In this document: positions 1 to 35,948 of the stretch, one piece after another | How the letters are laid out: every line of letters begins with the position of its first letter | Position numbering within the stretch: the stretch's first letter is position 1 | IMG/VR virus record: IMGVR_UViG_3300045988_029071 | Coordinates: 1 to 35,948 of that record | DNA from: a virus | DNA length: 35,948 nt | Reading direction: 5' to 3' (one strand) | Made by a program: the position numbers and the translations under genes | Notes under the pieces: generated by a model | Told to the model about the DNA's origin: nothing | The model's input: only the letters and a program-made list of their open reading frames with translations | Databases searched by the model: none

Positions 1-55
1 TGCTTGATATGACGGGCTTTTTATAAAATCATTATTTAACGGCTTCTTTAAGAGC
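1..55. repeat. Terminal 55-bp exact direct repeat, left copy (att core or circular-contig overlap)
   Basis: Bases 1-55 (TGCTTGATATGACGGGC...TTAAGAGC) are identical to 35894-35948. The window starts and ends exactly on the repeat. Confidence 0.9.
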
Positions 56-162
56 CAACAATATTTTGTAAGTATACAATAGAACGAAACCTTATAAAAT
101 AGGCACAAATAAGAAATAAACTACATATATTTTTTACCATAAAAATATAAAAGTTTTAACCT

Positions 163-183
163 TTTGCCCCTTTTTTGCCCCCT
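163..183 (+). repeat. 21-bp TTTGCCCC-TTTTTT-GCCCCCT motif, left copy (candidate integrase arm-type site)
   Basis: TTTGCCCCTTTTTTGCCCCCT matches 35839-35859 at 20 of 21 positions. Each copy is itself a tandem of TTTGCCCC. Confidence 0.5.
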
Positions 184-213
184 GTTTTTTTCAAAAAAAC
201 TTTATAAAAACGC

Positions 214-242
214 TTGACTTTATACAACTTTAGTTGTGTAAT
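214..242 (+). promoter_or_regulatory. Sigma-70-type promoter with a palindromic operator in its spacer
   Basis: TTGACT (214-219), a 17-nt spacer, then TGTAAT (237-242). The spacer contains the perfect palindrome ACAACT-TT-AGTTGT (224-237). Confidence 0.55.
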
Positions 243-301
243 AGATACATAAGGTTAAGGAGGAAACCTTAGACAAGGAAACTAGTAGAAAGGAAAACAA
301 A

Positions 302-406
302 ATGTTTAAGTTCAAAAAGAAGCCACTCAAAGTCAAAACAAATAAGATAGTCATCAAAATAAACTTATTTATAATCAGCTTTGAATGGCACTTAGAAATT
401 GGATAG
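302..406 (+). CDS. 34-codon mini-ORF a (MFKFKKKPLKVKTNKIVIKINLFIISFEWHLEIG); coding status uncertain
   Basis: ATG at 302 with a weak AAAGGA Shine-Dalgarno sequence. The TAG stop (404-406) lies inside the first hairpin stem. The sequence is AT-rich, so it may be a non-coding leader. Confidence 0.25.
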   Translation: MFKFKKKPLKVKTNKIVIKINLFIISFEWHLEIG

Positions 407-437
407 TGAGAAATCACTATCCGCCCCTTCGGGGGTG
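402..437 (+). other. Two abutting RNA hairpins with GAAA and UUCG tetraloops
   Basis: GATAGTGA-GAAA-TCACTATC (402-421, 8 bp perfect) is followed directly by CGCCCC-TTCG-GGGGTG (422-437, 6 bp including one G-U). No U-tract follows, so this is not a classical terminator. Confidence 0.6.
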
Positions 438-462
438 TACTTAAATTATAACAGGAAAAACA

Positions 463-567
463 ATGAAAGTAAATCTAAAAATTAGAAAAACCACCAAGCG
501 TGAAAAAGTTGAATTTATTATCGGACTTCTTCTACTTCTATTTGCAGTTTGGTATTTTATGAGGTAA
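463..567 (+). CDS. 34-aa basic/hydrophobic membrane peptide (MKVNLKIRKTTKREKVEFIIGLLLLLFAVWYFMR)
   Basis: ATG at 463. The TAA stop lies 3 nt before the next gene's ATG, and the GAGG Shine-Dalgarno sequence for that gene sits in this ORF's last codons. It has one predicted TM segment. Confidence 0.4.
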   Translation: MKVNLKIRKTTKREKVEFIIGLLLLLFAVWYFMR

Positions 568-570
568 TAT

Positions 571-762
571 ATGTCAGTAGATATTAAAGCTATCCGCTGG
601 CTTTTAGACAACGCCACAGCCTATGCTATCAGCAAAAACTGTGGCGTATCAATTCAGGCAGTAGATAAATATAAAAATGGTGTATCGGATATAATGAACA
701 TGCGTTTAAAACACGCAATCAATATGACTGAATACGCCTATAAATTAAAAGACAAACAGTGA
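571..762 (+). CDS. 63-aa mini helix-turn-helix protein (XRE-like)
   Basis: It is in the ORF track. The segment AYAISKNCGVSIQAVDKYKNGVSDI fits the XRE HTH pattern. It is translationally coupled to the upstream peptide and followed by an intrinsic terminator. Confidence 0.6.
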   Translation: MSVDIKAIRWLLDNATAYAISKNCGVSIQAVDKYKNGVSDIMNMRLKHAINMTEYAYKLKDKQ

Positions 763-790
763 TATTTTTTCACTGCTTTTTTATTTTTAA
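757..790 (+). terminator. Rho-independent terminator of the + strand mini-operon
   Basis: The stem CAGTGA/TCACTG (757-762 / 770-775) includes the TGA stop and is followed by CTTTTTTATTTTT. Confidence 0.6.
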
Positions 791-795
791 CAAAC

Positions 796-820
796 AAAAA
801 AAACCGTGATTTCTCACGGT
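796..820 (-). terminator. Rho-independent terminator oriented for the - strand
   Basis: The stem ACCGTGA/TCACGGT (803-809 / 814-820, 7 bp, loop TTTC) has an A-run at 796-802 on +, which is a U-run on the - strand. Confidence 0.6.
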
Positions 821-902
821 CATTAAAACATTTCATTATCTGCTTTCATTTCAACAAGCAAAGAAATTTAAATTTTTTTATTTCAGAAACTACTTTCAGA
901 GT

Positions 903-926
903 AATTTTGTTGACGTCAACAAAATT
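903..926. repeat. 24-bp perfect palindrome AATTTTGTTGAC/GTCAACAAAATT
   Basis: Read directly from the sequence. It is self-complementary over all 24 nt and centred on GACGTC. Confidence 0.9.
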
Positions 927-984
927 GGCAACCAAGCGATTTAATACTATTTGTTGATCTCAGCAAGTCAATTTTCAGAGCAAA

Positions 985-1012
985 CAAAAAACCGCTAGCG
1001 AATGCCAGCGGT
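985..1012 (-). terminator. Rho-independent terminator of the lysis cassette
   Basis: The - strand reads ACCGCTGGC-ATTC-GCTAGCGGT (9 bp with one G-U) followed by TTTTTGTTTG, 31 nt after the endolysin stop. Confidence 0.7.
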
Positions 1013-1042
1013 AAAGTGTAATTAAATTTTGATTTCTTTCTA

Positions 1043-1930
1043 TTATTTAGTAGTAATAAGCCCGTCAGGCTCTACGTTGAATGCTTCTTTTTCAGCCATT
1101 CGCCCGTCAGGAAGTAGCAAGTACCAGCCATTTTTGTATTTAACAAAACAATCTGACTTCATTTCGCCATTGACTGCATCGAGGTAGTACCACTTGTCGT
1201 AGTATTTAACCCAGCCGGTTTGCATAGCTCCATCACGGTTGAAATAATACCATTTATTATTAACCTTTTTCCAACTTGTAGCCATGTACCCGTCTTTGTC
1301 AAACCAATACCAGCACCCGTCCGTGTGCTTGAGCCATTTTTCAGAATACATATATCCGGATTCGTCAAAATAGAACCATGATTTGTTTTCTTCGATATAC
1401 TCGAACTCACTTTTCGGATATGTCCCATTTGCTCGAGCGTACCAATCGCCTTTATCGTCCGACTGCCAACCTTTTTTCACTTCTTCCGGTTGAGCGTTTG
1501 GATTGGTCAAGCGGTAGATATAAAAGTATGGTTGTCCAGCGTAATACCAGCGTTCGTCATGATTGTTGATTGAGATACCATTATATGCATAATTACAATG
1601 AATGATGTTGTCACTATCAATAAACATACCAGTATGCCCGAACGCTCCAGCGCTTGCTCCACGCTTGCCCCAGATGAAGATGTCTCCACGTTGGGCGTTA
1701 CATTCGGTATTTTCAGCGATAAGCTCATAACCGTTTTTAATAAGCCAGTCGTGCATATATTCAGTATTTACTGCCCAGCCAGCAGATACTGCTCCAGCGC
1801 TCCTCAAAGAATAATACATAGCTGATGAGCAGTCGTAAGAGTCGTCTCCGTCTCTATATTCCATGCTGTAGGACACTTTGCCCTCTCTAGCTTCCATCCA
1901 TGCAATAGCTGTTTCAATATTGATTGTCAT
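1043..1930 (-). CDS. Endolysin: Amidase_5/CHAP-superfamily catalytic domain plus choline-binding repeats (Pal/Skl-like architecture)
   Basis: The N-terminus has [18 protein letters not shown] and IHCNY motifs typical of phage Amidase_5 lysins. The C-terminus has GW/YY repeats ending [30 protein letters not shown], very like the LytA C-terminal choline-binding domain. Confidence 0.9.
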
Positions 1931-1945
1931 ACGTTTTACCTTTCA

Positions 1946-2212
1946 TTAGTCTTCGTTTGGTTCTGTATAAGTCAACGCTCTTTCACTATCTGAAAGTCCG
2001 GCGGTTGTCGGATCATTGACAACGCCAACCAATACTAGAAACGCAAATAAAACATTGATAAACACTAGAATTTTATCGACTGTATCGCCAAACTCTAGTG
2101 AAAAATTGAAGATATTCGCAAATGCTTGCGCAAGTAGTGCCAAAGCCGGTACTAAAGCAAGCCAAAAGTTTTTATTTTTAAGTCGTACTGACCAGTTAAT
2201 CTTGTTCATCAT
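1946..2212 (-). CDS. Holin (phi-LC3-family-like)
   Basis: 88 aa starting MMNKINWSVRLKNKNFWLALVPALALLAQ, with two hydrophobic segments. It lies directly upstream of the lysin and has an ATGATGA overlap with the preceding gene. Confidence 0.8.
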   Translation of the reverse strand: MMNKINWSVRLKNKNFWLALVPALALLAQAFANIFNFSLEFGDTVDKILVFINVLFAFLVLVGVVNDPTTAGLSDSERALTYTEPNED

Positions 2213-2619
2213 TTTTCCTCTATGATTTCTAGTTCGAGAAATTTCTCAAACAATATTTTGATAGCACCGTTTCCGCCTAACTCGACGTAACTTTCATAAA
2301 GTCGTGAAAGTTCTTCGATTTCATGCTGACTTGTCTGTCCACGTTGTATTGCTTTTTTCAAGTTTTCTTGCAATCGAAAACGTTGTAACCGTTGCAAACC
2401 TTTGCCAATAAGCGAAAGATTATCCCGATTTTCTCGTCCAATTTCAGCAACTTCACTAACTGATTTTTCAAGTTCCCTGATTTTATCCGTAAGAACGTTG
2501 ATTTGTTTTTCAGTTTCTTTTGTATTTTGCGTACTTTTGAACGAGAAATAACTTGGAATCATCACTACAAGAATTGTCGTGATGCGTTCCATAAATACCG
2601 ACCAATCCAATTTAACCAC
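2209..2619 (-). CDS. N-terminally membrane-anchored coiled-coil protein (possible second holin/lysis regulator)
   Basis: 136 aa with a hydrophobic ITTILVVMIPSYFSF segment followed by coiled-coil sequence. The start is uncertain: the GTG at 2619 has a poorly spaced Shine-Dalgarno sequence, and a TTG or ATG further in is possible. Confidence 0.5.
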   Translation of the reverse strand: MVKLDWSVFMERITTILVVMIPSYFSFKSTQNTKETEKQINVLTDKIRELEKSVSEVAEIGRENRDNLSLIGKGLQRLQRFRLQENLKKAIQRGQTSQHEIEELSRLYESYVELGGNGAIKILFEKFLELEIIEEK

Positions 2620-2639
2620 CCCTTTTCTGAAATAGTGGT

Positions 2640-3254
2640 CTATTGAACGGGTTGTGTGTCTAGCTCGTTAGATGGGTTCTCCGGTTTTGGTTCAGTCCAC
2701 TTCCAGACGCCCAGCTTACCGTTTCGTTCAAGGTCTGCGAGTTGTTCAAGCGTCTGTCCCTGGTAAGTAAAAGGTTCGTTGACTTGAATCATGACACGTT
2801 GACCTTCTTGAAATTTCTCAACGTGGTTTGGATTTTCAAGCGTGAAGATTTCTTGTGGTTTGTAAGTCTTGCCAGTTTGTCCGAGGTCAACCAATTCAAG
2901 ACCACGTTTAAATAATGTAGGATCTAGCGGATGGTCAACATCGGTCACACGAACCAATACCGCCCAATCTGCGACGGATTTTACTTCCGCAATTTTAACA
3001 TCTTTCTGTTCAAGTTTTGCTTCGTATTCTTGTGCTTGTGTTTGCAAGTCTTCTTGAAGTTTCTTCACCCCGTCCGCTGGATTTAATTCAGTAGCGACTT
3101 GACCGAGTACCGCTTGGATAAGAACTTCGTCTGTTTCGTTCACACGGTCACCGAGCAAAACACGGTCAAATGCTGTGTATGGTGCATCTTGTCGAATTGC
3201 TACGAATGTACGGTTGTTTTCTTGCAAGTATTTGTTGATGATTTTAAATGCCAT
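2640..3254 (-). CDS. Hypothetical protein between tail fibre and lysis genes
   Basis: 204-aa ORF with an AAGGA Shine-Dalgarno sequence 8 nt upstream of the ATG, packed in the operon. Confidence 0.65.
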   Translation of the reverse strand: MAFKIINKYLQENNRTFVAIRQDAPYTAFDRVLLGDRVNETDEVLIQAVLGQVATELNPADGVKKLQEDLQTQAQEYEAKLEQKDVKIAEVKSVADWAVLVRVTDVDHPLDPTLFKRGLELVDLGQTGKTYKPQEIFTLENPNHVEKFQEGQRVMIQVNEPFTYQGQTLEQLADLERNGKLGVWKWTEPKPENPSNELDTQPVQ

Positions 3255-3257
3255 ATA

Positions 3258-3470
3258 CTATTCCTTTTCTAATTTTTCTGCGGTTTCGTCAAACAATTCT
3301 TTTAGTTTTTCATCTGATTGTAAGACTTTGTTGACTTTTAAAAGTTGCTCTTGAGTTTCTTCAAGTTTAGTTTGTGCTTCTTCGTAAAGCACCTTGTAAT
3401 TTGCACGTTCAATCGTCGAATTTGCGAATTGAATTGCTATCTCGTTAATTACTTTGTCTGCTTGGTTCAT
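3258..3470 (-). CDS. Small coiled-coil hypothetical protein
   Basis: 70 aa with an AAGGG Shine-Dalgarno sequence. It follows the Tal gene directly. Confidence 0.6.
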   Translation of the reverse strand: MNQADKVINEIAIQFANSTIERANYKVLYEEAQTKLEETQEQLLKVNKVLQSDEKLKELFDETAEKLEKE

Positions 3471-3480
3471 GGTTCCCTTT

Positions 3481-6400
3481 CTACACTTTAGTTCTGTAAT
3501 ATCCTGGTGCTCCTAAATTATTATATTTAAAATGATCTTCAATACCTTTAAAATTCTTGTCAATTAAATCTAGGATTGTCACCAACGAGGTTCCTCTGAA
3601 ATAAATATTATCTAAATTACTAATAGTACGGCTTTCTGTATTCATAATGATTCCACCGCCTAGCGAATTGGGCATAAAGTCCATAGTCTTGCCATAAAAA
3701 GTTATAGCGGTTTGAATATTACTTCCTGAACGACCGTTCCAAATTTGAATACCAGCAGAAGTATGTTCAATCCCTGTAACACCATTTCGGTTACTCATTA
3801 ATTGAGTATATGCACCAGGAACATCGTTGATTGCCCCTTGCCCGAAAATAAGGTATTGTAGTGGTTTATTATCGAATCTATTTCTAATTCCGACAGCTTC
3901 GGTATTCATATCGATCCAACCGCTTTGTAAGTCAAATGTGGTTTTCCCGTTTAGCGATGAAATTCGACCACCTTTTATATGATTCCCTGTGAAGTCAATA
4001 GACTGTATCTTAGTAATAGTCGCTTGTTTCGCAAACAACTCATTGATAAATGCTTGTTGTGATACCAACCGCTGGATGAATGCAGTATCAAATTTAACCT
4101 TCTCTGCGGTTACTGCTTCAGCTCCTAAAATGTTGGTAGTCACTGAACCAGCTTCAAAATTGGCCGTTTTGAGTTTATCAATCATGGCTGACTTGATAAC
4201 CGCATTATCAATCAAGGTATCGCCTGTGATGTGGGTGGCTCTACCGATAATACGGTTATTCCCGTTTGCGCCTAAATTAATACCAGAAATTAAGTCACCA
4301 GCGCTATTTAAATTTTTGATGGCGTATGATCCAGCGAGTTGCGTAACTTGTGTCCGTACTGCTTCGATTGGTTCTTCTGAATCTTCAGGCGATGGTTGCC
4401 ACTTGCGGTCATTTGTGCCCTCGTAGAAATCAAGCTCAGTCATGAATAAACCACCCCATTTATTCGGGTTGCTTTTTTCATACTCGAATTGCAAATAGCC
4501 GTCATCGTAGTCACCGACGTTAAATTTGAATGTCTTCTTTATCGCTTTTGCATTGTCAAAAACCGAGCCTTCAGCCCATCGAGGTTTGCCATCAAAAACG
4601 AGCTGTTTTTCTTCAAAATCTGCCGTTGAACCTTTTTTTCGCTTGCAAAAATACACTCTAAAATATTTCGAGTTGCTATCAAATCCTAAAATATTTAGAA
4701 TATAATCAGTATTTCGTTTGATAATGAAACGTGGACTTTTAACAACTGCACCAGTGCTTAACTCAAACATACGCTTTTGTCCGTTAAAATAGAACTTATG
4801 CGATGTAAACCATAACCGTCCATTCGCTTCCGTCCAGTATTTCAACTCATCATCTGCTCGTGAATTTCGGAGCATATTCGGGCCACCTTGCGTTGAATAC
4901 TTCCCGACTTCTGTCTGAAAAACTTGGTTGCTCATAACCATTCGAGAAACGTTGTTTGATACGTCGTTTTCTGCGCCACCCAAAATTCGCTCATAAAGTT
5001 GAGCTGTTTCTTTAACATGTTGAAAGTCTGCTTGATTTACTTTTCCGTCAACCTTGCTTGACATTTGAGCCATGCGACCGTTGATATCTTCTGTAAACGT
5101 GCTGAACATCTGAACGTTGTTCGCTGTCGTTTGATTGATTCTTAGGTTGATACCGTTCAAATCCGCTTGATAATCACTTTTAAACGTTGTCATATCGCCT
5201 AAAATTTGATCGCTCAGTCTCTTGGCTTTATACGCTAAATCAGCACTTGTGCCAGCCTTTTTCAAGGCTTCTTCTGAATTGGCTTTGACTTCTTCAAATC
5301 CAGCCGGGCTGAAATCTTGAAACCTTCGATTGATTTCTTCGGATAACGAATGTTTGTTTTCTTCAGTTTTAGCTTCAACAAGCTTGATTTGATCACTAAA
5401 ATCTTGCTTGATTTGGTCAACCTTAGCGTCGAACTCTCTATCTGCTTCTTCAATTTTATTTTGAAGTTGAGCTTCAAAGTTATCAAATTGTAAAATCTTT
5501 TTTGTTATGGTTCCAGCGTACGAATATTGCGCATCGTTGCCAGCTTTGCTGTCGGCACTAATACGACCACGAAGCCCGCCTTTGAAGTTGAAAGATTGAC
5601 TCAAAATTGGAGATTTGAACTTCTCCCCTGTGTTGGTTTTGATGGTCACCCATTGGCCAACATCAAGTAATAGATACCCTTGATAATTCAGGCTAAACGG
5701 ATAGTACCTGATATCCTTGATATTGTAATAGAGGTTGTCTAAGGCAGACTGGTACATCAACACATTCTCAATTTCAAGAGAACGACCTGTACGCAATCCA
5801 ACCGTGAGTGTTTCTTTATCCTTTTTACAGGTTATCCCTGCGATTTGATACTCAACTTCACTTCTAGTTAAGCCGTGTAAGAAGTAATTATCTGCTGTAA
5901 TCGTGATACCCGAATCAGTCAACCCTTTGATTTCAAGTTTCCCTTCCCGGTTGAAAAAACAAGACATCCCAAGTATTTGAGTCGATAAGCTCAAAACATC
6001 TCGAAATGTCATTTTTTTATTTTCAGGCACCTTGTCAATTTGATAATTCATAGATGCAATACCCATGTTTTCATTGGCAAGTTCGACACCTGTTTTTAAA
6101 CAGATTTCTTTGATCACATTTTTAATATCTGCTGGGTAGGTTAAGTCTGTGACATATTCACGGTTCAACTTAAACATGCCATCCATGAGGTCTAACGTAG
6201 TAGTGTTACGATTTCGGTCGATTTCAATGTCGTTGACAAAATACTCTCCCATTTTAACCCATTCATAGGTTCCATCGACCAAAAGGCCAATCTCTGGGTG
6301 AATTTTATCTAACTTATAAAAAGTGGTAATGATGCTCGTAAAGACGATTTTAGCACTGCCTGCGCATGTTCCACCAGGCTTATAAGTGTCACCCTTAATA

Positions 6401-6522
6401 TAGCCATAATCAAAACTAGCTTCTTTGATATCACCTGATTGATACTGTCCTACTCTGATAGCAAGAGTACGGTTTTTAGCGAACATCGCTTCATTGAATT
6501 TATGTCGTCTGAATATATCCAT
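3481..6522 (-). CDS. Tail-associated protein / receptor-binding minor structural protein (Tal-like)
   Basis: 1013 aa. Its position after the tape measure and Dit-like gene fits this role. The N-terminal region resembles prophage tail endopeptidase / minor structural protein N-termini, followed by a central coiled-coil (residues about 340-480) and a large C-terminal domain. Confidence 0.7.
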   Translation of the reverse strand: MDIFRRHKFNEAMFAKNRTLAIRVGQYQSGDIKEASFDYGYIKGDTYKPGGTCAGSAKIVFTSIITTFYKLDKIHPEIGLLVDGTYEWVKMGEYFVNDIEIDRNRNTTTLDLMDGMFKLNREYVTDLTYPADIKNVIKEICLKTGVELANENMGIASMNYQIDKVPENKKMTFRDVLSLSTQILGMSCFFNREGKLEIKGLTDSGITITADNYFLHGLTRSEVEYQIAGITCKKDKETLTVGLRTGRSLEIENVLMYQSALDNLYYNIKDIRYYPFSLNYQGYLLLDVGQWVTIKTNTGEKFKSPILSQSFNFKGGLRGRISADSKAGNDAQYSYAGTITKKILQFDNFEAQLQNKIEEADREFDAKVDQIKQDFSDQIKLVEAKTEENKHSLSEEINRRFQDFSPAGFEEVKANSEEALKKAGTSADLAYKAKRLSDQILGDMTTFKSDYQADLNGINLRINQTTANNVQMFSTFTEDINGRMAQMSSKVDGKVNQADFQHVKETAQLYERILGGAENDVSNNVSRMVMSNQVFQTEVGKYSTQGGPNMLRNSRADDELKYWTEANGRLWFTSHKFYFNGQKRMFELSTGAVVKSPRFIIKRNTDYILNILGFDSNSKYFRVYFCKRKKGSTADFEEKQLVFDGKPRWAEGSVFDNAKAIKKTFKFNVGDYDDGYLQFEYEKSNPNKWGGLFMTELDFYEGTNDRKWQPSPEDSEEPIEAVRTQVTQLAGSYAIKNLNSAGDLISGINLGANGNNRIIGRATHITGDTLIDNAVIKSAMIDKLKTANFEAGSVTTNILGAEAVTAEKVKFDTAFIQRLVSQQAFINELFAKQATITKIQSIDFTGNHIKGGRISSLNGKTTFDLQSGWIDMNTEAVGIRNRFDNKPLQYLIFGQGAINDVPGAYTQLMSNRNGVTGIEHTSAGIQIWNGRSGSNIQTAITFYGKTMDFMPNSLGGGIIMNTESRTISNLDNIYFRGTSLVTILDLIDKNFKGIEDHFKYNNLGAPGYYRTKV

Positions 6523-6529
6523 GTTCTAC

Positions 6530-6880
6530 CTACCTTTCTATCAGATTGAACTTAGCACCAGACCAAGGTTTGAACTTCTCAGTAAATGAATAGCTAGGAG
6601 CCGTTCTGTCTCCAACATAAAAAGTCTTCGTGGTTTGACCCGACATAGGGTCAGGATAGGACACCGTAAAAAATTCAGGTGATACGGCATTTAAAAGTTG
6701 ACTCATTTCATCTTGAGTCAGCATGCCCCACTCACAATCTAATTTACGTTTAACCGTGATACGGTCACGCACCATGTCTCCGTTTGCGTTACGCCCTGTT
6801 TCTCCGTCTATGTCCTGAATACCGACCTGAAAAGATTTGGGAGGCTTAACAGCCACCCCGTTAATAATTAAGCGTGCCAT
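6530..6880 (-). CDS. Small distal-tail (Dit-like) component
   Basis: 116 aa located between the tape measure and Tal genes. The assignment rests on position and size only. Confidence 0.4.
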   Translation of the reverse strand: MARLIINGVAVKPPKSFQVGIQDIDGETGRNANGDMVRDRITVKRKLDCEWGMLTQDEMSQLLNAVSPEFFTVSYPDPMSGQTTKTFYVGDRTAPSYSFTEKFKPWSGAKFNLIER

Positions 6881-6891
6881 TTTACCTCCCT

Positions 6892-9800
6892 CTAAATGTT
6901 AAGCAAGACTTGTCCTGCACGTTCCTGTTCTCTATTGATTTCTTGAATAGCCACACGTCCGAATTCGTGGCCACCAATCTGGATCACGATGTCGCCATTG
7001 CCACTGAAGCCACTTGATTGCGTTAAGCCACCACCTAGAGCGTTGACTACTGCACCACCTACGATACGACCCATGGTCTGTAAGAAACCAGTGTTCTCAA
7101 GTGGCATGACAACCTCTTTACCAGCTTCACCAATCATGGCCACAGTCGGGCTGTCAACGATACCACCACGAGCTAATCGAGGTAGACTCACATAGCCAAT
7201 ACCACCAAGAGATACGCCAGGGATTTTGTTAATCATACCAATAACGCCATTGATCATGCTGATGAAGCCGTTGACTACATTCTCAATCGTTCCAAGCACT
7301 GCATTAACTGCGCTTCTAAAGGCTCCGCCTACTGCGCTACCGACTGCTTGACCTGCGTTAACAAAGATACTCTTGACAGTTGACCAAACGCCACTAAAGA
7401 AGCCTCCAATGCTACTAAATGCGTTAACCACTGCATTATAAGCGCTTGAGAAGATACTTCCAAACCAAGTAGCTACGTTAGCAAGTGCATTCGTGACGTC
7501 GTTCCATCTTTCGCCGAACCAAGTGCCGATATTAGCAAATATACCAGTAAGCCCATTCCAAGCTTTCTGGAACATATCTGTGAACCAGGTGCCGATGTTT
7601 GAAAGTGCAGTAGTCACTTCAGTCCAACGAGCACTGAACCATGTGCCTAAACCAGTAAAGATGGCAACAATTCCATCCCATGCAGCTTGAAACACGCCAG
7701 CGAACCATTCCGCAACCGGAGAGAAAATAGATACGATACCGTCCCAAATTCCTTGGAAGATTGCTACAATCGTATCCCAGATAACTTTCAAAACTGCTAC
7801 TGTTAAATCTAACAATCCAGTTAAGATTGTAGACAAGATGTTCATGATCGCATCGCCCGTTTCGGTGAAGCCATCAAAAATCTTATCCATATCACTGGTA
7901 AGAATTCCAGTGATGATATCAAACACACCCTTAACAAAGTCAGCTATTCCTCCCAAAATATCTGCAGCAGTATTAAATAATACACGGAAGACTTCTCCGA
8001 TATATTCAAGAGTTGGAGCTAGAACTTTCGTTAATTGTTCAACAATAAAGCTGATAACTGGTGCTAAATAAGCATTGATGACTTGTGACATTTCTTGGAA
8101 GCTAGCGACCATGTCCAAAATCTTTTGAATCAATGGTGAAATGTGCTTACCGATTGTATCAGCGAAACCTTGGCCGATTTTCTTGATGACCGGTTGGATA
8201 TGATTGTTCCATCCTTTTACAAATACGCTAACAAAACCAGATATAGCCTTAGTTGATGATTCAATCGACGGTCTAATATAATTATCATACACACGACTGA
8301 TTGAATCAGACATGTCATTGATTGCTTGTTCAGCACTTTCAAAGATTGGAGCGATGTCAGACAAAGTATTTGAGAAAATTTCAGCAATGCCGGGCATGTT
8401 ATCCGTAACAATTCGCTCAATTCCTTGCATAAGATCGCCACCAAACTTGTAGCTAATCTCTACAATACTTGAACGAATCGCTAAAATAGATGACACAATC
8501 GAACTTCCAATGCGAATGGCACCAGTCGATGTAATGACATCGTAGAAGCCGTCTGCGAACGCTTGAGCGATGTTTCCGGCCGAGGCAAACATATTACCAG
8601 TGTTCTCAAATTCCGCCACCAAAGCACGGATGATGCGCTCTTTTTGGCGCCCTAAACCATTTGCGATACTTTCAGCAAGGAAAACACCGATACCAACTCC
8701 GACCGTACCGATAGAACCTGCAATCTGCCCTAGTGCATAAGCGATTTTCTCGTTCATGCCATTGAAGGCATTAACTACCCGTGGATCAGTAGCAATTTCT
8801 TCAAGCGTCGTCTTGATTTGACCAAGACCAATCTTGATACGTTCTAAACCTTCAGCTCTGAATGCAGCAGTGAAACCTTTGCTAAAGAGGCTTGTTAGTC
8901 CTTTCAGCTTGTTTCCTAGACCGTCAAAAATGCTCTTGAATTGGCTATCCATATCAGTCAAGGCTACTTCTGGCAAGATATCCTTGAAAGGTGCGCCACC
9001 GCCTCCCTTTCCTTTCTTACCTTTACCTCCGCCGCCTCCGCCTTTGCCTTTTCCAGCACCATCGTCATCGCCAGAATCGTCTTTCTTACCTAATAGGTTG
9101 ATTTCATCAAATCCCATTAGACCAAGTAATTCCTTAACGGCTTTTTTAGCTGACTTGGCTGTGTCGTCCAAGTTATCGGCCATACCACCTGAAGCATCGT
9201 CTGCATCATCCATGGCATCTGCAAGGTCACCAGCTCCGCCTGCTGCATCTTGCAAAGCGTCCCCAGCGCTACTTGCTGCACTAGCTACACCGCTATCTTT
9301 AACGGTCGCTTTCTTGTTAAATAGCAAGGCAATGAACTCTGCTAACTTGCCAGTAACATTCTTCAATACCATAGCAAAAGAGTTCAAGATTGGCATAATG
9401 GCATTGATAATTGGTAAGAATGCGTTACCTACGTTAAGTGCAGCATCTTTAAGCAATGATTTAAACAAGCTGATTCGTCCGTTGACTGACTGAGACAAGG
9501 TTGTGCCGTATTTAGCAGTCGCTTGTTCCAAGATAGCCATTAAACGAATCTGTTGTTGTGTCTGGTAATCCAATTGGTCCCAGCTTTGGCCATTTGCAAA
9601 ACGCTTGAACGCTTCAGTAGATTGAATCATAGCAACATTGACGTTGATTCCTAAATCTTCAATTGCTTCGGTGTTCCCGAGCAAACCTGAACGAATACGC
9701 TCCATAACGTCCGTAATGCTACGTCCTGAACCTTCAGCAACAACTGCCGATGTCTGAAGCATCTTAGCAGTATAGGCGCTTAATTTCCCTGAATCTTTAA

Positions 9801-10206
9801 TAAAACCAGAGAAAAGGTTAGAATAAACCGCACCGTAGTTAGTAGCCTCTCCTACGCTCATATTCATAGCGTTGGCGTTATCGTTAACCCATTTTAAGAA
9901 TGTTTGCGAGCTCTCGCCCATTTGGCGTTTAATTTGGTTGATTGAAGCTGTAACCTCAAGAGCCATCTGTGTCGAATACATACCAACATCAAGCAACTTT
10001 TTGCCAAGATAAGCAAAACCTGCGAATTTAGCTAATTTACCAAAAACGCCTAGCATAGATCCTGACTGAGTTTTGATTTTGTTAGTTGACTCTTGCACCT
10101 TGCCAGATGCATCTTTGACCCTGTTCTCTACTTCTTTCATTTTGTTTTTGAAAGGCGCAATTTCAGCATCAATCATTACCTTGAGCTCATCAAGAGTAAC
10201 TCCCAT
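6892..10206 (-). CDS. Tape measure protein
   Basis: 1104 aa located after the gpG/gpT chaperones. It is Ala/Gly/Ile-rich with a G/K low-complexity tract and W/F-periodic C-terminal repeats. Confidence 0.9.
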   Translation of the reverse strand: MGVTLDELKVMIDAEIAPFKNKMKEVENRVKDASGKVQESTNKIKTQSGSMLGVFGKLAKFAGFAYLGKKLLDVGMYSTQMALEVTASINQIKRQMGESSQTFLKWVNDNANAMNMSVGEATNYGAVYSNLFSGFIKDSGKLSAYTAKMLQTSAVVAEGSGRSITDVMERIRSGLLGNTEAIEDLGINVNVAMIQSTEAFKRFANGQSWDQLDYQTQQQIRLMAILEQATAKYGTTLSQSVNGRISLFKSLLKDAALNVGNAFLPIINAIMPILNSFAMVLKNVTGKLAEFIALLFNKKATVKDSGVASAASSAGDALQDAAGGAGDLADAMDDADDASGGMADNLDDTAKSAKKAVKELLGLMGFDEINLLGKKDDSGDDDGAGKGKGGGGGGKGKKGKGGGGAPFKDILPEVALTDMDSQFKSIFDGLGNKLKGLTSLFSKGFTAAFRAEGLERIKIGLGQIKTTLEEIATDPRVVNAFNGMNEKIAYALGQIAGSIGTVGVGIGVFLAESIANGLGRQKERIIRALVAEFENTGNMFASAGNIAQAFADGFYDVITSTGAIRIGSSIVSSILAIRSSIVEISYKFGGDLMQGIERIVTDNMPGIAEIFSNTLSDIAPIFESAEQAINDMSDSISRVYDNYIRPSIESSTKAISGFVSVFVKGWNNHIQPVIKKIGQGFADTIGKHISPLIQKILDMVASFQEMSQVINAYLAPVISFIVEQLTKVLAPTLEYIGEVFRVLFNTAADILGGIADFVKGVFDIITGILTSDMDKIFDGFTETGDAIMNILSTILTGLLDLTVAVLKVIWDTIVAIFQGIWDGIVSIFSPVAEWFAGVFQAAWDGIVAIFTGLGTWFSARWTEVTTALSNIGTWFTDMFQKAWNGLTGIFANIGTWFGERWNDVTNALANVATWFGSIFSSAYNAVVNAFSSIGGFFSGVWSTVKSIFVNAGQAVGSAVGGAFRSAVNAVLGTIENVVNGFISMINGVIGMINKIPGVSLGGIGYVSLPRLARGGIVDSPTVAMIGEAGKEVVMPLENTGFLQTMGRIVGGAVVNALGGGLTQSSGFSGNGDIVIQIGGHEFGRVAIQEINREQERAGQVLLNI

Positions 10207-10671
10207 TTATTCCCCTTTCGTCTTAAATTTCCTGTTGTGACTTTCAGCAAACATGCGCATACGTTCTTTATGTACCCGCATTTCTTGTTCTTTCCTTGCT
10301 CTTTCGACTTGTTCTCTCTCTTCCTTGAATAATTCAGGGGCATAGTCCCAAACCTCAAGCGGTTTAGCATCTTTAGAGAGCAACAAAGAAACATTATTAG
10401 CAATCATTTGTGAAAGCGTGTACGACTCAATAATTTTGTCTTTTTGTTTTTGGATCCTAACACGGTTGTAACTTTCAATCAGGTCTCTGATTTCAAGTAC
10501 CGTTAAATCCCAAAAAACGAGAGGCTCCCCCCCAATGTCTAGAAACATAGGGTAAAGCCTCTCAACCATTTCAGTTATAGATGTAACTGTAGTCTGTTCT
10601 ACTCGACTACTTCCAGTTTGGTTTTCTTGGGAGCTTTCTTCTTGCTTGGTTTCTCCCGTGGCATAAAACCC
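10207..10671 (-). CDS. gpT-like -1 frame extension of the tail assembly chaperone (expressed as a G-T fusion)
   Basis: The -1 frame relative to gpG is open from at least 10710 to 10207. The ATG at 10569 has no Shine-Dalgarno sequence. A canonical slippery heptamer lies at 10665-10671. Confidence 0.65.
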   Translation of the reverse strand, partial: GFYATGETKQEESSQENQTGSSRVEQTTVTSITEMVERLYPMFLDIGGEPLVFWDLTVLEIRDLIESYNRVRIQKQKDKIIESYTLSQMIANNVSLLLSKDAKPLEVWDYAPELFKEEREQVERARKEQEMRVHKERMRMFAESHNRKFKTKGE

Positions 10672-10985
10672 GAAACTTGGAGCAATGGCAAGATAACATC
10701 CGCCATGAACGCTGCCTGGTCTCCACCATTATCGACATACTCGTCGTAAAGGTCAGATGTATCTTCAAATGAAATACCGTGCTCGTATTTTTGAAGCGCT
10801 CCATGAGTTAAGAGCAACATCACCTTTAAAGGAGGTAATGTGAAAGTTTCACCTTCTTCAGGCATAAATACCTTGAGCAAGTTTGCTCCAATTTTTTCTT
10901 CAACTTTAGTCCCTTGCAAGGAAGTAAGGCGGAGTTTCAACTCCTTGTCCTCGCTGACCTTCCATGTCGTATATGGTAGAGCCAT
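10599..10985 (-). CDS. Tail assembly chaperone (gpG analogue)
   Basis: 128 aa located between the major tail and tape measure genes, with an acidic body and a basic C-terminus. Confidence 0.75.
   Translation of the reverse strand: MALPYTTWKVSEDKELKLRLTSLQGTKVEEKIGANLLKVFMPEEGETFTLPPLKVMLLLTHGALQKYEHGISFEDTSDLYDEYVDNGGDQAAFMADVILPLLQVSGFMPREKPSKKKAPKKTKLEVVE
10665..10671 (-). promoter_or_regulatory. Programmed -1 frameshift slippery heptamer G_GGT_TTT
   Basis: The - strand reads tcG GGT TTT atg in the gpG frame. The XXXYYYZ pattern sits 64 nt before the gpG stop, and the shifted frame continues as FGFYATGET... into the 120-aa ORF. Confidence 0.6.
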
Positions 10986-10989
10986 CTAA

Positions 10990-11403
10990 TTAACCTCCAA
11001 TTCCGTCTGTAAATTCAAGTTCAGATTGTAGTGCAATTTTAAGAGTAAACTCAATAACAGAGTTCACACCACCACCGCCAAGTTTGACAGATACCTGTCC
11101 TTCAAATTTGACCTTGGTGTTGTCTGGGTAGGTTTGTTCAAAGAAGAGCTTAGTTTTGTTGTCTGCTGCGTTACGCAAAACACGGTAAGGAGCATCTGCC
11201 CCGTCGTTTTTATAAGCGAATTTGTATTCAAGCTCCCCAGCATCGCCAATACCGAACTCATATTTTTTAGCCTTGTCTTCAAGGGTGGTATTTTCAACCT
11301 TTTCAGGTTCAATACCGAATTCAGGTACTTCTTTTAGTCCTGCAAGTTTGGTATAAGTTCCTTTAGCTGTTCCATAAGACAGCGTAATTCCATTTGCTAA
11401 CAT
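10990..11403 (-). CDS. Major tail protein
   Basis: 137 aa. The segment LAGLKEVPEFGIEPEKVENTTLEDKAKKYEFGIGDAGELEYKF fits the TP901-1/phi13-type major tail pattern. Confidence 0.8.
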   Translation of the reverse strand: MLANGITLSYGTAKGTYTKLAGLKEVPEFGIEPEKVENTTLEDKAKKYEFGIGDAGELEYKFAYKNDGADAPYRVLRNAADNKTKLFFEQTYPDNTKVKFEGQVSVKLGGGGVNSVIEFTLKIALQSELEFTDGIGG

Positions 11404-11406
11404 GTA

Positions 11407-11775
11407 TTAATTCTCCATTCTGTATTGATAAACAAGCTCAGAGTCAAGGTCGACAATACCTTCAAATCTCATCAATTTATGCCTCAAATGAGAGGGGTCA
11501 GGGATATCTTGACTTTCAATCCTACGCAGGCCTAATGAAGCGAAAATCTCATTGATTTTAACTGCAAGGTTGCTAGTGCTATCATTATCGAAGATATCAA
11601 CCTTATAGCGAATTGATGTTTTTTGTTCCTTATCGTCGAACCAATCGCCTGGCTTATTTTGTTCTTCTAAAAAAATAACGACTGGGAAGTTCTCCCAATC
11701 GTCTGGATAAGTGTCGGTCACATTATCTGCGACCTTCTGCAATTCTTTGTAAATTACGGGTTTAATATTAATCAT
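11407..11775 (-). CDS. Tail terminator/completion protein (position-based)
   Basis: 122 aa located between the HK97 gp10-like gene and the major tail protein gene. Confidence 0.5.
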   Translation of the reverse strand: MINIKPVIYKELQKVADNVTDTYPDDWENFPVVIFLEEQNKPGDWFDDKEQKTSIRYKVDIFDNDSTSNLAVKINEIFASLGLRRIESQDIPDPSHLRHKLMRFEGIVDLDSELVYQYRMEN

Positions 11776-12284
11776 TATATCTGTTCCTTTATCTTCCTAC
11801 TAACGTATTTAGAGATACTCCTTGATACACGTTCCTGGTTGTCCTTTAAAGCAGGATACAAGTAAGGTTGAGCTGGTTGACCATACATCTTGTAAAACTC
11901 GCCTCTTTTTGCAAAGTGGTAAGGTCCTACGTTGATTTGGTCTTCATGCACATACCACGGACTAGAGCGATAAAACACGCTCACTTCAGGCGATATGCCT
12001 GAATGATTAGCTAGTCCTTTTGGACCTGTTCCAAGTTCGACATAAGCGCCGTGGTCTGAATTTGTGAATATTTCGCTTGATATCTTGTTGCCATTCACTT
12101 TCAACCGTACTCTGATGCTATTTCTCAACTCACCTTCATTAGCTGGTGCTCTGAGTTTAGCTTCAGGTTGAACGATTGTCTTACCAGCATGCAAGACCGC
12201 TTGGCCTACAAACTCATTAGTCTTTGCTCCGTAGAGTTTACGGCATTTAGCAATTAAGCTATCTGCTCCGATTAAACCTGACAC
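11775..12284 (-). CDS. HK97 gp10-family head-tail joining protein
   Basis: 169 aa with NEGELRNSIRV...SDHGAYVELGTGPKG, typical of the HK97 gp10 family. Confidence 0.7.
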   Translation of the reverse strand: MSGLIGADSLIAKCRKLYGAKTNEFVGQAVLHAGKTIVQPEAKLRAPANEGELRNSIRVRLKVNGNKISSEIFTNSDHGAYVELGTGPKGLANHSGISPEVSVFYRSSPWYVHEDQINVGPYHFAKRGEFYKMYGQPAQPYLYPALKDNQERVSRSISKYVSRKIKEQI

Positions 12285-12597
12285 GTTCTAACTCCAATAC
12301 TTGATGTTGGCTATACACTTTCTTTGAGATAACCCGATGCGTGACTTCTGTCTCGCTCTCGATACAAACACCGTCTTTGACATTAATATCTGCATCTTTG
12401 CTCGCATTCGCATTCAAGATATCATTCAAGCGTTCACCGTATATTTCAGATTGTAGTTTGCTACTAGCTGGCCACAATTCAAGCCTTACTTCTTCAACCT
12501 TGTCCGTGTATCCTTCCTTAGCGATTCCCTCATCTGTCACGATTTTCTTGAACCGTTTGAGGTTATAAGGTTTCAGTCTATTCTTTTTCAAAAACAT
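12259..12597 (-). CDS. Head closure / head-tail adaptor protein
   Basis: 112 aa. The call rests on position and general similarity to SPP1 gp16-like adaptors. Confidence 0.6.
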   Translation of the reverse strand: MFLKKNRLKPYNLKRFKKIVTDEGIAKEGYTDKVEEVRLELWPASSKLQSEIYGERLNDILNANASKDADINVKDGVCIESETEVTHRVISKKVYSQHQVLELERVRFNRSR

Positions 12598-12889
12598 GGC
12601 CTGCCACCCTCGCTAAGCGATGCATCCGAACACGCTGTAAAATGCCCGTAGACAATCCATTTTCCCCGTAGGTAACAGATATACCACCTTCGCTTCTTGA
12701 CTGCTCTCCCTCGCTTCCTGAACGATTGTAGAGCTCAATTACAAGCTCTGGGATAAGCCTTTCAAGCGCAGGCGTTAGATTGTCTCGATTAGTTTCTGAT
12801 AAAATGATATTTTCTGCCCGTAAAATCAAAGACGAGAGGACCGCTTCGTCACTCTCGCCTATTAACATTTTTAATTTTTCAAGTTCCAT
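12578..12889 (-). CDS. Head-tail connector (gp6-like, QLRG-type)
   Basis: 103 aa with ...LILRAENIILSETNRDNLTPALERLIPELVIELYNRSGSEG, typical of gp6-like connectors. Confidence 0.7.
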   Translation of the reverse strand: MELEKLKMLIGESDEAVLSSLILRAENIILSETNRDNLTPALERLIPELVIELYNRSGSEGEQSRSEGGISVTYGENGLSTGILQRVRMHRLARVAGHVFEKE

Positions 12890-12897
12890 AAGACCTC

Positions 12898-13107
12898 CTA
12901 ATCTAAAGGAGTCGTCTCGTCTCCTTGTGCTTCGGTTTCTTCTTCATCAATGATTTCAACTACATCTGCGATATCAACTGAGAACCCTTCCTTGAGATTA
13001 TGCGACAGTTCGTCAAAGCGTCCTTCTGTCATCTCAAAGACTTCGTTCTCTTGTCGAACCACTTGCGCTTGCCAATCATTGAACGCTTGTTTGACTCTGA
13101 CTTTCAT
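12898..13107 (-). CDS. Small acidic hypothetical protein after the capsid gene
   Basis: 69-aa ORF packed tightly in the operon. Confidence 0.55.
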   Translation of the reverse strand: MKVRVKQAFNDWQAQVVRQENEVFEMTEGRFDELSHNLKEGFSVDIADVVEIIDEEETEAQGDETTPLD

Positions 13108-13117
13108 AGATCAGACC

Positions 13118-13972
13118 TTATTTCTTGATTTCTGCAAGCACGACTTTAGAATCATCTGAAACGGCCACTGTGTAGAACTCGTCGATTGAGATTTCAGTAG
13201 AACGTTTCAATGATTTACGGTCTACTTCGACGTTTGGATCACGTTTGAGATAGACTGTCAATGCTGCAGTGTCTTTTTCAGTTTCGTCATCATGAGTAAG
13301 TTTGATGATTGGGCAAGTGTAGAATGCGCTAGTTGTATCGAGAGTAACCTTTTTAGTAGGAACAATGCGAGTGTTAGCGATTGTACCAATTTCGCCAGTC
13401 ATTACAACTTGGTTTGGATATTTATCCGCTGAAATGAAGTTAGGATCTTTACGCAAAGTTGTGACTTGTTTTGGATTGACAAACATTACTTTTTCAGTGT
13501 TAACTTCTTCTTCAAACAAATCAATAGCATCTACGATTACATCATAGCTGATTGCTTTTGTTTTAGAGTCATGCTTGCGAGTGTTTGTTTTCAAAAGAGC
13601 GTCCATTGCATCGTTATCAATTTTAGATGCGATAGAAAGTGCGAGTTGGTTTTCTGCGTTTCCTACTGGGTCACCATAACCAGAGAGAACAGCTTCGTCT
13701 GTCAATTCAACAGCTTTCATAGCTTTCTTGATTGTAGCAGTCTTAGTAGATGTACCAAGGACTACAACACCAGCTTCTACACCTTCGTTTACATCTTCAG
13801 CATCACCGATGTATGTGTAAGATGGTACTGTGATTGTGTTTCCTGGCACGCCTTCAAGCGTACGGTCGATTGCTGCAAATGGAATCACTTGCAATTTCTT
13901 TGGTAGCTTAGCTGCAATCATATCTCCCATTACTTCAGGATTTACTAGATTTGCAATTTTAGTTTGTGTCAT
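13118..13972 (-). CDS. Major capsid protein
   Basis: 284 aa following the scaffold gene. The N-terminus MTQTKIANLVNPEVMGDMIAAKLPKKL is typical of this capsid family in streptococcal siphoviruses. Confidence 0.85.
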   Translation of the reverse strand: MTQTKIANLVNPEVMGDMIAAKLPKKLQVIPFAAIDRTLEGVPGNTITVPSYTYIGDAEDVNEGVEAGVVVLGTSTKTATIKKAMKAVELTDEAVLSGYGDPVGNAENQLALSIASKIDNDAMDALLKTNTRKHDSKTKAISYDVIVDAIDLFEEEVNTEKVMFVNPKQVTTLRKDPNFISADKYPNQVVMTGEIGTIANTRIVPTKKVTLDTTSAFYTCPIIKLTHDDETEKDTAALTVYLKRDPNVEVDRKSLKRSTEISIDEFYTVAVSDDSKVVLAEIKK

Positions 13973-13994
13973 GTTTTAAATTCCCCTTTTTTAA

Positions 13995-14570
13995 TTAATT
14001 CAAAAACGAGTTATACAATTCAGGATTTGACTGTTTCAATGCAGCCTTTTCTGAATGACTCATTTGGAAAAATTGAGCTCTTGAAAGCCCTGTTGATTGT
14101 TGCGGCGCAGTCTTAATAGGTGCGCTACCTTTCATGCGGTCAGATACCCCTTTTTGGACTGCATCCTCCCACGTTTTCTGAATGCTTGCGACCGATTCAG
14201 TCACAGCTTCAGCGTTTGACAAATCAACCACGTTTACTAATTCAACTGGTAAGCCACGTTCACTTAACATTGCCTTAGCTTCTGCGGTCAATTCCTTACG
14301 AGCAATCGCTTGTTCACGATTAGCCAATTCTTGCTCACGCTGATCCAACTGATATTTCTGTTTCTCATCAGCGTTCATCTTGGCAAGTTTTTTAGCTTCG
14401 TTTTCCTTGGCTTCTTGCTCTGATTTCCACTTAGCAAACTTCTTGTCAATGATAGCATCGACTTCTGCATCTGTGTACTTTTTCTCGTCTTGCGGTTGGG
14501 TTTCGATAGTAGGTTCTGCAGGCACCCCTTGAGCTTCAACCGTTTCGACTGTTTGTGTTTCTTCGTTCAT
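13995..14570 (-). CDS. Scaffolding protein (DUF4355-like)
   Basis: 191 aa, acidic with coiled-coil sequence (KKYTDAEVDAIIDKKFAKWKSEQEAKENEAKK), upstream of the capsid gene. Confidence 0.8.
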   Translation of the reverse strand: MNEETQTVETVEAQGVPAEPTIETQPQDEKKYTDAEVDAIIDKKFAKWKSEQEAKENEAKKLAKMNADEKQKYQLDQREQELANREQAIARKELTAEAKAMLSERGLPVELVNVVDLSNAEAVTESVASIQKTWEDAVQKGVSDRMKGSAPIKTAPQQSTGLSRAQFFQMSHSEKAALKQSNPELYNSFLN

Positions 14571-14646
14571 TACGAACCTCCTATTTTTAAAGTCGTCCCC
14601 GACTGTATAATTCCATGGCTTTTAGTGTCGTCAATGCTCGGACAAT

Positions 14647-14675
14647 ATAAAAACCGCATCAATTCTGATACGGTT
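14647..14675 (-). terminator. Rho-independent terminator ending the moron cassette
   Basis: The - strand reads AACCGTATC-AGAATT-GATGCGGTT (9 bp with one G-U) followed by TTTATATT. Confidence 0.6.
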
Positions 14676-14731
14676 AAGTAACGATATTAAGTAGCAGTCT
14701 GTTCCTGCCAGCCAAGATGTTGGATCACCTC

Positions 14732-15031
14732 CTAAATAGTATCTAAAATATTCAGATACTCTAATTCTTCGTATGTTTCTGCAAAAATATCAGGCTTGCA
14801 CGGATAAAGTTCGCCTTGTACACCTCTAATAATGAAATCGCCTGTTTTTGCAACCATGACACCTTCAAGTGTCTTGATTTCACACCACGCTGGATTCTTA
14901 GACCATTTACCACCGTCGTGAATAATAATTTCATTTCTTGTCACTGCGTCCCAAAACCAGTCTTCCTCAATCAAGCAACGTTCATTGAGTTGAACCGCCT
15001 CAATGACTACTGGTTTCTTTCTGTATTTCAT
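14732..15031 (-). CDS. 99-aa small phage protein (PGDYG-like from memory; function unknown)
   Basis: MKYRKKPVVIEAVQ...AKTGDFIIRGVQGELYPCKPDIFAETYE resembles a widespread small phage protein family. It has an ATGA overlap with the upstream peptide ORF. Confidence 0.65.
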   Translation of the reverse strand: MKYRKKPVVIEAVQLNERCLIEEDWFWDAVTRNEIIIHDGGKWSKNPAWCEIKTLEGVMVAKTGDFIIRGVQGELYPCKPDIFAETYEELEYLNILDTI

Positions 15032-15150
15032 TTTTTCAATCCTTTCTTTACACCTTCAATTATCCCGCTGATCACAGCCAGAATAATAAAGATTAACAAC
15101 AAAAATACCAACCACCCAAAGGCGATTGATACCCATTCCCAAATAAACAT
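15028..15150 (-). CDS. 40-aa single-pass membrane peptide (MFIWEWVSIAFGWLVFLLLIFIILAVISGIIEGVKKGLKK), not in the ORF track
   Basis: Hand translation. A strong AAAGGAGG Shine-Dalgarno sequence lies 5 nt upstream of the ATG at 15150. The TGA stop overlaps the ATG of the 99-aa gene. Confidence 0.55.
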   Translation of the reverse strand: MFIWEWVSIAFGWLVFLLLIFIILAVISGIIEGVKKGLKK

Positions 15151-15172
15151 CAGCTCCTCCTTTCTGAGCACG

Positions 15173-15201
15173 AAAAAAGCACTTAGATTGCTCTAGGTGC
15201 T
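15173..15201 (-). terminator. Rho-independent terminator after the MuF-associated small ORF
   Basis: The - strand reads AGCACCTAGA-GCAA-TCTAAGTGCT (10 positions with one C-A mismatch) followed by TTTTTCG. The stem starts at the stop codon of the 71-aa ORF. Confidence 0.5.
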
Positions 15202-15416
15202 TAATAAATTCTGTCGTCGTAATCAATCGGTTTTTCAAACGCTTCATTTTTCTTAATGCACGAATCCACGACTGAATTATATTTCGAAATAGCTTCCTCG
15301 TCTACCTCGAAAGGGATTATCAAATACACAGGAAAATCTTCACCAAAATGACTATTGTATCTCTCACTGATTTCTTTGAATTGATTATAAATTTTTTCAT
15401 TCTTCCAAAAAAACAT
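15201..15416 (-). CDS. 71-aa protein immediately downstream of the MuF fusion (candidate cognate immunity/partner)
   Basis: The track ORF is trimmed to the ATG at 15416, which has a perfect AAGGAGG Shine-Dalgarno sequence 5 nt upstream. It begins 14 nt after the MuF stop. Confidence 0.6.
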   Translation of the reverse strand: MFFWKNEKIYNQFKEISERYNSHFGEDFPVYLIIPFEVDEEAISKYNSVVDSCIKKNEAFEKPIDYDDRIY

Positions 15417-15429
15417 CCTGACCTCCTTA

Positions 15430-17466
15430 TCAAACAATCGGCTTTTTGTTTTCTAATTTCAATTTTGAAATATCTTCAAATATCTTGTTGTATATTTTAA
15501 CAGAATTTGGGAAAACTTTGTCATAAAATGTTTTTATTTCAGGGGTCATTTGTGCTTGAGTATATTCCGCAATAAATTCCATCCCTCGATGTGCTTTATT
15601 TTTCCAATACGAATCCGAATGATTGAAAGGCTGTGAACCATATTCCGCACTTCGAAAAGAACTCATCATATCCGAAGCTAATGCACCAACCTCCGCATTT
15701 GCTTCGGGACGAATTTCTGGGTTTAATTTCTTTGCTAGTTCAAGTAATTCTGATTTGAAATCTCTTACTTTAGCTTGACGAAGATTAAAGAAGTCTCGTT
15801 TCTCATCTATAGACACTCCTCTTTTGAGCTTCATATCCCCGAAAATATAATTGTCCATATCTTTTTTTATGGTATTGTACAAGTCATACTGACTGCTAAA
15901 CGCTTTAGCTCCTAATTCCGGGGCGCCGAAGTAAGTTGCGACATTATCGATGCCATGAGTAAATTCATGAAGAACGATTGAATGTGCTTTCTGATTAAAT
16001 TTCTTGTTGTAAATAAAATCGCCTTTTGCCAAATTAATTTGTGTGCCAGACACATGAGAAGACATTTCTTTTACTTTTGCAAATGATAATTTATCTACTG
16101 AACCGTAGAGAGATTGCACAAAATCATCATTCGGGAAAACACGCAATTCTCTTAAAAGACCTTGTGCATTTTCTTCTCCGAAAACATCTACAAAATTCGT
16201 CGTCCGGAGTTTTTCTTCTATACGTGAGACTAAATCACGACGAGTTTTAGGAATTTTGCTTTCTCGTTCTTCTAAAAGTTTTCTCTCTGCTTCTGCCTGC
16301 AATCCTTTTTGTTTCACTTTTAGCTTCTCTTGCTCTTCGACCCACTCATAATATTTCATAAGATCATCAAAGTCAAGATTGTTGATTTCTTCAGTTGTTA
16401 GTTTAGAGAAATCAATTTTAATGATTTTCTCGTCTTGGTCAACGTACTTAGAGTACCAGTCTTTATAACTCATATCAGCAGGTACGTACTCGACTTTGCC
16501 TGTTTCAGGATTTCTAGCCCTGCGCTCTAACTTGCTGTAGTCGATATCCTCATCGTGTGCGATGGTTATAGACCGACACCAAGGATGTAGTGGTGGGTAA
16601 TTCACACCAGGAACGGCCTTGTCCGTATCGTAAATCTTGTTGTCGTGCTCCAGGCAAATGTGAGACGTGCGCTTGTCTAAGACTGCTACGAATTTATACT
16701 TTGTAATCTCGGCATCTTCATAGCTGAGCAGTTCCATCTGGTTATGAAAAAAGGCTGACTCAGTACGAACCAAGCGCCTAGCTTTATTTTGACCAACCTC
16801 AAAACGTTCAGCGATTGCTTGAGATGTATCTCTTACGCTTCGACCAGTCATAAGACTTACTAAAAGCTCGTCTTTCACACTTGAAGCGAGCGCCCCAGTA
16901 TTTGACCATATTCTGTCCGAATAGGCCTCTCCCGTCCACTTTAGACCTTGTAGACGTTTGATTTCTGTTTCGGGTAAGTCGGAGAAGCTATAAGCAAGTC
17001 CTGTCTGCTGCTGCAAATCAAAGGTAGCCTTATAATAGCTATCCTTCATCAAGCCGCTGTAAAAGGTATCTGAGCCTTTCTTCTCAGAATGATAGATAGA
17101 CTCACGCATCGAATCCAAGTCAGCGCTTAACCGTTCAAGTCGCTTCATGCGATAAGCGTAAGCCGGACTGTCCAAATCAGCCAGCAAACGTTGTATGTTT
17201 GGGTCGTCCGGTCTTGCTTCAAGCACCTTACGAAGTTCGTTTAGGTCTTTCTGGTCCTTCATGTTCTTCAAGACATGACGAGCATCACGCTCACTCAAAC
17301 CATAATCACGTTGAAACTTGTCAAAGATTTTGTTGATTTGCTTGTCTAAATAAGCTTTGGACTCTTCGTAGACCTTATCAAACTTGTCTGCTTGCTTCTC
17401 AGCCTTGTCCATCTGCTCATAGATAAGATTAGCTTTCCTCTTGGTCCAATAGTCCTGGTTCTTCAT
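15430..17466 (-). CDS. MuF/SPP1 gp7-type head morphogenesis protein fused to a C-terminal HExxH (zincin-like) domain
   Basis: Residues about 150-305 carry the MuF signature (VLDKRTSHICLEHDNKIY...PPLHPWCRS). Residues about 400-678 are an extra domain with LHEFTHG (H500-H504, nt 15955-15969). Confidence 0.8.
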   Translation of the reverse strand: MKNQDYWTKRKANLIYEQMDKAEKQADKFDKVYEESKAYLDKQINKIFDKFQRDYGLSERDARHVLKNMKDQKDLNELRKVLEARPDDPNIQRLLADLDSPAYAYRMKRLERLSADLDSMRESIYHSEKKGSDTFYSGLMKDSYYKATFDLQQQTGLAYSFSDLPETEIKRLQGLKWTGEAYSDRIWSNTGALASSVKDELLVSLMTGRSVRDTSQAIAERFEVGQNKARRLVRTESAFFHNQMELLSYEDAEITKYKFVAVLDKRTSHICLEHDNKIYDTDKAVPGVNYPPLHPWCRSITIAHDEDIDYSKLERRARNPETGKVEYVPADMSYKDWYSKYVDQDEKIIKIDFSKLTTEEINNLDFDDLMKYYEWVEEQEKLKVKQKGLQAEAERKLLEERESKIPKTRRDLVSRIEEKLRTTNFVDVFGEENAQGLLRELRVFPNDDFVQSLYGSVDKLSFAKVKEMSSHVSGTQINLAKGDFIYNKKFNQKAHSIVLHEFTHGIDNVATYFGAPELGAKAFSSQYDLYNTIKKDMDNYIFGDMKLKRGVSIDEKRDFFNLRQAKVRDFKSELLELAKKLNPEIRPEANAEVGALASDMMSSFRSAEYGSQPFNHSDSYWKNKAHRGMEFIAEYTQAQMTPEIKTFYDKVFPNSVKIYNKIFEDISKLKLENKKPIV

Positions 17467-18841
17467 CTGTCACCTCTTCGTCTGGCTTCGTGTTCACCTG
17501 ATTAAAGAATGGCACACGTTCCATGTTCTTTTCTTTCTCTTCTTCGAGGTCTTCCAATTCAGCATCAGGGTCTTCAACGAATGGCAAGAGAGAAATAAGC
17601 TGACGAAGTGAAACCTTACCTTCAAGATTATTGATAACCTGTGACAATTCAAGTAAGTTCTTAGGTAATCCACGGCTAAACTGTGGCACAATTGAGTGTG
17701 CCTCAAGAGCAATCTGTTGCATGCCCAGATAATGAGCAAAGATAGCAATACGTTGACGGATACCACGTTTGTAATTTGCTTCCTTGGTCTTAGTAATCAT
17801 CTCAAGACCTAGCAGCTTGAATTCCATAGCTACACCCGAGCTATTCCCTGCAAAGTTTTCATCTGTCAGATTTGGCACATGGCTGAATGTGTAGATGTCT
17901 TCTTTCAAAGCCTTACGCAAGATTTCAGTAGCGTTCTCGTCCAGAGCATTCTTCAAGAAATCAGCTTTGGCATCTGTTGGCAACTCTAAAAGTCCTTCTT
18001 CAGCAAGGATGCTCATTGCTTCTCTGGCATCTTCCGGGTTATCAGCTAATTGCGCACCGTACAATACGAGAATAGACTCGACTGCTTGTTCTTTGTCGTT
18101 GACACGATTACCCATCAACGAATTGTAAGCATCGATTAAGCTAATCTGTTGTTCATAATCACCAATCGCAAAGTGATTGTTTCGGTATTCAATGATTGGA
18201 ACCTGACCAAGATTGTGAGGTTCTACTTGTTCATTCTGTGTTATTCCAGCACTTGAATCACGCAACACAATGTGATAGTGCAGATTTTGAGTAAAGACTT
18301 CAGCTTGATACTTGGTAGCATTCTTTATATCATCTTTGATTTCGTAGTAATACACTGCAAAGAGAACCTTGCGTTCAATACTGTCATCATAAACCAGGAA
18401 TACATTCTCAGGATCTACGCTAGTAGAATCAAGTTCAGTCAATCCTTCTTTGGCATAGATGTACTCGTAAGCACGCCCGTAGATGGACATGTTCAATGCG
18501 TTCTGTGTGTCTACCTGGTCAATCTCAGCGCCATCAAACGCCACAAGTAAGGATTCGATATCACCTTCGGCAGTGTTGTTATACTTAACAGCATTGCCCA
18601 TAAAGTAACCTGCGGCAGTGTCCGAAATATCCTTAGCGTGATTAGCTACTGTTTTAAAGTTTGGAGCGTTCTTGTTTCGTCGCTCATGTTTTAAAATAGC
18701 ATGCTCACCCATGTAGTAGCTTTTAAGCTTCTTCAAACGCTGGCGTTCTTGTGCATGCTTTTGAATCAGCTTGTAGATCAATTCCTTGTTCAAAGCTGTT
18801 TCGTCATATCCCTCTCTCGGATAAGTTAAAATCTGATACAT
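17429..18841 (-). CDS. Portal protein (SPP1 gp6-like)
   Basis: 470 aa located between TerL and MuF, with an N-terminal pattern typical of SPP1-family portals. Confidence 0.85.
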   Translation of the reverse strand: MYQILTYPREGYDETALNKELIYKLIQKHAQERQRLKKLKSYYMGEHAILKHERRNKNAPNFKTVANHAKDISDTAAGYFMGNAVKYNNTAEGDIESLLVAFDGAEIDQVDTQNALNMSIYGRAYEYIYAKEGLTELDSTSVDPENVFLVYDDSIERKVLFAVYYYEIKDDIKNATKYQAEVFTQNLHYHIVLRDSSAGITQNEQVEPHNLGQVPIIEYRNNHFAIGDYEQQISLIDAYNSLMGNRVNDKEQAVESILVLYGAQLADNPEDAREAMSILAEEGLLELPTDAKADFLKNALDENATEILRKALKEDIYTFSHVPNLTDENFAGNSSGVAMEFKLLGLEMITKTKEANYKRGIRQRIAIFAHYLGMQQIALEAHSIVPQFSRGLPKNLLELSQVINNLEGKVSLRQLISLLPFVEDPDAELEDLEEEKEKNMERVPFFNQVNTKPDEEVTDEEPGLLDQEES

Positions 18842-18852
18842 TTAATTCCTTT

Positions 18853-20076
18853 CTATAAGCCATAAAAAGATTTTCTCTTAACGGTTGCTCTTGGTTGTGC
18901 ATGTTGCGAGTAAATCGCATAACGCACCGCATCCAGCACGTCATCATTCTCTTTCACTGGCTCGCCTGTCTTTTCGTTCCAGATGTATTGATAGACTTCA
19001 TCCTTGAACTTGCTAACATTGTTTGATACAACAAAAAAGCGCCCTGCTTTCATAAGCTTAGCGACTTCTTCAATACCAGACAACACTGCTTTATTAGCGT
19101 TGAATGTTTTTAGTTGTTCTCTTTGAAATCTAGCAATGTGTTCAGGTCGTGCGCTATCTGCCCAAAAAGTAATATTCCCATATCGTTCCTTGATATTCTT
19201 AGCAAGGTCTACCCAAAAATCTATCTCTTTGTATTGATGAGCGTGTTCCTCTAACAGATAAGCCGAACCGTCAGACGTTTCTCCGATAACAACGATTGAG
19301 CCAAAGTGTTCATATCCCCAGTCGACACCAGCGTATACTTTTGCGATGTCTTCCGGCGCATTACCCACAAACATACTCTCGCTAAAATCACGATAGACTA
19401 CTCCTTCACCAGTTACCCACAGTCCGAGGATGTCTCTGTCGTAAAATACACCAGCTGGTGTAGCGCTTTTGATATTCTCGCGGTATCTATCAGACATGAA
19501 TGTATTATCATCTAGCTTGAAATGAAAGTCTATAATCATATCATCCCCAGAGTTGATATAATCTCGTCTGAGCCAGTGAGTCGGGATATCCGGGTTACTG
19601 TCCCAAACAATCCGTGCTCCCTCTCCAGAACAACGTGAGATAATTTCTTTAAACACTTGTTCGTTGGCTAATGATGCCTCGTTTATGTAGGCTCCAAAAG
19701 CAGTAAAACCACGGGCACGTTTTAGCCCTGAAATCGAACCGGTATATACTTGGATAATTTTGACTCCACAAAGAGTAAACGCACCATGTTTATCATATTT
19801 TGGTTCAATACCGAACATGTTATATAATTCCTGGATGATATTGTTTTGTATCGACGTTGAAGAGGTTCCGGCTAAAATATACATTGGCTCATCAATGTTT
19901 AATCTATCAGCCGTCTCTCTCACTCGTGCAATCTCATTTATGAAAACCATATTGTTTAGAACGGTTTTACCTGAACGCTTTGCACCATGCAGACCACAAA
20001 TAAAAAAATCATCATTTAAAACCCGCTTAAGGACTTGCTCTTGTTTAGGGGTGAATTTACTTGTCATTAAAAGCAC
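18853..20076 (-). CDS. terL: Terminase large subunit (PBSX/Terminase_3-like)
   Basis: 407 aa with Walker A motif GLHGAKRSGKT. An alternative start is the fourth codon (20067). Confidence 0.9.
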   Translation of the reverse strand: MLLMTSKFTPKQEQVLKRVLNDDFFICGLHGAKRSGKTVLNNMVFINEIARVRETADRLNIDEPMYILAGTSSTSIQNNIIQELYNMFGIEPKYDKHGAFTLCGVKIIQVYTGSISGLKRARGFTAFGAYINEASLANEQVFKEIISRCSGEGARIVWDSNPDIPTHWLRRDYINSGDDMIIDFHFKLDDNTFMSDRYRENIKSATPAGVFYDRDILGLWVTGEGVVYRDFSESMFVGNAPEDIAKVYAGVDWGYEHFGSIVVIGETSDGSAYLLEEHAHQYKEIDFWVDLAKNIKERYGNITFWADSARPEHIARFQREQLKTFNANKAVLSGIEEVAKLMKAGRFFVVSNNVSKFKDEVYQYIWNEKTGEPVKENDDVLDAVRYAIYSQHAQPRATVKRKSFYGL

Positions 20077-20773
20077 CTCTCAAAGCCTTAGCGAACTCAA
20101 CAAGCTTATCGTCATGCTCATCATCCATGCTGATTTGCGATTTTAGTTTTTCGATTCGTAGTTTTTGTTCCTCAGTAACAAGAGGGGAGCGTATAAGCTC
20201 GTCATAAGTCTTAATCATGCCTCTAAGCTCAGTCTGAGCTCTTGCTATTGCAGCTAAGGCCTTGCCTTGCTTATCCCATGATGTATGAATTTCATAGCTT
20301 GCTCCACCTTTTGCCGTGGTGGCTATAAGTACGCTTGTAGTATCATCAACATCCTGAACGTAAAGAATACGCTGAGCATGTAGTAAATTAGCATAGGTCA
20401 GCGTGATATTCTCCCAAAGAATGTCAATAGGCTGTTTTTCTGAAAGCTCTTGCGCTATCTCATATACCTCTTGAGGGAGATACTTAGCAAATAGCCCATG
20501 TTTCACGGCATTAGTGTTTCCCTTAGGTGCTCCATGCCCCAGAGCGTTTTTACTGCCCTTAGGAGCGCCCCTCGGCTTTTTGGAGCGTTCCGTATTTTTC
20601 TTTTGGAACGTTCCTTTTATTTTAGGTTCCCATTTGTCTTTACTTTTCCAACCTCGGACAGTGCCAGCTGAAACACCCAAACGCTCAGCGATCTCAATCA
20701 GTTCAACATTCCCACTGTTCTCTGAATAGATTTCAAATGCTTTGTCTCGGTTGGGGTCTCTTGCTCTACCCAA
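20057..20773 (-). CDS. terS: Terminase small subunit
   Basis: 238 aa with a TTG start and an AGGAGG Shine-Dalgarno sequence 7 nt upstream. It has an N-terminal HTH (IEIAERLGVSAGTVRGWKSKDKW) and repeated GAPKG(S/N)xNA motifs. Confidence 0.85.
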   Translation of the reverse strand: MGRARDPNRDKAFEIYSENSGNVELIEIAERLGVSAGTVRGWKSKDKWEPKIKGTFQKKNTERSKKPRGAPKGSKNALGHGAPKGNTNAVKHGLFAKYLPQEVYEIAQELSEKQPIDILWENITLTYANLLHAQRILYVQDVDDTTSVLIATTAKGGASYEIHTSWDKQGKALAAIARAQTELRGMIKTYDELIRSPLVTEEQKLRIEKLKSQISMDDEHDDKLVEFAKALRGAFNDK

Positions 20774-20802
20774 GCCTAAACCTCCTGTTATTTATTTGTT
20801 TT

Positions 20803-20832
20803 GAAAAATCAAAAAGCCACTCGATGAGTGAC
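20803..20832 (-). terminator. Rho-independent terminator about 40 nt upstream of the terS start
   Basis: The - strand reads GTCACTC-ATC-GAGTGGC (7 bp including one G-U) followed by TTTTTGATTTTTC. Confidence 0.55.
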
Positions 20833-21071
20833 TTAGTGCAAGCAGACTACAGACTTGCGTGTTAATTAGAAAGAACATTTATTTTTATTTTGTGTAGTCA
20901 TTTAAAACCTCTGAGGGAATCAAACCCTCTAGCTTATAACTTACCTAGGATATAAGTAGCTACGCAATCATGCAAGGTCCAGTCGCTGCTGCCGACCATT
21001 TAATAAGTTAATGAGTAATTTATGAATGCTAAGCCTACTGCCTACCCCATTCTGGGACACAAAACACTCAA

Positions 21072-21162
21072 AGGAGAGTGTGGGATTTGAACCCACGGAC
21101 CGCACATAGGCGATCACCCGTCTAGCAAACGGGCGCATTCAACCTGACTCTGCCAACTCTCC
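21072..21162 (-). tRNA. tRNA-Ser (anticodon GCU), class II with long variable arm
   Basis: Hand-folded cloverleaf of 91 nt. Acceptor stem GGAGAGT/ACTCTCC; D stem GCA/TGC with GG in the loop. Anticodon stem CCCGT/ACGGG with loop TTGCTAG. Variable arm GATCGC/GCGGTC. T arm GTGGG-TTCAAAT-CCCAC. No CCA is encoded. Confidence 0.85.
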
Positions 21163-21259
21163 ATATCAAGGGAAGACTTACTGCCTTACCCTTAATTCTT
21201 GATGATACTATAATAGCACGATTGTTAGACCAGTGCGCTTCAACCTAGTTCACATTAGT

Positions 21260-21694
21260 TCACATTAGTTCGCTTTTATCAACTACAACACCCAATTCAC
21301 GGATTGCATCTTTCTTCTTTTTGTAAAAAGTAGTCTTACTGCATTGTAAAAATTCAATCATATCATACACGCTTGCTTTCTGAATATAAACCATCCTTAA
21401 AATTGTTCGACTTGCAGGCTTAGGCATTTTATCAATCAATTTACTAAGCTCAATTCTGCGCTGGATAGCCTCAGCAGTTGCTTGCTTCATGTACTCTTTC
21501 AAGGAATCTTGCATACTAAAAATATCGATGTAACGTTCATCTAATCGAACCTTCTGACCACCTTGAACCTTATCCATGCTCATTTTAGGGCTAGAAAGTA
21601 AACTAGCTTCAAGTTTAGCAAGCTCGTCTATTCGATTCTGTATTTCTTCATCCAAATTCTGTAGTTCATCAAGTAAATCTTTAGCCTTGTTCAC
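21260..21694 (-). CDS. Candidate late-gene transcriptional regulator (sigma-70 region-4-like HTH; DUF1492/RinA/ArpU-type)
   Basis: 144 aa with a GTG start and an AAGGAG Shine-Dalgarno sequence. The C-terminal segment ILRMVYIQKASVYDMIEFLQCSKTTFYKKKKDAIRELG looks like a sigma region-4 HTH. It is the last gene before the packaging module. Confidence 0.5.
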   Translation of the reverse strand: MNKAKDLLDELQNLDEEIQNRIDELAKLEASLLSSPKMSMDKVQGGQKVRLDERYIDIFSMQDSLKEYMKQATAEAIQRRIELSKLIDKMPKPASRTILRMVYIQKASVYDMIEFLQCSKTTFYKKKKDAIRELGVVVDKSELM

Positions 21695-21769
21695 TCTCTA
21701 TCTCCTTTATGATATAATAATATTATTGAAAACGTTGTCGAGGCAGAGAGTGCCTTGGCTTTTTTTATT

Positions 21770-22033
21770 TTAGTAGCTATTGAGTATCATCATCGTCTTT
21801 TCGTAGCTTAGATGTACTTTTGCTCTTTCCTCCTCGTATCCTCCGAGTAGTTTTGGAATTCTGAAGTAAATGATTGTAGTGTTGTCATGTTGTTTGACAA
21901 CTGAGAAAACGTACTTGAGCAAGGTTTTTCTAAAGGCTACGTTAGGAAAGACTACAAGCTCTTGAGCTCCTATTCCTTTTGTAGTCGCTTTATTTATTCG
22001 GCTCCCTGTGTACGGATATTTTTTAGGTCTCAT
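21770..22033 (-). CDS. Hypothetical protein
   Basis: 87-aa ORF with a 4-nt overlap with the upstream gene. Confidence 0.55.
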   Translation of the reverse strand: MRPKKYPYTGSRINKATTKGIGAQELVVFPNVAFRKTLLKYVFSVVKQHDNTTIIYFRIPKLLGGYEEERAKVHLSYEKTMMILNSY

Positions 22034-22440
22034 TCCTTAACCTCCAAAATATCTTTATTTTCGTAGATGTTTCCGATAACTTCGAAATTTCCACCATGCG
22101 AAAAATTAGACATATAATCAACATTCCAGCGGTCATCGTGTGGTTTCAAACGATAACTTCCTTTTTCGTTATCGTAAAAAACAGTATAAGGACTATCAAG
22201 AACCAGAACTATATCCCCCTCAAAGATTTCTTTGCCGTTTTTATCTTTTAGTCCTGTTGACTGCATGAGTTCGATTTCATCAAATCCATAATAATCTAAG
22301 TCTCTTTCACTTATCAGACCTTCTTCAAAATATAACGTTTGGACACAAATCTCTTCGTCTTCAAAATTGATGTTCATAACGTCATCATTTGCAATCATTT
22401 TTTTGTTATTTTTATGCCACACTCTAAATTTTGGTCTCAT
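22030..22440 (-). CDS. YopX-family protein
   Basis: MRPKFRVWHK...GLKDKNGKEIFEGDIV...VIGNIYENKD is the characteristic YopX pattern. Confidence 0.8.
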   Translation of the reverse strand: MRPKFRVWHKNNKKMIANDDVMNINFEDEEICVQTLYFEEGLISERDLDYYGFDEIELMQSTGLKDKNGKEIFEGDIVLVLDSPYTVFYDNEKGSYRLKPHDDRWNVDYMSNFSHGGNFEVIGNIYENKDILEVKE

Positions 22441-22697
22441 AACCTCACCTCATCTCCAATTTTCACTTTCTCATACACGTCCTTCGTAACCACGAACACA
22501 CCGTAGTCACGAATTTTGATAGTGTATAGCTTGCCGTGCCGTCCTTTCTCGACGACTTTACCTTTAATTTCTGCGCCTTTATTATCTGCTTTGTAGATTA
22601 CAATCGGGCGCTTTTGTTCAAGTTTCTTAATGTGGATACATTGCCAGATATTCAAAGTAGCTGACAAGACAATCCAAACCGCAATAAATCGTTTCAT
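22437..22697 (-). CDS. Small N-terminally membrane-anchored hypothetical protein
   Basis: 86 aa with a hydrophobic N-terminus and ATGA overlaps on both sides. Confidence 0.6.
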   Translation of the reverse strand: MKRFIAVWIVLSATLNIWQCIHIKKLEQKRPIVIYKADNKGAEIKGKVVEKGRHGKLYTIKIRDYGVFVVTKDVYEKVKIGDEVRL

Positions 22698-22858
22698 TCT
22701 GCGACCTCCTTTTCTACAGTAATTGTAAATTCACGATCATTTATGTTTAAAGGTAGAACTACCCCTGTTTTTGAATCGTCTTTTAGCAAATCCAAGACAA
22801 TCTCTAAAACTTGCTTACCTAAAATCAATTGTGCCTCTAAAATGTTTTGCTCATCCAT
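22694..22858 (-). CDS. 54-aa hypothetical protein (not in the ORF track)
   Basis: Hand translation gives MDEQNILEAQLILGKQVLEIVLDLLKDDSKTGVVLPLNINDREFTITVEKEVAE. An AGGAGGTGGAGTG sequence precedes the ATG. The TGA stop overlaps the next gene's ATG. Confidence 0.5.
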   Translation of the reverse strand: MDEQNILEAQLILGKQVLEIVLDLLKDDSKTGVVLPLNINDREFTITVEKEVAE

Positions 22859-23024
22859 CACTCCACCTCCTTAAAGCGCCCTCCCAATCGCTGGCAGGGT
22901 GGACGCATAATTCCGTTCCGTTGTAATAAACAAATTCCTTTTCACCATAATTATTTTCTAAAACCCAGCCTTTTATGGTTTTCACCCCGTCAAAAGCCTT
23001 GTGTGTATACTTTGCAATTTTCAT
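22851..23024 (-). CDS. 57-aa hypothetical protein (not in the ORF track)
   Basis: Hand translation gives MKIAKYTHKAFDGVKTIKGWVLENNYGEKEFVYYNGTELCVHPASDWEGALRRWSDG. It is preceded by the same AGGAGGTGGAGTGATG initiation region and has an ATGA overlap with the upstream gene. Confidence 0.5.
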   Translation of the reverse strand: MKIAKYTHKAFDGVKTIKGWVLENNYGEKEFVYYNGTELCVHPASDWEGALRRWSDG

Positions 23025-23554
23025 CACTCCACCTCCTCAACTTCAATACCTTCACAATCAAACACCCAGCCGAAGCCTAAATCTTCTAATTCTTTTCGGG
23101 TGAATTTGCTTCTTAATTTGCTTTGTAAAAATCCCAAGAATTTTTCATCTTTAGCACTTACAAGATACTGATCCACTGCTTTTAGTTTCACCCAATACCG
23201 CTTTTCTTTCTCGACCTCGTAGCCGAAAAGTATAGCTTTTATCAATCTTTTTCTGTTTTTTACAAAAAAAACAACATCTTCCGTCAAGTCTTTCATCTCA
23301 ACATTATTATTATCTGTAATTTGATGTCCCCAGCCTGCTCTTGATACATAATATAAAGCCTTTGTAATATCTGAGTCTCTGTCAAAATCAAACGTTTCAA
23401 GGAATTTTGCTTCTTCCTCAGATACTTTGACTTTCTTTGGTTCGTCTAGTTGTTCTAAATCTTGAAGAAAAATTTGACGGGCTGTTTCTGCTCCTGGAGC
23501 ATCCCATACACCTTCAAGTTTTTTATATTTCTCAATCAATCGTTGTACTTTCAT
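23024..23554 (-). CDS. Hypothetical early protein (possibly DUF1642-like)
   Basis: 176-aa ORF. The family assignment is from memory only. Confidence 0.6.
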   Translation of the reverse strand: MKVQRLIEKYKKLEGVWDAPGAETARQIFLQDLEQLDEPKKVKVSEEEAKFLETFDFDRDSDITKALYYVSRAGWGHQITDNNNVEMKDLTEDVVFFVKNRKRLIKAILFGYEVEKEKRYWVKLKAVDQYLVSAKDEKFLGFLQSKLRSKFTRKELEDLGFGWVFDCEGIEVEEVE

Positions 23555-23735
23555 CTTCCAACTCCTTTAACTGTTCTTTATACCTTTTCAGTTTCTTCTT
23601 CCAAAAATCTCTTTCAGCAGCTCTCATGTGCACCGCTGACTTCTGACTTGGTTTCTTCAGTTCTTCAATCTTTTCTTCTGCTACTTCGATTGAACGTTTT
23701 AAACCCTTGATTATATCTTGGTTTATTGTACTCAT
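23532..23735 (-). CDS. Small coiled-coil hypothetical protein
   Basis: 67-aa ORF that overlaps its neighbours in operon fashion. Confidence 0.5.
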   Translation of the reverse strand: MSTINQDIIKGLKRSIEVAEEKIEELKKPSQKSAVHMRAAERDFWKKKLKRYKEQLKELEDESTTID

Positions 23736-23920
23736 TTATCCATCCATTCTACGATGCCAGCGATCACGCATTTTTTATCAAGACGACTTGTAAGTGTCGT
23801 CCGATTGTATAAACCGTGACTGGTTTCGATGCAGTTGTTGTAAATACTCTTAATTTGTACGATTTTAAAAAATTCTCCATTTTTTAAAACTTTTACAAAA
23901 TCACCAACTTTAAGGTTCAT
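23732..23920 (-). CDS. Small hypothetical protein
   Basis: 62-aa ORF with 4-nt overlaps on both sides. Confidence 0.5.
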   Translation of the reverse strand: MNLKVGDFVKVLKNGEFFKIVQIKSIYNNCIETSHGLYNRTTLTSRLDKKCVIAGIVEWMDK

Positions 23921-24138
23921 CCGAATACCTCATTTAGTTCTTCGACTTCTTCATTATGTTCAAACGGTTCATAGGCTAACCGTCCAATACCTTTATCATT
24001 TACACCGTCCTTTGTGTCAGTAACATATTTCAAAAATAATGCTTTCTTACACACATAACAGAGAATAGAACTTTTATCAGGATTTACTTTTCTGATATAG
24101 CATTCTCCACAAAAAGGACATTGTACGTCAACTTTCAT
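23917..24138 (-). CDS. Small zinc-finger-like protein
   Basis: 73 aa with CPFCGE...CYVCKK (a CxxC...CxxC pair). It is the first gene after the origin region. Confidence 0.55.
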   Translation of the reverse strand: MKVDVQCPFCGECYIRKVNPDKSSILCYVCKKALFLKYVTDTKDGVNDKGIGRLAYEPFEHNEEVEELNEVFG

Positions 24139-24448
24139 TTTTAACTCCTAAAATTGTTCAAAAAATCAAATGCAACCGTGCAACCGATAAAAAAAAAATT
24201 TAAAAAATAAAATTTAAGAATCCTTATTTAATAGGCTTTCTCTATTATTAATACTTTTATTAATACTTTTTTAAAAAATAACGGTTAATCGGTTGCATTA
24301 TATAAAAATAGTATAAAAAAGTCAGTATTATCAAGGGTTTAAGGGTGCAACCGTTCTTTCAATTTATCGGTTGCATATCGGTTGCATGCAACCGTTCTTT
24401 CTAAAAAGTGCAACCGTGCAACCGATAGAATTTCAAAATGCAACCGAT
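24139..24448. other. Putative origin of replication: ten TGCAACCG iterons flanking an AT-rich core
   Basis: Direct TGCAACCG copies start at 24171, 24179, 24346, 24387, 24409, 24417 and 24439. Inverted CGGTTGCA copies start at 24290, 24368 and 24379. There is a 16-bp palindrome at 24379-24394 and a tandem ATTAATACTTTT x2 at 24247-24270. The region is non-coding and lies directly downstream of the primase/helicase gene. Confidence 0.7.
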
Positions 24449-25783
24449 CTATTTTTCTTTAATTCGCTTAAATCCTTTAGTATTTTTTCCACCAATTCTG
24501 AACTGACCTTTTTCCCAACCAGGGTGATTATCCATAATCATATTGATTTTAGTTGATAACTTTTTATCATTTGAATTTCTCATAAAGAGGTTATACATCA
24601 TCTCACGAGTTGAGACTTTTTCTAATTTTTTAGTACCAGCTTCAAACTCACTACTGTTATCAAAATACTTACTTGTATACTGATGTTGTTGCTGAATAGA
24701 CCAACTTGACCAATTATCAGGAATAGGCATTTCCAAGTATTCAAGCACTTGTAATTCCACTTCATCACGGTACATGAATTTCTCACGATAGATTTCCAAC
24801 CGTTCTTCAGTTTCTTTATCAAACATCAAATCAGCACCAGCTTTATAGATTGTGACAGCCTCGCCCCAAATTTGTTCGACTGTTTCAGGTTCAATTTCCA
24901 TAGGGTGTTTTTTCTGATTGTCAATATTTGCGAGTACAGGCAAGAATCTACGTTCACCTGTTTTGTCTTTCAGGTATTCTTTCTGATTAGTTGTGCGTGC
25001 TAGAACAAAGTTTTTAGCAAATTCTTCAGTACGCTTCATGTAAGGTTTACGAAAACGTAAGCTTGTTTTTGAAATAAAGGCTTTTGTTTCAGCAAAACTC
25101 ATTCGGTTACTAGCAACCATTTCATCATCATTGACAATTAATGCTTTTAACATGATGTCGTAGTTATCTTTATTTGCAAAATCTGTGACAGCATCGGTAT
25201 ACCACTCACCACCTAATTTTTGTAGAAGAGAGGTTTTTCCAACACCTTGACCACCTACTAAATCCAAAACGTAGTCAAATTTAGCATAAGGGTCGTATAC
25301 TTTAGCAACTGCACCGACTAACCACATTTCAGCGATTTTAGAAACTAAATCAATATCTTCTGCACCGAGATAGACTTGCAGCATTTGGTTGATACGTTTA
25401 CGACCATCCCATTTTTCTGCTGCTTTTTCCATATAGTCCATAACTGGATTGTATGACCTTTCTGAGAAGAAGGTTTCCATGCCATCCAGCATCGCTTGGT
25501 TTGAGAAAGCAACACCTAATACACTTTCAAAATAAACTTTTACAACTGAATCAAAATTAGAGGGTAACTCTCCTTTTTTAAAAAAAGTATTTCCAATTCT
25601 GATATCTTTAGTCAATTCATGCTCTTGTGAAAATTCATTGTGCTTTAAGTAAATACTTAATTGATCATCAGCCTTGAAAGAAAGAAGTACATTATTTGGA
25701 CTATTTGATTTGATTCCTCCTTTGTCATTCAGTATCATTGTATCTTGTGAATTTATGCTAACTACATTACCAATTGTTCTCAC
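24449..25783 (-). CDS. VirE-family / P4-type primase-helicase (P-loop NTPase)
   Basis: 444 aa with Walker A motif GGQGVGKTS and sequence context typical of virulence-associated protein E family replication proteins. Confidence 0.8.
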   Translation of the reverse strand: MRTIGNVVSINSQDTMILNDKGGIKSNSPNNVLLSFKADDQLSIYLKHNEFSQEHELTKDIRIGNTFFKKGELPSNFDSVVKVYFESVLGVAFSNQAMLDGMETFFSERSYNPVMDYMEKAAEKWDGRKRINQMLQVYLGAEDIDLVSKIAEMWLVGAVAKVYDPYAKFDYVLDLVGGQGVGKTSLLQKLGGEWYTDAVTDFANKDNYDIMLKALIVNDDEMVASNRMSFAETKAFISKTSLRFRKPYMKRTEEFAKNFVLARTTNQKEYLKDKTGERRFLPVLANIDNQKKHPMEIEPETVEQIWGEAVTIYKAGADLMFDKETEERLEIYREKFMYRDEVELQVLEYLEMPIPDNWSSWSIQQQHQYTSKYFDNSSEFEAGTKKLEKVSTREMMYNLFMRNSNDKKLSTKINMIMDNHPGWEKGQFRIGGKNTKGFKRIKEK

Positions 25784-26601
25784 CTCCTATCTTTTTTAAT
25801 CATACTTTCAACAGTACGCATCACTTCTTTTTCCGACAAAGGATTTTGACTGTTAGTATTTGCTAGTTTCGCTAATTGAATGACTACTTCATCATCAACT
25901 GCTCGATATAATAAACCACCTACAAATTTAGCTAGTTTATCATTTCGTCCACCCTCATCACCAAAACCGAGAGCGATGGTTTCAAATAGTTCAGTGGTTT
26001 GGGTTCTGTCTCTGGTGTAAGACCTTCTAGCTAAATTCCTTAAACCATCTTTACCATCATAGGTGTGGCCATGTGTTTCTTTGTATTGTTTCTTAATTGC
26101 TCGAATTAAATCTCTGGAAGGTGTTACGATTGTTCCACCTTCCTTTGATTTTTCTAAATCCCACTCATACTGACCTTTATCTGTGGCAGATGGCGCTACT
26201 AGAATATAGTTATTTTCGTGAGCTTTGATATCAACACCTGGTAAAAATCCAATCATCTGCGTGATAGGTTCATCATCTCTTTTAAAGTAGAATAGATGTT
26301 TCCCACCACTTGCTGTTTTTGCTTGCAGAGTTGGTTCAATCAGTTTTAAGTATTTCCATTTTTTAAGAGACTCAAAACCATTTGATTTACCATGCTTGTC
26401 GATATCGATAACAAAAAAGTTAGTTGTTTTAAGGGCGATGTTAGCATTTGGATAACCATCCCAAAAAGCTTCAATTTCACTTGCAGTCATTGCAGGTTTA
26501 TCAGCAAATTCAATTAATGGCATTTTATTTTTAGGATTGATTGGAATGACTGAAAATCCTAAATTTTGATATTTTAGAGCGTACTCTTTCATACTAGCCA
26601 T
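25780..26601 (-). CDS. Bifunctional DNA primase/polymerase (PrimPol) domain protein
   Basis: 273 aa with YALKYQNLGFSVIPINPKNKMP...NFFVIDIDKHG, the typical N-terminal Prim-Pol pattern. Confidence 0.75.
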   Translation of the reverse strand: MASMKEYALKYQNLGFSVIPINPKNKMPLIEFADKPAMTASEIEAFWDGYPNANIALKTTNFFVIDIDKHGKSNGFESLKKWKYLKLIEPTLQAKTASGGKHLFYFKRDDEPITQMIGFLPGVDIKAHENNYILVAPSATDKGQYEWDLEKSKEGGTIVTPSRDLIRAIKKQYKETHGHTYDGKDGLRNLARRSYTRDRTQTTELFETIALGFGDEGGRNDKLAKFVGGLLYRAVDDEVVIQLAKLANTNSQNPLSEKEVMRTVESMIKKDRR

Positions 26602-26626
26602 TCCAATTTCCTCCTATGTTTTATTT

Positions 26627-27133
26627 TTAGAATGGTAAATCATCATCACTGACTTCTAAACCTTCAGCAGTTGGAAGTCCTTCAGCTTCTTCAAGATCAT
26701 AATTACGATATGTTTTACCTTTGCTTTCAGTTTCTGTGATAACAAGGTTGTAGTAAGAACCAACTGCTTTACGTTGAAGCGCTTCTTCCAAAGCTTTACC
26801 GTCTTCTTCATCCCCTTGCATATTATCACCAGCAAGAACCAAAGCCTTGATAAAGAATTTCATAGTACGTTCTACTGCCCAGTCTAACTTCTTACCCTTC
26901 CATTCGGTCAATGTTCCGAATGAAACGTATTCTGAGCGACCGTCATAGTAACCACCACGGATTTCAAATTGATAAATTAAACTTTCCCAGTTACTTTCTG
27001 CGATATTGAAACTTGCTTTTTTCAAGATAACTGGATAAGTTCCAGCAGGGATTGGTGCAGGTCCGTTTGCACTGTCTTTACGTGGGTCAAAACCTTCTTT
27101 TTTGATTGATTTTGCGATATCTAATAAACTCAT
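26627..27133 (-). CDS. DUF669-type protein with an SSB-like acidic C-terminal tip
   Basis: 168 aa located after the AAA_24 gene, the usual DUF669 position. It ends in DDDLPF. Confidence 0.6.
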   Translation of the reverse strand: MSLLDIAKSIKKEGFDPRKDSANGPAPIPAGTYPVILKKASFNIAESNWESLIYQFEIRGGYYDGRSEYVSFGTLTEWKGKKLDWAVERTMKFFIKALVLAGDNMQGDEEDGKALEEALQRKAVGSYYNLVITETESKGKTYRNYDLEEAEGLPTAEGLEVSDDDLPF

Positions 27134-27151
27134 GTTGTTTCTCCTTTTTCC

Positions 27152-27952
27152 TTAAAATAGTTCATTTACTGAAGCAGTTTCTACTTCTGTTTTAGTTTCT
27201 TGTTTAGCTGCTGTTTTTTCTTCAACCACAGGCTTAGTCTTAGCTGGACTAAGAGCGCCACGGATAGTGGTTAAAATCTTCAAGATTTTTTTATCATCAA
27301 CCTGGTCAGCGTAGTAGCTTTTACGCTTACGGTCAACCTCACGGTTATAGTTATTACCGATTTTTTCGGTATGGATCATCAAGTCAGAGTTACCATTGAT
27401 AAGATTTACATACTTATCTTTCAAGCTTGGTTTATCCTTGGTTGCATTTCCATTGTCATCATATTCAGAGATTTGACGACTGATATAGATAACATTCATT
27501 GGTAAGGCTTTAAGGTCAATAACCAATTCGGTAACTGCTTGATTGAAGAAATCATAACCTTTACCGTATGGAATTTCAGACAAGGATTTCAAACGAGGTT
27601 TACCTGCTGGTGTCAATTCGTCACAAACTGCAATCTTAATCATTTCAATGACATCATCGATAACATCGACTACAACTGTCTCATAAGAATGTTTTTGCGT
27701 TTGAAGTGCCAGGAGGATTTCTCCCAACTGTTTGATAACTGAGTTGGTAATTCGTCCAGTGGTGTCTTTTTCATTCAATAACTGAATACTTGGTACGCTA
27801 TTAGCTTCAGCATTCCCATCCGTATTTAGTACGATAGGGTTTGGAAACTCGTTTGCAAGATAAGACTTTCCACTCATGGTTTCACCATAGATGAAATAGT
27901 TACGAGGGGTGTCTTTTGGAATTTGTGGTTTGTTTTCTGGTAATTTAAACAA
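27152..27952 (-). CDS. AAA_24 / Sak4-like ATPase (recombination mediator)
   Basis: 266 aa with a TTG start and an AAGGAG Shine-Dalgarno sequence. The P-loop reads YFIYGETMSGKSYLANEFPNPIVLNTDGN. Confidence 0.7.
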   Translation of the reverse strand: MFKLPENKPQIPKDTPRNYFIYGETMSGKSYLANEFPNPIVLNTDGNAEANSVPSIQLLNEKDTTGRITNSVIKQLGEILLALQTQKHSYETVVVDVIDDVIEMIKIAVCDELTPAGKPRLKSLSEIPYGKGYDFFNQAVTELVIDLKALPMNVIYISRQISEYDDNGNATKDKPSLKDKYVNLINGNSDLMIHTEKIGNNYNREVDRKRKSYYADQVDDKKILKILTTIRGALSPAKTKPVVEEKTAAKQETKTEVETASVNELF

Positions 27953-27955
27953 GGT

Positions 27956-29149
27956 TTATTCTCCTTTATAATAAAATTCAATTACATTTACATCATGTTG
28001 CTGGCGACTTCCTGTTATGCGCCAAAGCAACTGTCGGTAATCATCGTATTCTCCAGAGCCTTCTTCGACTGGATCTAGTACGACAATTGTTTGGTATTTA
28101 TGTTGTAGGCCATCTACACCTACACCTAAGACTTGACTGGTAGCGACTACTATTTGATTATCAAGACCGTCCTTTACGTCTCCAGTCCAGATACCGATGT
28201 TCGGATGCCTTTCACGGATAACATTCACAATCTGTTTAGACTTACTGACAATCAATATATCATGTGGCGCTCGTTCAATTAGTCCATCAATCTCTAACAT
28301 TAATGGTGTGTCTTTGTTGACTGCTTTTAATTTTGGAAAATCAACATCTACACCAGTTTGGTTGAGGTAGCGCTCGAAGGTGTTCCTTCCAAAAGATTGC
28401 TTAGCCATGGCAGTCTTGCCATTCACAGTTACAAGGTTTAGCTTTCTAAACTTAGCAAGTTTTTCTGGATTTCCTGGAGCGACTCTTTTTGGGTAGAACC
28501 TAATCTCAAAACCGTTATTTTCAACTGCATTTTCGATTTCTTCGATTTCCTCCCATCTAAAGAAGTTTGGTAGGTTTGAGACATAGTTTTCATAGTCTCT
28601 AAAATCTTCCCACTTTTCTTTTGAATAACTGAATGGATCATAGACCATTTTTCCGTGTGTCTTTTGCCAATCAAATTTATTGTTAGGTGTTGCCCATCCA
28701 AAAATTGTTTTTTCTAGTGGGTAGAAGTTTTGCCCTTTTTTTCGGATTGGTGTTGCTGAAAGACCTATCGTGTATTTGCGCTTTATTTTGCGATATAAGG
28801 CCACTTGCTTATCGCTTGACATATTCTGCCATTCATCCACAATCAGCACGTCACAGTCTAATTTAAGCCCTTTTTTGACTTGATTTTGAAGATACCTATC
28901 TGTTTGAATGATAATCTCAACATCGTTGTCAAAATTCATAAACTTGACTGCATCTATCCAACCATTCAGAATTGCAAGTCGGTTGTTTGTGATGATGATT
29001 TTCTTAGCTTTTTTATGTTTAGCGATGGCAAGCGCACAGATAGTTTTACCGCGCCCACCAAGAGCTTCAAGAAAAATTCCATTTGATAAGTGGTCACTTC
29101 TTTTAACTGCTTCAGCTTGCCACTTTCTTAGAGTTATTGTGATACTCAC
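27956..29149 (-). CDS. Superfamily-2 DNA helicase (DEAD/DEAH-like)
   Basis: 397 aa with motif I GGRGKT, motif II LIVDEWQ and motif III LSATP. Confidence 0.8.
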   Translation of the reverse strand: MSITITLRKWQAEAVKRSDHLSNGIFLEALGGRGKTICALAIAKHKKAKKIIITNNRLAILNGWIDAVKFMNFDNDVEIIIQTDRYLQNQVKKGLKLDCDVLIVDEWQNMSSDKQVALYRKIKRKYTIGLSATPIRKKGQNFYPLEKTIFGWATPNNKFDWQKTHGKMVYDPFSYSKEKWEDFRDYENYVSNLPNFFRWEEIEEIENAVENNGFEIRFYPKRVAPGNPEKLAKFRKLNLVTVNGKTAMAKQSFGRNTFERYLNQTGVDVDFPKLKAVNKDTPLMLEIDGLIERAPHDILIVSKSKQIVNVIRERHPNIGIWTGDVKDGLDNQIVVATSQVLGVGVDGLQHKYQTIVVLDPVEEGSGEYDDYRQLLWRITGSRQQHDVNVIEFYYKGE

Positions 29150-29603
29150 TCACCACCTTCCCGATGTCTTGAATTACTTCTTCAACATCATTCCTCATGG
29201 CCCAGAATAGTCCGAGCCTTACTGCTGCTCGTATGTCTTGGTGATGGCTCTTTTCAAACTTCCAAAGACATAAGATTTTTAAAAGGTCATCTGGAATGTC
29301 TGACTTGTACCCACCGTTATACTGAAGGACGACATCTGGATAACACAACTGGATATAAGCGATCGTTTCAAGTACGCTATTATCTTTTGACCTGTCGTTA
29401 TCTCTAGAGCGAAACTCTTCGACAATCACTACATCAAAATCAAGTGTTTTTCCGATATCGTGAAACCACTTAGCAAACCCCTTCATGCCATAAGACACTA
29501 CCCAACTATCGACTAACCTCGCATTATCAAGTAAGACTATTCCTGTTGTTGAAGTTTCAATTTTATTTGATGATGGGTCAATCGCTAAAATTTTCATCCT
29601 CAA
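29112..29603 (-). CDS. RuvC-like Holliday junction resolvase
   Basis: 163 aa with an MKILAIDPSSN...TGIV start, a VVIVEEF acidic motif and a HHQDIRAAVRLG C-terminal motif. Confidence 0.6.
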   Translation of the reverse strand: MRMKILAIDPSSNKIETSTTGIVLLDNARLVDSWVVSYGMKGFAKWFHDIGKTLDFDVVIVEEFRSRDNDRSKDNSVLETIAYIQLCYPDVVLQYNGGYKSDIPDDLLKILCLWKFEKSHHQDIRAAVRLGLFWAMRNDVEEVIQDIGKVVSEYHNNSKKVAS

Positions 29604-29868
29604 ATGCCTCCGTTAAAGTTGCGCTTGTGTCATAGCTTGCTCGAACTTGTCTTTTTTGTTCTTCCAGCAATTCTTTCACAAGTTCTTTTGGTACTTTGTA
29701 TTCATACCGTTTCAATACTTCTTCCACTGCTTGATTGATATCTTCTTCAATCTGTCTAGTAAATGAACAAGTATTGATCATCAATGAATAAGATGTTTTA
29801 TCTCCAAACTTATCTGAATAATCTGGAGCGCATACCAATTCATACTTTGAGTTAACGTAGAATCTCAT
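29578..29868 (-). CDS. Hypothetical protein
   Basis: 96-aa ORF in the operon. Confidence 0.55.
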   Translation of the reverse strand: MRFYVNSKYELVCAPDYSDKFGDKTSYSLMINTCSFTRQIEEDINQAVEEVLKRYEYKVPKELVKELLEEQKRQVRASYDTSATLTEAFEDENFSD

Positions 29869-29878
29869 ATTGCTCTCC

Positions 29879-30106
29879 TTAAATATTCATATTTACATTT
29901 GAACTTACATCTTCAACCAACACTTTCAAATCGTTTTTGTATTTTTTAATTAGTTGTCTATTGTTATTAACAAAATTTGCAACTACTTGTCCAAGTAATT
30001 CTTGTGTTGTTATACCTTTGATGTCAGATAATAACTTGATAGCTTCTTTCTGTTCTTCAGTCACTTCTGCTCTAAGAAACATTTTTCCTTTATGGTGCAA
30101 ATCCAT
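29879..30106 (-). CDS. Small DNA-binding-like protein (possible ribbon-helix-helix)
   Basis: 75 aa. The segment MFLRAEVTEEQKEAIKLLSDIKGITTQELLGQVV fits a beta-strand/helix/helix pattern. Confidence 0.4.
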   Translation of the reverse strand: MDLHHKGKMFLRAEVTEEQKEAIKLLSDIKGITTQELLGQVVANFVNNNRQLIKKYKNDLKVLVEDVSSNVNMNI

Positions 30107-30246
30107 CAGTCATACTCCCTTCCTTTAAATTCATTAACCAAATCCACACTTCCACATTTCGGACATTCAATGATTGGATAACTATCGACATACTCGAATA
30201 CATTCCCACAATCACGACATCCACATTTCCAGATATAGAGGTTCAT
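30106..30246 (-). CDS. 46-aa zinc-ribbon protein (not in the ORF track)
   Basis: Hand translation gives MNLYIWKCGCRDCGNVFEYVDSYPIIECPKCGSVDLVNEFKGREYD. An AAGGGGTGA Shine-Dalgarno sequence lies upstream, and TGATG couples it to the next gene. Confidence 0.55.
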   Translation of the reverse strand: MNLYIWKCGCRDCGNVFEYVDSYPIIECPKCGSVDLVNEFKGREYD

Positions 30247-30250
30247 CCAA

Positions 30251-30493
30251 TCACCCCTTCGGATATGGTAGGGCAAGTAGTTCAGGTCTTAACCCTTCTG
30301 GTTTTTGTGTGTCAAATGTGAATTGACGGTCACAGTTACGAATGTTCATACGTGCGATGGTATAGAAATCTTCTTTTTCTTCTACCACTTCCACTCTCTT
30401 TTCTTCTTTAGCAGTCAATACCATAATCGTAAATAAGATGATGAATATCACTGCAATCCCTAGTAATTGTTCTGTGATGCTTGGTTCTGTCAT
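30251..30493 (-). CDS. Small membrane protein
   Basis: 80 aa with one TM segment (LLGIAVIFIILFTIMVLTA). Confidence 0.55.
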   Translation of the reverse strand: MTEPSITEQLLGIAVIFIILFTIMVLTAKEEKRVEVVEEKEDFYTIARMNIRNCDRQFTFDTQKPEGLRPELLALPYPKG

Positions 30494-30494
30494 G

Positions 30495-30794
30495 TTAATT
30501 TTCCTTTTCTAATCGTGAAATCTCTGTTAAAAGTTTTTCTAATTCTTCTTTACCGCTGATATAACCGACTACATCATCTGTAATTTTTGTATCGTAGGTA
30601 AGATTCCATTCTTCAGTTTCGCTGTTATGTTTTAATACGGCTAACTCTAAACCGTATGAATAAATATTGTGAACAACACTTGCACCATAACCGTTTTTAA
30701 AATGGTATTCATGCCTTGGAAACATACCGAAAGATGATTCAGTTTCTTCAAAACTTTCGCATCCAATGTCAATTTTTGGTATAAAGTATTTCAT
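30495..30794 (-). CDS. Hypothetical protein (99 aa after start reassignment)
   Basis: The ATG at 30794 has a GAGGTG Shine-Dalgarno sequence and lies 1 nt after the upstream stop. The longer track ORF would overlap the upstream gene by 89 nt. Confidence 0.55.
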   Translation of the reverse strand: MKYFIPKIDIGCESFEETESSFGMFPRHEYHFKNGYGASVVHNIYSYGLELAVLKHNSETEEWNLTYDTKITDDVVGYISGKEELEKLLTEISRLEKEN

Positions 30795-30795
30795 G

Positions 30796-31011
30796 CTACA
30801 CCTCTGATAATTTTTCAAGGTCAGCGATGCGCTGATACAAGATTTCATTTTCAACACACTTGTCGTGGTATCTTTGATTAACACCTTTCAACTGTTCTTT
30901 CAAGTCTATGTTCTCTCGATTTGTATCCAAAGCAACTAATCGCCAGTCAGTATTGACTTCGATTTTTGTTGTGTTGAAAAACCATTTTGTAAGTTTGTCT
31001 AGTAATTTCAT
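30796..31011 (-). CDS. Small coiled-coil hypothetical protein
   Basis: 71-aa ORF. Confidence 0.5.
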   Translation of the reverse strand: MKLLDKLTKWFFNTTKIEVNTDWRLVALDTNRENIDLKEQLKGVNQRYHDKCVENEILYQRIADLEKLSEV

Positions 31012-31012
31012 G

Positions 31013-31324
31013 TTAAACTCCCAATTGTTTTTCTTTTTTTAGATTTTCTAGCATTTCCGCTAGTGTCTCTTTTTTTGAACGGTAACGATTTCTGCTTTTC
31101 CATTTAACGAATAATCGAAACCCTTCATAATTGATAAATACTAGCTTGTGTGTTGGATTATCAATAAATTGTTTAAAATCTGGATGATCTCGCATTTCAG
31201 TAGCCCAGACTTTAGCAGTTCCAACAGTCAGACCTTCCCACATCTGACAAAGATGTGTATAATCACCATGTGTGGCCTTTTCGTTAATTCCTACTGGCTT
31301 GTAAGTAATTTCTGCCTTGGGCAT
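31013..31324 (-). CDS. Hypothetical early protein (possible DNA-binding/excisionase-like; weak)
   Basis: 103 aa with a basic C-terminus (KWKSRNRYRSKKE). No recognisable motif. Confidence 0.5.
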   Translation of the reverse strand: MPKAEITYKPVGINEKATHGDYTHLCQMWEGLTVGTAKVWATEMRDHPDFKQFIDNPTHKLVFINYEGFRLFVKWKSRNRYRSKKETLAEMLENLKKEKQLGV

Positions 31325-31343
31325 AGATTTATTTTCCTTTCTG

Positions 31344-31403
31344 TGATATAATTCAGTTAGTTATTTTTTAGTAAGCGCCTGACTTTGTTAGGTGCTTTTT
31401 TTG
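31344..31403 (+). ncRNA. Candidate short + strand transcript: extended -10 promoter plus intrinsic terminator
   Basis: TGaTATAAT lies at 31344-31352. The hairpin AGCGCCT-N9-AGGTGCT (31374-31396, one G-U on +) is followed by TTTTTT. The hairpin has a C-A mismatch and no U-tract when read on the - strand. Confidence 0.3.
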
Positions 31404-31407
31404 TGAA

Positions 31408-32184
31408 TTAAGCCACATCTTTTTGCTCAATCAATGGCAAAATCCCTTTTTTGTTTTTTAGTAAATCGTAAAGGAACAAACGTCCTTTTTGAGTCCAGTA
31501 AGTATGCATCTTGCTGTAATCTGCATCGATTGTGTGAGTTTTTGATTGAGTATAACCTTTGCCAGCGTACTTTTGATACAAGAGCCAGGTATTCCCCTGT
31601 TTGAACTGTATTTTCAAATCATGTAGAATCTTATTCAATTTCTTTGCACTCATTCCATAATCTTTAGCGATTACTGAAATCGGTACAAGTGTTTTATTTT
31701 GCAAGACCAAGTCGTAGTATGTTGCTTTAGGTTGCAATTCTTGAATGATTTGGTTTTTTTGAGCAATTTCTTCTTGTGCTTGTAAACGCAATTGACGTTC
31801 TTCCTTGAGTTTTTGAAGTGCAGCGATTGCCATGTCTGGATCATTAAGTAGATCATCAATAGCATACAAACCATGCTTACGAATCGATTTCAAGATTTCT
31901 TTGACTTTTTTCTTGAACTCTTTAGCAAGAGGCTTACGTGATTGCATAAGAACTTCATAGAGTCCGTTCTCTGTTAAGAATCATACTTCTCTATTTTGAC
32001 CTGAGGTAAAGATTGTTTCCCTCAGCTTTTCGTCTTCATCGACCGTGTCAATCATGATTGATGGCTTGCTATGTTCAATCCACTCTGCCACATCTTTTGC
32101 GAGAAAAAGTGGTTCATCTGTTGTACCGTATACTGTGAAGTGTTTTCCGAGAACTTCCTGCTCAGTGATTATTTGTAATTCCAT
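31408..32184 (-). pseudogene. Bro-N/KilAC antirepressor interrupted by a single in-frame TGA
   Basis: The 67-aa Bro-N fragment (31981-32184, ATG with GGAGGA Shine-Dalgarno sequence) and the 179-aa KilAC ORF (31408-31947) are in the same frame. Reading through TGA 31981-31983 gives ...SGQNREV*FLTENGLYEVLMQSRKPLAKEFKKKV..., a continuous Bro-N motif. Confidence 0.8.
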
Positions 32185-32185
32185 G

Positions 32186-32371
32186 TTATTCCTCCAGCAA
32201 TTGTTCAAGACGAACATTTAAATAATTTGCAATTGATTTTAGAGTAATGGCAGATGGTGAACTGATGTTCCATTTGCTGATTGCTCCGTTGCCTAAATCG
32301 AGATCTTTCTCAATTTTATAAATCGAAATCCCTTTCTCTGAAGCAATTTCTTTTATTTTGTCATAGATCAC
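32186..32371 (-). CDS. Cro-like XRE-family HTH regulator
   Basis: 61 aa with a GTG start and an AAGGAGG Shine-Dalgarno sequence. It is divergent from the repressor gene. The HTH reads IASEKGISIYKIEKDLDLGNGAISKWN. Confidence 0.8.
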   Translation of the reverse strand: MIYDKIKEIASEKGISIYKIEKDLDLGNGAISKWNISSPSAITLKSIANYLNVRLEQLLEE

Positions 32372-32423
32372 TTATAGTACCTCCTTTCGTTAGAAAATTT
32401 TATAAGAAAATAAGCGTTATTTG

Positions 32424-32452
32424 TTGACTTCTAATAGAAAATAGTCTATTAT
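32424..32452 (+). promoter_or_regulatory. Rightward promoter (repressor/lysogeny operon)
   Basis: TTGACT (32424-32429), a 17-nt spacer, then TATTAT (32447-32452). Operator O2 occupies the spacer. Confidence 0.55.
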
Positions 32453-32557
32453 TAGGGTATAAGAAATACAGCTATATCATAAAAACAGATATAACAAAAA
32501 TCTTGGCGGATTATTTTATTTGTATTTATGTTAGCTGGTCAACTAGCTTACAAAATA

Positions 32558-32586
32558 AGTATAACGGAAAATTTTCTATTTGTCAA
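32558..32586 (-). promoter_or_regulatory. Leftward promoter (cro/early lytic operon)
   Basis: The - strand reads TTGACA (32586-32581), a 17-nt spacer, then TATACT (32563-32558). Operator O3 occupies the spacer. Confidence 0.6.
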
Positions 32587-32646
32587 CAGTTTTGATAGAA
32601 AATTTTACATTATTTTGTAAAGCCTTATTTTTGGAGGTTTTTACAC

Positions 32647-33015
32647 ATGACTATTTTAGATAGAATACGTTCGTTAGCTAACGAAAGAAAAGTTACTCTT
32701 GCCGAATTGGAAAGAAGTTTAGACTTCAGCAATGGCAGTCTCAGGAAATGGGATACTTCAACTCCTAGTGGCGATAAAATTGAAAAAGTTGCTGATTACT
32801 TTAACGTATCAGTCGATTATTTATTGGGTAGGACGAAAAATCCTTACTCACCGAATGACAATTTGATGAACACTCAAGAACTTGAAGCTCTAATAACGTT
32901 TCGAAAAGAAACTGAGGATATGTCAGATGATGAAAAAGAGCGCTTTAATATAGCTCTCATTAACATGATGAAAAATGCTCGTGATCTTGTCAAAGATGAT
33001 TCTTTCTGGAAGTAG
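32647..33015 (+). CDS. CI-like XRE-family repressor without a peptidase S24 domain
   Basis: 122 aa with the N-terminal HTH LANERKVTLAELERSLDFSNGSLRKWDTS...VDYLLGR and a GGAGG Shine-Dalgarno sequence. The short C-terminal part has no Ser/Lys autocleavage motif. Confidence 0.8.
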   Translation: MTILDRIRSLANERKVTLAELERSLDFSNGSLRKWDTSTPSGDKIEKVADYFNVSVDYLLGRTKNPYSPNDNLMNTQELEALITFRKETEDMSDDEKERFNIALINMMKNARDLVKDDSFWK

Positions 33016-33023
33016 GTGATTAT

Positions 33024-33785
33024 TTGAAACGATTTACAAGACCATCAAAAGAAACTTACTTACAATATCACAGAAATGCAAATCAACTACTTATGGATAT
33101 ATCTGACCATTTCAATATCCATATTTCTCAAATAACTTTCGACCTAATTATTGAATTCTTTGAAACTAAGTTTAATATTTTATTTGTCTATTTTGAAGCG
33201 GATTTAGTGTACAATTGGTTTCCAAATAGAAAACAAGAACTTAAGTATAATTTAACTTCAAATAATTCTCTCTTGTTGGTTGATTTCAGCTTTTGTAATG
33301 TTTGTTCTGGAATGACGATTCCTGATTTTCAAAAGAATCGTTTTGTTGTTTACATCAACCAAGATGTGATTAAGGGAAGGGTTATGTTTACAATCCTTCA
33401 CGAATTAGTCCATATATACTATCATCTTATTAATTCTGTTTATGATAAAGTTCTAGTTTCTAAGACTTCGTCAAACTATAGCGATTCCTATCCAACTGAG
33501 ATTGTGCCATTAGAGGACGAAGCAAATACCATTGCATCAATTTTGTTTCTCAATGATTATAAGTTACTTGAGTACATAAAATCCGGCTTGACATTCAAAC
33601 AACTTGTTGAACGTAGTCAAATGTCAAAGCCTGCATTGCATAATCGTTTGATGAACTTTCTAATGTATAATTGTAATTGTCAAGAATATTATGCTCTCAA
33701 TATCGTTCAAGGATACAAAAAAGACGAGGGCTGGACCATTATGGCTTTGCAACAATTTCAAAGAGAATTGCAAGAAATTGCTTAA
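33024..33785 (+). CDS. ImmA/IrrE-family zinc metalloprotease
   Basis: 253 aa with a TTG start. It has the HExxH motif (FTILHELVHIYYH) and lies immediately downstream of the XRE repressor, the canonical ImmR/ImmA arrangement. Confidence 0.7.
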   Translation: MKRFTRPSKETYLQYHRNANQLLMDISDHFNIHISQITFDLIIEFFETKFNILFVYFEADLVYNWFPNRKQELKYNLTSNNSLLLVDFSFCNVCSGMTIPDFQKNRFVVYINQDVIKGRVMFTILHELVHIYYHLINSVYDKVLVSKTSSNYSDSYPTEIVPLEDEANTIASILFLNDYKLLEYIKSGLTFKQLVERSQMSKPALHNRLMNFLMYNCNCQEYYALNIVQGYKKDEGWTIMALQQFQRELQEIA

Positions 33786-33900
33786 AATACAAAAGGTAAA
33801 AAGAACATGACGACATCTGAACAATCGGGGAGATCGTCGACATTTATAAGGTTTAGATAAAGAGTCCAAAACATCATTAAAAAAATATTTGGAGGTAAAT

Positions 33901-34572
33901 ATGAAATTCTGTCCTGAATGTGGCAACCCAGTAGAGGGTTATAAATTTTGTCCGAATTGCGGTTATTCCATCTCTAACCAAGAACCGACTGAACAACCTC
34001 AGCCAGTCGATAAGCCAGCTTCTCCATCTCTTGCCCCACGAAGTAGAAAAACGGACAAAGTCGGGCCGCTTGAGATTGATAGATATAATCGTACCTATCG
34101 TATTCATGGAGCTCAAAAAGCAAAAGGCTCTTCTGGATTGGTCGGAGGAGCAATTAAAGGTACAGCGAAAGCTACACTTGCGGTTAGTACAATGGGGTTA
34201 TCGTTGATACCGTCATTGGTAAAGAAAGACAAAAATGACACTGACTGGTATTCATTCGAGGATTTAGTATCGTATGAATTGATTGTAAATAATCAGACTG
34301 TTGTTTCGGGTGGTGTTGGTCAAGCTTTGGTTGCAGGCGCTATGTTTGGACCTATTGGAGCAGTTGCAGGTGGTATCGTATCCAAACGAAAATCAACCTC
34401 TAAAATTCTAAACATGACCGTCCGTGTGACCTCGAATGACTTCAATAAACCGGTCATATTTATTGACTTGATTAGAAAGCCAGTAAAGAACACTTCGAAA
34501 GAATACAAGGAAGCAGTCGAAAACGCACAACGCATCATGGGAGCTTTGGACGTTATCGTTCATAATTCGTAA
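33901..34572 (+). CDS. Zinc-ribbon protein with Pro-rich linker and glycine-zipper-like segments (lysogeny-module accessory gene)
   Basis: The ATG at 33901 has a GGAGGT Shine-Dalgarno sequence, whereas the track start at 33889 is a TTG inside that sequence. It has CPECG...CPNCG, and the Gly/Ala-rich stretches GLVGGAIKGTAKATLAVSTMGLSLI and GGVGQALVAGAMFGPIGAVAGGIV. Confidence 0.7.
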   Translation: MKFCPECGNPVEGYKFCPNCGYSISNQEPTEQPQPVDKPASPSLAPRSRKTDKVGPLEIDRYNRTYRIHGAQKAKGSSGLVGGAIKGTAKATLAVSTMGLSLIPSLVKKDKNDTDWYSFEDLVSYELIVNNQTVVSGGVGQALVAGAMFGPIGAVAGGIVSKRKSTSKILNMTVRVTSNDFNKPVIFIDLIRKPVKNTSKEYKEAVENAQRIMGALDVIVHNS

Positions 34573-34622
34573 ATAAAAAAGCCCCACGCTCTCAAAAACT
34601 TTGGCGAGTCTGAGCGTGAGGC
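34572..34622 (-). terminator. Intrinsic terminator oriented against the lysogeny operon
   Basis: The - strand reads GCCTCACGCTC-N20-GAGCGTGGGGC (11 bp including one G-U) followed by TTTTTTATTT. On the + strand the stem has a C-A mismatch and no U-tract. Confidence 0.55.
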
Positions 34623-34695
34623 AATCAGGATAGTAAAAGGCATTAAAAAGCCCTCTTTTCTATACCCATTTTATCAAAAAAGTGAGGTAAACGCA

Positions 34696-35838
34696 ATGTG
34701 GATGGAAGAATTACCAAACGGAAAGTATAAATTTTTTGAACGATATAAAGACCCGTACACTGAAAAATTGAAGAGGGTATCTGTAACGCTTAGTTCTGGT
34801 ACATCACGAGCTAAGAAGGAAGCTCAGAAGCTATTAGACGAACGTATAGAAGAAACTTTACAAAATTTACAATCAACAGATGTGACTTATCAACACGTTT
34901 TAGATGAATGGTGGACATTTTACCAGAAAGAAATCAAAGGTAGTTCTATCAGCTCTCTTACAAGTAGCGTGAATGATTTTAAGGAAGCGTTCGATACAGA
35001 AATTAAAGTTAAGAATATAGACACTAAATATATCCAGAGATTCTTAAATGATCTAGATATTTCTCGTTCAAAACTAGAGCGCTATAAAATGATTTTAAAT
35101 CTATCACTTGATTATGCAGTTAATCTTGAATATATCAAAGACAATCCTGCAAGACGAGCGAAACTTCCAAAACAAATAAAAACAATCGAAGAATTAGAAA
35201 AAACAGAAAAGAAATTTTTAGAAGAGGAAGAATTAAAAAGATTACTAGAGGAATTGTATAGAACAAAGAATACATACAGACTAGGATTGCTTGCTGAATT
35301 CATGGCATACAATGGTTGTCGAATTGGTGAAGCCATTGCCATTAAACAAGAAAATATTGATTTCGATAACAAGACAGTAAAAATCCATGGAACTCTAGAT
35401 AAAACAGTAGGGTATTCAAAAGGATTTAAAACAACTACTAAAACTGCTGCAAGCTTCAGAACTGTTTCTTTATCAAAGAGAGAGATTGAAATTTTAAAAG
35501 AGTTTATCTCAATAAATGAACTTTCTAAAAATACTCGAAAAACATTCAATGATCTTGGATTTATCTTTGTTACCAAAAACGGTATACCAATCCAAAATAA
35601 TTCTTTCAACTTAGCAATCCAGAAAGCAAATAAACGTTTAAAAAATCCAATCGACAAACATCTTACCTCGCATATTTTTAGACATACTCTTGTTAGTAGA
35701 CTAGCAGAAAACAATGTACCTTTAAAAGCAATTATGGCAAGAGTTGGTCACTCCGACTCTCGAACAACTAATAAAATATATACACACGTTACTAAAAAGA
35801 TGGATGATAATATCTTGGACTTGCTTGATTCTTTATAG
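34696..35838 (+). CDS. int: Tyrosine integrase (phage integrase family)
   Basis: 380 aa. The C-terminal catalytic region has RIGEAIAI, HIFRHTLVSRL, GHSDSRTTNKIYTHV (R...HxxR...H...Y). It lies adjacent to the terminal repeat. Confidence 0.92.
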   Translation: MWMEELPNGKYKFFERYKDPYTEKLKRVSVTLSSGTSRAKKEAQKLLDERIEETLQNLQSTDVTYQHVLDEWWTFYQKEIKGSSISSLTSSVNDFKEAFDTEIKVKNIDTKYIQRFLNDLDISRSKLERYKMILNLSLDYAVNLEYIKDNPARRAKLPKQIKTIEELEKTEKKFLEEEELKRLLEELYRTKNTYRLGLLAEFMAYNGCRIGEAIAIKQENIDFDNKTVKIHGTLDKTVGYSKGFKTTTKTAASFRTVSLSKREIEILKEFISINELSKNTRKTFNDLGFIFVTKNGIPIQNNSFNLAIQKANKRLKNPIDKHLTSHIFRHTLVSRLAENNVPLKAIMARVGHSDSRTTNKIYTHVTKKMDDNILDLLDSL

Positions 35839-35859
35839 TTTGCCCCTTATTTGCCCCCT
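35839..35859 (+). repeat. 21-bp TTTGCCCC-TTATTT-GCCCCCT motif, right copy (candidate integrase arm-type site)
   Basis: TTTGCCCCTTATTTGCCCCCT lies immediately after the integrase stop codon, with 20/21 identity to 163-183. Confidence 0.5.
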
Positions 35860-35872
35860 ATTAAACAAAAAA

Positions 35873-35917
35873 AGCCTGTCACACAAGCTAAAATGCTTGA
35901 TATGACGGGCTTTTTAT
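35873..35917 (+). terminator. Integrase terminator (long interrupted hairpin plus U-tract)
   Basis: AGCCTGTCA/TGACGGGCT (9 bp with one G-U) encloses the inner stem CAAGC/GCTTG and is followed by TTTTTAT. The 55-bp terminal repeat begins inside the loop. Confidence 0.65.
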
Positions 35918-35948
35918 AAAATCATTATTTAACGGCTTCTTTAAGAGC
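35894..35948. repeat. Terminal 55-bp exact direct repeat, right copy
   Basis: Identical to 1-55. It starts inside the loop of the integrase terminator hairpin, 56 nt after the integrase stop codon. Confidence 0.9.

Follow-up and report, generated by a model that had tools for sequence, protein, structure and literature searches.

The window analysed here, a 35,948-nt stretch of viral DNA (IMG/VR record IMGVR_UViG_3300045988_029071), carries a small + strand operon that we read as a self-repressed operon of the acr-aca type, controlled by an Aca11-family repressor, with micro-proteins as its cargo and with further control at the level of the RNA. The host would be a temperate phage of mitis-group Streptococcus, with the cassette lying between attP/int and the lysin gene, and we consider this explanation, taken jointly with host and location, to be probable. 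A sequence-only reading of the same DNA had proposed a self-contained, autoregulated accessory unit with the layout of acr-aca operons. This proposal is supported by the homology of the repressor to Aca11, by the position and geometry of the operator and by the co-variation of operators with repressors among related loci, and all the features listed in that reading are present in the sequence, at most 1-2 nt from where it had put them.

The order is from cargo to repressor: ORF1, ORF2 and the aca-like gene follow one another on one strand, all between the promoter and an intrinsic terminator. The latter, which had been predicted to end the unit, was located by the terminator scan as the + strand hairpin CAGTGA-N7-TCACTG (757-775) followed by a T-run (757-785 in all), and overlaps the stop codon of the aca-like gene. 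About 135 unique related modules from about 45 Streptococcus species retain the features of the cassette, which was counted at 46 genome loci (about 45 Streptococcus species) and on about 100 viral contigs.

Promoter, operator and repressor

The promoter of the operon, TTGACT (214-219) and TGTAAT (237-242) on the + strand, was found as first described. TTGAC(T/A) occurs in 110 of the 135 unique related modules, TATAAT in 130 of them and the 17-nt spacer of the window in 134. Judged by this conservation the operon promoter is real, the window phage having a rare variant of the -10 hexamer with G at -11, and given this G it may be weak in the window phage. It was skipped by the consensus promoter scan because its -10 hexamer lacks the A at -11. 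Transcription is predicted to start near A249.

Spacer and -10 hexamer are covered by a candidate operator, an 11-2-11 inverted repeat (219-242) that is symmetric at 9 of 11 positions. Its core, ACAACT-TT-AGTTGT (224-237), is indeed the perfect palindrome noticed earlier and occurs once in the window; in 38 unique relatives the whole 11-2-11 repeat, ATTATACAACT-TT-AGTTGTATAAT, is perfect. The inverted repeat of Aca11, AGTATATAACA-AA-TGTTATATACT (PMC12658196), has been validated by EMSA and reporter (PMC12658196, PMC12282945), and the window operator matches it in position and in 11-2-11 geometry. Across loci, the operators fall into four types that change in step with four types of repressor, one of which is a ribbon-helix-helix (RHH) protein. 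Locus L076 retains the type-1 operator and the type-1 HTH with a different first ORF, and in phage PH15 the published Aca11 inverted-repeat core itself drives a homologue of the ORF1-hairpins-ORF2 segment. A CI/Cro operator was rejected as an identity for the palindrome, which is found only once in the window; the switch region (about 32380-32620) uses a different repeat, read by eye as TAGAAAAT.

The last gene (571-762, + strand), whose coordinates as a 63-aa HTH ORF were confirmed, is translationally coupled to ORF2, with a GAGG (561-564) that falls within the last codons of ORF2 and 6 nt 5' of the ATG of the aca-like gene. The earlier statement that no named family could be recognised was mistaken for this protein: sequence and modelled fold together place it in the family of Aca11 and the N-terminal domain of AcrIIA15. 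Alone, it matches Aca11 (PDB 9lx2) over residues 1-59 by phmmer (E=3.7e-6), with 37% identity and no gap by BLASTP; the search against Aca-type families that the sequence-only reading had proposed returned Aca11 (9lx2) with E=2.6e-16 when the family profile was run against PDB sequences. Its model (pLDDT 92) has chains of 9lx2 as best Foldseek matches, at TM 0.88-0.94, against at most 0.6 for generic HTH proteins, and the AcrIIA15 N-terminal domain aligns to it at TM of about 0.85 (profile E of about 1e-7). The assignment emerged only by profile against PDB sequences: the single 63-aa sequence run against Pfam, PHROGs, NCBIfam and PADLOC gave just PHROG 1529, an entry of unknown function, and weak HTH matches.

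Among the residues through which Aca11 contacts DNA, Y18 and K22 are kept and Q28 and R39 are not (I at position 28, with a Q at 29, and S at position 39 in the BLASTP alignment), which fits the different operator sequence of the predicted repressor. The PH15 protein, 50% identical to Aca11, keeps all four contact residues together with the Aca11 inverted repeat. In the PH15 and L099 relatives the Aca-like protein is fused at its C-terminus to an additional domain, about 60 aa long, and this domain has no significant match among PDB sequences.

The comparator for the operon as a whole is acrIIA25.1-aca11 from a prophage of Streptococcus sp. F0441 (PMC12282945, PMC12658196). The two have in common a homologous 63-aa HTH repressor (TM about 0.9) whose gene comes last, a promoter of the TTGAC(A/T)-17-TATAAT type with an 11-2-11 repeat over spacer and -10, similar half-sites (TATAACA for Aca11, TACAACT in the window) and a streptococcal prophage setting. 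They differ in the changed Q28 and R39 contacts and operator sequence, in the single operator copy of the window genome, and in the cargo, which in the window is two 34-aa micro-proteins and no Acr protein; the window module also adds a structured leader, a clamp, twin hairpins and a convergent promoter. AcrIIA15 (PDB 8jfr, 8jfo), in which a self-repressing N-terminal HTH is fused to an Acr domain and binds palindromic promoter DNA, has the same HTH fold, and the PH15 and L099 relatives are likewise fused C-terminally. Unlike AcrIIA15, the window protein is an HTH only, in an operon without an Acr domain.

The two micro-proteins

The two 34-codon ORFs were confirmed at 302-406 (ORF1, MFKFKKKPLKVKTNKIVIKINLFIISFEWHLEIG) and 463-567 (ORF2, MKVNLKIRKTTKREKVEFIIGLLLLLFAVWYFMR), both on the + strand. 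Loss of these ORFs in related phages would have spoken against the unit as first proposed; they are conserved instead, and the substitution patterns argue that both are genuine genes under purifying selection. For ORF1, pN/pS is 0.2-0.5 (pS 0.3-0.8), the conservation extends over the full length and 92 of 97 modules have the frame intact; for ORF2, pN/pS is 0.2-0.7 and 94 of the 97 are intact.

ORF1 encodes a basic orphan peptide, for which 1.84 billion representative proteins contained just four real relatives (34-45 aa). Its Kyte-Doolittle hydropathy reaches a maximum of 1.39 (18-residue window). A single-sequence AlphaFold run gave one confident helix, to which we attach little weight because the sequence has the amphipathicity of a beta-strand. 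ORF2, basic at its N-terminus and hydrophobic towards its C-terminus (Kyte-Doolittle 2.36 over 18 residues), is by prediction a single-pass membrane peptide with a transmembrane helix. Neither peptide has a match in Pfam, PHROGs, NCBIfam or PADLOC. In other modules the slot of ORF1 is taken by unrelated first ORFs of 30-48 aa, some of which combine a transmembrane segment with a basic tail (L036 is an example).

RNA structure and the convergent promoter

The predicted mRNA opens with a + strand stem-loop, TAAGGTT/AACCTTA (250-256 and 265-271), with AAGGAGG (257-263) in its loop. Both the fold and the orphan Shine-Dalgarno-like motif had been seen before, and they stand; only the limits given for the fold, 252-272, were off by 1-2 nt. 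The stem is paired in 100% of cells in all aligned relatives and shows one compensatory pair, UA to AU. It is followed by an invariant + strand 18-mer, CCTTAGACAAGGAAACTA (267-284). We found this 18-mer at 117 loci in viral sequences and 56 in genomes (of these 56, about 49 belong to Streptococcus or Streptococcaceae), and modules whose cargo and repressors are unrelated have it in common. In S. porci (L232) the repressor gene stands directly behind the leader, with no micro-ORF between them.

Gram-positive bacteria have 5' mRNA stabilisers, such as STAB-SD of cryIIIA and the 5'-terminal stem-loops of the aprE and ermC leaders. The leader resembles these in having a stem-loop within 1-2 nt of the predicted 5' end and a perfect Shine-Dalgarno-like AAGGAGG far upstream of any start codon. 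It may serve to stabilise the mRNA, with its Shine-Dalgarno sequence as a decoy. It differs from them in that the Shine-Dalgarno-like sequence lies in a hairpin loop, that the invariant 18-mer follows and that the leader is portable among modules.

Over 249-480 the fold has a z-score of -4.0, and an alignment of 20 diverged sequences is paired in 95.8% of its cells. It scores 0.149 for covariation; shuffled alignments give 0.070 (0 of 500 reach 0.149) and slid partners 0.025-0.040. The structure is predicted to be closed by a long-range helix, hereafter the clamp, in which the G of the ORF1 ATG and codons 2-4 (304-313) pair with GTACTTAAAT (437-446), both on the + strand, so that the ORF1 start codon would be sequestered. 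The 3' strand comes directly after the twin hairpins, in the tail GUACUUAAAU that pairs with the ORF1 start region. There are three covarying versions of the clamp, with cognate duplexes at -6.8 to -13.8 kcal/mol and cross-version duplexes at -1.6 to -5.7 kcal/mol; this covariation reflects few evolutionary events, namely the switch in group B and PH15. A further + strand helix, GCCACTCAAAG (322-332) with CTTTGAATGGC (379-389), lies inside the ORF1 coding region and is paired in 89.5% of cells, its two arms being under coding constraint as well.

Twin hairpins with textbook GAAA and UUCG tetraloops and no U-tract had been reported at 402-437. The stems and the missing U-tract hold, and the tetraloops are not conserved. 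In hairpin 1 (401-422, + strand) the 9-bp stem, GGATAGTGA/TCACTATCC, is invariant, and the loop in the window is GAAA; the 5-bp G/C stem of hairpin 2 (423-436, + strand) is conserved, capped in the window by UUCG, with a G-U pair in the window and an A-U to G-C covariation among relatives. The loops across relatives include GAAA, GCAA, GTAA, ACGA and TTT in one set and UUCG, UUGGU and UAAUA, among others, in the second; given this variation the tetraloops of the window are incidental. The stop codon of ORF1 (404-406) falls inside hairpin 1 in every lineage, as a TAA in the loop in L004, L089 and PH15, and non-homologous modules have an equivalent G+C-rich hairpin after their first small ORF. 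An intrinsic terminator was rejected as an identity for the pair, which has no U-tract and was not reported by the terminator scan. The sequence of the hairpin 1 stem is invariant beyond what the structure requires; neither this nor the invariance of the leader 18-mer is accounted for by the model proposed below.

On the minus strand the promoter scan reported a convergent promoter-like site, TTTACT (473-468), 17 nt and TGT-TATAAT (453-445), from which an antisense start is predicted near 438. With its extended -10 this site is kept in nine module architectures, after the G+C-rich hairpin, and it is conserved also in the non-homologous intergenic sequences of L076, L006, L116 and L036; the background rate for a site of this type is 3e-4 per nt per strand. 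No terminator came up in the terminator scan for this putative antisense RNA. We discarded a + strand promoter for ORF2, as all the + strand hexamers lack the final T, whereas TGnTAnnnT can be read on the minus strand of each lineage. An internal promoter-like site (+ strand, 348-375) has not been kept in group B or PH15. The clamp and the conserved convergent promoter were both absent from the sequence-only reading and were found here.

Mode of action and competing explanations

In the mechanism that we propose, a dimer of the Aca11-like protein would bind the 11-2-11 repeat and shut the near-consensus sigma-A promoter, a pairing that rests on homology and on the co-variation of operator and repressor. 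Such self-repression leads us to expect a burst of expression when naive DNA enters the cell and low expression in the lysogen thereafter, and by analogy with what is published on Aca function this course is more likely than expression in the lysogen. The transcript would begin at about A249 with its 5'-terminal stem-loop as a possible stabiliser. With the clamp at the ORF1 start and the ORF1 stop inside hairpin 1, translation of ORF1 would be mainly co-transcriptional, and its ribosomes could open the domain and license translation of ORF2 and of the aca-like gene. Antisense RNA from the convergent promoter, running across the hairpins and ORF1, might be an extra layer of silencing. The effectors would be the micro-proteins themselves, which are unlikely to be classical (Cas-binding) anti-CRISPRs and probably are harmful when over-expressed; as a guess, their most likely place of action is the membrane or its vicinity, and they would serve in exclusion, anti-defence or manipulation of the host.

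One might extend this, tentatively, to a hitherto unrecognised genus-wide system in which the two micro-proteins, one of them embedded in the membrane, are a new class of Aca-controlled effector for anti-defence or host takeover, held by three stacked controls (Aca operator, start-codon lock and antisense RNA) in a hybrid of acr-aca operon and type I toxin-antitoxin system, on a portable promoter-leader platform. If this were true, the potency of the micro-proteins would require the three controls, and the platform would be reused with different repressors and different cargo.

The same features could also make up an addiction or abortive-infection module akin to type I toxin-antitoxin systems, a reading to which we give a low but appreciable probability. 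ORF1, ORF2 or both would be toxic, the clamp would inactivate the mRNA, the antisense RNA would serve as antitoxin, and the Aca-like protein would set the level of transcription only. Fold-back-locked toxin mRNAs are familiar from hok/sok and aapA1/IsoA1, and here too small basic or hydrophobic peptides share one prophage mRNA with a helix at the start region; ORF2 fits a membrane peptide of less than 60 aa, and the L036 type of first-ORF peptide and the wide conservation of the convergent promoter point the same way. A prophage precedent is yonT/yoyJ/SR6 of SPbeta, described as two small toxins on one mRNA with an antisense RNA between them (PMC5848175), which the putative convergent promoter between the two ORFs of the window recalls. 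However, there is no homology to known type I toxin families in Pfam, NCBIfam or PHROG, ORF1 is not transmembrane by its hydropathy, and a strong promoter of consensus strength under a protein repressor is atypical for a toxin; no terminator was found for the antisense RNA, and both this transcript and the toxicity are putative.

That ORF1, ORF2 or both are true anti-CRISPRs, the smallest known, against type II-A Cas9 or another mitis-group system, on the pattern of canonical acr-aca11 operons, seems to us unlikely. No Acr as short as 34 aa is known to us, ORF2 is a membrane peptide, PADLOC, Pfam and PHROGs gave no match, and the cassette is carried by the pneumococcal phage SpSL1 and by one S. 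pneumoniae genome, a species which is not known to have CRISPR-Cas. Both ORFs do stand exactly where an acr would, 5' of a gene of the Aca11 family, in PH15 under the validated Aca11 inverted repeat (PMC12282945), and Acr islands, RNA anti-CRISPRs included, have been reported in mitis-group prophages (bioRxiv 10.64898/2026.06.01.729453).

We are equally doubtful that ORF1 does no more than act in cis, as a leader peptide for translation attenuation or coupling, with ORF2 or the Aca protein as the sole functional product. The constant position of its stop within hairpin 1, the lack of a Shine-Dalgarno sequence before ORF2 in several lineages and the clamp connecting the ORF1 start to the region 5' of ORF2 would suit such a role, but ORF1 is conserved along its entire length, unrelated first ORFs hold its slot in other modules, and S. 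porci L232 does without a micro-ORF.

Very improbable is a structured-RNA effector, which the sequence-only reading had allowed for and which now lacks support, with the twin hairpins as a protein-sequestering RNA or as a decoy (a CRISPR-repeat or tracrRNA mimic, a Racr or a viral sgRNA): the excess invariance of the hairpin 1 stem and the RNA anti-CRISPRs of streptococcal prophage acr loci (bioRxiv 10.64898/2026.06.01.729453) are in its favour, yet guide, anti-repeat and terminator architecture are all absent, the Rfam scan that had been suggested, run on 1-1100 at E<=10, gave only chance-level matches and no riboswitch, tracrRNA or CRISPR direct-repeat family, and TTTGAATGG, which resembles part of a type II-A CRISPR repeat, was rejected as such because it sits in ORF1 codons that are synonymously changed in group B.

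Under the acr-aca-type reading with micro-protein cargo, one of the most widespread Aca11-family operons of Streptococcus encodes two 34-residue peptides that have no annotation and evolve under strong purifying selection. Aca genes serve as beacons in the search for anti-CRISPR and anti-defence genes, and such searches usually skip ORFs this small. The breadth of the operon, which includes phages of CRISPR-less pneumococci, suggests a wider role for Aca proteins, with Aca-type control not confined to anti-CRISPRs, and points to micro-proteins as a neglected class of accessory effector in phages. The clamp and the convergent promoter provide testable hypotheses of control at the RNA level, beside the published transcriptional role of Aca proteins. 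In the existing annotations of SpSL1 and 23TH only the 63-aa gene is recorded, both micro-ORFs having been missed, and S. tigurinus 859 (S. oralis subsp. tigurinus), a strain with published total and small RNA-seq (Feussner et al., bioRxiv 10.64898/2026.06.01.729453), has on LNVH01000002.1 a copy of the module, locus L253, that is 92% (91.6%) identical.

Repressor, promoter and predicted operator

Judged from sequence and modelled structure, the plus-strand module at 200-795 is best described as a predicted phage accessory operon autorepressed by an anti-CRISPR-associated (Aca) protein of the Aca11 family. Compared with known Aca11-family operons, its micro-protein cargo and predicted additional RNA-level controls are new; the latter are akin to controls seen at type I toxin-antitoxin loci. 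Every feature proposed by the sequence-only reading (promoter, palindrome, leader stem, three ORFs, hairpins and terminator) was located in the sequence.

The 63-aa HTH protein called at 571-762 (plus strand), previously seen only as XRE-like, proved to have Aca11 homology. Single-sequence scans of it against Pfam, NCBIfam and PADLOC were uninformative, and it matches PHROG 1529 (unknown function) at 1e-18. The family profile (alignment A3) matches PDB 9lx2, "anti-CRISPR-associated protein Aca11", over the full length (E=2.6e-16), and also the N-terminal HTH of AcrIIA15 (about 1e-7); the window protein alone reaches 9lx2 at E=3.7e-6, with 37% identity and no gap. A structure search with its AlphaFold model (pLDDT 92) ranks Aca11 chains first (TM 0.88-0.94, rmsd 1.0 A) and the DNA-bound AcrIIA15 N-terminal domain second (TM about 0.85), with a marked drop below to generic XRE/Cro folds (TM <=0.6). 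On homology and predicted fold, the putative repressor is thus an Aca11-family protein.

The promoter consists of TTGACT (214-219) and TGTAAT (237-242) on the plus strand, separated by 17 nt. It was omitted from the promoter scanner's output because its -10 lacks an A at -11. Of 135 unique related modules, 130 have TATAAT as the -10 and 134 a 17-nt spacer, so the promoter is real and near consensus across related modules. The window -10 carries a rare G (position 238), which also disrupts the symmetry of the right operator half-site; both promoter and operator may be weakened in this phage. Downstream, the leader stem (250-256 / 265-271) holds in its loop an AAGGAGG that no start codon follows, and a terminator scan places the intrinsic terminator at 757-775 (plus strand).

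The perfect palindrome at 224-237 is unique in the window. Aca11 dimers have been shown experimentally to bind AGTATATAACA-AA-TGTTATATACT, located between a TTGACA and a TATACT spaced 17 nt apart, and to repress the promoter (PMC12658196, PMC12282945). The commonest operator in the window-type family, ATTATACAACT-TT-AGTTGTATAAT, shares this 11-2-11 geometry and placement, and its half-sites are alike. In phage PH15 the published Aca11 inverted-repeat core itself lies in the promoter that drives the ORF1, hairpin and ORF2 homologues, and a protein of this phage has 50% identity to Aca11, with Y18, K22, Q28 and R39 all retained. Across loci, operator and repressor types change together: the window-type repressor (HTH-1) goes with ACAACTTTAGTTGT, a second type (HTH-2, MIQVLSKEE...) with ACTATTATATATAATAGT, the PH15 Aca11 repressor with TATAACAAATGTTATA, and a ribbon-helix-helix (RHH) protein in Javan252 and L116 with GCTGTAC...GTACAGC flanking the -35. 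Locus L076 keeps HTH-1 and its operator despite a different first ORF, so the operator goes with the repressor and not with the cargo. The palindrome is accordingly predicted from sequence to be the cognate operator of the 63-aa repressor, and a CI/Cro operator reading of it was rejected. Elsewhere, between the divergent repressor genes of the lysogeny switch (about 32380-32620), lie four copies of TAGAAAAT(T), probably CI/Cro operators with no relation to the module's palindrome.

Micro-proteins

The two 34-codon ORFs called on the plus strand, ORF1 (302-406) and ORF2 (463-567), appear from their conservation to be real genes. Between diverged lineages, pN/pS is 0.2-0.5 for ORF1 (synonymous differences 0.3-0.8 per site) and mostly 0.2-0.5 for ORF2, and among 97 unique viral-contig modules the ORFs are intact in 92 and 94, respectively; the possibility that they are not conserved, raised at the outset, is thereby answered. 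Both have a basic N-terminus. ORF2 has an 18-residue segment with a Kyte-Doolittle hydropathy of 2.36, indicating a membrane helix, and the C-terminal half of ORF1 shows beta-strand amphipathicity with too little hydrophobicity for such a helix. Neither matches Pfam, PHROGs, NCBIfam or PADLOC, and when HMMER was run in full across 1.84 billion representative proteins, only four real relatives of ORF1 emerged, all of 34-45 aa. That the two are classical anti-CRISPRs is argued against by peptide size, by the membrane nature of ORF2 and by the presence of the cassette in phages of pneumococci; S. pneumoniae is not known to carry CRISPR-Cas.

Predicted RNA architecture and a putative convergent promoter

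RNAalifold and the single-sequence minimum-free-energy fold (z = -4.0) concur on one closed domain, comprising a 5'-terminal stem-loop, a long-range clamp helix (304-313 / 437-446) joining the G of the ORF1 ATG and codons 2-4 to the bases directly after hairpin 2, an internal helix (322-332 / 379-389), hairpin 1 (401-422) and hairpin 2 (423-436). This domain with its clamp is new in the present analysis. The clamp exists in three covarying versions, with cognate duplexes of -6.8 to -13.8 kcal/mol versus -1.6 to -5.7 kcal/mol for cross-version pairings. Over 20 diverged sequences, 95.8% of cells are paired, and the covariation score, which reflects few independent evolutionary events, is 0.149 versus 0.070 when shuffled (0/500 reach it) and 0.025-0.040 with slid partners. 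Of the twin GAAA/UUCG hairpins originally described, the stems are conserved and the loops vary among relatives; an intrinsic terminator reading of them was rejected. The ORF1 stop codon always lies within hairpin 1, as TAG in the 5' arm or as TAA in the loop where ORF1 ends ...LDSE or ...IGE, and several lineages have no Shine-Dalgarno sequence ahead of ORF2. Taken together, these features suggest that translation of ORF1 would occur mostly while the transcript is still being made, and that ribosomes on ORF1 would unfold the domain so that ORF2 and aca, the repressor gene, can be translated.

The hairpin 1 stem (GGATAGTGA/TCACTATCC, 401-422) is sequence-invariant across lineages next to heavily diverged synonymous sites and a variable loop, which a structure-only constraint does not explain. 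A tracrRNA or CRISPR-repeat identity was rejected: an Rfam scan of 1-1100 at E<=10 matched no family of either kind (cf. bioRxiv 10.64898/2026.06.01.729453).

A promoter scan also found TTTACT-17-TGTTATAAT on the minus strand (473-445). Nine module architectures have an equivalent site, an extended -10 spaced 17 nt from a -35-like hexamer, in the gap from the G+C-rich hairpin to the following ORF, and in four of these (L076, L006 in Javan252, L116, L036) the intergenic sequence is unrelated. Sites satisfying the full motif, which includes a -35 match of at least 4/6, have a frequency of 3e-4 per nt per strand in the window genome; the L006 site matches at only 3/6. From a predicted start near 438, the RNA would extend antisense across the hairpins and ORF1; a search for its terminator found none.

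Genome setting, spread and variant modules

Bases 1-55 recur exactly at 35894-35948, and the window, a temperate Streptococcus phage genome, is thus circularly permuted or terminally redundant. By way of this 55-nt repeat, reading on from the integrase gene (34696-35838, plus strand) crosses the attP region (1-200) before reaching the module, which lies downstream of int/attP and points toward the lysin (1043-1930, minus strand, as are the late genes). The layout is identical in pneumococcal phage SpSL1, whose annotated attP is immediately upstream. SpSL1 (92.7% identical), S. infantis phage 23TH (92%) and a prophage of S. infantis OMI802 (93%) are the closest relatives of 200-795. The int-to-module junction has a copy of TTTGCCCCTT(T/A)TTTGCCCCCT on either side (162-183 and about 35852-35874); these could be arm sites for the integrase or repeats flanking att.

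On the minus strand within 795-1043, the lysin terminator (1012-991) and another terminator (821-802) bound a candidate small-RNA unit of about 135 nt, which carries a promoter-like TTGACT-16-TAGTAT (971-944) as well as a perfect 24-nt palindrome, AATTTTGTTGACGTCAACAAAATT (903-926). The unit has no Rfam match. In pneumococcal phiARI prophages, the amidase gene is followed directly by sequence about 90% identical to 874-999.

The leader 18-mer CCTTAGACAAGGAAACTA and the 5' stem-loop are shared by 117 viral contigs and 56 genome loci, about 49 of the latter from Streptococcus or Streptococcaceae. The full ORF1-hairpins-ORF2 cassette is present in 46/56 genome loci, and unrelated cargo is also driven by the same promoter and leader. 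A complete copy of the module, 91.6% identical, lies in S. oralis subsp. tigurinus 859 (LNVH01000002.1, locus L253), on which the viral sgRNA preprint performed RNA-seq; module and viral sgRNA locus are on different contigs. In Javan252 (2501-3133) and L116 the platform sits in the early region, with the RHH protein replacing the HTH, other small ORFs, a G+C-rich hairpin and a convergent promoter. At the S. porci locus L232 the HTH-2 gene comes straight after the promoter, type-2 operator and leader, and micro-ORFs are absent; it is a "solo" autoregulated repressor. PH15 (2873-3241) and L099/L110 (a 128-aa ORF) carry fusions of an Aca-like HTH with an additional C-terminal domain, about 60 aa long (MKHTE.EIL...DIWED.DGN...VDNG.V.FE), that has no significant PDB sequence match. 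By analogy with AcrIIA15 it is a candidate Acr-type (anti-CRISPR) domain, and Javan597 (1080-1259) encodes it as a separate downstream gene.

Follow-up and report, generated by a model that had tools for sequence, protein, structure and literature searches.

A MuF minor head protein with a zincin-like C-terminal domain and a small partner gene in a Streptococcus prophage: a probable polymorphic-toxin cassette

The MuF gene of a temperate Streptococcus phage was found to encode a zincin-like C-terminal domain and to be followed directly by a 71-aa ORF. We consider it probable that the two form a MuF polymorphic-toxin cassette, in which a virion-carried, lethal-factor-like protease effector is paired with a cognate inhibitor or immunity partner. 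Sequence comparisons supported the C-terminal region as a separate, exchangeable module and the 71-aa ORF as the cognate partner of the zincin domain, and they also supported a conserved gluzincin signature in this domain, with anthrax lethal factor as its best solved relative. We infer the activity of the domain, its packaging and delivery (injection), and its inhibition by the small protein.

Organization of the locus, host phage and MuF core

The whole stretch of DNA analyzed (the window; 35,948 nucleotides, IMG/VR record IMGVR_UViG_3300045988_029071) is a complete temperate prophage of mitis-group Streptococcus. An integrase, an ImmA/HTH module and a choline-binding lysin are encoded in the same window, and the close relatives are prophages in the genomes of S. 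infantis, S. oralis and S. mitis. The gene order is TerL, portal, MuF, scaffold and major capsid protein. The features of the locus are as follows.

17429-18841, portal gene (PF05133, E 3.8e-100)
15430-17466, minus strand, MuF-zincin fusion gene of 678 aa plus TGA stop, between the portal and scaffold genes (ORF list)
16432-17466, minus strand, MuF / SPP1-gp7 minor-head-protein core, residues 1 to ~345 (PF04233, TIGR01641, phrog_2841)
16425-16454, minus strand, left cassette breakpoint at MuF residues ~338-348, just after ...DWYSKYV (blastn, 80 close relatives)
16240-16431, minus strand, charged linker, residues ~346-409, IDFSKLTTEEINNLDFDDL...EEQEKLKVKQK..., outside the modelled region
15433-16239, minus strand, C-terminal zincin-like domain, residues 410-678 (family alignment A4, lethal factor profile match, phrog_115, AF2 model)
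15946-15969, minus strand, HEFTHGID, with H500, E501, H504 and D507 as predicted zinc ligands and catalytic base (invariant A4 columns)
15607-15675, minus strand, SD...H..YW block, with invariant S598, D599, H616 and Y620 (A4 columns S189, D190, H207 and Y211)
15565-15579, minus strand, EFIAE, residues 630-634, with E630 as predicted third zinc ligand (E and A invariant in A4)
15422-15428, minus strand, AAGGAGG Shine-Dalgarno sequence of the partner gene, inside the 13-nt spacer (read from sequence)
15201-15416, minus strand, 71-aa partner ORF, predicted inhibitor or immunity protein (dN/dS, adjacency, co-swapping)
15173-15202, minus strand, terminator-like hairpin with U tract, also the right border of the cassette (RNA fold)
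13995-14570, scaffold gene (DUF4355)

The 678-aa ORF named in a preliminary description of this DNA was borne out by the ORF list on the minus strand. Its TGA stop (15430-15432) is separated from the start of the partner gene by 13 nt, TAAGGAGGTCAGG as read from the sequence. The relatives end in ...PIVW-TAA and the window in ...PIV-TGA-TAA, so the window fusion protein is one residue shorter. The AT-richness of the C-terminal part, which had been judged by eye, was also evident by computation, the GC content being 0.33-0.37 between 15001 and 16500 versus 0.44-0.46 between 16501 and 17500; that of the flanking morphogenesis genes is about 0.39-0.43. Overall, the sequence-level observations of the preliminary description were confirmed, and its interpretation as a virion-delivered metalloprotease effector with a possible inhibitor was supported by the comparative evidence.

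The MuF signature was clearly present. Pfam Phage_Mu_F (PF04233) matched residues 196-300 (nt 16567-16881; E 2.8e-15; 57.5 bits versus a cut-off of 29.6), and TIGR01641 (phageSPP1_gp7) matched residues 197-303 (E 2.5e-22; 79.3 bits versus 39.65). The signature had been placed only in roughly residues 150-305, whereas phrog_2841 covered residues 1-347 end to end (E 2e-158), indicating that the MuF core is larger.

Cassette exchange and the 71-aa partner

The MuF core was at least 90% identical in 80 viral contigs, and on this core at least 12 C-terminal types were found, two of them bona fide ADPrib_exo_Tox domains. The zincin was carried by 11 of the 80 phages; the remaining 69 had other C-termini, including ADP-ribosyltransferases, mostly with a downstream ORF family of their own. 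Swapping of the C-terminal region among MuF orthologues, which the preliminary description had proposed as a comparison, was therefore apparent. All of the C-terminal variants begin to diverge after 'YV'. Because blastn similarity of the zincin-less relatives to the window stops at 16425-16454 and resumes at 15202-15210, the linker, zincin and partner constitute one cassette of ~1.2 kb. The first part of the linker was also found ahead of a different C-terminal domain in P0008, and in P0004 the same zincin was found on a PF06152 carrier. Together with PF04233 this makes two carrier families for the zincin, which also occurred once as a stand-alone protein.

Judged by its dN/dS, the 71-aa ORF is a real gene: comparison with 16 close relatives whose sequences are not identical to that of the window gave values of 0.03-0.19, indicating purifying selection. 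Its AAGGAGG Shine-Dalgarno sequence is perfect, as had been claimed, and the ATG lies at 15414-15416. The partner was present in the same loci as the zincin (11 of 11 zincin loci versus 0 of the 69 non-zincin close relatives), and of 71 informative viral loci, 70 had a member of its family directly after the zincin gene. The earlier proposal that the 71-aa protein is tied to the zincin was upheld by this adjacency and by the swapping of both together. The adjacency held across very divergent phages, in which the zincin domains share only 22-31% identity, and the gap between the two genes in distant relatives was -11 to +12 nt, often 0-2 nt. In the reverse look-up, the small gene was always located after a zincin-bearing minor capsid protein, including PF06152 carriers and myovirus-like contigs. 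The pair occurred in prophages of oral and nasopharyngeal streptococci and in enterococcal phages, and partner matches were obtained in Leuconostoc and Pediococcus. When genomes were scanned with the single protein, only four prophages were recovered, all of them close streptococcal ones, and a word-indexed homologue search with A4 returned only the same seven close relatives.

Members of the partner family are ~59-80 aa long. The AF2 model of the window protein (pLDDT 86) comprised two helices and an extended tail, and this tail carries a conserved motif, ...P-x-D/G-Y-x-D/E-R-x-Y, at the C-terminus. Searches with the protein against Pfam and NCBIfam matched no family. Downstream of the gene, the terminator reported in the preliminary description was partly corroborated. 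A hairpin at 15177-15202 begins inside the TAA stop codon of the partner gene and is followed by a U tract that extends to 15173; its centroid energy was -10.9 kcal/mol with a z of only -1.84, and it was not among the calls of the consensus terminator scan. We therefore describe it as terminator-like.

The co-swapping and adjacency show that the zincin and its partner work jointly, and not in which direction; the small protein might thus be a chaperone, adaptor or co-factor that serves folding, stabilization, packaging or co-delivery of the zincin, rather than its inhibitor or immunity protein. A few observations fit this explanation. The partner sits inside the late operon and would be expressed only with the late genes, since the promoter scan detected no promoter of its own ahead of it; so placed, it would not obviously protect a lysogen against an incoming toxin. 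Intact zincins without an adjacent partner occur in L072 and, as a stand-alone 256-aa version beside a small terminase gene, in L168, and therefore the partner is not universally required. Foldseek comparison of the partner model with the PDB also gave no significant match, and thus none to a known immunity or inhibitor protein. Nevertheless, effector chaperones and adaptors are usually encoded upstream of the effector, and the immunity gene of a polymorphic-toxin system is typically the small gene that comes right after the toxin. Downstream immunity has been demonstrated experimentally for the MuF toxin Apk2 of an S. pneumoniae prophage (PMC12226406). We consequently regard a helper role for the small protein as rather unlikely, and an inhibitor or immunity function as the preferred assignment.

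The same comparison of relatives bears on whether the zincin might act in cis or inside the particle, processing the MuF fusion or head proteins such as the scaffold at assembly or ejection. Iyer et al. (PMC5512222) propose that a main role of the zincin-like peptidase domains found in polyvalent proteins of the virion is autoproteolytic processing, and in the window the genes between portal and capsid include none recognized as a separate prohead protease. However, phages with a MuF core at least 90% identical and homologous portal and scaffold regions lack the zincin and carry ADP-ribosyltransferases or other modules instead. Because these relatives have the same head genes, the zincin cannot be needed for head assembly, and a morphogenetic protease was rejected as the main reading. 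A purely self-processing role would in addition leave the dedicated, co-swapped partner unexplained, and we judge action within the particle to be improbable.

The zincin-like C-terminal domain

The preliminary description had noted LHEFTHG in the C-terminal region, and H500 to H504 were indeed located at nt 15955-15969. In the window, the domain has the arrangement of a gluzincin, HExxHxxD followed after ~125 residues by E-F-I-A-E; across the family the downstream motif takes the form E-F-[FIL]-A-[EH], its glutamate being E630 in the window. Both motifs were conserved in every full-length relative, even at 22-30% identity. Among motif-bearing relatives and representatives from two protein searches, HExxHxxD and E-F-x-A-[EH] were found in 29 of 29, one with the variant WETFAE. 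Of 72 viral loci, 70 likewise had both motifs; the exceptions were a frameshifted gene and a variant, ELFAH. In alignment A4 (20 sequences, mostly 22-28% identical to the window), H500, E501, H504, D507 and E630 were among only 12 invariant columns. This conservation in relatives and loci disfavors a chance occurrence of HExxH. Y620, in the SD...H..YW block, might correspond to the catalytic Tyr of lethal factor.

The best match of the family profile was anthrax lethal factor (2l0r_A, E 7.5e-4), followed by the Zmp1/M34 Pro-Pro endopeptidases. HEFGHAVD and EAEFFAE of lethal factor aligned in order to HEFTHGID and to the E630 motif. The pattern HE(F/L)xH(A/G)(I/V)D followed by (E)xEF(F/I)AE is shared with lethal factor and M34 (Zmp1, Pro-Pro endopeptidases), MtfA (M90) and NleD (M91), and in lethal factor these two motifs supply the zinc-binding His-His-Glu. 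The spacing between them differs: ~125 residues separate them in the window (120-160 across the family), compared with ~45 residues in lethal factor. Positions 341-616 of phrog_115 also matched the C-terminal region (E 4.5e-35).

Thus, of the profile searches that the preliminary description had called for, the one with the family profile pointed to lethal factor, whereas no curated peptidase family (Pfam ATLF, MPTase-PolyVal or any Tox-MPTase) scored above its cut-off; ATLF was absent from the Pfam hit lists, and no polyvalent-MPTase Pfam model was among the matches with E up to 1. The sub-threshold Pfam matches were all to HExxH zincin families, namely M90 (17.1-18.8 bits versus a cut-off of 26.2), and M91 and DUF4344, which family members matched at E ~1e-3 to 3e-4. 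The label 'M36 fungalysin', given to one close homologue in a database, was not adopted, since no search yielded an M36 match. Rad50 coiled-coil matches of the full protein to PDB sequences were attributed to chance.

In the AF2 model of the domain (pLDDT 86.6, pTM 0.88), two short strands (62-64 and 67-69, domain numbering) immediately precede the helix that bears the HExxH (87-105), and the E630 motif lies in a later helix, 215-229, placing E630 as the predicted third ligand on a downstream helix. The model also contains large helical insertions and an N-terminal helical bundle. Despite the confidence of the model, the structural similarity to zincins that had been anticipated was not recovered: Foldseek against the PDB gave no solved zincin and no peptidase (best E 1.8), and against a viral structure library only other 'minor capsid proteins'. 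We regard this result as a weak negative because the core makes up little of the model, which has 269 residues and is mostly helical, and the zincin assignment therefore rests on the motifs and profile matches. The Foldseek result, the lack of a curated family above threshold and the departure of the window clade from the A4 consensus at two otherwise conserved blocks (MMSSFR versus MMESTG, and NHS versus GHG) would all suit a non-catalytic structural extension with a fortuitous or degenerate HExxH, but the invariance of H, E, H, D and the distal E at such low overall identity and across the viral loci, and the ordered alignment to the zinc-binding motifs of lethal factor, make this explanation highly improbable.

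Relation to known systems and proposed mechanism

The best reading of the sequence data is that the locus represents a new, uncharacterized example of a known design, the MuF polymorphic toxin with its immunity gene. The locus shares with the systems described by Jamet et al. (2017, PMC5576092) a MuF carrier at the N-terminus, a gene position beside the portal in the packaging/head module of a temperate phage, an enzymatic C-terminal domain that differs from one near-identical phage to the next, and, directly downstream, a small (<150 aa) cognate ORF specific to the toxin type. Neither the zincin family nor the partner family of the window matches a curated model. Peptidase types were reported as 20% of MuF toxins (Jamet et al. 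2017, PMC5576092), a share that may include the window zincin family. In the MuF toxin literature that we found, only the (p)ppApp-synthetase type had been characterized experimentally. This is the apk2-iapK-aph1 locus of an S. pneumoniae prophage, where the MuF toxin gene is followed by two validated immunity genes (PMC12226406). A close relative of the window phage, IPP64, has an Apk2-like gene order in the same slot (MuF, 69-aa ORF and HD hydrolase). The effector of Apk2 is a (p)ppApp synthetase, in contrast to the predicted zinc peptidase of the window.

The domain also resembles the MPTase domains of polyvalent proteins, which are virion-associated phage zincins that were unified with lethal factor in profile-profile searches and proposed to act as effectors or in processing of their carriers (Iyer et al. 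2017, PMC5512222). The window protein differs from polyvalent proteins in consisting of a MuF core, a linker and one zincin, with no further effector domains detected, and from their MPTases in having a dedicated partner gene. It corresponds to the 'simple MuF fusion' mentioned by the same authors. Accordingly, of the polyvalent-protein / MuF-toxin architecture suggested in the preliminary description, we retain the MuF-toxin part with its small downstream ORF and set aside 'polyvalent', since MuF here carries only one effector domain. Lethal factor and NleD are themselves delivered effectors, as we propose for the window domain; lethal factor is a secreted toxin, whereas here a phage head protein serves as the carrier.

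The window fusion protein is more than twice as long as SPP1 gp7, and to our knowledge neither SPP1 gp7 nor 80alpha gp44 has an enzymatic C-terminal extension. Packaging and ejection of the fusion with the DNA were assumed because both proteins share its MuF core and its gene position after the portal; 80alpha gp44 is an ejection protein (PMC12323379). On the polymorphic-toxin reading, the fusion and the 71-aa protein would be produced together late in infection, and the latter would bind the zincin domain, perhaps through its conserved, extended C-terminal tail, and hold it inactive in the producing cell. The MuF core would dock the fusion at the portal, and a few copies would enter the particle, as for SPP1 gp7. 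When the next cell is infected, the fusion would exit the capsid together with the DNA, as both SPP1 gp7 and 80alpha gp44 have been shown to do. In the early stage of that infection the protease might then cut at least one host protein; its targets might be a protein of defense or regulation, or the proteins of a competitor cell. A more specific version, which we offer tentatively, is that the partner belongs to an undescribed inhibitor family of lethal-factor-like zincins whose tail plugs the cleft, and that the injected protease cuts a host defense protein or a lysis-lysogeny regulator. If this is true, the system would be a phage-delivered counterpart of anthrax lethal factor that acts on bacteria.

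Among phage-carried effectors the MuF toxins form a large class, few members of which have been tested. The present comparison defines a clean and widespread pairing of a lethal-factor-like zincin with a small, conserved partner, within cassette borders placed to tens of bases. It also makes testable whether an active protease is injected, what its substrate is and whether the ~71-aa protein silences it. The MuF slot of mitis-group prophages is a hot spot for the exchange of effector and partner cassettes, and this exchange matters for competition and lysogeny among the relatives of the pneumococcus.

Prophage context and the MuF-zincin gene

A nearly complete temperate prophage from a mitis-group Streptococcus makes up the window. 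Besides the features below, it has replication genes.

34696–35838, integrase
32647–33785, ImmA-type peptidase with HTH repressor
1043–1930, Amidase_5 lysin with choline-binding repeats
18853–20076, minus strand, large terminase, first in the late-gene order
17429–18841, minus strand, SPP1-type portal, after the large terminase
15430–17466, minus strand, MuF-zincin gene, after the portal and before the small ORFs
13995–14570, minus strand, scaffold, after the small ORFs
13118–13972, minus strand, major capsid protein, after the scaffold

The closest deposited phage was Javan266 (S. infantis), with 86% nucleotide identity across the MuF-zincin region, and near-identical cassettes were contained in S. 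infantis, S. oralis and S. mitis genomes.

The 678-aa protein and its LHEFTHG motif (H500–H504, nt 15955–15969) were found as listed in the preliminary description. The MuF signature was also recovered (Pfam Phage_Mu_F, residues 196–300, E 2.8e-15; TIGR01641, residues 197–303), but the core limits of 150–305 did not hold, the core comprising residues 1 to approximately 345 (phrog_2841, E 2e-158). The AT-richness of the C-terminal part, judged by eye, was borne out by a GC content of 0.33–0.37 over 15001–16500 versus 0.44–0.46 over the MuF core. As described, a 71-aa ORF lies closely 3' of the TGA stop (spacer TAAGGAGGTCAGG, then ATG). This stop (15430–15432) replaces the TGG (Trp) of relatives, which end ...PIVW-TAA, and the single-base difference leaves the window protein one residue shorter, with no further consequence. 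With regard to the proposed terminator, a hairpin with a U tract was present at 15173–15202, starting within the stop codon of the 71-aa ORF (centroid energy −10.9 kcal/mol; z −1.84), but it was not called by a consensus terminator scan. As for the suggested polyvalent-protein architecture, the window protein is a simple MuF fusion rather than a polyvalent protein.

Zincin signature of the C-terminal domain

An exhaustive HMMER search with residues 410–678 (E ≤ 1e-3) yielded 30 cluster representatives, nearly all of 500–700 aa and matched at their C-terminal end. Every full-length representative carried HExxHxxD, followed 120–160 residues on by E-F-[FIL]-A-[EH], indicating that the HExxH motif is not fortuitous. 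Only 12 columns were invariant in an alignment of 20 zincin domains, mostly 22–28% identical to that of the window; these included H500, E501, H504, D507, S598, D599, H616, Y620, E630 and A633 (window numbering). When the profile of this alignment was compared with all PDB sequences, the best match was anthrax lethal factor (2l0r_A, E 7.5e-4), whose HEFGHAVD and EAEFFAE were both aligned in order with the family motifs, and the next matches were M34 Pro-Pro endopeptidases, Zmp1 among them. The same alignment gave a confident AlphaFold2 model (pLDDT 86.6, pTM 0.88), with two short strands directly before the HExxH helix and E630 on a later helix.

Three results counted against this assignment. 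No Pfam match of the domain reached threshold, but the sub-threshold matches were all to HExxH zincin families (M90 [MtfA], M91 [NleD] and DUF4344). Foldseek found no solved zincin for the model (best E 1.8), so the structural similarity to zincins, the lack of which the preliminary description had named as a refutation, did not emerge; in a viral structure library, only other 'minor capsid proteins' were matched. In addition, two conserved blocks are altered in the window clade, with MMSSFR replacing MMESTG and NHS replacing GHG. The zincin family is covered by no curated model. At the sequence level, the active-site signature of the domain is conserved, of gluzincin type and closest to those of lethal factor and M34; the domain is very probably an active-site-competent zincin. 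Iyer et al. unified virion-associated zincin domains with lethal factor by profile searches (PMC5512222), and in the polymorphic-toxin survey of Zhang et al. (PMC3482391) a lethal-factor-like metallopeptidase toxin is listed for the PVC and type II secretion routes alone, and not under MuF.

Cassette exchange and the 71-aa partner ORF

Among 80 viral contigs with a MuF core ≥90% identical to that of the window (L079–L158), the zincin was present in 11 and the small ORF in exactly the same 11. Neither occurred in the other 69, which carried other C-terminal ends, confirming C-terminal swapping among MuF orthologues. These 69 contigs contained at least 11 other C-terminal types, nearly all with their own downstream ORF family, and at least 12 cassettes occupy the MuF slot. 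Two types were ADP-ribosyltransferase exotoxin domains (ADPrib_exo_Tox, PF03496, E ~1e-14), both followed by an ORF of ~100–110 aa; further types were a WLM-like HExxH domain (HELTHKKH motif) and a weak Tox-MPTase4-like domain. The commonest alternative cassette (17 loci) carried a JAB/RadC-like HxHPxG...S..D motif, and one MuF protein (L148) was only 350 aa, without an extension. Another type matched Streptococcus phage IPP64 (L002 3463–5667), in which the gene for a 527-aa MuF precedes a 69-aa ORF and then the gene for a 137-aa HD-domain protein (HD hydrolase). This order is the same as that published for Apk2-IapK-Aph1 of an S. pneumoniae prophage, a validated toxin-immunity system of a MuF toxin and two immunity proteins (PMC12226406); because Pfam did not name the C-terminal toxin domain of IPP64, we only infer that the two systems are equivalent.

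Nucleotide similarity between the window and non-zincin relatives stopped at 16425–16454 and resumed at 15202–15210. Therefore, the exchanged unit consists of the linker, the zincin and the 71-aa ORF (~1.2 kb), with the MuF-core end (...DWYSKYV) on one side and the conserved hairpin on the other. The linker is modular: one relative from the protein search (P0008) shares its first part, followed by a different domain, and in another (P0004) the same zincin is attached to a PF06152 carrier. The gene combines a MuF carrier with an exchangeable C-terminal domain bearing a conserved zincin signature, in a temperate phage.

The 71-aa ORF is a real gene under purifying selection, because its dN/dS was 0.03–0.19 against 16 close relatives differing from the window. 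Scanning viral contigs with the zincin family gave 72 loci, whose domains share between 22% and 98% identity with that of the window; one locus, ending just after the MuF gene, was uninformative. A recognisable family of 59–79-aa ORFs (consensus M-F-x-x-E-D-G-A...K-Y-E-x-H-F...F-P-L-Y-E-Y...P-x-D/G-Y-x-D/E-R-x-Y-stop) directly followed the zincin gene in 70 of the 71 informative loci, with a gap of −11 to +12 nt. The sole exception (L072 2725–4749) was a 674-aa MuF-zincin without a partner ORF, with the scaffold gene 100 nt on; its zincin motifs (HEIGH, EFIAH) were intact. A stand-alone 256-aa family member without a MuF carrier (L168 1912–2682) lay between a DUF4417 gene and the small terminase subunit gene on a contig of only 3.2 kb, in which no partner ORF was detected. 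These two zincins without an adjacent partner counted against the preferred reading.

A search from the small protein gave 46 homologues, none with a Pfam domain, and those with a source name were called 'hypothetical'. At every site looked up, including carriers of the PF06152 type and contigs encoding a tail sheath, the small gene lay directly after a 632–692-aa zincin-bearing minor capsid protein (HMM E ~1e-39 to 1e-94). In the tail-sheath-encoding contigs L160–L162, i.e. myovirus-type phages, the partner was shorter (59 aa) and overlapped the MuF stop by 8 nt. The partner gene is co-inherited with the zincin and tightly coupled to it, as well as being under purifying selection, and the two almost certainly form one cassette with a cognate partner. 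An AlphaFold2 model of the partner (pLDDT 86) showed two helices and an extended, conserved C-terminal tail, and had no structural match.

No promoter of its own was found ahead of the 71-aa ORF, which also counted against the preferred reading; the partner would therefore be expressed solely along with the late genes. A promoter-like site inside the ORF (15276–15304, minus strand; TAGACG, 17-nt spacer, TATAAT; 10/12 matches) points towards the downstream small ORFs, and promoter-like sites in the region were no more numerous than in shuffled sequence. The first of these ORFs (15028–15150, minus strand; 40 aa, MFIWEWVSIAFGWLVFLLLIF...) has its own AAGGAGG and one predicted membrane helix, matches phrog_5469 (E 6e-21), and is shared, with nucleotide identity of ~90%, by many pneumococcal and mitis phages regardless of the MuF cassette. 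The second (14732–15031, minus strand; 99 aa, MKYRKKPVVIEAVQ...) was matched by phrog_419 (E 1e-33) and not by any Pfam or NCBIfam family. The stretch from the MuF cassette to the scaffold gene varies among close relatives, with similarity often lost from ~15097 to 14733, and looks like a second moron slot.

Proposed role of the cassette

The window architecture shows every testable defining feature of the MuF polymorphic toxins (PMC5576092). New here are the particular zincin family and the family of its partner, neither of them annotated or characterised, and the precise cassette borders. The partner might be a chaperone or adaptor instead of an inhibitor, which we regard as unlikely. Processing of the carrier or other head proteins by the zincin is less likely still, and is disfavoured because the zincin domain is absent from phages that have the same head genes. 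A non-catalytic C-terminal extension is difficult to reconcile with the invariance of the motif and is scarcely credible.

Among MuF proteins, the minor head protein gp7 of SPP1 is needed for infection to be efficient (Vinga et al. 2006, as cited in PMC5512222), and 80alpha gp44 is an ejection protein (PMC12323379). For the preferred reading, that of a virion-delivered protease with an inhibitor, a few copies of the MuF-zincin fusion would be packaged and would exit from the capsid with the DNA, the predicted protease would target host proteins early in infection, and the partner would bind and silence it in the producing cell, possibly via its C-terminal tail. We consider this whole chain, from packaging and ejection to host-protein cleavage and silencing by the partner, to be reasonably probable.

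Follow-up and report, generated by a model that had tools for sequence, protein, structure and literature searches.

The window analyzed here is a 35,948-nucleotide stretch of viral DNA (IMG/VR record IMGVR_UViG_3300045988_029071), in which a lysogeny operon opening with a cI-type repressor carries a small gene between an ImmA-type metalloprotease and a tyrosine integrase (Table 1). A sequence-only reading of this DNA had described a 223-aa open reading frame co-oriented with these three genes, and the co-orientation holds, all of them lying on the plus strand at 32647 to 35838. The length of 223 aa also stands, but the start has to be moved. The open reading frame at 33889..34572 (+) is present in the window with TTG 33889 as the start chosen by the ORF caller; because this codon falls inside the Shine-Dalgarno sequence GGAGG (33891 to 33895, 5 nt ahead of ATG 33901), and because full-length homologs are all 219 to 226 aa long, we take ATG 33901 as the true start. 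Compared with 17 streptococcal homologs, the gene shows a dN/dS of 0.03 to 0.12 at a dS of 0.55 to 0.96; it is real and under strong purifying selection. A consensus scan of the 115-nt gap between ImmA and the gene returned no promoter-like site and the TATAAA of relatives is not kept in the window, which rules out a promoter of its own there; the gene is most likely transcribed together with the repressor and ImmA.

Table 1. Features of the lysogeny module and of the protein encoded between ImmA and the integrase (coordinates of the window).
Feature	Coordinates	Strand	Basis
cI-type HTH repressor, heading the co-oriented lysogeny operon	32647..33015	+	HTH_26, HTH_3
ImmA-type metalloprotease (Peptidase_M78), directly upstream	33024..33785	+	PF06114, E 7e-7
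Shine-Dalgarno sequence GGAGG	33891..33895	+	Direct reading; kept in relatives bearing the gene
Coding sequence, 223 aa, stop codon included	33901..34572	+	GGAGG, homolog lengths, dN/dS, PHROG 27136
C4 zinc ribbon, residues 1-23, CPEC-x9-CPNC	33901..33969	+	Sub-threshold Pfam matches, pLDDT, shuffle test
Pro/Gln-rich linker, residues 24-50	33970..34050	+	Predicted disordered
Strands 1-3, residues 51-69, VGPLEIDRYNRTYRIHG	34051..34107	+	AlphaFold model
Insertion 1, residues 70-114, Gly/Ala-rich loop, subfamily motif LA-x-ST-x-G-x-S	34108..34242	+	Model and alignment
Strands 4-5, residues 115-136, WYSFEDLVSYELIVNNQTVVS, acidic flank	34243..34308	+	AlphaFold model
Glycine zipper, residues 137-161, GGVGQALVAGAMFGPIGAVAGGIVS, family signature	34309..34383	+	Conservation, ladder; low pLDDT
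Basic collar, residues 162-168, KRKSTSK	34384..34404	+	Sequence; family consensus KKKTKK
Strands 6-7 and C-terminal capping helix, residues 169-223	34405..34569	+	AlphaFold model
Tyrosine integrase, directly downstream	34696..35838	+	Phage_integrase, E 6e-32

The protein had been said to belong to no recognizable characterized family, which is true only in part: it is catalogued in both PHROG 27136 and PF27000, families to which no function is assigned. Residues 1-223 match PHROG 27136 at E 1.2e-139 over profile positions 1-224 of 224, and PF27000, "PH_gly_zipper", is recorded in precomputed annotation for a cluster 100% identical to the target (P0002), for 120/120 relatives among the matches listed, and also for relatives at 35 to 45% identity. 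A cutoff of E<=1e-3 gathers 2,126 clusters into the family, of which 461 remain at E<=1e-10. Full-length homologs at 87 to 95% identity occur in Streptococcus phages Javan351, IPP36 and phiARI0468-2, and the core (residues ~115-221) is 32 to 37% identical to proteins of clostridial, Eggerthella and Thermoanaerobacterium phages; Clostridium phages CDMH1 (gp21) and phiCDKH02 (gp51) and Eggerthella phage PMBT5 (gp12) supply members of PHROG 27136, PHROG 888 or PF27000. With its PF27000 relatives the target shares the glycine ladder, P184, Y202 and the C-terminal helix, but it carries a plain C4 zinc ribbon where other members have DUF4428, an additional Gly/Ala-rich insertion that separates strand 3 from strand 4, and no SHOCT tail (no PF09851 match), a domain found in 38 of 80 relatives; it ends 1-2 residues past the capping helix. 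A domain survey of 80 relatives revealed no enzymatic fusion partner in the family, a literature search returned no functional study of PF27000/PH_gly_zipper, and a search of PADLOC-DB v2.0.0 with the target protein gave 0 defense families at E <= 1.

The N-terminal C4 zinc ribbon read from the sequence is genuine: CPEC-x9-CPNC spans residues 4-20, appears in 1 of 20,000 composition-preserving shuffles of the protein, thus exceeding chance, and is modeled by AlphaFold at pLDDT 87 to 90. Zn_ribbon_3, Zn_Ribbon_1 and DZR (PF13248, PF13240 and PF12773) match it in a Pfam scan at E 3e-5 to 9e-5, with scores below their gathering thresholds (23.8 versus 27, 23.1 versus 25 and 23.1 versus 27.3 bits). 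Pfam and NCBIfam scans of the target protein returned these sub-threshold zinc-ribbon matches only, and a PF13248 match is recorded in precomputed annotation for some near-identical relatives. Its proposed use as a sensing module fares less well: the ribbon is missing in about half of the closer relatives in the alignment, relatives at 75 to 78% identity lack it, and in other relatives (15/80) DUF4428 replaces it, so that the ribbon appears dispensable and is unlikely to be the essential sensor. The linker that follows has a pLDDT of 54 to 74 and no secondary structure in the AlphaFold model, and varies in sequence and length in the alignment.

Beyond the linker, AlphaFold models give seven strands and a C-terminal helix at pLDDT 88 to 97, with the Gly-rich loops at low confidence. 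The strands at residues 52-54, 57-60 and 65-68 (pLDDT 94 to 96) are equivalent to the 'FDD' strands of relatives; those at 122-129 and 132-138 reach 88 to 95, and those at 172-178 and 185-191, together with the helix at 200-222, reach 93 to 96. In the family alignment L127, P184, Y202, A209 and L216 are near-invariant. What had been taken for a separate beta-rich segment and C-terminal helix are, in the AlphaFold model, parts of one beta-sandwich that also includes the strands at 52-68. A Foldseek search of the full-length model against the PDB found no match, its best candidates being roadblock/longin folds at probability ~0.1, which we dismissed as noise from the long low-confidence loops. 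For a minimal family member modeled separately (P0247), the top PDB matches were PH-like (Spt16/Pob3, hSac2 and Rtt106; entries 4khb, probability 0.77, 4xuu and 3to1), none of them significant and all with E of at least 0.23. Foldseek against BFVD retrieved family members alone, named 'Short C-terminal domain', and a profile search of PDB sequences produced zinc-finger noise alone. The Pfam family name, the strand topology and the non-significant Foldseek matches together suggest a PH fold. Bacterial PH domains (PHb/bPH), which form rings (PMC2817789), have a matching strand count and C-terminal capping helix; solved PH domains gave no significant structural or sequence match and no bPH Pfam family matches the target, and the glycine-zipper insertion sets the PF27000 family apart from them.

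Two Gly/Ala-rich amphipathic stretches had been proposed as membrane-insertion motifs. Both stretches are present, but they are not amphipathic (helical hydrophobic moments of 0.20 and 0.07), and the AlphaFold model shows them not as independent membrane modules but as low-confidence loops inserted in one PH-like domain. The first has a pLDDT below 50 at residues 78-106 and is missing from minimal family members, with A94, T97, G99 and S101 at least 90% conserved within the subfamily. The second is indeed a glycine zipper, and nothing else in the family is as well conserved. Its ladder has six small-xxx-small rungs (G138-A142-G146-G150-A154-G158), a length attained by 51 of 20,000 shuffles and hence beyond chance; G137, G138, G140, A142, G145/146, G150, G153 and G157 are at least 90% conserved across 80 sequences, the zipper glycines are the top-conserved columns among 80 to 94 sequences of at most 50% identity, and a weak C19orf12 match falls at the same place. 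With a Kyte-Doolittle value of 1.87 and a Hessa-scale sum of +3.4 kcal/mol for the best 19-residue window, the zipper is too weakly hydrophobic for a classical transmembrane helix, and a single transmembrane pass through it is excluded by the strands on either side, which form one confidently modeled sheet. The target protein has no signal peptide, its N-terminus being the zinc ribbon. Judged from its sequence, the protein is probably located at the membrane; the argument is one of motif logic, and the positive Hessa sum and the low pLDDT of the zipper count against it.

Genomic context was surveyed by searching for related loci with a six-sequence family alignment as the query. The cI(/ImmA)-to-integrase module holds the gene in 33/33 genome loci from five genera or families, and the slot is kept by relatives down to ~35% identity in Streptococcus, Granulicatella, Lachnospiraceae, Blautia and Enterocloster; among 79 viral loci, cI lies within two genes upstream in 66 and int within two genes downstream in 57, so the int-repressor slot argument of the sequence-only reading is upheld by co-occurrence. 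We conclude that the slot is swappable because Javan355, with the same cI, ImmA and int in an otherwise near-identical module, carries a TM2-domain gene in place of the target; comparison with it sets the cassette boundaries ~45 nt upstream of the ATG and directly after the stop codon. Flanked by int and a nearly identical ImmA gene, the Javan355 cargo fills exactly the cassette position of the target; it too is a small membrane protein, but of unrelated fold and with a true two-helix TM2 domain. We therefore regard the gene as a moron, an exchangeable piece of cargo in the lysogeny module of a streptococcal prophage of the mitis group. Elsewhere in the related loci, co-resident cargo includes Ltp (in one locus), Mrr_cat, PemK/MazF and SocA. 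In phiARI0468-2 a 'ctRNA_pT181' is annotated alongside the gene but does not belong to it; this is the Spy779816-like element of the integrase module, found there with any cargo. In five clostridial or thermoanaerobacterial phages the gene recurs at another location, next to the tape-measure gene, where CDMH1 harbors an antirepressor gene as well. Contexts sampled were phage, prophage or satellite in nearly all cases, and the surroundings of one relative (L052) are not obviously phage.

These arrangements bear on three explanations that would assign the gene to something other than phage exclusion. It could belong to the lysogeny switch and, by sensing the membrane or stress, serve as a cofactor that tunes induction through the repressor or the ImmA protease: in three loci (L005, L053 and L054) it stands between cI and ImmA, inside the operon, elsewhere it is directly 3' of ImmA, and its strong purifying selection would fit a housekeeping role within the phage. 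Yet near-identical cI-ImmA-int modules have other cargo instead, the tape-measure-side copies are far from the switch, and in satellite phages the gene follows, by 18 nt, a self-cleaving-type cI with a Peptidase_S24 domain where ImmA is absent, ruling out dependence on ImmA; we therefore hold a switch function to be quite improbable.

Less probable still is a role in lysis timing, with the protein as a holin/antiholin-like factor or holin modulator whose glycine-rich hairpin would work on the membrane in the lytic cycle. AbiZ-type proteins act through holins, the protein has a membrane-active motif, and the gene of clostridial phages lies in the late structural region; set against this are the lack of a classical transmembrane helix, the position of the window's lysis genes elsewhere on the minus strand, and the orientation of the gene, which runs with the repressor and against the lytic genes both in the window and in over 100 loci.

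Lysogenic conversion unrelated to phages, whether by membrane stabilization, by immunity to bacteriocins or T7SS toxins that depolarize membranes or carry glycine zippers, or by modulation of envelope stress, seems to us somewhat less unlikely than either. Glycine-zipper proteins also stabilize membranes, YfgH being an example (bioRxiv 10.64898/2025.12.22.696046), SHOCT-like domains are tied to envelope-stress systems and inner-leaflet anchoring (PMC11237479), the strength of conservation hints at a host target that is itself conserved, and one relative has a context that does not look like phage. However, the sampled contexts are nearly all phage, prophage or satellite, co-resident cargo consists mostly of defense or toxin-antitoxin genes, and no envelope-stress genes were found near the loci.

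Comparison with known systems shows where the likeness to phage exclusion begins and ends. Ltp-type exclusion genes reside in the int-repressor slot (PMC3952083), and Ltp of TP-J34, orf203 of Sfi21 and Sie2009 share both slot and orientation with the target gene (PMC3952083); all of these proteins, the target included, are small and expected to act at the membrane. The known proteins carry a lipobox or true transmembrane helices and face outward, whereas the target is predicted to be cytoplasmic, which speaks against a protective role. It has no match to Lipoprotein_Ltp (PF07553) and no lipoprotein signal, homology to Sfi21 orf203 is ruled out (best BLASTP E 0.55), and the transmembrane windows of orf203 score -2.9 on the Hessa scale, compared with +3.4 in the target.

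Glycine zippers drive membrane depolarization by the Firmicute toxins TelE and EsxX (PMC10434224, PMC12744356), and the ladder is needed for membrane insertion or toxicity in TelE, EsxX and Tde1, in the last as a translocation zipper (PMC10434224, PMC12744356, PMC10240207). These proteins and the target each have a weakly hydrophobic segment that contains a long (G/A)xxx(G/A) ladder, a shared motif that does not imply homology. Their zippers are N- or C-terminal tails of secreted LXG or T6SS effectors with immunity genes, whereas that of the target is a loop within a folded cytoplasmic domain, with neither secretion signal nor immunity partner; a Pfam scan found no LXG or T7SS delivery domain in the target protein, and its neighbors are ImmA and int, with no immunity gene. 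In homologs of the membrane-bound defense nuclease SNIPE, PH and DUF4428 replace the transmembrane anchors (bioRxiv 10.1101/2025.11.03.685801) and are proposed to bring the nuclease to the membrane or injection site (10.1101/2025.11.03.685801); unlike these homologs, the target has no nuclease or other effector domain.

The reality of the gene, its family membership, its conservation pattern and its genomic position are known from the data, and genomic context is what makes a phage-exclusion role plausible. It is quite possible, if somewhat short of probable, that the gene product acts at the membrane to shield the lysogen, or the host of a satellite, from other phages, and we infer membrane association, topology, oligomerization and anti-phage activity in the following form. 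A single PH-like beta-sandwich (PF27000) would follow a disordered linker and, at the N-terminus, a zinc ribbon that is optional; the working part would be the invariant glycine zipper, which interrupts the sandwich after strand 5 and before strand 6. Because the flanking strands form one sheet and the segment comprises ~25 residues with a central G-P/G-G turn and a Lys/Arg collar at its exit, the zipper may be a re-entrant helical hairpin, one that would dip into the cytoplasmic leaflet and not cross the membrane. GxxxG-type packing could let copies self-associate, and relatives add a SHOCT oligomerization tail, SHOCT having been proposed to mediate oligomerization (PMC3581485). Two points weigh against any protective role: a dN/dS of 0.03 to 0.12 is unusual for proteins in a phage arms race, and position is guilt by association, the slot also holding toxin-antitoxin and regulatory genes.

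As to how protection might work, our preference, held with considerable doubt, is for a latent, oligomerizing, membrane-perturbing abortive-infection effector, whose PH-like sandwich would hold the hairpin back until infection; neither a trigger nor an immunity partner for such a latent toxin is evident. Nearly as likely is classical superinfection exclusion, a non-lethal block of siphophage DNA entry at the inner membrane face, conceivably by obstructing what the incoming DNA passes through, be it the channel, a host membrane protein or the tape-measure protein. The slot common to Ltp and Sfi21 orf203 (PMC3952083), the adjacency to tape-measure genes in five phages, the absence of an enzymatic fusion partner in the family, and the proposed function of PH/DUF4428 as membrane or injection-site adapters in SNIPE homologs, together with DUF4428 in 15/80 relatives, would all suit such a block. 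In contrast to known Gram-positive Sie proteins, however, all soluble parts of the target are predicted to be cytoplasmic, the same low dN/dS (0.03 to 0.12) speaks against co-evolution with variable tape-measure proteins, and tape-measure adjacency may reflect a moron hot spot, where CDMH1 also keeps its antirepressor gene.

A bolder and rather unlikely extension of the protective reading is that the PH_gly_zipper domain is a self-contained sensor-effector, which would add a new, single-domain class to the kinds of membrane immunity that phages carry. A ring of sandwiches, like those of bacterial PH domains, would sheathe a crown of glycine-zipper hairpins, and a cue on the sandwich (a phage protein, lipid or nucleotide) would release these into the cytoplasmic leaflet, where they might form a pore or plug the DNA-entry channel. 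Hundreds of protein clusters, which in the sampled loci come chiefly from Firmicutes, would carry such a module, and it would move between the lysogeny module and the tape-measure side as its two moron hot spots.

The family is thus one already catalogued, and the target is a presumably lysogen-expressed cargo protein that is probably located at the membrane. If it has no protective role, this is an ordinary conserved and strongly constrained prophage gene. If it does, a widespread defense or exclusion gene has been missed by current defense catalogues, one whose architecture, a cytoplasmic PH-like domain with a glycine-zipper loop as its putative working part, is unlike that of any characterized exclusion protein. 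Its 461 clusters (E<=1e-10) cover prophages and satellites of oral streptococci, pneumococci and gut Lachnospiraceae as well as C. difficile phages. A protective role would give a function to PF27000, to PHROG 27136 and to the recurrent proteins that combine a zinc ribbon or DUF4428, this domain and SHOCT, and would make the gene a candidate determinant of lysogen host range, of relevance to pneumococcal and oral-streptococcal phage biology and to phage therapy.

The strongest result on this family is its genomic position. Relatives of the 223-aa protein are encoded at 33 loci in GTDB species genomes; mitis-group streptococci account for 20, and Lachnospiraceae, Blautia, Enterocloster, Granulicatella, and other Clostridia for 13. 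Neighbors were typed with HMMs made from the cI, ImmA, and Int of the window and a Pfam scan of unlabeled neighbors. At essentially every one of the 33 loci the gene follows a cI-type HTH gene, frequently accompanied by a Peptidase_M78 gene, and in most a tyrosine or serine recombinase lies downstream. Among 131 IMG/VR viral contigs encoding relatives, cI stands at most two genes upstream in 66, and a tyrosine integrase at most two genes downstream in 57, of the 79 viral loci with the gene called, so that the repressor-to-integrase slot argued for in the earlier sequence-only reading, which had asked for this co-occurrence check, is borne out. The position is kept in relatives at 38 to 45% identity, including a DUF4428+SHOCT architecture, with some between cI and ImmA; in pneumococcal and S. 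mitis satellite phages the gene follows 18 nt behind a Peptidase_S24-carrying (self-cleaving-type) cI, without ImmA. The surroundings of one relative (locus L052) are not obviously phage.

Several loci have peculiarities of their own. In a single prophage lysogeny module (L049, 5001-7594), PH_gly_zipper paralogs of 375 and 249 aa, each with SHOCT, flank a DUF5067 gene, and a second Peptidase_M78 gene precedes int. A 100%-identical protein is encoded about 1.4 kb from the end of L055 (IMGVR_UViG_3300006458_000019, 35,591 bp), a viral contig nearly as long as the window and probably from the same phage. The window's ImmA-type protein is long (253 aa); its Peptidase_M78 match spans residues 105-210 only, and the N-terminal extension of about 100 residues has no family match. 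ImmA-type relatives in IPP14 and Lachnospiraceae loci measure 126-148 aa.

Coordinates of features in the window (nucleotides) and in the 223-aa protein (residues)
Feature	Position	Orientation	Remark
tRNA-Ser (anticodon GCT)	21072-21162	(-)	among minus-strand phage genes
cI-type HTH gene	32647-33015	same as 223-aa gene
ImmA/Peptidase_M78 gene	33024-33785	(+), same as 223-aa gene
Gene for 223-aa protein	33901-34572	(+)
Small-RNA-like element with terminator	34576-34660	(-), antisense	between stop of 223-aa gene and int
Tyrosine integrase gene	34696-35838	same as 223-aa gene
Zinc ribbon	residues 1-25		confident in AlphaFold2 model
Pro/Gln linker	after ribbon		disordered in AlphaFold2 model
Three strands	residues 52-68		pLDDT 94-96
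Gly/Ala-rich first loop	residues 78-106		low confidence
Two strands	residues 122-138		AlphaFold2 model
Glycine zipper	residues 139-165		low confidence in AlphaFold2 model
Two strands	residues 172-191		AlphaFold2 model
Long C-terminal helix	residues 200-222		pLDDT 93-96

The slot is a cassette site. Phage Javan355 has cI, ImmA, and int near-identical to those of the window and a 154-aa TM2-domain protein in between (L010, 3993-4457); homology between the two ends about 45 nt upstream of our gene's ATG (~33855) and directly past its stop (34573). IPP14 carries a different unknown gene. Further cargo is found in the Lachnospiraceae and Blautia slots that contain our gene (neighbors at L034-L046): Lipoprotein_Ltp, Mrr_cat nucleases, PemK/MazF toxins, a SocA/Panacea antitoxin, and KilA-N, T5orf172, and CD20-like proteins. 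The 115-nt gap between ImmA and the gene contains no promoter-like site; co-transcription with the repressor is likely.

The RNA element behind the gene matches Rfam RF02589 (Spy779816, an S. pyogenes sRNA) at 63.1 bits against a gathering score of 67 (E 3.8e-10), and phiARI0468-2 labels the same place ctRNA_pT181. Base changes in its stem are compensatory (CACGCTC/GAGCGTG versus CACACTC/GAGTGTG). Because it is kept upstream of int irrespective of cargo, we assign it to the integrase module.

A second recurrent site adjoins the tape-measure gene on its upstream side in five clostridial/thermoanaerobacterial phages (L001, L003, L004, L048, and L050), in most of which a tail chaperone gene precedes the family member; in L048 and L050 the member follows the tail assembly chaperone gene, with 240-250-nt gaps on both sides. 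The window's lytic genes occupy the minus strand, opposite to our gene, cI, ImmA, and int, and that the protein times lysis is highly improbable.

The ORF caller placed the start at TTG 33889, but this codon sits within the ribosome-binding site (GGAGG at 33891-33895, followed by 5 nt and ATG 33901). Given this arrangement and full-length homologs of 219-226 aa, we take the ATG as the start, which yields the 223 residues originally quoted. Gene calls and domain matches likewise confirm the co-orientation with repressor, ImmA, and integrase. Purifying selection on the gene is strong (dN/dS 0.03-0.12 at dS 0.55-0.96 against 17 streptococcal homologs). Occasional decay occurs among relatives: the S. 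oralis OD_326128_08 copy (L028, 5989-6672) has an internal stop, and in cluster representative P0146 a frameshift runs through the zipper.

By sequence, the protein adds a new member to a catalogued family and is not the orphan without recognizable family that it had seemed. PHROG 27136 matches it end to end (E 1e-139) and PHROG 888 its C-terminal half, both of unknown function, and Pfam PF27000 ('PH_gly_zipper') is recorded in a large protein collection for a 100%-identical cluster and all listed relatives. Exhaustive HMMER searching of 1.84 billion representatives retrieved 2,126 clusters at E<=1e-3, 461 of them at E<=1e-10, and in the majority the alignment is limited to residues ~115-221. 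As partner domains, 38 of 80 diverse members carry SHOCT, 15 DUF4428, and about 10 plain or double zinc ribbons, and none has an enzymatic domain; annotated phage records read 'hypothetical', 'zf-ribbon-3 domain protein', 'LIM domain protein', 'SHOCT domain-containing', or 'DUF4428 domain-containing'.

The C4 motif (CPEC-x9-CPNC, residues 4-20) arose in 1 of 20,000 composition-preserving shuffles and a ladder as long as the six-rung G138-A142-G146-G150-A154-G158 in 51 of 20,000, so both exceed chance; zinc-ribbon Pfam models match slightly below gathering scores (E 3e-5 to 9e-5). The ribbon and Gly-rich stretches reported from sequence are therefore present, but the latter are not amphipathic (helical hydrophobic moments 0.20 and 0.07). 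The ribbon is dispensable, being missing from about half of the closer relatives and also from relatives at 75-78% identity (e.g., Javan235 and L126-L129), which argues against its suggested role as a sensor.

An AlphaFold2 model (80-sequence alignment, mean pLDDT 76) shows one beta-sandwich with two inserted loops rather than two independent glycine-zipper membrane modules separated by a beta segment and followed by a helix. A minimal member, P0247, which has neither ribbon nor first loop, modeled better (pLDDT 86), with strand order and capping helix unchanged. The seven strands and C-terminal helix correspond to the plan of a PH domain. Foldseek against the PDB gave no match for the full-length model; the best matches of P0247 were PH-like, all non-significant (E >= 0.23): Spt16/Pob3 4khb (probability 0.77), hSac2 4xuu, and Rtt106 3to1. 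A PH fold is likely, though not proven.

The importance attached to the zipper is upheld, its G137, G138, G140, A142, G145/146, G150, G153, and G157 being near-invariant across the family, as are P184, Y202, A209, and L216 outside it; a motif of the subfamily, LA-x-ST-x-G-x-S, lies in the first loop. Zipper hydropathy peaks at 1.87 (Kyte-Doolittle), and its Hessa-scale sum is +3.4 kcal/mol versus -2.9 for a true TM helix of Sfi21 orf203. Considering its length (~25 residues), central F-G-P (consensus F-G-G), flanking acidic strand and KRK/KKK collar, and bracketing by strands of one sheet, we infer that it probably enters the cytoplasmic leaflet as a re-entrant helical hairpin without spanning the membrane.

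For function, the literature offers analogies only; no paper mentioning the family was found, and PADLOC gave no match. Ltp-type exclusion genes occupy the same slot (PMC3952083), as does the experimentally supported immunity gene Sfi21 orf203, to which no homology was found. The Firmicute toxins TelE and EsxX need their glycine zippers to depolarize membranes, and Tde1 needs its own for membrane translocation (PMC10434224, PMC12744356, PMC10240207); bacterial PH domains assemble into rings (PMC2817789), and SHOCT is a proposed oligomerization or inner-leaflet anchoring module (PMC3581485, PMC11237479). PH or DUF4428 heads on TM-less homologs of the membrane-bound defense nuclease SNIPE are proposed to direct these homologs to the membrane (10.1101/2025.11.03.685801).

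We tentatively propose, somewhat short of an even chance, that the protein would be expressed in the lysogen as a monotopic protein at the cytoplasmic membrane face and exclude other phages. Within that proposal, our favored, if rather doubtful, mechanism is a latent, oligomerizing, membrane-perturbing effector of abortive type; a nonlethal block of phage entry is only slightly less probable. Against exclusion stand a cytoplasmic orientation unlike that of known Gram-positive Sie proteins, a dN/dS very low for arms-race proteins, the lack of an evident trigger or immunity partner, and functional evidence that is entirely positional. Among rival readings, a non-phage factor in lysogenic conversion or membrane homeostasis is quite unlikely, and a cofactor of the induction switch very unlikely. 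Of the sequence-only reading, slot logic and zipper survive; ribbon sensor, paired membrane modules, and orphan status do not. With function conjectural, the family is large, conserved, striking in position, and easy to test. No characterized Sie or Abi protein has this architecture, and should phage exclusion prove true, the protein would represent a new form of the known lysogeny-module exclusion gene.
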